A DNA stretch of 56,756 nt from Prorocentrum cordatum (GCA_963575745.1 CAUYUJ010000068.1:62001-118756); one strand, 5' to 3'; shown: positions 1 through 56,756, counted from the stretch's first letter. Program-made: numbers and translations. The notes: generated from the sequence alone by a model not told the origin.

Positions 1-685
1 ACAATGCCGCTCGCTGTGTTCGCGGTTCACGTGGTATCCTCGGGCCAAGCCCTCCCCCTCGCGTTCAGTCTGTCGGTTTCCCAGGGTATGGGTCCGCTCT
101 GTTAGTTGCGAGGTCCTGTCTACCACCATGTTGGTCACGCAGTCCGCGTCATGCTTTCTGGGCTCGTCAGGGACCTGGCCTAACCCCTCGCCACGCTGGG
201 GCAGAGAGCGGTCGAACCCCTCCCCGCGCTGGGGTCGGTGGCGTAACCCCTCGCTGCGCTGGGGGTTGCTGCGGTCTAACCCCTCACCGCGCTGGGGATC
301 GCCTTGCCCCGCGCTGTCACTGTGCTGGGGTCAGGTACGGTCTAACCCCTCACCGTGCTGGGGGACATAGTTGTCATACTCGTCATACAGCTCTAGCTCG
401 ATGTAGTCGCCAGTCGGTGCCCGTGGCAACCTGCTCGAGCTCGCTGCCAATCCATAGCTGCGGCCTAACCCCTCGCCGCGCTGGGGGAGAAAGTGGCCTA
501 ACCCCTCGCCGCGCTGAGGATCGCTGCTGCTGCGGTCTAACCCCTCACCGCGCGGGGGAAGCCCGCGTCTCGCACTGTCCCCATCGTCGATGCTACTGCC
601 CACTGGCTCGGGCGAGGTCCCCCGACTATGCCTCTCGCTGCGTTCGCGGTTCACGTGGTATCCGCGGGCCAAGCCCTCCCCCCAG
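1..685 (-). pseudogene. Fragment of a repeat-containing protein (PQRGEGL[DG]R repeats, 624-bp higher-order repeat) with one in-frame stop
   Basis: The motif AACCCCTC recurs at 182, 215, 245, 278, 344, 467, 500 and 539, and every spacing is a multiple of 3. Positions 4-58 repeat at 628-682 (offset 624 = 208 codons). The minus frame is open apart from TGA at 331-333. Confidence 0.55.
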
Positions 686-873
686 GGGAGGAGGAGGAGG
701 AGGAGGAGGGGGGGGAGGAGGAGGGGGAAGAGGAGGATGGGGCCCCCCTGCCGCCCCAGACCACCAGCGCCCTCCACCACTCGCAAGGTAGTTGCTCGCA
801 AATGGCCTGGATCCGCCGCGGAGGATTTGCGCTCCGCTCGGCGGCGAACGAGGGGGGCAATGAGAGGGAGAAG

Positions 874-999
874 GCCTCCTCAGAAGGCGACGGGACTTCT
901 CAGCAGCCCTCGCGCCTTCCGAGAAGTCTCCTGTGTCTTCGGGGAAGGCTTCGACAACTTCCCCGAAAGCTGGGGGGCTTCTGAGCCTTCTGAGAAGGC
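874..999. mobile_element. MITE-like element family A, copy 1
   Basis: Terminal inverted repeats (TIRs) GCCTCCTCAGAAGG / CCTTCTGAGAAGGC; homologous copy at 13136-13264. Confidence 0.55.
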
Positions 1000-1017
1000 A
1001 TTCCCTTACACCGAGGC

Positions 1018-1022
<5 letters not shown>

Positions 1023-1112
<90 letters not shown>
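1023..1112. repeat. Poly(T) run of about 90 nt
   Basis: Seen directly. Confidence 0.95.
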
Positions 1113-1114
<2 letters not shown>

Positions 1115-1419
1115 GTTTTTTCCGGATGTTTGCGAGCAGGCACTTTGCGAGCAATGGGGCGCGCTCGGTTGCGCCCCGCTGCCCCTCCGACCTGGGGGGC
1201 GCGGCGGAAAATCGCGACGGCCAGCTTTTCTGGGATCTCGGCCTCTGGGCACTGCATCCCGGCCCCGAGCCGGTCCTGGGGAGGGGGTCTCGAGATCCCC
1301 AGAGACCCGTCACAACATGAGTCTCGACGTCGGGGGAGAGGGCCATCTCCTCCCTGACGGGTGCGCGCGCGTGCATGTGCATGCGTGGGGGCGCCGCAAG
1401 GCTTGAGCGCGACGGCCTC

Positions 1420-1720
1420 GAGATGACCCCACGATGGCCCAAGAGTGCCCCAAGAGGAGCCCAAGCGGGCCGCAAGGCGGCCCCCAGAGCGCCCGGCAGC
1501 GCCTCAAGAGCGTCCCAAGAGGGATGGCCCGAAAAAAAGCCCCCTAAATATATTTGCCCGCCTCCGACCGCTTCCTTGTATTGTCGATGGTCCCCAACAT
1601 GGCCCCAAGAGGCCCCTGAAGGCCCCCAAGAGAAGCCGAGGAGAACCTGAAGAGGGTCCCAAACGAGTCCAGAAGGCTTCCGAGATGACCCCAAGAGCGC
1701 CCCAATAGGCCCCCCGAGGT
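1420..1720. repeat. Degenerate ~11-bp GGCCCCAAGAG-type tandem repeat
   Basis: Recurrent CCCAAGA units; same family at about 9300-9640. Confidence 0.7.
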
Positions 1721-4700
1721 CGTTAATTTTACCATTGTTGGCCTCACTGTCTCACCATATGCTCGCCTACGCCCCCCTCCAAGCAACTCCCATTGGCATC
1801 GTTTTCTGGATGGGCTGGTGGGGGCATTTTTTTGGTCACCGGCCATCAGACAAGGGTCAGGCGGCAAGGGCAACGTCCGGGCCACGAACGAGGCGCATTG
1901 GCTAGAACAGCGCCGGCCGGCCCACTCAGACGGTAGCTGCAAGCTGGGTGGGCTGCGCTGACTGGCGCACTGCAAACACGGGCACGTGAACTGGGCAAAA
2001 TGACCAGAGTTCAGGCGGCCGGGGCACAACCCGCACTAAGCCCGCGGGCGAGTCATTGTGCAAGGTGAAGACGAGATGGCCATTGGAGTGAGTCGCCACG
2101 TCGGCGCCAGGCTCCAAGCGGGCGACCTGCGTAAGCCAAGCCGGCTGAGCAGTCGTGAGCCGTGGTGCAACGCACAGGGGGGGCTGAAGGTGGGCCTGTA
2201 GGACTGTGCCTGTTGCGGAAGGCTGAACCACTCAGCGCACTAGCCAGCCCCAGTCAGACCACATCGCAATGTCGGGGGGGAACCGTGCGACTGTGAGCCC
2301 TCCAGCGCGAGCCGGCACGGCGAGGCCGCGGGATGCCGGGGAGCCCGCTGGCGTGGTGAGCATCGCCAGCGAAGAGGGAGAGATGGAGTGCACTGGAGTG
2401 GTGGTGCCGCAGGGCGAACCGGGCCCGATCAGGGGGTCTCCAAGAGCACAGGTTGACTCGTGCCTCACGGGGCACGTGGCGTTGGCACGGGCGAGGCGAT
2501 GTTGTCTCAAAGCGGTGTGCCAGGGGGGGGCTGCACAAGGAGTGACAGGATGGCCGTCAGACGCAGGTCCGGCCACGCCCGCCGCAGGAACATCCCACCC
2601 TGGCCACGGACCCGCCAACGAACGCCGCGAGCCCACCGGGGCCGCACTGGACCGCCGCAGGGGGGGGGAACCAGCCCCAAGCAGCGATGGGCGAGTGCGG
2701 CCCTGGGAGGGGAGGCACCGCCAACAGCCGACGGAACGTCGGTAGTCCCCGTGGCCAAGAGCGGGGGGCGCCCGCCTGGCACCCGCGGTGGGGGGCGGGG
2801 GGAAGGCCGCCTCTCACCTTGGTCAGGCCCCCACCCACGTGGGATAGGGGAAGTGCTTGGTCCAGGGGGTCGCAGCTGATCGCCGCTCAGGTCAGCGAGT
2901 GTTGGGCGGGTCCTTGCAGGTTGGTCATGGGGGTCGCAGCTGATCGCCGCTAGAGTCGACATTGCCAAACTATGACCTGGACAGGTCGACCCGCTGGTGC
3001 TCGGGGGGGGGTGTTCCCTCGGCCGACCGCCCGCCACCGGCGGGTGGGTGGCTGTCGTCGTCGGACAGCAAAGTGGGTGAGCCCGGGACCTGTCTGCCCT
3101 GCGGGCGGGCCCCCTGTCGTGTCAGGGGGGTGGGGGGTCGGGTGCAGGGGGGGGCCCCCCCCGCGCTGGGCCCGAAATGGAGGGTGGGTCCACTTGTTCA
3201 GCGTGGGCTGTCTAGCTACGCTGCGCCGTGGGTGAGATGCAGGGCAACTTGCGCCCCAGCGGAGGTTGCCCCTAGGCATTGCGGCCTGAGCCGGGCGCGG
3301 CGAAGTGAAACTGGCCCCTTAAGGGCAAGAAGAGCCGGTAGGGAGGGACAGGTTTCGTTGGCCAGGAGCGCCAGAGGTGCTGAGGCGGGTAGCCAGGCAC
3401 AGTCAGCCCTGGGTGTAGGAGTCGCCCCTTGCCCACCAGCGGGCGCGCTTGTCCGCGTACCGGTCACCCCCCCTAGGGGAGTGCCGCTTGCCCTTTCCCT
3501 TCCAATCTGTGTCCGTCCATGGGGCCTCATGCCGATCCCACGAGGTCCAGTCCTGCCAGCCTTGCCACTGGCTGGGGGTGGCTGTACCGATGGCTCCGGC
3601 CCAGCGGTCCTGTGTAGCTGCGGGAGCGGCCGCTCTGCCCTCGGCTGTCCATGCGGCGGGCCTGCTGTTGCTGTCGTAGTCGCGCTGAGCGTGTGCCCGG
3701 GAATCGTGGCGCATGATTTTCATGTGCTTGTCCCTGTCTGTTGCCCAGTTGACGTTGAGCCCGAGCTCGCTGTCCATCTTGTAAGCATCGTGCCCTGCGT
3801 CGCTCCAAGCCTCGAGGAATTCTGAGCACGTCTGGGCCGTGTTCAGTTCGGGGTTGCCCTTGTGGCCTCCCATGGGCCCCTGTCTCAGGGCAGCCCGCTT
3901 GACCCATGCGCCCCATATGCCAGTGAACGCTCCTCCCATCGTCTTTTGTAGGCGTATAATACTGTTCTGCACTGGCTCGTCCCTTTCCACGTCTGCAGTT
4001 GCTACGGTGCACGTGTACATGGGAACGCCCCCCATGGGGTCGTTCGGATTTTCGCGGCGTGGCTGTGCGATCCTGACGTCTCTCCAGGGCGCCCCGTGGA
4101 TCTCCGTTCGCGTTGGGTTGCCCCTTGGTGATTAGGAGGCACGTTCTTCCCCGTCCTTGGTGTCTTCTGACACAGGCCGGTGGCGTCCCTTGTCTCCTGC
4201 CGTGCGGCTGAGGGCGCGGTCGTCCCTGGCACCAGTGATGTCCCAGACTGAGCCGCTTGCCTTGGCGGAGCTGTCTCTCGCACTCCGAACCTCCCGGGTG
4301 GCAGCTCGATCGACGGTCTGCGAGTACGGGGTCCAGGCGTTGCTCCTTGGGGGCGAGTTCTTAAAGGCGTTTAGGGGGTCGAGGAGGTCCTCCTCGTCTG
4401 CTTCGTCCGCCACTGGTGTCGGGCTAGCAACCGGGCTCGTGTCCTTGGCTGTGTCTGACTCGCTCCTCGCGTCCTCGTCCCAGTCGGGGGCATCCGGTTC
4501 GCCCTCGGCCTTGCCTGCCTGGCTGGAAGGGCCGAGTCCTTCCGCTGGAGGGTCGTTGGCCCCATCGTCGCCTGGGGCATGGGGGTCTGCTCTGGAGGGG
4601 CAGCCTGGCGCAACATCCCGCTCTGGGCCGTGAATGTCTGCTGGGGGGTGTGTCTGCTGCCTCGCTTGCTCTGTTCAACCAGGATGCCGCTGGAGAGTCG

Positions 4701-6738
4701 GCTGCAGTTAAGCAGTCCGCTCCTGTCTCGAGTGGGTCTCGGTTGGCGAGCTCTCTGATGGTGCCGTCGGCGAGGGCAGTGGGATCCATCCCCATTAGGT
4801 ATGTCAATAGGGTGCTGAGCCGCTGGCGGAGCGGACACTGGCCCCGCTGTTCAGCTAGGTCGGCAGCATACCTGCGCCACCTGGCCTCGTACATCCCGCT
4901 GGCTCTCGTTAGGTGGTACGCTACTCGTGCCGCCGCGGCCCGCTGGCCATCCCATGGGATGCCAGAGGGGTGGCAGTTGTCGGGGATCGTCTCTCCGTTG
5001 ATTTTGACCAGGAACTGGCGAAGACACCCTGTGGGCCACGATCCTTCGGCGGTCTTATCGTCCGGTACTCCGTCGCCGTATTGCACCACGTACTCCATCC
5101 CTTGCCCGTAGATGGTGGGGTTCCACTCTAGCAGGTATTTGACCAAGGAGCGTATGGCACCGTCTGATTCCTTTCCTGTGAGCCTGGAGGTGGAGTGGGT
5201 TGGTAGGGCGGGCCCCCCTGGCGGGGAGATGTCGGGGAACAGGGATTTGATGTCCCGCGCGGCGTTTCCTGACCCGTTACTCCCCCCGGCTGTGCTGCCG
5301 TGGTCAGCGCTGTTGGGGGGGGGACGGCGCTCTGGCTGTGACGGGCTGCCTTGTGTACGCATCCTTGGCGGCAGCGTTGACACAGTCCGGGGTGAGGTAG
5401 ACGCTGATGTCGTGGCTCTCCGTCTGCACTTCTGTTGCTGCTGCCCGCTTGGCTGGTGCCGTGGGGCATACGCGGAAGGAGTGTTGGTCCAGTATGCGGT
5501 CGAGCGTGCCTGGGGCCACGTTCCAGATGTGGATGAGGCACCGTCTGCACGCCCAGCCGGCGTTCCACTGCTGTTGGGTCCAGAGGGTGGGCATGCGGTC
5601 CCAGGGAGGTAGCCCGGTCTCGGCGACGGTGGGTGCTTCGGGCTCTGGGCTCCACAAAAAGCAGCCTAGGGCTTGGCTGGTTACCGACCACTCCAGCATG
5701 GGTGATCCTGCCGGGCAGGTATCGCAGTTGGCAGAGTAGGTGTCCGTGCGGTGTGAGTCGAGCCCGAACCTTCCGTCAGACAGCTTGTGAGCTGGTAGAG
5801 TGGTGCCGATGGCCTGGGGCCTGTAGGCTGCGGGGGTTCTCATGACTAAGTCGCACAGGCTGGTGGGGGTCTGCGCCGTGTCGGAGCGGCCGTATCCAAT
5901 CGGAAATCGATGCAGGGACGGGAGTGTGCGTGACTTCTTCTTATAACGTGCCTCGTCCAATGTGCGCTTGTACGTCTGCAGACGCTGCAGAAGTGACTTC
6001 TTGTTGCCGCAATCGTATGTGGCGAGGGGGACCTCGATGCCTTTCTTTTCTAAGGACTTGACCCAGCACTGCTCGCAGAGCCACTTGCAGTTCTTGCTTT
6101 GCAAGTACGCCTGGGAGCGGTTTTGTGCGAGGAGTTCCCTTGTGTCGTCCTCCCAGGTGCCGGCCATGCCCCTGATCCCTGTCTTGGGACAGTCATCTGG
6201 TGGGGACACGCGAAGCGTCGATAATTTCGAAACACGTTCAACTCTGCGGCGGCAAAGAGGCGGCCACGCGCGCTGTGTCCGCTTCACGCAGAACGCCCGC
6301 ACTTACACGCAACAAAGAAGAGAAGTACGGAGCATGGATTCGCCTGCCTCCGAAGAGGCAGGTCGCACAAAACAATGAGAGCAACACGCAACGCGCAGTG
6401 GCCAGGGGACAAGAGTCCCCTTGAAACATGAAAGTGGTAATTACCGCATGATTTGGCTACGGGCGCGTCGATCCCAAACATCCTCCAACATGGTTTGTTC
6501 AATCCGCGGTCCCTTCCCTGGCGGGTGTTTCTGCGCCCCCGATCCGTCTTGACGGTCCTGGGGCCCGATAACAGGCCCCAGAGGCCGAAATAAAGCAAAC
6601 ATGCTCAGACTGAGAGCATCGTCGAAGGTCTGGGACTCTTGTGAGAAGGTGGGATCCGTCGCACACCCGCGCGACTTAATCCATGTTGGAGTTTCCTCGA
6701 CGAGGGTCTCCAAGACTGCTCCAGAGCCAAAACAAGCT
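1721..6738 (-). mobile_element. Putative decayed retroelement or retrocopy (ORF1/gag-like region, 3'-truncated)
   Basis: About 5 kb of non-repetitive, apparently intronless coding-like DNA read as successive frameshifted minus ORFs (6302-5304, 5383-4424, 4413-4132, 4035-3403). It has Cys pairs (CEQC, CDTC, CRRC) and a WQGWQDW...KGKGK low-complexity segment like that in ORF1 of the LINE at 32.8 kb. It begins with an SL-like motif. No RT or endonuclease motif was found. Confidence 0.45.
6721..6738 (-). other. Degenerate dinoflagellate spliced-leader relic
   Basis: Minus strand AGCTTGTTTTGGCTCTGG versus SL core AGCCATTTTGGCTCAAG (exact TTTTGGCTC). It lies exactly at the boundary between unique sequence and microsatellite. 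Confidence 0.45.
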
Positions 6739-7025
<287 letters not shown>

Positions 7026-7699
7026 ACCCAGAAGGCCCCTGAGAGAGTCCGAAAATGCCCCGTGAAGAACCCCGAATAGGCATCGCGACCATGCGCTCCG
7101 GTACGGCCCCGTCGCGCTGCAGCCTGGGTACGCAGTCCCCCGAGAGCTAGTCTGGGGCCCAAGTCGTTACGTCACTGCTTTGTGCAGGGAGACTCTGAAT
7201 GTGGTGGTGATGACGATGACGGCGGTATGCGATGCGAGGCGATGGTGATGCTGCTGCGCTGCTGCTGCTGCTGCTGGTGATTCTGCTGCTGATGATGAAA
7301 AAGGCGATGGGGATGGCGATCATTTGCCCAACAAGCTTCACCTGCGAAACGGCGGGCCGCCGTGCGAAGCTGCGGATGCGGCCGAGACTCTCTCTGGGCT
7401 GGGCGCTGCTCGCAGGAGGCGCTGACGCAGGAGGACGGGCGCAGCACGGAAGATGGATGGCGGAGGGGAGGGGTGGAGGGGGCAGGGCGGAGGGAGGAGG
7501 TCGGGGTGGAGGAGGGAGGGAGGTGGAGGAGGAAGGGAAGGAGGAAGGAGACGGGAACGGGAAGGACGGGGGGGCGCGAAGTCGTCCGACCCAATCTGCC
7601 TGCTGGCCATCCGGGGGACCGCCGGGCGGGGCGGGGGTGGTTCGGTCCGCAGGCTCGGAGCACACATGAAGAAGCGAAGAAATGACACAAACATAACAC

Positions 7700-7836
7700 C
7701 TCGGAGGTCCGCGCGGATGTCTCGGATCGGCGCCGGACCCCCCGTCCCTGGCGCGCGGAGCGCAACTGGGGCGGCGCAGGAGGCGCCGCACTGGGGGGTC
7801 CAGCGCGGATCCGGGAAGTCTGCGCGGACCTCCGAG
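7700..7836. mobile_element. MITE-like element family B, copy 1
   Basis: 18-bp TIR CTCGGAGGTCCGCGCGGA with 17/18 match to the reverse complement of the right end; relatives at 40603-40738 and about 42046-42131. Confidence 0.65.
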
Positions 7837-9299
7837 CTTTTACGTGTCGTTCCTCGTTTCCCCACATGTGCTCCAGGCTGGGGCTCGGGCGCCTCGCCCC
7901 CGCCCCCCCCCCAAAAGGGATGGGTCCCAGGGCTCCTGTGCGTCGCCCCCCAGGCGTGATGCAGAGGGAAGCGGGTCAACGACGACGAGGACGAGGACGA
8001 CGAGGACGACGACGTGGACGACGATGGCGGCGACGAGAATGACGACGAACACGCAAGGACGACGACGACGACGTCGATGGTGACGACGACCACGACGACG
8101 ACCACGCAAGGACGACGACGACCACGACGACGGCGACGGCGACGACGACTACGACGACGAGGACGACCACGACGACAACGGCCAAGAAGGCGACGACGAA
8201 CACGACCACGACCACGACGACGACAACGACGAGGACGGCGGCGACGACGCCAGAGGTGGTCGTCCTCGTCTCTGGACCTCTCCTGGAAGCCAAGGCCCCC
8301 TGCGATGCAAGGTTGCCTTGCTCTCCCGCACACTGGTGTAATCACAGACCAATACCACACCCAGGAGGGGCACCACATGCATGCATACACATGCACACAG
8401 GCACGCACGCGCACCTCCCACCACTAGACCGCACAACACCGCAAGGGACTGCACCATTCCTGTGGGAGGGGGTGGGGGGCCCTGGACACTGGGCTATGTA
8501 TCTGTATATATATATATGTATATATATGTATCAGAGTGAAGGGGCCGAACGGTCATTCATTGTCCCTGGGTGCGTGGCTCTAGTGGGGATCCGTGGTGAA
8601 GATTCTGTTTGTTGCGTTGTTGTTGAACACTATTACTTCTAAAGAATTATTATTGTTGGACCCCCTGGTGCACGCCCCCCGCCCAAAACCTAGGCCGCAG
8701 CTACATTTTCATCATTTTTCTGCGAAAGCTTCAGAAAAGTGGATTACCCCCGGATCCGGTTTTTTGTTGACGCTCGTTTTCCCTTGCAAAAAACAATAGA
8801 AAATGAAAATTCTTGTTCTTAGTTGATCAAATTTCAAGAATCCCTTGCAAAAAATAAGGTAAAGTGGACATTCGCGCTCGCAAGACGAAATCCTTCCAAA
8901 ACCTTAGGTTTCGTAGCGATTTTAACATAAAAACATCAAAAACCCAATGGTTTTTTAAGAAAAAATTGTCAAAATGTCCTTCCGCGCGCTCTTGCGGATT
9001 CATAGGAAACACACCACTTTTTAAACATTTCTGTCAAAAGGGTCTTTGCGTGCTACTTCTTCAGGTGCTTTGAACTTCTCCAACAACGGTTGCGCGCCTG
9101 CGAGGGCCACCATCCCTTGCAAAAAATGAGACGAAGTGCACATGCGCGCGGCCGCCGCGCGCGCATGTCGAAATCCTGCCAAACACAATGGGTTTTCAAT
9201 AATTTCAAGATGCGATGTTCAGAAAACATATGAAAACGCACTACTTTCTCATCCGAAAAATCTCGAAATCCATTCGCGGTCTCTTGATGAATCTTTAAA

Positions 9300-9640
9300 A
9301 CCCAAGATGGCCCCAACAGGCGCGCAAGATGGCCCCAAGAGGCGTCCATGAGGCCCAAAGAGGCGCCCAAGATGGTCCCAAGAGGCTTCAAGAGGACTCC
9401 AAGAGGCCCCCAAGAGGTTCCAGAGAGGCTCCAAGGTGGCTCCAAGAGACCCCCAAGATGGCCCCAGGAGGCGTTCTAGAGGCCCCAAGAGTCCGCCGTG
9501 AGGGTCCAATAAGCCCCCAAGAGGCCCCAAGATGGTTCCAAGGAGCCCCCCAAAGGCTCTCAAGTGGACCCCAAACCGCGCCAGGAGGCTTCCCCCCTTC
9601 CCCAAGAGGACCCCAAGCGGCCCCAGGAAGGCCCCCGACT
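9300..9640. repeat. Degenerate ~11-bp GGCCCCAAGAG-type tandem repeat
   Basis: Same family as 1420-1720. Confidence 0.7.
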
Positions 9641-9653
9641 GCTGACGCACATA

Positions 9654-9675
9654 TCCGTAGCCATCTCGGATCAAG
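9654..9675 (+). other. Dinoflagellate spliced-leader copy (relic or SL-RNA pseudogene exon)
   Basis: TCCGTAGCCATCTCGGATCAAG matches DCCGTAGCCATTTTGGCTCAAG at 19/22 without gaps. It is followed by GT, and by an ATG at 9698. Confidence 0.8.
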
Positions 9676-10547
9676 GTATCGCCTGTGTTTTTGGATCATG
9701 GCTTTGACGGCGAAAGACCTTCACGAGCAGTATGGCCCTGAGCTGTCGCGGCCTCCCTTGGCCGACTGCGACAGTGCGAGAGGTTGAGTATACCCCTACG
9801 TGTGACTGGACCTGTTTGCGAAAGCAGGAGAAAGTATGGCACCCCTTTGTGTCCAGAGCCGCGCCGTCTGCGTTCTTCCTTTCTCGCTTCTCTCCTTTCC
9901 TCCTTGTCCTGCTCCTCCTCCCCCTCTTCCGCCTTGGAGCCGTATTGGAACTGTCGATGGCCATCTCCCTTTCTCCCTCGCATGTCTGCTTGTACATACG
10001 TATAATTTCAGAACTTACCGTGCATGCGATCGTTTACAACATGGTGGACCGTGCGTATGTCACGAACCTTGTATACATGTGTTTCTCTCCCTCCGTCTGG
10101 CTGTGCACGCGCGCGTTGGGCACTGAGAGTTAGGATCATAGCGCCATGAGTCTATGAGCAATGCATGCGTCATCCTTGGGACTGTATAACATCAGTGTAA
10201 CACATGTACTTCTGTAATCGCATCCCCACGAATTTGCCCCAAAAATGTGACCAACTATCTTGGCACTGCGTACCATCTCACGTGTACCGTGTACCACATC
10301 ATATGTAACAGATGTGATCAACCTCTGTGGGTGTGTACCCCACGCCAGTGTAGTAGCCAGGGTCGTCCGCACGCCACGAAGTGAAGTGTCCCAACGTCAT
10401 AGGGCGGGAAGCTGGGTGTGGGTGGTCTCGAAGAGTCGTTTGGATATTTGGTAGAGCTTGAACGGCCCCCCCACGAAGTGGGGGTATTGGCTGGTGTCGC
10501 AAGAAAACCCTGGCACTGGGGAGAACACTGAGCGTTCGGGTAAAATG

Positions 10548-10599
<52 letters not shown>

Positions 10600-10609
10600 G
10601 TTGTGGTCG

Positions 10610-11020
10610 TCCCCCCTGCGACCCACCCCGCGACCCACCCGCGACCTGGCCCGCGACCCACCCCGCGACCCACCCCGTGACCCACTCCGCGACCCACCCC
10701 GTGACCCATTTCGCGACCCTCCCGGCGACCCACCCGCGACCCACCTGCGACCCACCCCGTGACCCGCCCGCGACCCACCCGCGACCCACCCTGCGACCCG
10801 CCCCGTGACCCACCCCGTGACCCACCCCTCGACCCACCCCGCGACCCATCCGCGACCCTCCCGGCGACCCACTCCGCGACCCACCCGGGACCCACCCGCG
10901 ACTCACCCCGCGACCCACCCGCGACCCACCCGCGACCCACCCACGACCCATCCGCGATTCACCCGCGACCCGGCCCGCGACCCACCCGCGACCCGGCCCG
11001 CGACCCACCCCGCGATCCAC
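10610..11020. repeat. Degenerate ~12-bp CCCGCGACCCAC minisatellite
   Basis: Seen directly. Confidence 0.9.
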
Positions 11021-11862
11021 CCACAATGCTCTAACGAAAAAAATCATATATACAGTTGCATGCTCACCGTTATACACAAGTGGCACGTACGTGACCAGGA
11101 TCATACAACACACACATGCAGAGTGTGTGTGTGTGTTTGGTGTGTAAGGTTTATATTATGTGTGCTGTGTTGTGTGCGTACGTTGTGTTGTGCGCTGTGT
11201 GCGATTTATGTGTGGGTCATGTGTTTTCTGCGTGTTTTGTGTGCCAGGCCTGTTCTGTGTGTGCGTTCTCGTTGTGTGTTGCTTGTGCTGGGTGTTTTGT
11301 GTGATGTGAATATGTGTGTGTTTTGTGTTTGTGTGTCTCATGTGTGTGCTGTGCGTTTTGCAGGTGTTGTGTGTGTTCTGTGTTTGTGTTGTGTGTGTGT
11401 GTGTGTGCTTGGTGCGATGTGTGTGTGTGTGTGTTCTGTGTGTTCTCTGTGTATGCTGTACGCCGTGGCTCGACTTGGGAGGACGCCTCGGGCGAAACTG
11501 CCTCTTTCTAAGACTCACGTTGAGAAGGGGCTCGATGTTGTGAGACAGTCTCACGTGAAACTGAAAGTTTTGAATAATCGGGCTCAAACCCATTGAATTC
11601 CTTTGTGGTCTTGAACTTGAAGGCTTTATGCTAAGCTTGTTGAAGAAGCCTGTGCTTGTGGACCGTGACGTCGCGATCTGCGTGAGAGGTGCGTCCGATA
11701 TTCCGAATGCTGATGATGTCCCGAGCGAAACGGCAAACACATATGCGGCTTCATTGAATCGCTTCTGAGCTCTACTCCTTCGGAGAGGTGCCTATTATAC
11801 CATGAACATATACAGAGTGAGAGAGCGAGAGAGAGAGAGAGAGAGAGAGAAATACAAGACAG

Positions 11863-11914
<52 letters not shown>

Positions 11915-11917
11915 AAC

Positions 11918-11968
<51 letters not shown>

Positions 11969-12711
11969 AAAAAAAAAGGGAGAGGCAGACACAGAGAGGG
12001 AGACAGAGGCATAATGAGGTAGTGGGACAGCAGGAGGGCTCCCGTTCGAAAGGCCCCTGCGGCGCCCCCTCTCGAGGGGTGACGCTTTTCGGGGGGGGGG
12101 GGGGGGACCAGCTCGTGCAGGGGACGCGGGGGGTGGCCGCCACGGGCAGAGGGAGAGAGGGCGAGCGCGCCGCGCACCCAGGCAGAGGGACCCGAAGACC
12201 ACCCGGGGCAGGTGTTTTTTTTTTTTTTTTTTTGTTTGTTTTTTTTGTTGTGTGTGTGTGTGTGTGGGGGGGGGGCAGCTGGGAGCGGCAGGCAGCGAGG
12301 GGGGAGCGAGAGAGAGAGAGAGAGAGAGAGAGAGCAAAAGAGAGAGCACGAGAGAGAGAGAGAGAACGAGAGAGAGAACGAGAGAGAGCACGAGAGATAG
12401 AGAGAGAGAGAGAGAGAGAGCGAGAGCGAGAGAGCGCGAGAGGAGAGCGATGGGGGCATCGAGAGGAGAGGGAAAGGAGAGAGAAAGGCGAGAGGGAGGG
12501 GGAGAGGGAGGGCGAGACGCCGCCCGCGCGCCTGCCCGCCGCCGCAGCGCCGCGCCCGCCCCCCCCCCGCCCGCCCGCCTATGCTCGCCGCGCCCCCGCC
12601 CGCGGCCGGGGCGGCGCGGGGCGGCGCGCGGGCCGGCGGGCCTAGCGCAGGCTCACGGAGCCCACGAAGGGCACCTCTGGAGCAGGGCGCGCGGCGGCAC
12701 CACCGGGGCTG

Positions 12712-12873
12712 AGTCGGGCGTGTCCCCCTTCAGGGGGGAGTCTCGCCGAAGCATAGAAAAATACGGAAACAGCAGAATGCTCCAAAATGGTGAAAAGAAA
12801 TGTCCAAAACATGGTCCCCCGACCATGTCTGTACTATTTTTGAATTTCCCCCTGTAGGCGGACAGGCCCGACT
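12712..12873. mobile_element. MITE-like element family C, copy 1
   Basis: TIR AGTCGGGCGTGTCCCCCTTCAGGGGG / CCCCCTGTAGGCGGACAGGCCCGACT with an AT-rich core, followed by TAA. Confidence 0.7.
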
Positions 12874-12880
12874 TAACACC

Positions 12881-13048
12881 AGGGGCTCCCAGCTTCGCGC
12901 TTCGCGCTGCGCACTGCAGCGCGCAGGGCGAGCAGCTTCGCGCTCTCGCGCCGCCCCCCGGGGGAGAGAGAAGAGGAGGGCGAGGAGGAATCGGAGCGGA
13001 AGCGCGAAGCGCGCAGCGCGAATAGCTTCGTGTCCTCGAGGGCGCCCT
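12881..13048. mobile_element. MITE-like element family D, copy 1
   Basis: Homologous to 23904-24060; ends AGGGGCTCCC / GGGCGCCCT; internal TTCGCGC / GCGCGAA inverted motifs. Confidence 0.55.
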
Positions 13049-13135
13049 TGCACCACCCCCACTGCGGACCCCACGGGGCCTCGCGTCATGTCAGGATCGG
13101 CGGCGCGCGAGGGGGAGGAGGTGGGAGGGAGAGAA

Positions 13136-13264
13136 GGTCTTCTCAGAGGGCGGCGAGACCTCTCCGAAGCCCTCGGGCCTTCTGGGAGCTGTTCTGTGCC
13201 TTCGGGGAAGGCGTTAATCAACTTCTCAGAAGGCCGTGGGACTTCCGAGCCTTCTGAGAAGGCC
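13136..13264. mobile_element. MITE-like element family A, copy 2
   Basis: Homologous to 874-999. Confidence 0.55.
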
Positions 13265-13334
13265 CGCCAGTTCTCATTTTCCCCCCTCGCTCGCCGCCGA
13301 CAGGAGATCTGGCGTGGCTTTTGCCAGGTATGCG

Positions 13335-13737
13335 CTACGGCGCACGATGGGCCGCAGCGCGACACGGAGGGCCGTAGGTGGGGTGGCGTCGCTTGTTTTT
13401 TGGTCGAACCTCCTGGTCCCAATTGCACGTGGAGACCAAGGTCACTCCCTGTGAAGAGTTCCGGGTGAAATACTCCACGCTCGCCTGCCTCGCGAGATTG
13501 TTGTGCACGCCCTGCATGCCATCAATCTCGTACACGAGCGTCCTCGTTTCTGAGTCCGAAGCCACAGGAGTGCAGTGGCTGTCAAGCTTCGACATCGTGC
13601 CTTTTGGTGGCATGGGCCAGAACAAGACCTCGAGCTGATCGTTCAGGAGCTCGAGTGTCTGCGAGAATGTGCTCCACGAGCCGACCGCCAGGTACCTCGC
13701 GTTCATGAGGGCACAAGCGTCCTCTTCGATCAGCCCA
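13335..13737 (-). CDS. 3' exon of a GT11 / alpha-1,2-fucosyltransferase-like glycosyltransferase
   Basis: IEEDACALMNARYLAVGSWSTFSQTLELLN resembles the C-terminal D-x-x-L-M...STFS motif of GT11-type fucosyltransferases and continues the exon at 19430-20047 on the same strand. The exact acceptor is unresolved. Confidence 0.7.
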
Positions 13738-14181
13738 CCCGCGCTTGCCGGGGGTGAGAGGCGTGTGAGACGTCCCCATTCCCCTGATCCCACTCCCCAG
13801 GCGACAACATCTAGTTCAAGGGAGGGTGACGGGTGGAGCGAACTCGAAAACGCACCTCTGAGGCCCACATAGCCTCCAAATCCGTGGTCGGTCCTCCAAT
13901 ATGCTCTCGATGGCTCAGAAAGGGCTCCAACACGCTGGAGAGGCTTCAAAAGAACCGAGAGCGCGCGATCCCCCGTCGCCAGCCGAAGCAATTTCTAAAG
14001 GGGGGGAGGCCCAGGAACCGCAGGACCCCCCTTCGCCTGAAACAAATCCTAAGGCAGGGGTCAGAAACCAAGAGTCCCCTTCCGTCAACTCCCCCCACCC
14101 AATCCCCAAGAACCAGGAGGTCCAGAACTCCCCCACCCTACCCTGGGAAAACTGTCATGAACCCTGACGGGTCTCTAGAAC

Positions 14182-14385
14182 CTCCCAATAGGGAGTAACT
14201 ACGTATCTTTTCGGCGGCCTTATTGAAAGGCTGGGGTCCCACCAATAGGGGGTAACTACTTACTTTTCTTGCGGCCTTCTTGGTGGACCTGGGGTCCCAC
14301 CAATAGGGGATAACTTATTCTTTCCGCGGCCTTATTGAAAGACCTGGGGTCCAATCGATAATGGGGTAACTAATTATTCTTTCCG
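14182..14385. repeat. About 58-bp minisatellite, about 4 degenerate copies
   Basis: Recurrent CCAATAGGGGGTAACTA...GCGGCCTTATTGAAAG...CTGGGGTCC. Confidence 0.8.
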
Positions 14386-14629
14386 CGACACCCGCCGCGC
14401 AACAACGACGACGACAACGAGGAAGAGGAGGAAGAGGAGGAGGAGGAGGAGGAGGAGAAGGAGGGATGGAGAAGGAGGGAAAGGAGGTTTCAGGACCAGT
14501 CCTATTCACCCCCGAAACAAACACGGGGGAATCACAACTAACAATCTTTAGCGGTTAGGAGGGGTCCAGAACACCCGCCCTCCTCGGAACATTAATGGAC
14601 TCCCCCCCCTCGGCCGTGGCCGCTGGCAG

Positions 14630-15030
14630 ACGACGACGCCGACAACAACAACAACACCCACACCAGCAACAACGACAGCAACGACAACGACAACATCAAC
14701 AACAACAACAACAACAACAGCAACAACAACAACAACAACAACAACAACAGCAACCACAACAACAACAACAACACCAACAACAACAACACCAACAACAACA
14801 CCAACACCAACAACAACAACACCAACAACAACAACACCAACAACAACAGCAACAACAACAACAACGACACCAATCATTTTAAGACTGCTCGCCCCTATCT
14901 CCTCACGTGCCAATCAATACGTATGTCCCAAGCCCTCGGTACACGCCCTCGTTATCTTCGATCGTACACCCTTGGGAATATATCTTCCTTGCCTGCCACG
15001 AACATGTAGTGTGACCCCTAACACAGGGGA
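14630..15030 (-). repeat. Dispersed repeat ending in AAATGATTG plus a (TTG)n-like tail, copy 1
   Basis: 14870-14980 aligns with 15690-15800, and both abut a (CAA)n tract. Confidence 0.6.
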
Positions 15031-15649
15031 AGAGAGGACGGGAGGAAGAGGGAGGGAGAATAATGGAACACGAGAGGAACTAGCAGGAGGGGGGCAATGC
15101 GCAGAAACTAAAAGGTAGAACCAGATGGGCAGATCGGGTGGGCAGACCCATAGCGGGTAGGTCGGGAAGGTCGGCCCAGGCGACCAGGTCGAGCAGGCGG
15201 TTTGCTGAAGCGTGGGTCCTGCATGAATCGCGAGGAAGTCTCAAGTGATAACGCGATTCCCGAGTAAATCGTGAGAAAGCCCGGAAGTCAGAGCGTGATT
15301 CCAGAGCGCCGAAGGCATATCGTTTGAACCAGTTGCGAAGCAACAGAACAAGACAAACAATTGCGATTCGTACGTAAATTGAGGAAATCCCGAGCGAGAG
15401 CGCGATCTGATAATAACTTGTGAGGAATTATCAGGCGGGAGCCGTTGTTGCTGTTGTTGTTGCATTTCGGGACCCAACGACGCAATTTGAGGAGGAAGAC
15501 CTTCCATGATGAAAAACCGGGTGCGAACCCACGGAGGGACACTTCAATTGAACAAATCAAGTGAAACATGTATATATATATATAAAATACATATGATGTA
15601 GTTTACCTGTCGGGGGATCAACAATACTAATTCTGCAGAAATGAAAACT

Positions 15650-15850
15650 CAACAGCCACAGCAGCAACAACAGCAACACCACCAGCAACACCAATCATTT
15701 GTAAGACTGTTCGCTCATATGTGCTCGTGCCATTCAACAAGTATATCCCAAGCCCTCGATGCCCGCCCTCTTCGTTTTCGACCCTACCCCGTTGGGGGCA
15801 TGTCTTTCTTACCTGCAACGTGTATTTCATGCAGCCCTTGCGGCAGGGGA
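15650..15850 (-). repeat. Same dispersed repeat, copy 2
   Basis: CCAATCATTT...AAGACTG...TCCCAAGCCCTCG shared with copy 1. Confidence 0.6.
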
Positions 15851-15960
15851 AAAGAGGACGGACAGCAGAAAAGGACAAGGGCAATGGGGGAGGATGGAGC
15901 ACGAGAACGAGAGAGATAGAGAGAGAGTAGCAAGAGGGGAGCGGGGAGCAGAAAACACGG

Positions 15961-16960
<1,000 letters not shown>

Positions 16961-17089
16961 TAGCAATGCAATTAATAACACTATTCGTAGAAGAAGACGT
17001 AGTCGTGATAGTAACCTAATCGTACAAGTAATAATGCCACTCGTAATCGCATGTGTATTGACGGTAGTAGCACCGGCGCTGCGAGAAGT

Positions 17090-18370
17090 GTAACAGGAAT
17101 TGGACGCGGCGCGCATCGCGCGCGGACGCCTGGCCAACCGGGGTCCCGCGTCCTTCCTGTCAAAAAACATTGCAACATCGACGTTCTTCTTGCCATCATG
17201 TATTCTCTCCTCGTCGGCGCTGCGAATCGCGTGGCGGGAATGGGACGCCGCGCGAATTCCCAAGAGGCATTCTCGTTTTCCTGCTCAGTTTCGCCGTCCC
17301 TCCCTCTCTCCCTCTCCTCCTCCTCCTCCTCCTCCTCCTCTTCCTCCTCCTCCTCCATGCAGGAGCGAAACGATTGGCGGTGCAACGCGCTTGGCTGGAA
17401 TGAGACGCGGCGCATTTCGCGCGATGGCCATGTTGTCGTCGACGATGCAACGTGAAAGGCCGGGGCGGGGCGCGGCGTACATCGCGAGCGGTCTTGCTTC
17501 TCGTCGACGTTGCTCAATACGCGGCAAGAAAAAAAAGGACGTAGCTCATGTCGCGCGCTGAACGTCTAGCCGCCTGCGATATAAGATGAGCGACAGGCGT
17601 CGGACGCGACGCACTTGCTTCTTATGTTGTGCGAGGGCGGGTGGGAGTGGACGGGGCCCTCTGGCTCGTTCGAGCTGGCTAACTTGACCCCCGACCCACC
17701 CCCATCCCCACATCGTTACTTCCTATGATTCAACACCCCCACGTCACCACCTAGTCGGCCGATAGCAACTCCGCCGTCCTAACTGTCGAGTTGCGAAAAA
17801 TGTAGCAAAGACGGGACGGAATGACAATCGCTCGGGTAACTGGAAGCGGGTGGTCGCGTCCTACCCATGAAAAAATACAAAGTGTATGTTTTTCCTCGTC
17901 AACGCGGACTTTCTTGTCCTCGGCGCTGCACAAGCAGGAATGGGACGCGGCGCGCATCGCGCGCGGGCGCCTGGCCAACCCTACGCGGGACCCCCCGTCC
18001 TACCTGCCAAAAAGCATTGCAACGTTGACGTTAACATGTACTTTCTCCTCGTTGGCGCTGCGAATCGCGTAGTGGGAATGGGACGCGGCGCACATCGCGC
18101 GCGGGCGCCTTCTCGTCAACATGGTCTTTCTTGTCGTCGACGCTGCGGCCCGTTGGGTTGAGGAGCTGGGCGGGCGGCAAGTCAGAATGCCTCAAGCAAG
18201 TGCTGTTCGCCGCCGGCGCGCCCGATGTCGTGTCCCAACGTCTAGCCGCCCACGATATAAGATGAGCGACAGGCGTCGGACGCGACGCACTTGCATCTTA
18301 TGTTGTGCGAGGGCGGGTGGGAGTGGACGGAGCCCTCTGGCTCGTTCGAGCTGGCTAACTTGACCCCCCC
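17090..18370. repeat. Local tandem duplication of a composite repeat
   Basis: 17090-17255 matches 17935-18105, and 17561-17692 matches 18237-18368 (near-identical). Confidence 0.85.
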
Positions 18371-18419
18371 CATTCCCACCCCCCCCACGCAAACACACAC
18401 ACACATACGCACACCACAC

Positions 18420-18656
18420 ACTACACACCACACACCCAATACCCAACACCCAACACCCAACACCCAAGACCCAAGACCCAAGACCCAAGACCCAAGACCC
18501 AAGACCCAAGATTCAAGACCCAAGACTCAAGACCCAAGACCCAAGACCCGACACCCCACACCCCACACCCAACACCCCACACCCCACACTCAACACCCAA
18601 CACCAAACACCCAACACCCAACACCCAACAGCCAACACCCAACACTCAACACACAC

Positions 18657-18702
<46 letters not shown>

Positions 18703-19315
18703 AAACAACAACAACAACAACAACAACAACAGCACACTGCACAACACACAACACACGACACACACCACACACACCACACACCACACAACACACAACACAA
18801 AACACACATCACACACAACAACACAACAACACAACACACAACACAAAACACACATCACACACAACAACACAACAACACAACACACAACACACAACACACA
18901 ACACACAGCACACGACGCAGAGCAAACAAACACATATACACAAGCACACACAACCACAAACACACACACACCATTCAAACACACAAACACACAAGCGCAC
19001 ATAAACACACAACAACACACAAACATACATACACATACACACATACACATACACACATGCACACACATAACACACATGCACACATAACACACAAAGACAC
19101 AAACAACCACACACACAAACACACACAATCACAAAGACACACACACACAAAGACACACACACACAACACACACAACACACACACAACGCACACGCACGCT
19201 CACACACACACACACACACACGCACACACACACATACGTGCACACGTGCACACGCACACACATACACACGCACACCCACAAACACACACACACACACCCG
19301 CACACACAAATACAC
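18420..19315. repeat. Low-complexity tract: (CCCAAGA)n, (CCCAACA)n, (CAA)n, (CA)n
   Basis: Seen directly. Confidence 0.9.
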
Positions 19316-19429
19316 CTGCGGGAGGGTCTTCCCGTCTTGGAGCCGTCTGCGCCTCTTCCAGCGAGAACTGGAATGGGCGGGCGGTGAATACGAAGCGTCT
19401 CAAATGGTGTTATTTCTCAAATGAAGAGA

Positions 19430-20047
19430 AACGTTCATCGAAGCCAGTCGGCTTCTGAGCACCCCTATGCACGGATGCCAATGGTCTGGCTCCGTGATGA
19501 TGCGGACCTCTTCGAACCTGTGGTCCGCAACAACTTTGTCGAAGAAGCTGCAGGAGGCGTAGGCGGTCTGCGTGGCGCTCGAGGTCCTCCCTATCGTCCT
19601 CGCAGTGTCTCCACTGCGCAGGTGAACAGTGAGCCCGCCGAAGGGTCGGGCGCGCTCCTTCTGACACGCAGTGGCAATACTGCTGGTCAAATATGGCTTC
19701 AAATACTGCTTGACCGTCCGGTGAAGCAGCCGCTTGTTCACCGCCATGCACCGACCGAAGAAATAGTGCGCGGCGAGATGATTCCAATCGCATTTGAGCG
19801 TATTTCCGAGCGTGCGGTGATCGATGGTGATCTTCCCTGGGAGGTCGAATATCTGGATGTTGCTTCTGCCAGGCGGCAATATGAGATTCGAGTACCCCTC
19901 CTGCTGACAGAACAAGATCGCATTCACGATCTGAATGATGTTGTTGCCTAGGCGGCCATACCACGCCGAGATCGTCACGGAGTTGTCCGTGGCGTTCGTG
20001 GAATTGAGCGCGGGATAGCCATCGCTCCCCCGCAGGATCTCCCGGCC
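19430..20047 (-). CDS. Main exon of a GT11 / alpha-1,2-fucosyltransferase-like glycosyltransferase
   Basis: WYGRLGNNIIQ (compare GT11 GRLGNQMFQ) and LTVHLRSGD (compare the GDP-fucose-binding HxRxGD motif). A pyrimidine tract plus AG|G acceptor lies at 20048/20047. The donor position is uncertain. Confidence 0.8.
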
Positions 20048-20243
20048 CTTGGAAGGAGAGGAGGGTGGAGGTGCGGAAGAAGAGAAGGGGGATAAGGGAT
20101 GAGGGATGAGGAGGTGGTCGGGAGGAGGGGAAGGACGAAGAGGGGAGGAGCGGCAGGTCCTGCTCCCCGCTCGGATCTCTCGAGGCTGCCGCACGCACAC
20201 GCCGACGCCCGAGAGGCGCTCTTGCCGCCAGGGGCTCCCGGCC

Positions 20244-20306
20244 CTCGGAAGCTGACGCGCCGACGGCAGCGGGCGCACCCTCCTTGGGAGGGCACCGACT
20301 ATCCAC
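20244..20306 (-). CDS. Candidate upstream exon (stem region) of the GT11-like gene
   Basis: VDSRCPPKEGAPAAVGASASE joins in frame to GREILRG if the 196-nt segment 20243-20048, bounded by a repeated sequence, is removed. Confidence 0.4.
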
Positions 20307-21434
20307 CTACGGCAGGTTCGTGGCGCGGCGACCATCGGCGTTGGTTTCTGGCACCGCGCGGGTCGTTCACCCTCTTGGGCGTCGGTTCTTGGGGGGGGGG
20401 GGGGGGGCGATGCATGGGGGGGGACGCAAGGTGCGCTCCTCGGGCCCCAGAGGCCCCCCCCCCCCCTCTAGGCCCTCAAGGGCCCCCCCTTTTCTGCAGC
20501 CCTCGCTGCCTCCTCCGTCTATAACCCCCCTCCACCTGAGGAGGGCAGAAAATCCACACCCCAAAGCGAAGCCGTGTAGGAAACACACCCCAGGAGGGAA
20601 TCGACCAGGGCAGGGCTGTTTAGTAACCGCCCCGGGCCGCGCAGCAAACGCCGAGTGTCGGGGTCTGGTTGGTCCTTCCTCCCTTGACACCACGCGACGC
20701 CCAACCCTTGAACGATCACAGCTTTCCGGTAGCGCAGGCCGTCCGCTACCGACGAGCTCTGCGCCCCTGGCGGCGCTCCATCCCAAGACGCCCGCGCGCC
20801 GCGGCCCCCACCGCGCCGACGCGACGCGAGCCTGGCGCGCATACCGGCCCTGGCCAGGCCCATCCTGCCCCCATGGTCGGTGTGCAGGCAGCCACGTGGG
20901 CGATCTCGGGAACCCTGAACGCGTGTTCACCTCTTGGGGGCGCACCTTTTGCTTCCGCCACCTTCCGCCGCCGCTCCGCCGGCTTCCGCTGGCGGAGCCG
21001 CCCCCGCTGCACCTCCGCCGAGCTCCCGCCGCGGAGGAGGTGACAACTCCTTCGATCCTCGAAGGCGAGGCCCTTTTCGAGGCGCCCCATGCGTGTCGTG
21101 GCGACCGCGGCGCTGGCTCCCAGCACCGCGCGGTGCTCAAACCTGGCACGATCGGCGGTCTTCCGATCGCCCGAGGGCTCCGCCTCTGGGGGCCGCCGCC
21201 GGCGCTCTCCACCTCTCGCACGCCCGCGCGGCCGCCCCTGCCGACACGGCGCGAGAAGAAACCTGCCGTGGAGATGGGGGCCTTTCGGAAGTCTCTTGGA
21301 GCCTTTTTGTGGGGCGCCTCGGAGAGCTCCAGGACGGTTTGGGGGCTTTCTTTCTTGGGCCGTCGTGGGCGCGTGGGGCCGTCTCGGAAGCTTCCTGGGG
21401 CCGTCTCGGGCGTCTCTAGGGGGGGACTGGCAGG

Positions 21435-21586
21435 AAGGGGGGAAGCATCGACCTGGAGTCGGCGATACATCGCCGACAGGTCGGCGACAGGCCTACAAAT
21501 CGTGGATCCGCACCTTCCCGGGCAGGTTGGGGCCATCGGGCCCCTGTCGGCGATCAATCGGCGATTGGCGGTCGATGCATCCCCTT
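21435..21586. mobile_element. Small inverted-repeat element
   Basis: Ends AAGGGGGGAAGCATCGACC / GGTCGATGCATCCCCTT; internal ATCGCCGACAGG / CCTGTCGGCGAT. Confidence 0.5.
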
Positions 21587-21646
21587 GTGCCCATCCCCCC
21601 CTGTCGTTGCCCCTGAACCGATCCTGTGCCGTGGGCCCTGGACGTA

Positions 21647-23349
21647 AGTCGGGCGCGTCCCCCTATACAGGGGGGTTTTCGACGAAAAACAAAAAATACC
21701 CAAAATTATCCTGGCGAAGGACCCAACCATATGCAATTGTGAATACTGCAATTGTGAATATCTTCTCGGTGGAGCCCCCTACGGGGCCACGAAACGTACG
21801 AGGGGTGTGCCGAAATGGGTGTGCGGGACGCATGCGGGCACACCCACTGGGGCCTTCGGTGGAGCTCTCTATGGGGCCACGAAACGTGTGAGGGGTGTGC
21901 CGAAATGGGTGTGCGGGACGCATGCGGGCACACCCACTGGGACCTTCGGCGGAGCTCCCTATGGGGCCACGGAACGCGTGAGGGGCGTGCCGAAATGGGT
22001 GTGGCTGACGCATGCGGGCGCGGGCACTGGGGCCTTCGGCGGAGCTCCCTATGGGGCCACGAAACGTGTGAGGGGTGTGCCGAAATGGGTGTGGCTGACG
22101 CATGCGGGCGCGGGCACTGGGCCCTTCGGTGGAGCTCCCTATGGAGCCACGAAACGTGTGAGGGGTGTGCCGAAATGGGTGTGGGTGACGCATGCGGGCG
22201 CGGGCACTGGGGCCTTCGGTGGAGCTCCCTATGGGCCACGAAACGTGTGAGGGGTGTGCCGAAATGGGTGTGGGTGACGCATGCGTGGGGCGGTGGAGGG
22301 GTGTGGCGCGCATGACTATGGACGAACGTGTGAAATGGGTGTGGCTGACGCATACTGGGGCCTTCGGTGGAGCTGCCACGAAACGTGTGAGGGGTGTGCC
22401 GAAATGGGTGTGGGTGACGCATGCGGGCGCGGGCACTGGGGCCTTCGGTGGAGCTCCCTATGGAGCCACGAAACGTGTGAGGGGTGTGCCGAAATGGGTG
22501 TGGGTGACGCATGCGGGCGCGGGCACTGGGGCCTTCGGTGGAGCTCCCTATGGAGCCACGAAACGTGTGAGGGGTGTGCCGAAATGGGTGTGGGTGACGC
22601 ATGCGGGCGCGGGCACTGGGGCCTTCGGTGGAGCTCCCTATGGAGCCACGAAACGTGTGAGGGGTGTGCCGAAATGGGTGTGGGTGACGCATGCGGGCGC
22701 GGGCACTGGGGCCTTCGGTGGAGCTCCCTATGGAGCCACGAAACGTGTGAGGGGTGTGCCGAAATGGGTGTGGGTGACGCATGCGGGCGCGGGCACTGGG
22801 GCCTTCGGTGGAGCTCCCTATGGAGCCACGAAACGTGTGAGGGGTGTGCCGAAATGGGTGTGGGTGACGCATGCGGGCGCGGGCACTGGGGCCTTCGGTG
22901 GAGCTCCCTATGGAGCCACGAAACGTGTGAGGGGTGTGCCGAAATGGGTGTGGGTGACGCATGCGGGCGCGGGCACTGGGGCCTTCGGTGGAGCTCCCTA
23001 TGGAGCCACGAAGCGTGTGAGGGGTGTGCCGAATTGGGTGTGGGTGACGCATGCGGGCGCGGGTGCTGGGGCCTTCGGTGGAGCTCCTATGGGGCTACGA
23101 AGCGCTGTACTGGGTGGGTGAAACGCAGGGAAGAGGGGGAGGAGGGAGGGGGCAGCGGGAGGAGGGAACGCGGGGCACCGTCTCTTCAAAACGAGGACCC
23201 AACACCACAGGATGGCTGGGAAATAGCCAAAACATATTCCAAACATAATCTGGGGACTACTTTTTGAGTATTTTTGTTTGCCTTTTTGGGGTATGTTTGT
23301 GGTATCGTTTATTTTTCGTCGAAAATCCCCCTGTAGGACACGCCCGACA
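21647..23349. mobile_element. MITE family C, copy 2, interrupted by a 1.5-kb satellite-bearing insertion
   Basis: Left end AGTCGGGCGCGTCCCCCTATACAGGGGGGTTTTCGACGAAAAA and right end TTTTTCGTCGAAAATCCCCCTGTAGGACACGCCCGAC are inverted repeats matching family C. Confidence 0.65.
21765..23100. repeat. 90-bp tandem satellite, about 15 copies
   Basis: Exact 90-nt period (22375, 22465 ... 22915 identical), with diverged edge copies. Confidence 0.97.
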
Positions 23350-23903
23350 TGGCCCTGGACTGGAGTGGCCATGACGGGTGTATGCAGAGGCGTGGCCGCC
23401 ACCTTGCCTCGAGCACGCCGCGGCGCGGCCCAGGGGTTCGTGCGGGTGCCAAGGGTAAGGAAGCAGTAGCCCGACTCACCACACCTCCCAGAAGCCAGCA
23501 CACGCAGAGCAATGTGGGAGGGGCCCGTCGAAAACACTGCGTCGGCGGGCTGGCCAAGGAGCTCGGTGTATAGACGCCGCAGCTTCCCACCTGGTGGGGC
23601 GCCAGAGCGTCTAGGCCCCGAGCTCCTCGGCTCCCTTGCCCACCCAACAAGCAACGCGTATACGTCGAGCCCCTCCGAGGGCAACAACTTTGGCCTCAGA
23701 GGGTGCGCCGGGCCATGGGCCCAGGACATTGGTGGGCCGCGGAAACGGCAGGTCCGTTCTTTCACCATCTCCGAAAAAAAAGTGTCTCCTGAAAACGGAC
23801 ACGGCAAGAAAAAACGGCTGGAAACGTCAAGAAAAAAGCGGCACCAGCATTGGAACCGGAGCCGGAAGCGGCAAACCACGGCGACGGAGCCAGCAAAAAA
23901 CAA

Positions 23904-24060
23904 CAAGGGCTCCCAACGTCGCGCTTCGCGCTGCGCGAAGCGCGAAGTGCGAATAACTTCGCGCCCTCGCGCCGCCTCCCAGGGGAGAGGAGGAGGAGGA
24001 GGGGGAATTGGGGCCGAACCGCGAAGCGCGAACACCTTCGCGCCCTCGAGGGCGCCCTTG
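23904..24060. mobile_element. MITE-like element family D, copy 2
   Basis: CAAGGGCTCCC ... GGGCGCCCTTG; homologous to 12881-13048. Confidence 0.55.
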
Positions 24061-25029
24061 AAACAACGGCGTCGGAGCCGGCAACGCAACGACAAAACGG
24101 GACGAGCAGAACGACGGCCCCCTGTGGCTTCCGGGGCTCGCTGAGCCCGGGGCCCCTGCCTTGATCTCCAGACGCCCCCCCCCCCGGGGGAGCACCCGGA
24201 GCCAACGCCACCCCGCCGGGTGCTCCACGGGCCCGGGCCCGCGCGGCGGAGGAGCGCGGGGCGTGCGTCCTCCGCCGCCCCGCGCCACCCGCGCACCGGA
24301 GTGGGGCGCTCCTGCCGCCGATGACGATGACCGAGGACGAGGACCGAGGACGAGGACGATGACGAGGACGAGGACGATGGCGAGGACGATGACGATGGCG
24401 AGGACGAGGACGATGACCGATGACCGATGACGACGGGGCCAAGACGAAAGGCAGAGTGCGGGCGAATTCTCGGAGGACGACGAGGACGATGCCGATGGCG
24501 AGGGCGACGGGCGCTCCTGCCGCCTTCCCGGCACTGTCCTGCGCGCAGCAGCCGTGTGGCCAAGACGAGGGCAGAGTGCGGGAGGAGGAGGGGGAGGAGC
24601 AGGAGGGGGAGGAGGAGGAGGAGGAGGAGGAGGAGGAGGAGGAGGAGGAGGAGGAGGAGGAGGAGGAGGAGGAGGAGGATATTGAGGAGGAGGAGGAGGA
24701 GGAAGAGGAGGAGGAGGAGGAGGAGGATGAGGAGGGACGAGCTCGGAGGAGCGCCGGTCGGGCATCTCCGCAGAGCCGGCGGCTCCGGAGCACGCGCTGG
24801 GCGCCGCGGTCCGTGACCCCGAGCGCTCCAGGTCAACGCTCCGGAGCGCTCCGCAGCGCCTCCTCCTCCTCCTCCTCCTCCCTCCTCTTCTCCTCCTCCT
24901 CCTCCTCCTCCTCCTCCTCCTCCCCCTCCTCCATCCCCCTCCCCCTCCTCCTCTCCGCCTCCTCCTCCTCCTCCTCCTCCTCCTCCTCTCTGGAGCTGTT
25001 TGCATCCTCGTCCCAGGTCCGCCTGAGAA

Positions 25030-25205
25030 AAAGGGGCCCAGGGGCACACGAGCAAGTACGTGCACACATCCCAGGATTCCCCATCTTTTCCCGCACTTTC
25101 CGGGCTCTCGTCTTCTTTCCCCCACTTCCCCATATGTTGCCCATCTGTTCTCTTGGGAGTCGACGATTCATCGATTCATTGTCTGTGTGTTTTTCCCCCT
25201 CCTGG
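25030..25205 (+). repeat. Dispersed repeat family E (also about 37539-37700 and 50470-50612)
   Basis: Shared TCTT...CCCCCACTTCCCAT...GGGAATCGACG...TGTCTGTG blocks in three places. Confidence 0.7.
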
Positions 25206-26174
25206 CTGATAGCCCCCCCCTCCCGAGGTTGCCTGGAGGCCTTCGGGGAGGCCTCGGGGAGGGGGTCTCCGGCCTGAGGCTTCTTCGAGGCCAGCCGGGG
25301 ACCCCCTTGGAGGCCCCCCCCCCCAGGGGCAGGAAGGCGCCGTGGCGGGGCAGGCTCGAAGACGCTGGTTGTCCGCCGATTCCCCACTCCTGGAGTCCGG
25401 CGGCGGCGGAGATGAGGACGACGAAAGCCTTTGCGGCGGCCATTGCGGCTCTAAGCGCCCAGGACCATCAGAGTGTGCGACGGCTGGTATGGAACTGCTC
25501 GGTCTGCGGAACTGTGAAGATTCGGGGCCGCCGTGGCTGCGAGGGGTGAGTGGGCGGAGGACGGGGGGAGGGAAGAAAAACACGGGGGAGGGTGGAAGAC
25601 GGAAGAGGAGGAGGAGGAGGAGGAGGAGGAGGAGGAGGAGGAGGAGGAGGAAGAGGAGGAGGAGGAGGAGGAGGAGGAGGAGGAGGAGGAGGAGGAGGAA
25701 GATGAAGAGGAAGAGGCGGAGGGAGAAGGGTGAGACAGAAGGAGGGGGATGAGCAGGGGAGGACGAGGGAGGAGAAGGGAGATGATTCTGAGGAAGAGGA
25801 GGGAGGAATAGGTCGAGAAGGATGACGGTGATAGGCAGAAGGCGGAGGATGGCGGGAATGATAAGACTGCTACTACGAATGTTTATACTACTTATGTTTA
25901 TACTGATGCTATTACGAAGAATAATAAGAATACGAATAATAATAAACAGCATAATAATAAGATCGTACTTATCATACAAATAAGAAGAACGGCGCTACTC
26001 ATACTAATACTACGATTAATGATAATAAGAATAAGTACGGGGGAGGGTGGGAAGATGGAGGAGGAGGAGGAGGAGGAACGAAGGTCGAGGGAAAAGGGTG
26101 AGGCAGGAGGAGGAGGGGGATGAGCAGGGGAAAACGAGGGAGGAGAAGGGGGGGGATGAGGAGAAAGAGGATGA

Positions 26175-26189
26175 AGGGGGAGGTGAAGA
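26175..26189. repeat. Target-site duplication, left copy (AGGGGGAGGTGAAGA)
   Basis: Identical 15-mer at 33013-33027; directly adjacent to T6 (A-tail of the minus-strand element). Confidence 0.85.
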
Positions 26190-26296
26190 TTTTTTGTTTG
26201 ACACGGCCATGACTGACACAGCGTTGGTGCCAGTTAAAAGGACCCCTGGCGGTGACTGAGCGGGACGGGCCGCACGGACACGGAGGGCGCCAGAGG

Positions 26297-29200
26297 TCAA
26301 TCGGAGTCACCAGACTCCGCGGTGCTTACACGAGCAGCTTGCAAGGGAGCCTCGTCCTCCTCTTGGCGAATAGACGTGATCACACGCCTCGACTGCTCTC
26401 GCTCGGACACCTCACCCTCTTCGTGGGGAAAGGCGCCCTGCTCTGCACCTGGCCCTGCTTGTGGGGCAAAAAGAGAAAAAGCTTCAAGAGGGCCCGCAGC
26501 TCCGATGGTGCCAGGCGACGACGACGGGTCGACGACTCGATCACTCTGCTGGGCGCACTCAAGAAGGGGCTCCACCACTGGAGCCTGATCGGCAAAATGC
26601 CTTGGATGCTGGACTTCGCGGTCCCCAGCAGCAGCGACGATGGCCGACGACGAGGACGACGGGTCGACGACAGTATCGTGCTGCTGGGGATCCTCGCCCA
26701 ACGCCTGTAGGTCCTCAGGAGACGCCTCAATCACGACTCCGTCGATTTTGGGATGGCGTCCCTTGAGCACTCGATACTTCCACCGCTCGAAATTGTTCCT
26801 CGTTGGGGCCCTGCAAACCTTAGCAAGCAGCGCGAGGGGGCCCAACGTATATATAGCTTTACACCTAACGCAAATGACAAGCTGAGACCGATCGCTGCAA
26901 TCGAAACTCAACAACCTGTGGCCTCTGGCGGCCACCTGGAGCAACGACTCTGGTACCTTCCCAGTACAACCTCCACTTGAGGGCACGTCGCTCTTACCAA
27001 ATACGAAATCAGGGCTGGGCCGCCGTATCTTGAGGCATACAGCACACCTCCAGTATGACCTATGCCATTCCCATTCGTGCTCAAAAGTTTCAGGGCCAGC
27101 GGGCTTCTGGCGAGGCTCTCTGGGGTTCAAATGGACTCCCGTGAGATCCAGGGCGGGCCGCTTGGGCAGTAAACGGGCCGCAAGCCTGCAAACCGCACGA
27201 GAAACCTTAACTTTCCTGTCTACTTCATCAAGCTCAGCCTTGGAGCCTGTGGGGCGGGCGAGCAGTCCTTGACGTGCGGCGCGATCGGCAGCCTCATTTC
27301 CGAATTTCTCCCTGCGTTGCTGGGCAGTTAAATCAGGACTGTCGGCCACATGCGCTTTTACTTTTCTAACAGCAGACAGGTCACACGAATGGGTCAATAA
27401 CATGGTGCCCGAAAACACTTTCTTATCGGAGAACCTGGCCTCAGGAGGAAGCGCGAAGGTGCTGACCACATTCGCGCAATCCGAAAAACCTTCCGAGGGG
27501 CCTCCAAGGTTCTGTGAAACCATGGCGAGGGCTGCAAACTCTCCAGCTTGGGGGGTCTGAGGGAGCGGAGCCCATATAGGCCCACACACCGAGCAGGTCT
27601 CCTGAGCATCCTGGGTGACCTGTACATAGCCCCACGTGGCCCTACTCAGCTCCTTGATAGGGTGTCTGGTGCAGGACCCGTCCATGAAAATATATCCCTT
27701 GACCTGGCCAGGATATACGACGTCTTCTGTTCCTTCGGGCGTGTGAGTGATAATTCCACCTTGCTGTCGTGGGCGTTGTAGTACATCTCCAGGGTGTTCA
27801 AACAGCCCCTTAGAGAAAAGTAGCGTTTCCTTAGCGTCCGATCGATCGATGCTCCTAGCCTGGGTGATCAATTCGTCATCGTCGATCAAATCCCTCCTAT
27901 CATCGTCGACCGCACTGCACTCCCACAGACGGTGGAAGATCGCGCCACGCGCTCCGCAGCTTAAAGGACACTGAGCTGATGGCAGAGCGTGCCCCAAGTC
28001 GAGCGCACGCTCGTTGGTCCACACAGCTCCGCACACCAACGACTTGATACAACCCTTCTCGTAGTATGTATACCGTGACGAACGAAGCTGACACGATACC
28101 ACATCATAACATACTCGACAAGGTACATCGTGGACTCTACCAGCATCCCTTTCGAGCTGTCTCAAAACTCCATCATGCAACATCTGTTTAATGAGCGCTG
28201 GGGAACAGGTCGTTAAAAATATGTCTTCTCCGAAATCGTTGACCAAGACGCAGAAACTCTTCATGTCCCATTGGATCCTGAGGAGGCTGAGGCGGAGCGC
28301 TGAAAGGGGACCCGTGACCTTCTTCCAGGCGAGCTCTTCTTTGGGGACCCCGTGCGCCGACTCCCAAGCTTCCCTCAAAACTCCGAACGACAAAGTATTA
28401 GGCGAGGATCTAACTTGGTTCGAGAAGACCTCCTTAGCGTAGCGCACCACCGGCGCCACTGATCCATGCCACGACGGATCACCGTGCAACAACAACAAAG
28501 AGGTGAGGGACCTCGCGCCTGCAGACGGCCGTAAGACAGAGCCCACAGCACGACGAGCAGTCGCCAACTCGTGATCAGACTGGCCGTGCACTTCAGCTCC
28601 ATAAAACAGGCCTGCTAGAGGTCCACTCGTGAAAATACTTCGGCAGTGCTTGCCCAGCACCTGCTTGACTCGCTTGAAACGTTTCGTTCTCTTCTTGAAA
28701 ACGGCTGCTCTCTTCTGCTGCTTCTGTCCTCGTCCCTTTCTCCTCCTGCTCTTCCCTGCCGTATCATCGATGCCCAAGTTCACTGCAGATTCCACATAAG
28801 AGGCTCCACCGTACTCGCCTAGAGCTTGCCTGATGGCTTCTCCAGTCTTGTGGGATGAACATTTGCCCGACGCTTTGTCCTGGGCAACTTGTACGCACAT
28901 CTCTTCAGTGAGCCCAACGTATAGCTGTGCCGCCGTGTGAATAATATCATGTGCTACTTGCTTGGGCTTACCTGTGGACGACATGCCATAATCATCGATC
29001 TCTATACATATATATGTCCAAGGACGTGCGGAGCGGGAAAGTGATGCAGTCTACTGTGGGAATTGCGTACGCTCTAATGTAGTGGTCGCCAAAGAACAGC
29101 CTGCGATAACTGCTGAAAAGGCAAAGTGAGGGCCATGCACCATGCTGGCCATCGCCAAGAAGCGTGGGCCCTTGTACGCGGCGGTGCTTACACGGTACAG

Positions 29201-31449
29201 CTGCTTCGGTAACGCTAGCAGCTCGTATCTATCTCCCAGGATGGACAGCACAATGGAGTTCCCAGAGAACCGTGCAGGCCACCGTCTTTTCTTCTTTCTT
29301 GGGCGTTCCCTTGAGACTCTTGGACTGCTTATGGGGCCCAGGACGAACAGCTTTTTCAGACCTCACCGCTTGCCTCCAGACCACGTCCGAAGCTCCCGAG
29401 AAGGGCCCCGCCGCCAAGTACGGGCGCCAATTGGATGCCTCCCAAGACGCCGCAATGGGTCTCCGAAGCTTGCCCCAAAAGCGATAGTGAACAACCCAAT
29501 AGGTCTCCAACCACCTGCAGGTTTGGCTAAAAGCGGAACCACAATCGCGCGGACCTGATTCGGCAGGATGGAGGTCGCCTCCACGACAGAATATATAAAG
29601 ACATCAAGGCCAGCAAACCTTGATCAGCGATGCTGCTGAAGTGGCGCATGTGGAAGCCGTCCACGGAGGTCGCGGACGTGAGCTTATACAGATGCGATAC
29701 TGCCCTCATCTCTGGTGGCGGCACAACATCGAGGGGCTGAATGTACTCAACTTGTTCGGGCAACTCTGGCGTCTTGGAGGCCTTCCAAAGCTTACCAAAC
29801 TTCTGGGCCTCAGAGGCCAACAACGATTTGGGGTCCGCCAGCACAGCCCCTTGGGCCGAGAGGGTGGTGGTGGGTTGCCACGCTGTGGGGAGACGAGTCC
29901 ACGCATGAGCTCTCCCCGCCCCTTTATCAACCCCGTCGCATAACCAGGCCTTCCAAGACTTCTGAGCCTCCGACTTAGCCTTCAAAGAGTACGCCCCTAG
30001 GTCCTCGGAGATCTTATCTAAGATGCTGCAGCCCAAATCTAACTCCCCAAGAACCTCCGAGACCTCGAAGACCTTATCTATGTCCTGAACCTGGATAAAG
30101 CCTTTGATGCTGTCATAAATCTCAGAGAACTCTTCCAAGTGCCGGCCTATGCAGGCCGGAGGATCGGCTAGGCAAGCACGTGCACCACGAAGCTGGCGGA
30201 GCACACGAGAGCGCGCTGGCGTGGGGACTGTCGATGTCGGTCCTGGCGGAACTTGGCTCTCAAAAAGCATATCGGATTGCGGCAACCATGCCGTCGCCCC
30301 AACTTCGGAAGCTGGAGCCTCCGTCGCCGCCGAAACGTCCAGGGCGTGCAGCAGGCTGATAAAAAGACGGGACGTGCTCTCCAACCAGCTCAGCGTGAAC
30401 AGAGCAGGTTGCCTGACATCTTTCCTTTTGTCTACTTCTAAAGCTGACCTCCAAATCAACTTAGGCAACCTGCCCCTTGTACCTAACAGCGGGATGTCGA
30501 CCTGTCGACTGGCAATCAACTCTTTTTCCGCTGTGGTGGCCCAAATCTTGTAGGCCAAATTCATGTGCCTCTGAATCTTATTACGTGGGGCTCCTTCGCG
30601 AACCAGTGAGAGACCGTAAGTGGCGCAACCCAGGGCGTCGTCCCAAGACGGGGGCTCAGGGCAAGGACCTATAGGGCGCTGCGCGGGTATCACTGGAGGC
30701 TTGGAGAACGTGAGGAACTTAATGTCCGCGAGGGTGGGGTAGAACTTAATTTGGACGGGCGTGTGAGTCTTCAGATCGTTCTCCAAAATCACCCTGGTGG
30801 ACTGGATACCTTTCGACAGGCCTCCCGAGACCACCATGTAGTCTAACAGCCTGACCGTGCTCGAGGCCGTCGTTGCACAAGTACCCTTCACTTCTGGATA
30901 CACGATGCAACTGGATAAACTGCCCGCCAAGTCACATTCATGTAGCTCAGCTGGCTCCACGTTGAAGTCGCCTCCGATGATGTGAGGCTTGCGGTTGCTC
31001 TGCGCCGCCGCTCCGATCGTGGCCAAAATCTTGAGGTTCTCAGCGGAGAGCCCCTCGGAATCGCGCAAGTGGGTCGAGATGCAAAGTCTCGATTCACCCC
31101 CGGGAATCTGCACCCAACAACCGACAGCTCTTGCTTTGTATATTTTGTGGCCAGCCTCCAGGTCGTAGCATCCCAGAAACGAACGGACGAAGATCGCCAC
31201 CCCGCCCGAAGCTCCTGAGCCTACTCCAGCCTCAGCCGCCACGAACCGAGACTTCCAGCCTTGCTTGAGGGCCCAGCTGGAGGCCTCTTCAATGTGGTCG
31301 TCGAGGACCAACTTGTGCTCTTGCAGGAAGATAATATGTGTTCCCGAACGTTGCAGCCAGGGTTTAGCCGATCCCCAGGAGGTGACGTTGGCCGTCTCCA
31401 CAACCAACTCAAAACTTTCCAGTCCACAGGGCTGCCTAGACGCAGAAAC
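26297..31449 (-). pseudogene. LINE ORF2 (pol): APE endonuclease - reverse transcriptase - CCHC - RNase H - Cys-rich C terminus; frameshifted
   Basis: APE motifs ETANVT, FLQEHK, GGDFN, LLDYMVV and HTPV (about 31407-30753). RT motifs SVDGF, PLLAKPAGGWRPIGL, VIAGC and disrupted YIDD (about 29720-28700) are split over at least 4 frames. CPLSC...HRLWEC. RNase H motifs IFMDGS, QTPQAGE, FSDC, KVKAH and GNEAAD (about 27700-27265). Confidence 0.93.
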
Positions 31450-31669
31450 TCACCCAAGGGCTCGGAGCCTGGCTCGGGGGGCGGAAAACGGCACAGCCGT
31501 TTTAAAAGCTGGTGCGCCTCTGCAGGGTCTGGCGCACGCCGACTCTCCGCAGGAGGCGCATCTGCACTCGCAAAAAGGTGCCCCCCTGGGGGAGGCTATC
31601 AGATGAGGTAGAAGATGCTGATGCTCAGGCCCACCAGCTGGCCCATCTGGTTGCCGCCCCCCTGCGCGC

Positions 31670-32888
31670 TCATGCGGATGCCGCTGCAGCCTGCTCTGGT
31701 GCAGGGGGAGGTGCCTGGGACGCTGCACGTCGAGCTCGCTCCCTGACGTTCTCGCCCCCTCCAGCAGCCCCAGCTGTGATCGTACACGAAGACCCAGAAG
31801 CTGGAGCTCCTGTCCCTGGAGCTGCCGCCGCTGCGGCTCCCTGTGCTGCGTCTCCTCCACCTGCAGCTTGATCCTCTTCTTCTGCTGCTTTACGTCGTTT
31901 CCTCCCCAACCTTTCCATGTGCTGCGCGTGCTGCTGCTTGATAGTGTCCAACTGGCTGATGATACCGCCGAAGGCTTCCTTGGTGACCCTGGCGATGTGT
32001 GCCTTGAACTCGTTCGTTCTGTCGCGCAGAATCTGCTTGTCGCCTTCTGTGACCACGTACTCGTCCTCAGGCACGCTGAAGATCTCCCCAGCGTCCACGA
32101 ACTCGAGACAGCCCAACTTGCCGTCCACGATATCGCGAAGCTTAAGCCCAGTAGGCTGAAGAGTAACCACCTTCTTATCGCACACTGAGCTGTGTAACTG
32201 GTCCACCAAAGTTTTGTGCTGCGCGTCGGCCTCCTCGGGCTCGCTCGAGAGCTGTTGGACAACTGCGGCCTTCTCGTGGCACCAGGCTCTCCACTTCTCC
32301 AACTTGTCGAATTCGCCGTTGAGCTTCTTCTCGAGGAACTGAACGCGCTGATGGGCTGCGGTGGCCCTCTGCTGGAGCGGCTTCTCCTCGGGCACTTTGT
32401 TGGCCGCGCGGAGCCGCTCCAGCGCGACCTTGTACTGGCTGGCTGCGGCCACATCACCAAAACGATTGGCCAAGGACACCATGCGCTCGAGCTCCTCCTC
32501 GCTGAGCGCCTCCCCAGTCGGGATCGGCTGGGGTCCTGGCTGCAGGGCTGGCGGCCCGTTCACCCAAGCTCCCAAACGGTCGAGCTCGGGATCACTGGGC
32601 TCGGGCCTCGGCGCCTTGCAGTGCTTGCAGAACCAGTAGCTCCCCAAGTTCTTTCCACATAGGCAGTGCCCGCACTTCCAGAAGGTCTGCTGCTGGTTGC
32701 CCTGGCCTCCTTTGCCTCCTTTGCCTCCACCCTTGGCAGAAGTATCTTGGAAGAACTGAGTGTGGCCGCCAGCTCCTTTTTCCATAGCCTTTGTTGCCCT
32801 TGTCGTTCCCCGTGTAACTCCAGCCTGCGTACCATGCGTCATTGCGCTCGTTGGCGCGGCGCTGCCATGGCGGCGTGGCTGGGGCCAT
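31670..32888 (-). pseudogene. LINE ORF1 with RanBP2-type zinc finger and coiled coil
   Basis: WKCGHCLCGKNLGSYWFCKHC, KGGGKGGKG and a helical E/K/Q-rich segment. The probable true start is MAPATPPW at 32888, with a frameshift in the A-run near 32780. Confidence 0.8.
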
Positions 32889-32995
32889 CCTGACGACAGG
32901 AAGGCGGGGATGCTTGCAACTGAATCTGGCTCGCCTGTGCAGCGTGCCGTTTTGAAGTTCGCACAGGCAAGGCCCCCGCTCTCGGGTCTAGCGGT

Positions 32996-33013
32996 CTGGG
33001 CCCAAAACGGCTA
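32996..33013 (-). other. SL-like sequence at the exact 5' end of the LINE
   Basis: TAGCCGTTTTGGGCCCAG versus SL TAGCCATTTTGGCTCAAG, 14/18 ungapped; the first T overlaps the TSD. Confidence 0.6.
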
Positions 33014-33027
33014 GGGGGAGGTGAAGA
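33013..33027. repeat. Target-site duplication, right copy
   Basis: Identical to 26175-26189. Confidence 0.85.
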
Positions 33028-33867
33028 AGGATGACGACGATGATCAGGAGGATGGCGGAGGAGAAGGAGGATAACGCGGGGGCCGAAGGAGGGGCAGTGG
33101 GGAGAGTAGGGGAGAGTAGGCATAAGAACAGGAGAGGATGAAGGAGGCGCAGGGAAAGGATGATGTGGAGGAAGAAGGGGTAGGGGAAGGGGGAAGAGCA
33201 GGGGGGGGATGAGGAGGAGAGGAGGAGACGGAGGATGAGCATACGGAGGAGGCGGAGCGTCCCTCAAGGAGCAGAAGGAGGAGGAGGAGGAGGAGGAGGA
33301 GGAGGAGGAGGAGGAGGAGAGGGAGGGGGATGAGGAAGATGAGGAGGAGGAGCGGAGGAGGAGAAAGGGGAGGAGGAGGAGGAGGAGGAGGAGGAGGAGG
33401 AGGAGGAGGAGGAGGTGGAGGAGGACGAGAAGGGGGAGACGGTGGAGGAGGAGGAGGAGGAGGAGGAGAAGGAACATGGAGGGGACAAGCGGGAGTACGA
33501 GGAGAAGGATCATATTTCCCCTCGCCCTTTCGCATGTTTTTCCTGCTGCTTGTGAGTGTTGTTGGGATCTGGGGAGAGCCTGTGCGCCAGAGGGAGGGAG
33601 AACGATGAGGAGGGGGGAGGTGGAGGAAGAGGAGGAGGAGAAGGGGCATGCTGATCAGGGGGATCTGGATGAGGATGCGGAGGGATGATATCTGGAGAAC
33701 CGACAACCGCGCGGAGCTGTGGGGCCTGAATCTTGTGTGCAGTGTTTTCAGCAGTTTTGGCTTTTGTTTTCCACTGAAATTGTTAGGCAAGCAAGCCCTC
33801 TATCCCAAGTTTTCGATTCTTGTCCGGTTCTGGCCCCCCCCCCTCTCCAGACGCGTGCCAACCCCAG

Positions 33868-33913
33868 GTGATTACCCGTGCAGATTCCCGCAAAGCGTCC
33901 AGCTCATCGAGAG
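33868..33913 (+). CDS. Candidate small exon of an unidentified gene
   Basis: CAG|G acceptor and AG|GTGAGT donor; possible frame DYPCRFPQSVQLIE. Confidence 0.25.
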
Positions 33914-34729
33914 GTGAGTGGGGGACGGTCAGGAGGCGGAGGGCACGATGAAGCACCATCGAATCGGGGGGACTGGCTTGGATGGGAACGTGCGTCGGGC
34001 CGTGCTGCATCGGCATGGATCGGCTGCGCAGGCATGCGCATCCGCGCCACGCAAAAACCGGGCCGCATCGGAGCGTCGGAATAGCTATCGGAATCGAGCC
34101 GGAGTCAAATCGGATCGATGCGGCCAGCATCGATATCGAATCAAATGTGGCAACAGGAGAGAAAGGGGGGGCTGCCTCCGACCGGATGTAGTCCATGTTC
34201 GCGTCGTCATCGCCTAGGGCGAGAATTTCATCCTCATCGACCTCCTCCCTCGTCCTCCTCCTCCGCCTTCTTCCTCCTCCTCCTCGTCCTCCAACCCTCT
34301 TCTGCACATCTCTTCCCTCCTTCAACTCATCCCCTCCCCCCTACCCCGTTACCCTTCGACGTACGTGCGCGTCGACCATGGGCGCCTTGTTACCCGTCGG
34401 CCTGCGGGGGTCTCCGGCTGAGCGGCCTCCGGCGTTCTCCGCTGGTGATTCTCGCGGGAGCCATGTGGTTGCGATGAACGACGAAAGGGCCCGTGTTCGA
34501 ACAGCCAGCAAGCGTGGAGGACACGACTTCCCCGTCGCCAAGCAGCAGCTGCTTGACCTCCTGTGGCGGCACGTTGCGGTGGACATCCACCGGGATGGTC
34601 TTGGTTCTGGTCTGGCGGGCGAGGCCGGGGCTCTCCGATGGGGGCAGGGCAGCACGGGAAACGAGACGAGGGCAAGCTCGAGCTGCCGCACCCTGTGAGT
34701 GACAGCGCCGCTCGCGTACATCCTGCGAA

Positions 34730-34872
34730 ATGCTTAAGAAATCATGGGTTAAGAAATTCATAGTCTCAGAACTTGAATAAAAACCCAACATTTCTGTTAA
34801 CATCTTAAGATTTACATTAAAACGTTAAGAATAATCGAGACTCTGGCCGAAAACTTAAGTTTTCTTAAGCAT
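34730..34872. mobile_element. AT-rich MITE-like element
   Basis: Perfect 12-bp TIR ATGCTTAAGAAA / TTTCTTAAGCAT. Confidence 0.55.
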
Positions 34873-36375
34873 CGCCTAAGGTGTAGGCTCAAACGGCCAC
34901 GGGGCCCCCCGTTTTCGAAATCGGGCCTTGCGGCGACCCACGGCGGCCCGCAGATCTGCTCCGATGCTGAGATTGCCTGCCTGCCGGTGCGAGGTGCTGC
35001 GGGTTCCAAGGTGAGTGCCATCTAGCCGTGCTGCAAGTCTAGACGAACATGATCGGGGGCCAGCTGGAATGACTGTGACATTATACACACACGTTGTCTC
35101 ATCCTCAGAATTAAAATCGGAAGCTCGGTGGCTAGCACGATCCTGGAAATTGCCCTGAACACTGGGGCAAACAAACTCTCGAAAGATGCTGGGGAACTCA
35201 GCGTCCAGATCTTCGCTGGCTGAGCTAGATAGAAGAGTCTCTGCAATGGTGGGAAGACTTGGAAGAAGGAACCCCGTGTTTATGCCAACGGGGCGCCTGC
35301 TCCTCCCAACGTGGCTGTCGAAATCATGCTTGGGACGGAGGGCGAGGATGATGGGAAGAGATGACGCCGTGAAAAGAGACCGAACACGACGACCAGGACA
35401 AGCAGCGCATGCAACAAACAGCGCCGAGAGAAAGGCAGAGGGAGAAAGGAGTGTGAGAAGGAAGAGGAGGACGGCCCGAGTCAGCCCAATCTGCACCAAA
35501 GACGCTGAAATCCGCCCAAACGTCTCCCACCCCCTCCTCATAAGGCCTTACCAGCACTCTGCTTTCGTGCGCGAGTCGCCCCCCCTTGAATGACCAGCAC
35601 CCCAAGGGCTCGAAATTTAGGCGCTCCTTCGAATTACGAAGAATGCGACGAGGTGGGGACGCACAGTTCAGGGAAATGCCTGACGACAGCCCGCTTTGAA
35701 AAGGAACCACCCTCCATCTGCGTAGCTGTTGCAACTTCACTGATGTCGACGAAATCACGCGACGAGTCAAAGGTGGGACCCCCCTTTGAAAGCTTCCCTC
35801 TCTCCACTCGTGACATTGCTGAACAGGTCTATACTGTGATATCATGTGCTCGAGAAGGTCTCGTGCGAGTGCCCCCCGTGTTTTGAAGGAGCCACCCTGC
35901 ATCAGTGAATGCATCCGTTGGGCCTGTTGGGCCTGTCCCAGACGAGCGTGCGCTGCACGAGCGCGATCTAACCCCATTTTGCAAGCAGCCTGCCCTTCCA
36001 CCCGTGCCACGGTTTGAGGCGTGCAGGGCGACTGTGCGCGGCGCCAGGCAGCGAGAGATTGCTCTTGAACACTCGGGGGCGGCCAAGAGGGGGGTGTCCA
36101 AGAGGGGGGGGTGCAAATCATGCCCGGCGGCATGTGCGCAGCCCAAGGGGGGGGCCAGGGACGTAATGAAATAAGAAGAGGCGCCATGAAATCTGGGGAA
36201 AAATCATGGCCCCCGCCATGATATCCACCCCCCCTAGTCAGCACCCCCCTCTTTCCCGCCCCCGAAACACCAACCCGCCCTCCACCCCGTGCGGCTGCCG
36301 GGCAGCATGAAGCCGCTCGTGCAAGCGCGCGAAGGCCAGAGCCCCGCTTTTGAAGAAATGACCCGTTCGACGGCG

Positions 36376-36545
36376 GAGGCCAGTCCACAAGAGACCTTCC
36401 ACAAGAAACCCAACCCCGAGACCCCAAGACGTCCAGGGAGTTTGGGTGTGGGAACGTCACGCCTTCCATGGCAAAGCCATCGAAACACCCCAGAAACCCA
36501 GGGCACCCTGGAGGCAGACGGGGTATTTCTTGGCATGGGGCCCCA
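36376..36545 (+). repeat. Dispersed repeat family F (also about 40247-40412 and 55800-55960)
   Basis: CCAGTCCACAAGA...GAAACCCAACCC.GAGAC...AAACCCAGGGCACCCTG...TTCTTGGCATGGG in three copies. Confidence 0.85.
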
Positions 36546-37794
36546 CCGTGTCCGAGCGGGCCTGTTGGCTTGTTCGCCCGAAGGTGCTATGTTGTACCCT
36601 CGGGGGACCTGGCGTGTCCCGTCGCGGTCCTATCCGCGTCGGGACCGCGTCGAATCCGTGTCGGGCTCGTCGGACCCGTGTCGACGCCGTGTCGAAGCCA
36701 CGTCGAACACGCGCCAGATCCGCGTCGACTCCGCATCGAGCCCGCGTCGGGCACAGGAGAAGACACCAACTTGTTTGGGGACGGGCGAGGCCCCCCGAAC
36801 ACGCAGCGCGAAAGGTGCGCAACGCCGAGGCGAGAGCTCCATCCTGGACACGACGATGAGGAGGAGGAGGAGGAGGAGGAGGAGGAGCAGGAGGAGGAGG
36901 AGCATGAGGAGGAGGAGGAGGAGGAGGAGGAGGTCACCCTCCACCCGTGCGGCTGCTGGACACGTCCAGCTTCGAGGTCGTGCCACGGTGGGGAGGCGGC
37001 GCCCAGGGCGGTCTCCCCGAGAACGGTGGAGGGCTGCCAAGCCGGCTTGATCGGCCGTTGGCCATTCAAGTGGATTGCGCCTGACAGAGCCCAGAGCGCA
37101 AGAGTAATCAGGTGTGCGTTGCATTGAACGGTACAGTCGGGGCGTTGACCTAAGGAACCCTACATAAGGAACGGGGCCCCTTGTTTCCATGAGTTAAGCT
37201 TCGAATTCCGATCGAAGACCTGAGGAAAACCTAAGGCGAGCTGCAAAACAACTAAGGAACACTGAGCCTCTCCCAAACGAAAAGGGCTCCTTCTTCAGCG
37301 CCCCGACTGTATTGAATGGGATTGCATTGGATTGTCGACCACGGATATACCAGCGCTGCTGCTGGATTCAACCTCCCAGGAATTGCATCCCAACAAGGGG
37401 TGAGGACTGATCGGGCGAAACGCCAAGCCCGCCCGGACGACACACCTGGTGGTGCGACAGGGCAGCATCATTCAGAAGGGCGAGCCTCGAGAAGGAGGCG
37501 AGGAGAATGAGGAGGAAGAGGAGATGGCGACGTAATTGAAGGGGCCCCAGGACACACACAAATAAATACACACAAATAAACATATTCCCCATACTTTCCC
37601 CAGATTTTCTGGATTTTGGTCTTCCCCCACTTCCCATATTTTCCCATATTTTCTGGGGAATCGACGATTCATTGTGTCTGTGTGTTTTTTCCCCTCCTGA
37701 GTAATGCAGGCGGTTCCGAGGCCCACGGCTCGCATCGTGCACACGCTGCTCTGCAGGCCTGCGCCCGCGGTCCGCAGGCCGCTGGGGCCCACAG

Positions 37795-37872
37795 GAGGGT
37801 ACTTCCGCACCGGGCCGAAGTTCCAGGCCGAGCAGATCTGGGGCAAGGCTCACCGCGAGCTCTCGACCATCC
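37795..37872 (+). CDS. Candidate exon of an unidentified gene
   Basis: CAG|G acceptor; GYFRTGPKFQAEQIWGKAHRELSTI with almost all third codon positions G/C. Confidence 0.4.
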
Positions 37873-39969
37873 GTGCACGGCGGAAGCGCCAGCACGAGCT
37901 CCTCCGAAGCACCGTCAGTAGCCCATCCTGCGCCCTGGTGCGGGACGCCCAGATGCGGGAGGCCCAAGGGAGGGTGCTCGGGTGTCCGTCAACCAGGAAG
38001 CAGCACACGTGGCGGGAAGAGGCGTGCACCCTTCGTGCGCACTCGCGGCCCATTTAGGGCCACCTTCCTGCAACCCTCGATGCCCCCATGTCTATGGCCC
38101 CCCGTTTGCCGTCCGCCAAAAGCACGACATGGCAGTGCCACCGGCACAAGGGCTCATCAGTCGTGCCAGACACCGCGATCGGAGCAACGTCGTCGGTCTC
38201 GTCGACTGGGAGGCAGCCTTCAACAGCGTCATCGTCGAGCTCGTGCACCGACTTGCTTCCTCTGACAGATCGAAGGTTGGCAAACTTGGGTGTGCGACCC
38301 GCCGAGGAGTCCCCGTGGACTGGCACCCAAACCTCCAACGAACCGGACAAAAACAATACATAGGTGTTTCTCATCATTTTCGACCTCTAGGGCCCTCGCC
38401 GGGCCCTGGGACCGACACAAGACTAATCAGGATGCAAAACAGGCGCCGGGAAAGGGTCGGAACTTCCGGGGACCCCGTCTTGAAAAAACAAAACGTCGGA
38501 TCTCTGGGTAGGAGCTCAATCTGCAGTGAGCCCATAGACAGCTCCACGAACCGAGGAGAGGTGGCTCTGGCAGGCTCTTGCGCAAACGCCAAGGCCTGGC
38601 CATGCCAAGCCAAGGCGCGAGGAAACTCGGATCGGCGGCGAGTGAGCCAGTTGTGCCAGCTCTGCACGAACTGGGTGGGTGAGTATCAAGCTCGTGCATG
38701 CATCAAACCGCCGCGTCAGATTTGTGGATGCCATGACAATGGACACCCTAACAATCCGATCACTGAATGAAAACTGTGTTCAACATGTTTGAAACATCTT
38801 CAACCAGCAGCCCGCACAGAACAACTTGCCCCCTGAGCCCGCGAGGGACAGCACTCCAGGTGGCCAGGCGGCAGAGGTGGCAGGCGGGGCGCCCCTGCGC
38901 CGCCCCGCGCCCTCCCCCGCAGTGTCACGTGCCCGTCTTCGGCCTTCGAGGAGGAGGGAGGAGGGAGGAGGAGGATAGAGGAGGAGGGAGGAGGAGGGAG
39001 GAGGAGGGAGGAGGGAGGAGGAGGAGGGAGGAGGGAGGAGGGAGGAGGGAGGAGGGAGGGAGGGGGAGGAGGAGGAGGGAGGAGGAGGAGGGGGAGAGGA
39101 GGAGGAGGAGGAGGGGAGGAGGAGGAGGAGGAGGAGGAGGAGGGGCCAAGCTGAGCACTGCCGTTTTGGACCGGTGCTCGGGCGCGGGCCTCCCTTCCTG
39201 GAGGCTGCAGGATGGCTGCGCGCCCGAGCTGCCAAAGACCCTACCCTGTCAGAGCCTTCCTCGGGCGGGTCATGCTGGGCCCAGCATGTCCTGCTCACCC
39301 AGCTCAGGCTCCCGCGGCAGTGACGTCCACCCCCAGCAAATCCATCCTTCGGGCCAGCATGGCAAAAGGTTCACTGGGGCTTCGCCGAAGCCGTGCCAGG
39401 GACTCTACTGCTGCATTTAGCCTTCGGCGGCCAGCCACTTCCATTCCTTTCCGTCTGCAGAAACAGGTGGCGCGATAGTGGAGGACACCAACTCCTCCTC
39501 ATCACTTGGCTGACGGGGGCGACTTGGCCACGTGGCGTTCTTGGGCTGAGGCACGGCCTGAGCCTCATCCTGCGACACACGGCATTCTAGGGGAGGCGAA
39601 ACGCGGCGCAGCGGCTGTTTAATATTGCCGAACCTGGGTGACGGCGGAACTGTGTGCGGCAACTCCGCTTCCACTGGTGGTAACGGCATAAGAAAAGAGC
39701 GCCGTTCAGTGCGTTGCGCGTCGGAAGGGGCATCCACCCAGAGGACAAACAACGCGCTCATGCCAGGCACACCAACCAGCTCAGTGGCCAATTGCACCTG
39801 CTGGGTGGGTTGCACAAAGTCGCTCGTGTTTGCCAGGTGGCGGTTCGCCGTACGGGTGCGGAGACACATCGCACCCAACAACCTGCGAATACAGCAAAGC
39901 GGCCTGCTTCAAAACCTCTTGCCTGTCCTGGCTGCGGAAGACATCTTGCGCCGCGGCCTGTTTGTATTA

Positions 39970-40123
39970 GGTCAGGCGTGCCCCCCTACAGGCGGATTTT
40001 GGATGAAAAACAAAACAATACCCAAACAATGTTCAAACATATCCAAGAATAGTCAAAACACCGTCCCCATATTATTTGTGGACTATTTTTGAAGATTCCT
40101 CCTGTAGAGTGACACGCCCGACT
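39970..40123. mobile_element. MITE family C, copy 3
   Basis: GGTCAGGCGTGCCCCCCTACAGG ... CCTGTAGAGTGACACGCCCGACT followed by TAA. Confidence 0.65.
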
Positions 40124-40432
40124 TAATTTTTGTACGGAGGCACCGCCACCCCGAGGTTTACGCTTGCTCGCGGGCAGACACTGGACACACACCAGAGGCT
40201 GCCCGTGAGGCCATCCTTCCATGCGGAAACCACTGTAAACATACAGTGGAAGCCAGTCCACAAGAACCCTTCACAAGAAACCCAACCCTGAGACCCCAGG
40301 ACGCGCCCATCGAGTTCTGGCGTGAGAGCGTCACGCTCCCCATGGCAAAACCATCGAAGCCCGAGAAACCCAGGGCACCCTGGAGGCACGCAGGGTGGTT
40401 CTTGGCATGGGCCACCACTTGGCGGCGCGCAC

Positions 40433-40576
40433 AAGGGGGTGGGGGGAGGGGGGAGGGCTTCTTAGAAGCAGGCTGCTTCTTAGAAGGCGCCGGCCTTACA
40501 TCTATAGATAAGGCCCGCGCCTTCTAAGAAGCAGGGGTGCTTCTAAGAAGCCCCCCCCCCTCCCCCCACCCCCCTT
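40433..40576. repeat. About 140-bp near-perfect palindrome
   Basis: Centre ATCTATAGAT; each arm has two CTTCTTAGAAG / CTTCTAAGAAG units. Confidence 0.85.
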
Positions 40577-40602
40577 CTGCGCGTGGCTGAACCACTGCAC
40601 AC

Positions 40603-40738
40603 TTCCAGAGGCCCGTGCAGCTTTCTTGGATCGGGGCTGGGCCCCCTCCCCGGCACGCGGAGCGCGCCAGGGGCGGCGCCAGAGGCGCCGCCACGGGGGT
40701 CCAGCGCCGATCCGAGAAAATCCGCGCGGACCTCCGAA
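40603..40738. mobile_element. MITE-like element family B, copy 2
   Basis: Aligns with 7700-7836. Confidence 0.6.
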
Positions 40739-41078
40739 GAAGTATGCTTATGCAATGTCTTCTCCTTCGAATGGTGGCCCCCTCCTGCTCCTCCTCCTCC
40801 TGCTCCTCCTCCTCCTCCTCCTGCTCCTGCTCCTCCTCATCCTCCTCCTCCTCCTCCTCCTCCTCCTCCTCCTCCTCCCTCTCCTCCTCCCCCTCAAGAC
40901 CATGAACCTCCCCGCGGCTCACGAGCGGCGGACCTATCCACATCCGCGCCCTCGCGGTCTGGATTCCGGGGCGCGCTATCGCGGAGACGCGGACGAACGG
41001 CTACGTTCTCCAATGGGGCAGCCGCGAAACGACACCCTGCGTCGCAGCCCAGGAGCCTGGCCAGCCTGGCCGTGGAAG

Positions 41079-41126
<48 letters not shown>

Positions 41127-41156
41127 TGTGTGTGTGTGTGTGTGTGTGTTTCTGTG

Positions 41157-41187
<31 letters not shown>

Positions 41188-42969
41188 CTGGTGTGTGTGT
41201 GTGTGTCTGGTGTGTGTGTGTGTCTGTGTGTGTGTGTGCCTGTGTTTCTGTGTGTATGTCCGTGTGCTTTTCGCCCACGAGCGGCGACGCGACCCGGACC
41301 TCTCCCTGGAGGAAGAGGAACTGCACACACCTTAACCTTTGGCGCTCCGCGCCGCCTTCCCGGACCCGCGCGGGGCGCCACCAGAGCTTATTCATGTGCC
41401 CGTGCCGCTGCCTCTCCTTCGACGCCTGTGCTTCGCCCACGAGCGGGACTCGAGTCCTCGGAGAGGGACTCGAGTCCCAAAACCGTGCGGTGACCCCGAA
41501 TCCTCACCGACTCACCACACGGTGTTGTCACCACCCCGTTTGGGGGCCCCCGAAGTGCTTCGCCCACGAGCGGCGGCGCGACCGGGGACCTCCCCCGGCG
41601 GCCGGCCGCCGCCCCCCGCCCCCCGCAGGAACGCGGATGCCCCGTGCCGCGCCGCGGGAGACGCACGCGCGGCGCCCTGCGCGCGCTCCGAGGGGGCGGC
41701 CTCCGGGGCGGGGCGGGGCCCTGGCCGCCGACCCGGGGCCCGCTGGCCATCGCTCGGACGTCCATGCCCTGTGCTTTTTTCGGTCTCGTGCGTGGTGCTT
41801 TCGCCAAGTGGGCAAGGATGCTCCTCGAGGGTCCTCGCCGAAAGAACAATGCACACGTCCGAGCGGTGCCGAGGGCGGGGCGGGGCCCTGGCCGCCGACC
41901 CGGGGCAGAGGCAGCGCGCCTTGCGCGGCGCTGCCGCGGCGGCGCTTCCGCGGCTTGCGCGGCGAGGGAGCCCCTCGCCATCGGAGAGGTTTCCCTCTCC
42001 CTCCAGAGAAGGAGAACACACAACGGTATAGACATAAGCTGTCGATGGTCCGCGCGGATTTCTTGGATCCGCGCTGGACCTCGAGTCGCCGCCAGGGCGT
42101 TCTGGCGCAGATCCAGGGAATCCGCGCGGAGCGCCAGCAGTTTATGTGTATGGCGCTTGTTCTTCTTCAACATAAGAGAGGTTTCCCTCTCCCTTCGCTG
42201 CTTGCCACCCTGCAGGGTTCGCTGCTGCTTCTGCATGATGTCTGGCCTGTTCCTGACCCCCAGTGGGGACAAACCACGGGTTGGACCCACCGACGTTTTA
42301 CTACGTTGCGCCAACGTTGGTACGATGAGCCGTAGAGTCGTTGAGGCGCCACAACAAAGAAAACACGAGGTACCGACTGAATTAGGCGATGTGGCCTCAG
42401 AAAGAAAACTTAGCCTGCCACAGTAGAAGCCTGCAACCAAGAAGGCAAGTAGACGAACCGACGGAACCTCCTCATCCTCCTCATCGTCCTCACCCTGCCT
42501 CAGCCGTCCGTTCCTTCCAGAAGCTTCGCTGGCAGGAACACATGTTGAGAGGAAGACGGAGAAGGATGGCGAAAAAGAGAGCGATGATGAGAACACTACG
42601 AAGGATCGAGAAGAGGTGAGGAGGAAAGGAAGGAGGGGAGGCCGACCCATACCTTTCAAAGTTTACATCTTCCAGAATTCAGCGGATGGACAGTGCGCTA
42701 ACTTTCACGCCTGACTGCGCGATCAATTTTATTACGCAACTCCTATTGCGTAACTCCTAGGTGCCGTTCGGAACAAACATATCGACTGCGGTGTGTGTGT
42801 GTGTGTGTGTGTGTGTGGGAAGGCGTACTAGGAGAACTCGTACCCTGAGCTGATAGGCTTTGTTTAAAGAGTACATAATGATAGTGGGTTCTGCTTTGCA
42901 GACGTCTGCCCTGGTTTCTGCCACAGCGTGAACCGTCCCACCGTGAAGCATCTCCTTCCTGCTCCACAG

Positions 42970-43035
42970 GAGTCGATCGACGACACTGGTGGTGATGACT
43001 TCGAGCCGTGGGCCACCTCCTGCACGCCCGCCCAG
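42970..43035 (+). CDS. Candidate exon of an unidentified gene
   Basis: CAG|G acceptor, CAG|GC donor, 66 nt, ESIDDTGGDDFEPWATSCTPAQ with high GC3. Confidence 0.3.
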
Positions 43036-44559
43036 GCCCGAGACGTCCGCGCGGACCTCTCGACATCCGCGCTCAGGCTGGCCTGTGGTTCCTCGACGGA
43101 GGGTGTTCGGCCTTGAGCTCCTGCGATGGCGTCGCCGCCGCGCCGAAGCGGCGCGAACCTGCCGTCAGCACCGCGCCTCGACCCGCGGACACTTCGCAGG
43201 AAACGATCGCGCCGACCCTCAGGACGACGCCCCTTGCGGCTGGGCCGAGCTCCGCCTCGCCTGCGCGCCCTGCTCCTCCACATCTGCCCATCCCCTCCCC
43301 CGTTTCCCCCCCTTGTTCCCCAAACCAGATTCGTTCCCCCCAACTCGTCCTCCTCCACTCAAGTCCTCCTGCGCGACTTCCCCCTCCTCCTCCTCCTCCT
43401 CCTCCTCCTCCTCCTCCTCCTCCTCCTCCTCCTAATCTTCCACCTCCTCCTCCTCCTCCTCGTCCTCCTCCTCCTCCTCCTCCTCCTCCTCGTCCTCCCT
43501 ACTCCTCCTCCTCCTCCTCCTCCTCCGCCTGCTCCTCCGCCTGCTCCTCCTCCTCATCCTCCCTCGTGCTCCTCCTCCTCAAACCTTTGTCCTCCGTCCC
43601 CTCCCGGCCCCCCTGATCATCTATCCTCATGCATCCTCTGTGTGCTCCTTGTCATCCTTGTCGCTCCGCAATGCTCCTCCTCCTCCTCCTCCTCCTCCTC
43701 CTCCTCCTCCCCTCCTCCTACCCGTCCTCCTCCCCGTCCCTCCTCTTCCATCGTCCATTCCAACTCGTCCTCAAATCTCTCCTCCGCCGCCTGCTCCTCC
43801 CCGTGGTCCTCCTCCTCCTCCTCCTCCTCTCCTCCTCCTCCCCCTCTCTTCCCTCCCCTCTCTCCTTCCTCCCTCCCCCCCCTCCTCCATCTCGTGTTCC
43901 TTCTCCTGGTCCTCCTGGTCCTCCTGGTCCTCCTGGTCCTCCTGGTCCTTCGGTCCTCCTGGTCCTCCTGGTCCTCCTGTTCTTCTTCTTCCTCCTCCTC
44001 CCTCTCCTCCTCCTCCCCTCCTCCCTCCTCCTCCGCCCTCCTCCTCCTCCTCCGCCTCCTCCTCCTCCGCTGCCTCCTCTCCTCTCCCCTGCTCCTCCTT
44101 CCGCCTCCCTGCCTCCGCTCCGCCTCCGCCTCCGCCTCCCCTCCCCTCCTCCTCCTCCTCGTCGCCTCCTCCTCCTCCTCCTCCTCCTCCTCCTCCTCCT
44201 TCCTCCTCCTCCTCCTCCTCCTCCTCCTCCTTCCTCCTCCCTCCTCCTCCTCCTCCTCCTCCTCCTCCCTCCTCCTCCTCCTCTTCCTCCTCCTCCTCCT
44301 CCTCCCCCTCCTCTTTACAAGTGCTCAATATGAACACTATTCTCATTTCCCCCGTGCAATTGTCCAGAAAATCTCTCGCACCCATCCGTGTCATGTTTCT
44401 GACACGCATGATTGGGCCGGATTGTTTGTTTCACACGTTTTCAAACATCCGCTGATTTTCAATGTCTCAAATATGGTGTTGGCGCTGCAACGTGGGCCTC
44501 ATTTTCGGATCGGCGCTGTGCTCCCGTCGTTCAGAATGGCGGTCCCGCCCCAACATGGG

Positions 44560-45060
44560 CCCCTTGTCTGGATCCCACGGGCCTCGCACGTCCCAAAGGT
44601 TTCGCAGGTCTCACAAGCCCCACAGGTTCTACACGTCCCAAAAGGCCTCACATAGCCCGCAAGTGTCGAAAATCGTCCCAGTGGTCCCAAAGGTCTGACA
44701 CATTCCAGTTTCCACAAGTCGCACAACTGTCGCATGTCTCGCAAGTCCCACAGGTCCCACAAGTCCCGTAGGTGTCACATGTCCCACAAGTCGAAGAAAA
44801 TGGACCCCCGAGTCGCACAAGTGCCAAAGGTCCCGCCAGTGGCAAACTTCCTACACATATCGCAGGCCTCACAAGTCCCACGGTTCCGACACGTCCCAAC
44901 AATCCCACGCGCACCACAGTTCCCACAAGTCCCGCAGGTCCCACAGGTTCCCACCAACCCTACATATCCCACAGGTCCCACAAGCGACAACAATCTCGCA
45001 ACTTCCACAAGTTCCACAAGTCCCACAGCTCCCATTTGACCCAGAGGTCCCACAAGTCGC
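44560..45060. repeat. Degenerate 9-bp CACAAGTCC/CACAGGTCC tandem repeat
   Basis: Seen directly. Confidence 0.8.
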
Positions 45061-45926
45061 CTGTGTTGCCATCAGGGTGCTTTGCCGCGGGTACTGAAGT
45101 TTTAGGTCGGTTGTGGCACGCGTAGGCGGAGATAGAACCATCAGCGCAATGAAAAGGAATGTGAGGGATGGACAACATGTGAGATGTGGCAGACAACACC
45201 TAGCCTGCCTCTCTCCTCTCTCCTCTCTTCGCCAGATCCGTGGGCCACGGGCGAGCAAAAGGCAGAGCGGCGCGCGGCCCGCGGACCTCCCGCGGCGGAT
45301 CTGGATCTGCCCTGCTGGGCCTCAGACGGAGGCACGGAAGAGGAGGAGGAAGAGGAGGAGCAAGAAGAGGAGGAGGAGGAGGAAAAGGAGGAGCATGGGG
45401 AAAGAGGAGGAGGAGGAGGACGAGGAGGAGGAGGACGAGGAGGATGAGGGGAAGGAGGAGCAGGAAGAGGAGGAGGATGAGGCGGCGGAGGAGGAGGAGG
45501 GGGAGGAGCGGGAGGAGGAGGAGGAGGCGGAAGAGGAGAGGGGAGGAGGAAGAGGAGGAGGAGGAGGAGGAGGACGAGGGGTAGGAGGGTGAGGCGGAGG
45601 AGGACGAGGAGGAGGCGGAGGGGGAGGAGGAGAAGGAGGGGGAGGAGGACGCTGAGGACGCTGATGACGCAAAGAGCTCCGAGCTCCCTTTCGCACGCAG
45701 GCCGAGCGCGCCCCGGGCCCACGTCGAGGCACATTCTCGAGCCGCACCCCGCAGAGGCGACGAAGGAGGGCCCAACGACCCCGAAGCCCCGAGGCACAAA
45801 CGACCGCACCCGCAGAGGCGACGAATGGGGGCCCAACGACCCCGAAAAACGAGACGGGCGAGCAGTGGCGACGAGCCACGGCCCAAGACACACCGCGCCG
45901 CCCCCGCACGGTCGAACACGCTCAGA

Positions 45927-46265
45927 GGCCGGCCTACACGATGACGACTTAGCCGAAGATCATATGATTCCGGGGCTCGGTCGCCTTCTTCTGGCGGGTC
46001 TTGATGATCACAATGCTCGGAGAGATACTGCACGCCTGCACCATGACGAAGTTGCCGAAATTCCAGTGATCCCCGAACCTGGTCGCCTTCATCTTCACGT
46101 GGCGGGTCTTGGTCATCACGACGCCCTTGACAATGACACCTTTGCCGAAGATCCTATGATTCCCGGCCTTGGTCACCTTCGCCTTCAGAATGATGACTTT
46201 GCAAGAGATCCAATGATTCACGGCCTGGGTCTCCTTCTTTTGGCGGGTCTTGATCATCGCAACGC
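45927..46265 (-). pseudogene. Four decayed tandem copies of a segment of the dinoflagellate HU-type histone-like protein (HLP/HCc)
   Basis: Minus frame reads GVAMIKTRQKKETQAVNHWISCKVIILKA / KVTKAGNHRIFGKGVIVKG / VVMTKTRHVKMKATRFGDHWNFGNFVMVQA / IIKTRQKKATEPRNHMIFG*VVIV*A. This resembles, from recall, HLP ...PGLCxIKTRxKPATKAGKRxIFGKxVxVKA. Unit spacings of 57, 90 and 102 are all multiples of 3. A TTTGCAG|G acceptor precedes copy 1. Confidence 0.75.
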
Positions 46266-48159
46266 CTGCAAATCCATGGCTCGGCCGAACCGAGCTGCGC
46301 CCTTTCGAAGTGCGCAGCAGGAGGAGGATGAGGAAGAGGAGGAGGAGGTGGAGGAGCAGGAGGAGGAGGAGGAACAGGAGGAAGAGGAGGAGGAGGAGGA
46401 GGAAGAGGAGGAGGAAGAGGACAGGGGAGGAGGAGTGAGAGGAGGGAGGGAGGAGGAAGGGAGGGAGGGATGATGAGGAGGAAAAGGAGGAGGAGGAGGA
46501 GGAGGAGGAGGAGAGGAGGAAGGAGAAACGCAAGGGAGGAGGAGGAGGGGGTAGGAGAGGAAGGAGGAGGAGGAGAAGCAGGATGCGCAGAGAGGAGAAG
46601 GAGGATGGAGGAGAGGAGGCGGAGGAGGAGCAGGACGAGGAGAAACGAGGATAGCGTGACGTGGACCGAGGATCAGGAAGGAGAGGAGAAGGAGGAGGAG
46701 AGGCGGCAGAGGAGAAAGGAGGAGGATGTAGGAGGGAGGAGGAGAAGGAGGAAGAGGCGGCAGGAGGAAGTGAGGAGCATGAGGAGTAAGAGGAAAAGAT
46801 TAATGGAGATGGAGGATGAGGAGCAGGGGAGCAGAGAGGAGAGAGCATGAGAGGAGGAGCAGGAAGAGCAAGGATAGCAGGATGAGAGAAGGATGAGCAA
46901 GGAGGAGGAAGAGGCAGAGAAGGAGGATTTGCCGCCGCAATCCGGACCTCCATCAAAACAAGCGTACGAGAGAGGTGGTGCTCGAGGCGGAGGAAGAGGA
47001 GGAGGGGAGAAGGAGGAGGAAGAGGAGGAGGAGGCAGATGATGAGGTGGGGAAGGGGGCGGAGGATGAGGAAGAGGCGGAGGACGAGAGGGAAGGACGGA
47101 GAAAGAGGAGGAGGATGAGAAGGATGAGGAGGTAGGAGGGCGGGAAAGAGGAGGAGGCAGGAGGTAGAGGATACATCTGAGTATGGATGGAGGAAGAGAA
47201 GGTAGACATGAGAGGAGTAAGCGAAGAGAATGAGACGAAAGACGCGAAGGAGGAGAGGGAGGCAGAGGAGTGAGGAGGGGCCAGTGCTGACGCGCGGGAT
47301 GGGCCGAAACCACCGCGTGAGGCATGAGAGGGAGGAAAGGAAGGAGGAATGTAACGAGGAGGAGGAGGACGAGGCGGAGGAAGAAAATGAGGAGGATGAG
47401 GTGGACTGACTGACTGACTGACTGACTGACTGACTGACTGACTGACAGGCGCGCCCTAGCACGGCGGAATCCCTGACCTCGACTAAAGTCACCGTGGGTC
47501 CAAAGGCTCATGCGACCCGTACAGGAAACGAACGTTACATCCCAAGTTCTCCTGACCTGGGTGACCCAAACATGGCCCCACTAAGCGACCGAGCTGCTAT
47601 GCTGGCGGGGTGGCTTTGCAGATGACTGAACCAGCTAAGCAGAGACTCGCGATGGAATCGCGACCATTGCTGTCCACGCGAGGCACTGGCGGCTCTCCCG
47701 CTGGGCCCACATGGGGGCATCCTAGATGGGATCCAAGTGGATGGGGTCGGGGGATTGCACCGCATCGCCGACGCATCGCCGATGCGATGCATCGACGATG
47801 CGTCGGCGACGTCGGCGATGCATCGGCGACGCCGGCGTGGGGAACCTCGGGCTCCGCATCGAGCTCCCGGGGTCCGTCCTGGCCACTTTTCTGGGGCGGG
47901 CCCAACCGCGGCGACGAGAAGCCCCACCAGGAGGGCAGAGCAGCGCCATGGGCGTGCCGCCGCCGTCTCGACGGGCCCTCCTCCGGGAGGCAACAGATCG
48001 CGAGGCGAATTTCCCTGCTCTGCCCTCCTGGGAGGGCGAAGGCGAGGACAACGACAACGCTCTTGCGCGGGCCCGCGTCAGGGCGGGGCCCCCGGCAGCT
48101 GCCGGCAGCGGCGGCGCGGCGGCTTCGGCAGGAGGCGGGGGCGGGGCGAAGAGGAGGAC

Positions 48160-49942
48160 CAGTGGAAACCCAAGAGTCATCAACGATGTTGGAAGGAACC
48201 CTCCCTCCAAGCTCCCTCTCCATAGGCCCGCACAACGGTTCATTTCCATTTTGAGGGAATTGCCCCGTTGGAAGACAGCCGTTCGAAGATCCTGAAGCGT
48301 GCCAAAACATTGTTCTCGGGATTTCAACGCCACGTATCAACTTGACTGCTGCGTCTTGACGATCTGGAATCGTGCCACAGCGCTATTTTGGGACTTCAAC
48401 ACCGCAAACCAACATAACTGTTGCACCCGCATAATCCTGAACCCTTCCGAAACACCATTTCTGGTACGCTGATCATGGGAACCCGTCAAACTCTTGCAAA
48501 TTTTGACAACGAGAGCGCGTGGTGCTAAGGCGAAAACCACATATTGAAAAGGAACCGCCCTCAATCCGTGAAAGTTCTGAATTTTTTGCAACGAATGTGC
48601 GCGGCGCTAAAGCGAGAACCACATATTGGAAACGACCCGCCGTCAATCCGTGAAACTCTTGCAAATGTTTTAATCCTATGTACGCAGCGCTAATGCGAGA
48701 GCCACATTTTGAAAACGACCCGCCCTCAATCCGTGAAGCTCTTGCTGACAACGAATGTGCGCGGCGCTCAAGCGAAAACTACATTTGGAAAAGGACCGGC
48801 CCTCCATTTCTGAAGCTGTTGCCAGTTTTCAAGCTTCAGAATCATAAATGGTGCGGAGGTCTCAGACGAAACGCCTGGCCCGCCCTAGAAACTGGCCTCG
48901 GGGTGCGACAGGGAGAAGTTATCTAATAAAGGGAAGGAGTGGGGGAGGAGAAAGAAGACGAGGACGAGGACGAGGAGGAAGAGGAGGAGGAGGAGGAGGC
49001 GGAAAGGAGGAGGAGGAGGAATAGGAGGAGGAGGATCAGTGGAAACCCAAGAGTCATCAACGATGTTGGAATGAATCCTCCCTCCAAGCTCCCCTATTCA
49101 TAAACCCGCACAACGGTTGATTTCCATTGAACTGCCCCGTTGGAAGACAACCGTTTGAAGATCCTGAAGCGTGCCAAAACATTGTTCCCGGCGCCACGTA
49201 TCAACCTAACTGCTGCGTCTTGACGATCTGGTATCGTGCCAGAGCGTCATTTTGGGGACTTCAACACCGCGAACCAACATAACTGTTGCACCCGCATAAT
49301 CCTGAACCGTTCCAAACTACCATTTCTAGTACGCTGATCATGGGAATCCGTGAAATTCTTGCGATATTTGACAACGAATGCGAGCGGCGCTAAGGCGAGA
49401 GCCACATATTGAAAAGGAACCGCCCCCAATCCGTGAAGGTCTTGCGAAGGTTTAAGACGTGTGCGCGGCGCTACGGCGAGAATCACATTTTGAAAACCAC
49501 CCGCCCTCACTCCTGGAAGCTTGTTTCAAATGTTGACAACGAGTGTGCGCGGCGCTAAAGCGAGGGCCACATTTTGAAAACGGCCCGCTTTCAATCCATG
49601 AAACTCTTGCAATGGTTGACAACGAATGTGCGCGGCGCTAAGGCGAAAACCACAGTTTGAAAGCCACCCGCCTTCAATCCGTGATACCCTTGCCATTTGT
49701 TGTAAAAAACGAACGTGCGCGGCGCTAAGGCGAGAACCACATGTGTTTTAACCACCCGCCCTCAATCCGCGAAGCTCTCGCACATGTAAGCAGCAAGTGT
49801 GCGTGGCGCTAAGGCGAGAGCCACATTTGGAAAGCGACCGGGCCTCCATCTGTGAAGCTGTTGCTACTTTTGAAATTTCAGAATCGTACGTGGTGAGGAA
49901 GTCTCTGGCCTCGGGGTGCGACAGGAGGGAGATATCTATAAG
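48160..49942. repeat. Two tandem copies of an element carrying an internal ~85-90-bp satellite
   Basis: 48160-48929 and 49037-49942 share a ~320-bp unique head and tail, with about 4 versus 6 internal GTGCGCGGCGCTAAGGCGAGAACCACATTTTGAAA units. Confidence 0.85.
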
Positions 49943-51409
49943 GAGACGGAATGAAGGAGGGGGAGGAGGGGGAGGAGGGGGAGGAGGAGGAGGAGAAGGA
50001 GGAGGAGGAGAAGGAGGAGGAGAAGGAGGAGGAGAGGAGGAGAGAGGAGGAGGAGGAGGAGGGAGGAGGAGGAGGAGGAGGAGGAAGAGGAAGAGGAAGA
50101 GAGGGGAGGAGAGCGAGGGGAGGAGGGGGAGAGGGAGGAGGGGGATACGGGAAGGAGGGGGCGGAAGGGGGGGAGGAGGAGGAGGAGGTGGAGGAGGAGC
50201 AGGAGGAGGTGGAGGAGGAGGAGGAGGAAGAGGAGTAGGTGTAGGAGGAGGAGGAGGAGGAGGGGGGGCGAGAAGCATCAAGGCCCGACCCCTGATCCGA
50301 TCCTCGAGCCCGGGAGGCGGAAGAGGGGCCCCTGCGCCCCCCGCAGGACGGGTCCCGCCGAGCCGCCGAGCGTCAGCCGAGGGCCGCCGAGGGGCCACCG
50401 AGGGCTGCCATCGGACGACGAAGGCCGCCGAGCGCCGCCGCTTGTCGAGGGCTGCCATCGGACGCCGAGGGCCCAGAGGCACACAAACAAGGGTATACAC
50501 ACAAATCCCAGGATCCCCCTCGTGTTTCTGTGTTTTCTTGGTGTTCGTCTTCCCCTCCGCTTCCCATCTTCTCCATAGTTTCACGGGAATCGACGTTTCT
50601 GTGTGTCTGTGGCCGGATCGTTGGCCGCCTCGATGTCTGGCGTTTTCCATGCGGGGTCCTCGAGGGACCCACGACCCCTTCCCCAAGGCAGCCCTTGCAT
50701 CTCGAGCTGCTTCCTGGCGGCCCCTGGGGGCCCCGCGAGCGCCCCCGGGGGCTGGCAACGACGAGGAGCCGCCGCGCTGCACTCTGTCAACGCCGCCGCT
50801 CGTTGGCCGCCTGAGGGCCAGGCCTCTGCGACCCCCGCAGGGCCCCCCAGTCCCTGTCCATAAGCCCGGGTCTGGAGGGCGCGGCAAGGAGGCCGTCGGG
50901 CCCAGGAGGCGGCCGCAGGGCGCCTGGCAGGCCGCCGCCGTCGCCGCCGCCGTCGTCGTCGTCGTCGTCCTCCTCCCTCCTCCCTCCTCCTTCTGCTCCC
51001 TCCTGCACCCTCCTCCTCCTCCTCCTCCTCCTCCTCCTCCTCCTCCTCGTCTTCCTCCTTGCTGCAACTCCCTCCCCCAGCCAGTCCTCCCTCTCCTCCT
51101 CCTCCTTTCCTCCTCCTTCTCCTCCTCTTCCTCCGCCTTCAACTCCTCCAACAGGCCGAGGGAGGGGAAGGAGGAGGAGCAGGAGGAGAAGGAGGAGGAG
51201 GAAAGGAGGATGAGGACGACGAAGATGAGGAAGGAGTTAACGTCATCGGCGTCGCCGCCGACGGCTGCCGCCGTGGTCGTCGCTGCCACGCCGTCGGCGG
51301 GCGTCCTGCTCCGTCAAGGATCTGGGCTGGAGGCCTTCTGGCGCTTGCGAGCAATCTGGAGACTTCAAAGATCTTGGTAGGGCCTCGAAAGGACCCTTCA
51401 AGACCTATG

Positions 51410-51998
51410 GGTGCCACCACATCACCATCGCCATCGTCGACATCGTAATCATCATGACCATCATCACCATCATCACTATCATCAGCATCATAGTTATCAT
51501 CGCCATCATCATCACCTCCCTCACCATCACCACTATCAGCATCAACAGCAACATGAGCATCACCATCAACATCAGCATCGTCACCAGCCTCATCACAGTC
51601 ATCAACATCACCACAACCTTCATCACCATCACCCTCCTCCTCCTCCTCATCATCATCCTCAACGCCATCATCTGCATGATCGGCATCATCATCACCACCA
51701 CCATTATCAACATATTCCTCGTCAGCATCATCGTCATTGTCATCACCACCATCAACATTATCATCATGATCAGCATCAGCATCACCACCCGTATCATCAT
51801 CAGCATCACCAGCATCATGAGCAACATCATCAGCATCGGCATCAGCATCAACAACGGCATCAACATCAACATCACCATCACCATCATCAACAACATGATC
51901 ACCCGCATCACGAGCATCATACTCATCAACATCACTATCGCCCGCACCATCTCCATCACCATCATCATCATCACCATAATCGTACTGAGCACCATCAC

Positions 51999-52041
<43 letters not shown>

Positions 52042-52489
52042 GTCACCATCATCATCAGTATACTTATTATCACCAGCAGCATCATCATCATCAGCACCAT
52101 CATTATCATCATCGTTATCGCCAACATCGTCAACACCAGGATCATCAACAACATCGTTCGCGACATTAACATTAACATCGGCATCCGCATCACTAACAAC
52201 ATCGCCATCCTCACCACCACCAACAACACCGCCATCACCATCAGACATCGGAGCCATCACCATCATCAACATCGTTTTCGTCATCACCGTTATACCCGTC
52301 ATACTCACCACCATCAGCACTACCATCACCATGCTCACCAACATCCTCAATACTACAAACATCGTCATATTCTCCAACACCGCACTCACCACGCGCACGA
52401 TCACCATCAACAGTATCGCCTCCACCACCATCAGCATCAGCATCAGCATCACCATCACCAGCATCAGCCTGTGCAGCATCAGCATCATT

Positions 52490-52558
<69 letters not shown>

Positions 52559-52560
52559 GC
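51410..52560. repeat. About 1.15-kb degenerate (CAT)n tract
   Basis: Seen directly. Confidence 0.95.
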
Positions 52561-54499
52561 CATGATGGTGCTCTTCGTCGCTACATCGCCACTGTTAGCA
52601 ACATCACCATCCCCGTCGCCAACACAAACACCGCCCCTGGCACCGTCATCATCATAAGATCAGCGTCTGGGTCGCCTCATCAGCATCATCATTGTTACCA
52701 TCATCGTTATACTCCGAACCCGCTCCAGCCATCTTTGCCAACCCATCATCGTCTCCATGCTCCTCAAAACCTGCCCCTCCTCGGACCAATATTTCCCTCC
52801 TCCAACTCCTCTGATACTAACATCCCAACTTGCCCCTCACAAACTCCTATGCCTTCTCCCGCTGGTCCTCCCCCTCATCCTCAACCTTCTCAGCACCCGC
52901 GCGGCGCCCTGGGAACTCGAGCGTGCCCACAACCACCCTGGACCGGGTGGAGGTGGGTGCAGCGAGTAGCACGTTGGGGTCCTGTCCACCCCAAGCCGAT
53001 GCACTGCACTCGGGTTCCCCCTCGCATCTCATGGTGGTCGGGGGATGCTGGAGGCTCATGGATGCGCACCACGTGGCACCGTATGTACAAAGGCACCATG
53101 CCTACTAGGGCCAGGTGACCCGCCTGGCCGTCGAGGGGGGGTCCAGAGTCCCCGACTTGCTGAGCAGGCGGGAGGCTTGTGTCGGGGCAATGGCCTACTT
53201 CTCTGAGCGTGGCGTTGTGCCGCGAGGGCGGCGCGGTGGTGCGTCGTCATGTGACGTATCGACTGCCGCGCTTGGAGAAGTTGCCGCGCCCGTCCCAGGC
53301 TGCGATCTCTGTTTGGTCGTGTTGCCGACCAGGTGCATGTCACTTGCAGTCGGACCTAGGCCAGATGAACATCTTTCAAGAGCATGAAGCCCTCCGTCGG
53401 CCAAACCAAACAGAACATCCAAGGACCCCCCCCCAGGATGCACAATAACATCCAACACACACACGAAGTACACTAAGGTACCCTCCCCGAACTGGCCTCG
53501 ATCTTATACCTTGGTCCGACTGTAAGTCATAGCTGCAAGATTTGAACCGTCCATTGAACCTAAGACCTGTGTTTGCTCCTCCGGCCCTCGATTCTTCCCC
53601 TGTGGTCCCCCCATCGGCCCTCTGCGCCTTCTTCGTCGTCGTCTTCCTCCTCCTCTTCCTCCTCCTCCTCCTCCTACTCCTCCTGCTCCTCCTGCTCCTC
53701 CTGCTCCTCCTCCTCCTCCTGCTCCTCCCCCTCCTCCCCCTCCTCCTCCTCCTCCTCCTCCTCCTCCTCCTCCTCCTGCTCTTCCTCCTCCCCCTCCTCC
53801 TCCTCCTCCTCCTCCTCCTCCTCCTCCTCCTCCTCCCCTTCTCCTCCTCGGGTCTTTTATGTTGTCTCGTCGGGCTTCCGCCTGAGTCCGCTTGCGTGTT
53901 GGCACCCGCTTCTACGCCCTCGGCCGCGCCTGGATAAACTCCTCCTCCCCCCCCTCCCCCATCTTCATCTGTTTCTGCCCCCTCCCCGGCCTTTCCCTCC
54001 CCCACCCCTGGGAGGAGGATGAGGAGGAGGAGTAGGAGGAGGAAGAAAAGGAGCAGCAGCAGGAAGACGACTGGGCAACTGCGCAACTCTCGCCTCTTTC
54101 TTCGGGTGGTACTGGGTGGCCCAGCGGAGTGAAGTCTTACGCCGATGCACAATGGGTTTCGCGCCTCCCCAGGGGATGCCAGCTGCGCGCTCATCGCCCC
54201 TTTCGTGAGCTCTTGGGAGATCCAGCGGAGCGCGGACATACGCACATCCGGACTAGATTCCTCGGCTCGTTGGGGACTGCCACCTGCGCAACGGTCGGCA
54301 CGTTCGCGGTGCCATGGGAGGTCCAGCGGAGTGGGAACATACACGCCTCCAGAATAGACTCCAACGCTCTTTGGGGGGCTCCCACGTTCGCAACTGTCGC
54401 CACTTTCGCTGGCTCTGGGGAGGTTGGCCGACGTCGACGTCGCTGGGTCGACCTCGATGTCGCATGGGTTGTGGTGCTTGCAAGTCCAAAGGTTCTTAC

Positions 54500-55600
54500 T
54501 TGTGTTTCGATGGGCTCGCCCTTCTGTTCGCGTGCTCCCGCGGGACAGACGAGCGAGCCCATCGAAACACAACCTCGCGCGTGCCCGTTGGTCGCTGTGT
54601 GTTCCGATGAAATCGCTCCAAATCCACGCGTTCGCTCGCGATTCCACGAGCGACGACTGCGGCGCCGACGACGGCCGCGGCGTCGCAAAGTTTATTCTAG
54701 CGCCAGCGCTCTGTGCTCCGATGGGCTCTCCTCCTCCTCCTCCTCCTCCTCCTCCTCCCCCTCCTCCTCCCCCTCCTCCTCCTCCTCCTACCCAGCCTCC
54801 CCCTCCTCCTCTTCCCCTCCTTCTCTGCGCCTCCTCCTCCTCCTCCTCCTCCTGCTCCTCCTCCACCTTTTTTCCCCCCCCCCCATATACACACACCCTC
54901 CTCCTGCTCCTCCTCCTCCTCCTCCTCCTCCTCCCCCTCCTCCTCCTCCTCCGCAAGCGCGAGCCCATCGGAGCGCATCGCTATACAAAGATGCGGCATG
55001 GATCCATCTGCGCTGCCCAGGTGCCGCGCCTCTGCGTTCGCGCTGGGCTCGCGCCTCTGCGCGTCGGCCCTGTGACAGGGCCGACGCGCAGGCGCGAGCC
55101 CATCGGAGCGCACCACTGATGCGTTATATGTATATATATATATATACACATTTATATATATACATATATATATATGTACACTCCAGATTTCGTAATCAAG
55201 GGAGGGGGGTCTCATTTCGGGGAGGGGTCTCTTCCGGGCTATCTTGGAGGACCTGGGGGGTCTGGGGACGATGTTTTGGAGGGTTCTCCCACGGGGGAGG
55301 TCTGAAATGGCTTGTCTTGGAGGGTCCAGACCCCCTCCCTTTTATTACGAAATCAGGAGTATACACAAGAAGAGAAATCGAATGGATCAATTTGCATCAA
55401 TACCGCGACTCTGCGTTCCGATGGGCTCGCGCTGGCGCAGCGGCCCCTGGCAGAGCCGACGCGCAAACGCGAGCCCTTCGGAACGCAGCTATCATGCGAC
55501 ATGGGGAGGGTCGATTCACACTTGTGACGCGCCCCTGCGTTCCGATGGACTCGCGCTCACGCGTGGACCCGCGCACAACCGACGCGCAAGCGCGAGCCCA
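54500..55600. repeat. Cluster of alternating-orientation GCGAGCCCATCGGA motifs, including a long hairpin at 55045-55101
   Basis: Motif and its reverse complement recur about 9 times; GGGCTCGCGCCT..TGCGCGTCGGCCCTGT / ACAGGGCCGACGCGCAGGCGCGAGCCC. Confidence 0.7.
55177..55363. mobile_element. TA-flanked MITE (Tc1/mariner-like) next to a (TA)n tract
   Basis: About 35-bp TIR TACACTCCAGATTTCGTAATCAAGGGAGGGGGGTCT / AGACCCCCTCCCTTTTATTACGAAATCAGGAGTATA. Confidence 0.7.
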
Positions 55601-56756
55601 GCGGACGACGACGACGACGACGCCGACGCCGACGACGACGACGACGATGGCGGCGGAGGCGGCGGCGGCGGCGCTCCAAAAAGTGGTCCCCAACTAGGGT
55701 GCCCTTTGACCAGAAAAGGTCGGGGGGGGCATCCAGCCGTGGCGGCGAGGAGACCCTCGGGCAAGAAGCAAGCTTGTTATCGCTCGGATGTGCATACAGT
55801 GGAGACCAGTCCACAAGAAACCTTCCACCGGAAACCCAACCCTGAGACTGCAGGAGGTCCATTGTTTCTTGGTGTGGGAACGCCACGCTCTCCGTAGCTA
55901 AACCATCGAAACCCAGGGCACCCTGAGAGGCAAACAGGGTGCTTCTTGGCATGGGCCCCCACTGTACCCCGTGCACCTTGTCGGCATCGTGCGCGTGCGC
56001 GTTCTTCTCGCAAGATGGTCGATCGGGGATGGACAGACCTCCCTTTAGTAAAACGTGGTTTAGTGAAAACGACCTCGGGCCCAAACCTGGCGGGCGCAAG
56101 CCTGGAAAATAACGGCCGCGGCGCCCTCTCGAGAACCGAAAACGGACAATTCACTAGTCGACGTGTCACTGTTGGGGGTTCTGTCCACCCCCGAGTCGAG
56201 GATAACATCCCCGACGGGCCAGCTGCTCCGGCGCTGGCCTGTCCGAGGAAGCTGCACACGTCCGAGCGAGGCCAGGCGAGAGACGTCGATCCTCGAATCC
56301 TCGAGCCTCGAGGTAACCTCGATCCTCGAATCCTCGAGCTAACCTCCACCCTCGAGCCTCGAACGACGCCGCCGGCGTCGAGGGCGCCTCTCAGACATCG
56401 GCCCCCAGAGCTCCGTCGGGGTGCGTTCTGACGAGGCTTCCGGAAAAAGAAATCCACGGGCTGAAACACGCCCACAAGCCTCGATCCTCAAACAACGACG
56501 ACGACGCTCAACGTGGACCCCACGACCTCTCTCTCCTGGGATGCGTTCTGGCCCGAATCCCGAGGAGAATCCAGACGTGGCGACGAGGAGGGCCCTAAGA
56601 TGCTAGCTGGCGTGGGCCCCAAGCAGTGTGTTTCTCACAATCGATGTTGTGCAATCTATGCTGTGCAATTTATGCTTTGCAGTGTCTGTCGTGCAATCTC
56701 TGTGGTGCAATTTATGTGGTGCAATTAATTTCTGTTCGCAGTGAGTTGTCTACTCC

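What the first reader, a model, noticed from the sequence alone, without database searches (positions are those of the whole stretch)
32931..33012. Three-stem pseudoknot occupying the exact 5' end of a LINE: candidate uncharacterised ribozyme or cis-acting RNA
Seen: the first ~80 nt of the element RNA read A-GCCGTTTTG-GGCCC-AGA-CCGCT-AGACCCGAG-AGCGG-GGGCC-TT-GCCTGTGC-GAACTT-CAAAACGGC-ACGCT-GCACAGGC-GA. Stem A is 9 perfect bp (33011-33003 with 32954-32946). An inner hairpin pairs GGCCC/GGGCC and CCGCT/AGCGG. Stem B is 8 perfect bp (32968-32961 with 32940-32933, extendable to 10) and crosses stem A. Known: several non-LTR clades (R2, L1Tc, some RTE) carry 5' HDV-like self-cleaving ribozymes with the strand order P1-P2-P1'-P2'. 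The order here is the same, but the linkers (6 and 5 nt) are too short for the HDV P3/L3, P1.1/P4 and J4/2 elements, so it is not a canonical HDV fold. Most positions where the end differs from the spliced leader fall in paired positions. Inference: an SL-derived end may have been recruited into a functional structure for 5' processing, stability or translation.
Basis: partly seen in the sequence, partly recalled or inferred. Interest (0 to 1): 0.8.

Follow-up and report, generated by a model that had tools for sequence, protein, structure and literature searches.

The report
Spliced-leader relic heading a dinoflagellate LINE
The 82 bases are the start of the 5' untranslated region of a complete jumping gene (LINE) in a Prorocentrum-like dinoflagellate; it begins with a fossil of the spliced leader, and its stems exist on paper, but nothing supports a self-cleaving ribozyme.

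Summary
A perfect 15-bp target-site duplication and an A-rich tail show that 33012 is the exact 5' end of a 6,823-nt non-LTR element. Nt 1-17 match DinoSL nt 6-22 at 13 of 17 positions; only 2 of 113,480 window positions match that well.

The ribozyme and pseudoknot reading is not supported:
- Rfam gives no match on the element strand.
- The fold order differs from HDV.
- Stems A and B compete: P = 0.85 against 0.15.
- The whole 124-nt UTR folds no better than shuffles, z = 0.00.
- The only two variants seen in other copies break stem B and hairpin H, with no compensating change listed.
- The window holds 207 perfect stems of 8 bp or more.

New here: the stem A helix (GCCGTTTT with AAAACGGC) recurs as a tight hairpin in the ORF1-ORF2 spacer. 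The first 116 nt appear invariant between two sublineages (inferred).

Best reading: a spliced-leader-derived 5' control module, probably an internal promoter and possibly also an RNA helix. No covariation test was possible, because no related DNA could be fetched.

The parts
33013..33027 (-). 5' copy of the 15-bp target-site duplication TCTTCACCTCCCCCT
   Evidence: identical to 26175-26189
26190..33012 (-). Complete non-LTR (LINE) insertion of 6,823 nt: 5'UTR, ORF1, spacer, ORF2 (APE-RT-RNase H), 3'UTR and A-rich tail. The copy is disabled by 2 frameshifts and 2 in-frame stops.
32996..33012 (-). Relict of DinoSL nt 6-22 (13 of 17 identical), with TTTT retained
   Evidence: 2 of 113,480 positions have 4 or fewer mismatches; DinoSL as printed in PMC7245778
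33003..33011 (-). Stem A 5' arm GCCGUUUUG
   Evidence: I13
32946..32954 (-). Stem A 3' arm CAAAACGGC
32971..33002 (-). Inner hairpin H (5+5 bp, 3-nt internal loop, 9-nt loop); pair probability 0.94-1.0 in the nested ensemble
32961..32968 (-). Stem B 5' arm GCCUGUGC. A variant at 32964 in other copies breaks it.
32933..32940 (-). Stem B 3' arm GCACAGGC
32889..33012 (-). 124-nt 5'UTR with no upstream ATG; ORF1 ATG at 32888
31670..32888 (-). ORF1, with a RanBP2-type zinc finger by a source's name and a coiled-coil-like part. It has a 1-nt frameshift in the A-run at 32781-32777.
31485..31503 (-). Spacer hairpin AAAACGGC-UGU-GCCGUUUU, the same 8-bp helix as stem A; about 36 nt upstream of where the ORF2 frame opens
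26297..31449 (-). ORF2: APE endonuclease, RT and RNase H. Frameshift near 29605-29599; in-frame TGA at 29365-29363 and TAG at 29053-29051.
26190..26200 (-). A-rich 3' tail CAAACAAAAAA
26175..26189 (-). 3' copy of the target-site duplication

Best explanation
The 82 nt are the head of the 124-nt 5'UTR of a full-length APE-type LINE of a Prorocentrum-like dinoflagellate.

Shown:
- The element is bounded by a 15-bp target-site duplication and an A-rich tail.
- Its first 17 nt are a relict of the dinoflagellate spliced leader (nt 6-22).
- That relict's core, GCCGTTTT, has a perfect inverted partner 48 nt downstream (stem A).
- The same inverted pair recurs as a tight hairpin in the ORF1-ORF2 spacer.

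Inferred:
- A founder transcript was once trans-spliced and retrotransposed, and the relict became the fixed 5' end of the family.
- This copy, and the main contig of run X1, start at the relict with no fresh leader in front. The template RNA therefore most likely starts at nt 1.
- That start calls for an internal, downstream-acting promoter in the first ~100 nt. It would be analogous to Pr77 of trypanosomatid L1Tc, with the retained TTTT motifs (one on each strand) as candidate sites for the TTTT-preferring TBP-like factor.
- In the transcript the same complementarity probably closes a 67-nt Y-shaped 5' domain (stem A plus hairpin H).
- Stem B is an alternative or fortuitous pairing, not part of an obligatory pseudoknot, and there is no self-cleavage.
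For: - Boundaries.
- LINE identity: Exo_endo_phos E = 3.8e-9. Relatives with RVT_1, zf-RVT and RNase_H (30.9 bits against a cut-off of 25.8) align across 31413-26711. All 3 ORF1 relatives found are Prorocentrum cordatum proteins, at 93, 91 and 60% identity.
- Leader relict: 13 of 17; 2 of 113,480 positions match that well.
- Fixed 5' end: in run X1 a 118-nt contig (depth 11.6) covers 32897-33012 with 1 other letter and carries only 2 further letters.
- Conservation (inferred from contig joins): two X1 contigs differ from each other at 32874, 32883, 32893 and 32896. Both end at 32926, inside the 30-nt overlap with that single 5' contig. Only 2 variant places are listed in 32897-33012, against 5 in 32841-32896.
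- Motif recurrence: GCCGTTTT/AAAACGGC occurs 5 times in the LINE and is its top 8-mer outside simple repeats. It occurs 8 times in the window against 1.5 expected, while one-mismatch neighbours occur 1-3 times. The spacer hairpin is the only perfect hairpin of 8 bp or more with a loop of 10 or less in the LINE.
- The A+H domain has z = -2.52. The 32964 variant falls in a loop of the nested fold but breaks stem B.
- Literature: TTT(T/G) of DinoSL relicts is proposed as a core promoter, preferentially retained (PMC5585692, passages). Pr77 is a 77-nt internal promoter at the 5' end of trypanosomatid non-LTR elements and is bound by TBP (PMC8190864 abstract; PMC3383444 listing).
Against: - There is no transcript evidence of any kind for the start site.
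- The promoter role is inferred by analogy only. A TATA-like TTTT box normally lies upstream of a start site, not at +6.
- The X1 run may be the window's own source and gives few copies. The place of the 1 differing letter in its 5' contig is unknown, and 11 variant rows were not shown.
- The conservation contrast rests on two sublineages and could reflect recombination.
- The whole 124-nt UTR folds no better than shuffles, and its MFE lacks stems A and H.
- The window is generally rich in perfect inverted repeats.
- 41 of 249 distinct 8-bp helices recur in two or more stems, most within one repeat tract. By my reading of the list about 8 groups recur at well-separated places, so the recurrence of the stem A helix is unusual but not unique.
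- There is no wider similarity between the 5'UTR and the spacer.
Confidence: 0.5

Rival explanations
1. A purely RNA-level cis element. The GCCGUUUU-AAAACGGC helix, once as long-range stem A and once as the spacer hairpin, is a recognised duplex placed 35-60 nt before each ORF. It could mask the leader-like U-tract (Sm-site-like), bind ORF1p or a host factor for RNP assembly, protect the 5' end, or support ORF2 initiation. It would have no promoter role.
For: - The same exact helix occurs twice, and both form in local folds.
- It lies 58 nt before the ORF1 ATG and about 36 nt before the ORF2 frame opens.
- ORF2 has no ATG near its start, so an unconventional initiation aided by structure is plausible.
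- Dinoflagellate SL RNAs are described as Y-shaped with the leader in the stalk (PMC6616646 passages), which the 68-nt domain resembles.
Against: - There is no covariation data.
- The hairpin region has z = -1.05 (34 of 200 shuffles as good).
- The full UTR MFE drops stem A.
- Identical 8-mers in four places fit a DNA motif equally well.
- Inverted repeats are common in this genome.
Confidence: 0.2
2. A neutral fossil. The leader relict is a scar of past trans-splicing, and stems A, H and B are chance complementarities in a GC-rich genome rich in inverted repeats. They would have no function at DNA or RNA level.
For: - The window has 207 perfect stems of 8 bp or more, and the LINE has longer perfect inverted repeats in its coding parts.
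- z = 0.00 for the UTR.
- The variants break pairs without compensation.
- This copy is dead: 2 frameshifts and 2 stops.
Against: - Two disjoint perfect stems occur in only 6 of 20,000 shuffles and 12 of 5,668 real windows.
- The helix recurs in the spacer.
- Variant density is low in the first 116 nt.
- The 5' end is fixed across copies.
Confidence: 0.2
3. One reading: a three-stem pseudoknot that is a new self-cleaving ribozyme, releasing the element RNA at nt 1 from read-through transcripts.
For: - Crossing perfect stems sit at the exact 5' end.
- There is precedent for 5' ribozymes in R2, L1Tc and Schistosoma non-LTR elements (listings).
- A fixed 5' end needs some mechanism.
- This copy sits behind a long pyrimidine tract in a possible read-through context.
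Against: - No Rfam ribozyme family matches at E <= 10 or at gathering score.
- The topology does not match HDV-like folds.
- A and B are alternatives in nested models, P = 0.85 against 0.15.
- G>U at 32964, at 5.98 of 17.6 depth, breaks the centre of stem B with no change listed at 32937.
- There are no conserved catalytic-core features to point to.
Confidence: 0.05
4. A conformational switch. Stems A and B are mutually exclusive alternatives that toggle the 5' end between two states, for example translation against packaging.
For: A+H gives -27.6 and B+H gives -30.8 kcal/mol. The MFE flips between A and B with context length: A at 82 and 173 nt, B at 300 nt, and B in the centroid of the 124-nt fold.
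Against: Near-equal alternatives are what random GC-rich sequence gives. The stem B variant is frequent. There is no comparative support.
Confidence: 0.05

Closest known systems
DinoSL relicts at the 5' ends of retroposed dinoflagellate genes (PMC5585692, passages read; PMC7245778, passages)
   Same: A leader-derived sequence lies at the 5' boundary of a retroposed unit. The TTTT/TTGG part is retained while other positions decay, and the relict starts at AGCC. A second example lies in this window at 9655-9675.
   Different: Here the carrier is an autonomous LINE, not a host gene, and the relict is the inherited, fixed terminus of a multi-copy family. Its core also has perfect inverted partners in the 5'UTR and in the spacer. 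My searches listed no paper describing a relict at the head of a LINE. The listings were read and not every paper, so this is not proof of absence.
Pr77 / L1TcRz of trypanosomatid L1Tc/ingi elements (PMC3383444 and PMC3185411, listing abstracts; PMC8190864, abstract)
   Same: The first ~77-82 nt of a non-LTR element in an organism that trans-splices all mRNAs. Both are structured and define the element's own 5' end.
   Different: Pr77 folds as an HDV-like ribozyme and has measured promoter activity and TBP binding. Here no HDV-like fold or Rfam match is found, nothing has been measured, and there is no sequence relation.
HDV-like 5' ribozymes of R2 and related elements (PMC3774820, listing; RTE examples recalled)
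   Same: Position at the exact 5' junction, and two crossing helices.
   Different: The hairpin lies between A5' and B5'. There is no P3/L3, P1.1, P4 or J4/2 equivalent, and there is no covariance-model match.
Dinoflagellate SL RNA fold (PMC6616646, passages)
   Same: A Y-shaped fold with the leader sequence in the stalk. The 68-nt domain has the leader-like arm in a 9-bp stalk with two arms.
   Different: There is no splice donor after the leader-like part. This is a resemblance of shape only, and no SL RNA gene sequence of this organism was available to compare.

Membership tests
HDV-like self-cleaving ribozymes | Match to the family covariance models (sequence plus nested double pseudoknot) | tested here: not met
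   Rfam 15: no match at gathering score in the whole window. No ribozyme family appears at E <= 10 in 31000-35000 or in 32850-33060, where all 12 weak hits are on the other strand.
HDV-like self-cleaving ribozymes | Order P1-P2-P3-P3'-P1'-P4-P4'-P2', with L3/P1.1 and a catalytic C in J4/2 (features recalled) | tested here: not met
   The order here is A5'-H5'-H3'-B5'-A3'-B3' with linkers of 6 and 5 nt. The hairpin precedes B5', and there is no room for P4 or J4/2.
HDV-like self-cleaving ribozymes | Self-cleavage at the 5' junction | not testable with these tools
   Needs in vitro transcription.
Other small self-cleaving ribozymes (hammerhead, twister, twister-sister, pistol, hatchet, hairpin, VS) | Match to Rfam models | tested here: not met
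DinoSL relict of a retroposed sequence | Similarity to DCCGTAGCCATTTTGGCTCAAG at the 5' boundary | tested here: met
   13 of 17 to nt 6-22, exactly at the TSD-defined end; 2 of 113,480 positions have 4 or fewer mismatches.
DinoSL relict of a retroposed sequence | Retention of TTT(T/G) (PMC5585692) | tested here: met
   TTTTGG is intact at nt 6-11.
DinoSL relict of a retroposed sequence | Hallmarks of retroposition (target-site duplication, A-rich 3' end) | tested here: met
   15 of 15 TSD and the tail CAAACAAAAAA
APE-type non-LTR retrotransposon (LINE) | Apurinic-like endonuclease domain | tested here: met
   Exo_endo_phos E = 3.8e-9, 37.1 bits against a cut-off of 24.5
APE-type non-LTR retrotransposon (LINE) | Reverse transcriptase domain | tested here: inconclusive
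   No Pfam RVT hit in the window's own pieces. Relative P0005 has RVT_1 at E = 0.0016, below the cut-off. It aligns to 29979-26720 over its residues 150-1220, which cover its RVT_1 stretch at 298-506.
APE-type non-LTR retrotransposon (LINE) | RNase H domain (present in some clades) | tested here: inconclusive
   Window ORF: E = 0.013, 16.1 bits, below the 25.8 cut-off. Relative P0007 scores 30.9 bits.
Pr77-type internal promoter of non-LTR elements | Promoter activity and TBP binding of the first ~77 nt | not testable with these tools
   Analogy only.
H-type RNA pseudoknot | Both crossing stems supported by covariation or probing | tested here: inconclusive
   The stems exist, but no diverged copies were obtainable. 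The two variants seen both break pairs: 32964 in stem B and 32976 in H.

The most novel reading that the evidence does not exclude
A dinoflagellate LINE has turned a spliced-leader relict into a Pr77-like 5' module. A leader-derived motif and its inverted partner act as an internal promoter on DNA and as a recognised helix on RNA. The same helix is placed before both ORFs. This would be a solution convergent with trypanosomatid L1Tc in another lineage that trans-splices all its mRNAs.
Probability: 0.2. Interest if true: 0.65.

Novelty: new variant of a known kind. Interest (0 to 1): 0.35.

Why it matters
How dinoflagellate retrotransposons are transcribed and keep their 5' ends is unknown, yet they are thought to drive the massive retroposition that shaped these genomes. 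A LINE family whose inherited terminus is a spliced-leader relict gives a concrete, testable candidate for an internal promoter or 5' RNA element. The leader-like motif is paired with an inverted copy and is repeated before ORF2. This bears on the published idea that leader relicts carry a TTTT core promoter. It does not, on present evidence, add a new ribozyme class.

Tried and rejected
- **Own genome:** none is held.
- **Other copies in the window:** none; only low-complexity matches.
- **Earlier findings of this scan:** nothing by place, by sequence (two queries) or by words.
- **Metagenome contigs:** the ORF1 alignment found 165 pattern matches and no relative. A 21-nt 5'-end pattern gave 1 match in an AT-rich contig with no likeness beyond the pattern.
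- **Viral contigs:** a 17-nt pattern gave 3 chance matches. The ORF1 and ORF2 alignments found no relative.
- **Prokaryote genome contigs:** the ORF2 alignment found no relative.
- **Protein search with the UTR-frame translation:** this was a try at diverged 5' ends through mis-called ORFs. No candidate was found.
- **Sequencing runs:** no RNA holder was listed, so nothing can be said about expression. In one search bins 32716-32767 had no cover in X1. X2, X3 and X5 gave no cover of 32931-33012 beyond low-complexity flank pieces.
- **tRNA-like origin:** ARAGORN found none.
- **Wider homology between 5'UTR and spacer:** local score 28 against a shuffled mean of 29.
- **Locus at 9655 as an SL RNA gene:** its fold has z = -0.06. 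An ATG follows 23 nt after the relict, so a retrogene relict is the simpler reading.
- **Locus at 39160(+):** no protein-level likeness to the LINE.
- **Pfam on 44 other long ORFs of the window:** nothing but a sub-threshold glycine-rich hit.

Full report
**What is there.**
- Stem A is GCCGUUUUG/CAAAACGGC, 9 bp. Hairpin H has 5+5 bp. Stem B is GCCUGUGC/GCACAGGC, 8 bp, extendable to 10 with one U.G, and it crosses A. The linkers are 6 and 5 nt.
- The stretch really is the 5' terminus of a retrotransposon. The 15-mer TCTTCACCTCCCCCT lies at 33027-33013 and again at 26189-26175, directly after the A-rich tail at 26200-26190.
- These boundaries delimit a 6,823-nt insertion in a CT-rich low-complexity tract.

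**The element.**
- ORF1 starts at the ATG at 32888, so the 5'UTR is 124 nt with no upstream ATG.
- This copy has a 1-nt frameshift in an A-run at 32781-32777. The evidence is a Prorocentrum cordatum protein, P0003 at 91% identity, that reads straight across it.
- A contig of run X1 appears to have four A's where the window has five (this is my inference from the piece coordinates).
- ORF1 found 3 relatives, all from P. cordatum, at 93, 91 and 60% identity. One carries a source's name of RanBP2-type domain protein.
- ORF2 has an Exo_endo_phos domain at E = 3.8e-9.
- Four distant relatives from metagenome assemblies, at 31-33% identity, carry between them Exo_endo_phos, RVT_1 (weak), zf-RVT (weak) and RNase_H (30.9 bits). 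Three of the four (P0005, P0007, P0008) were laid on the window, and they align over 31413-26711.
- ORF2 in this copy has a frameshift near 29600 and in-frame stops at 29365-29363 (TGA) and 29053-29051 (TAG). The copy is dead.

**Spliced-leader origin.**
- The DinoSL sequence is printed in PMC7245778 (passages).
- Element nt 1-17 match DinoSL nt 6-22 at 13 of 17 positions.
- Of 113,480 positions on both strands of the window, only two have 4 or fewer mismatches. One is this site; the other is a relict at 9659-9675 that is followed by an ATG.
But 14 of the first 17 nt are paired in the model, so this says nothing.

**Is the structure more than chance?**
- Two disjoint perfect stems of 8 bp or more in 82 nt occur in 6 of 20,000 dinucleotide shuffles (3 crossing). 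They occur in 12 of 5,668 real 82-nt windows of this sequence (2 crossing).
- Four loci in the window have such a pair. One of them is low-complexity and one is a GATGCATCG-type palindromic tract.
- The window is unusually rich in perfect inverted repeats: 207 stems of 8 bp or more within 82 nt, up to 20 bp.
- The LINE has longer perfect inverted repeats inside its coding parts, of 12, 12, 11 and 10 nt.
- The thermodynamic signal is weak:

| Stretch folded | z-score | Shuffles as good |
|---|---|---|
| 82 nt | -1.73 | 12 of 200 |
| 68-nt A+H domain | -2.52 | 4 of 200 |
| Whole 124-nt UTR | 0.00 | 101 of 200 |

- The MFE of the whole UTR lacks stems A and H.
- Stems A and B compete. A+H gives -27.6 and B+H gives -30.8 kcal/mol. 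In the nested ensemble of the 82 nt, P(A) = 0.85 and P(B) = 0.15. The MFE flips between them with context length.

**Known RNA families.**
- Rfam 15 gives nothing at gathering score in the whole window.
- It gives no ribozyme or other plausible family on the element strand at E <= 10 in 4 kb.
- The same holds, with the laxest filters, on 211 nt. All 12 weak hits there lie on the other strand and are far below threshold.
- ARAGORN finds no tRNA-like gene.
- The order A5'-H-B5'-A3'-B3' is an H-type pseudoknot with a hairpin in loop 1. It is not the HDV-like order, in which the P3 hairpin follows the P2 5' strand (feature list recalled).

**Other copies.**
- No genome is held, and the window has no second copy. 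Protein- or pattern-based scans of the metagenome, viral and prokaryote collections found no relative. A covariation test was therefore impossible.
- The only comparative data come from Logan contigs of coded run X1, which may be the window's own source. Thirty-three contigs were laid, 16 of them under 90% alike, so the family has several copies.
- One 118-nt contig (depth 11.6) covers 32897-33012 with 1 other letter and only 2 letters beyond 33012. This fits a repeat boundary at that place.
- Two contigs differ from each other at 32874, 32883, 32893 and 32896. Both end at 32926, inside the 30-nt overlap with that single 5' contig.
- I infer that two sublineages share an identical first 116 nt. 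Selection or recombination could explain that.
- Within 32897-33012 only two variant places are listed:
  - 32964 is G>U in RNA sense, at 5.98 of 17.6 depth in 2 contigs. It sits in the middle of stem B but in a loop of the nested fold.
  - 32976 is G>A, at 2.68 of 14.3 depth in 1 contig. That is low enough to be an error. It affects the outer pair of hairpin H.
- No change is listed at the partner positions 32937 or 32994. Eleven rows of that table were not shown.

**A new observation.**
- The ORF1-ORF2 spacer holds AAAACGGC-TGT-GCCGTTTT at 31503-31485. This is a tight perfect hairpin with the same 8-bp helix as stem A.
- It is the only perfect hairpin of 8 bp or more with a loop of 10 or less in the LINE.
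- The 8-mer, counted on either strand, is the LINE's most frequent 8-mer outside CAG repeats, with 5 occurrences. It occurs 8 times in the window against about 1.5 expected, while its one-mismatch neighbours occur 1-3 times.
- The helix lies 58 nt before the ORF1 ATG and about 36 nt before the ORF2 frame opens. ORF2 has no ATG near its start.
- There are cautions:
  - There is no wider similarity between the UTR and the spacer.
  - The local fold has z = -1.05.
  - 41 of 249 distinct 8-bp helices in the window recur in two or more stems. Most do so within one repeat tract, and about 8 groups lie at well-separated places by my reading of the list.

**Interpretation.**
- The relict shows that an ancestral transcript was trans-spliced and retrotransposed. 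Because the diverged relict is shared by the X1 contig, it is inherited, not added afresh.
- This copy starts at the relict with no fresh leader in front, and the X1 contig carries only 2 letters beyond it. The template RNA therefore most likely begins at nt 1.
- That start needs an internal promoter or a cleavage. With no ribozyme signature, I favour an internal promoter in the first ~100 nt (confidence 0.5).
- This reading fits two published lines:
  - The TTT(T/G) motif of DinoSL relicts has been proposed to act as a core promoter and is preferentially retained (PMC5585692, passages).
  - Pr77 is the structured 77-nt internal promoter at the 5' end of trypanosomatid non-LTR elements, bound by TBP, and it doubles as an HDV-like ribozyme (PMC8190864 abstract; PMC3383444 and PMC3185411 listing abstracts).
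- The RNA-level reading, a recognised or masking helix before each ORF, is a live rival at 0.2 and is not exclusive of the promoter reading.
- A neutral fossil plus chance stems gets 0.2. The ribozyme and the A/B switch get 0.05 each.
- The 68-nt domain resembles the Y shape described for dinoflagellate SL RNAs, with the leader in the stalk (PMC6616646 passages). That is a lead, not a test.

**Novelty and score.**
- Leader relicts on retroposed genes are well known.
- In five literature searches I saw no listing that describes one as the inherited terminus of a LINE. I also saw none that describes a leader-like motif paired with its inverse before both ORFs. I read listings and selected passages only.
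- The finding is real as an observation, ordinary in part and speculative in function. Interest is 0.35.

Noticed in passing
window 31485-31503 (-): Perfect hairpin AAAACGGC-TGT-GCCGTTTT in the ORF1-ORF2 spacer of the LINE, with the same 8-bp helix as stem A. It is the only tight perfect hairpin of 8 bp or more in the element.
   Followed up: yes
window 9655-9675 (+): A DinoSL relict (18 of 21) followed by GT and, 23 nt later, an ATG at 9699. It is probably the 5' end of a retroposed gene. Its fold is unremarkable (z = -0.06).
   Followed up: partly
window 39160-39215 (+): A second GCCGTTTTGG, directly after an (AGG)n tract, with an ATG 52 nt downstream in a context like that of the LINE's ORF1 start. 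It shows no protein-level likeness to the LINE.
   Followed up: partly
window 49565-49584 (-): GCCGTTTTCAAAATGTGGC, an imperfect head-to-head palindrome of the same leader-like core, flanked by a direct repeat CGTTGTCAAC.
   Followed up: no
whole window: A strong excess of perfect inverted repeats: 207 stems of 8 bp or more within 82 nt, 109 of them 9 bp or more, up to 20 bp. My rough expectation for stems of 8 bp or more is about 65.
   Followed up: partly
window 47762-47825: A GATGCATCG/CGACG palindromic low-complexity tract with crossing perfect stems of 14 and 10 bp. It is the only other crossing pair in the window.
   Followed up: partly
window 25570-26189 and 33013-33650: The LINE sits inside a long CT-rich (CCT-like) low-complexity tract on its own strand. 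This copy's 5' AG is therefore preceded by a pyrimidine tract, which is the form of a splice acceptor.
   Followed up: no
window 25880-26010 (-): An AT-rich island of about 130 nt (ATT-rich) inside otherwise GC- and CT-rich sequence, just 3' of the LINE insertion.
   Followed up: no
window 31445-31455 (-): The ORF2 frame opens right after a TGA, within GGGTGAGTTT. There is no ATG before the endonuclease domain, and GGTGAGT also looks like a splice donor. How ORF2 is initiated is unclear.
   Followed up: no
window 12935-13010 and 23919-23964; 54500-55476: 8-bp helices recur at separate loci (CTTCGCGC type and GCGAGCCC type), which suggests other dispersed or local repeat families.
   Followed up: no
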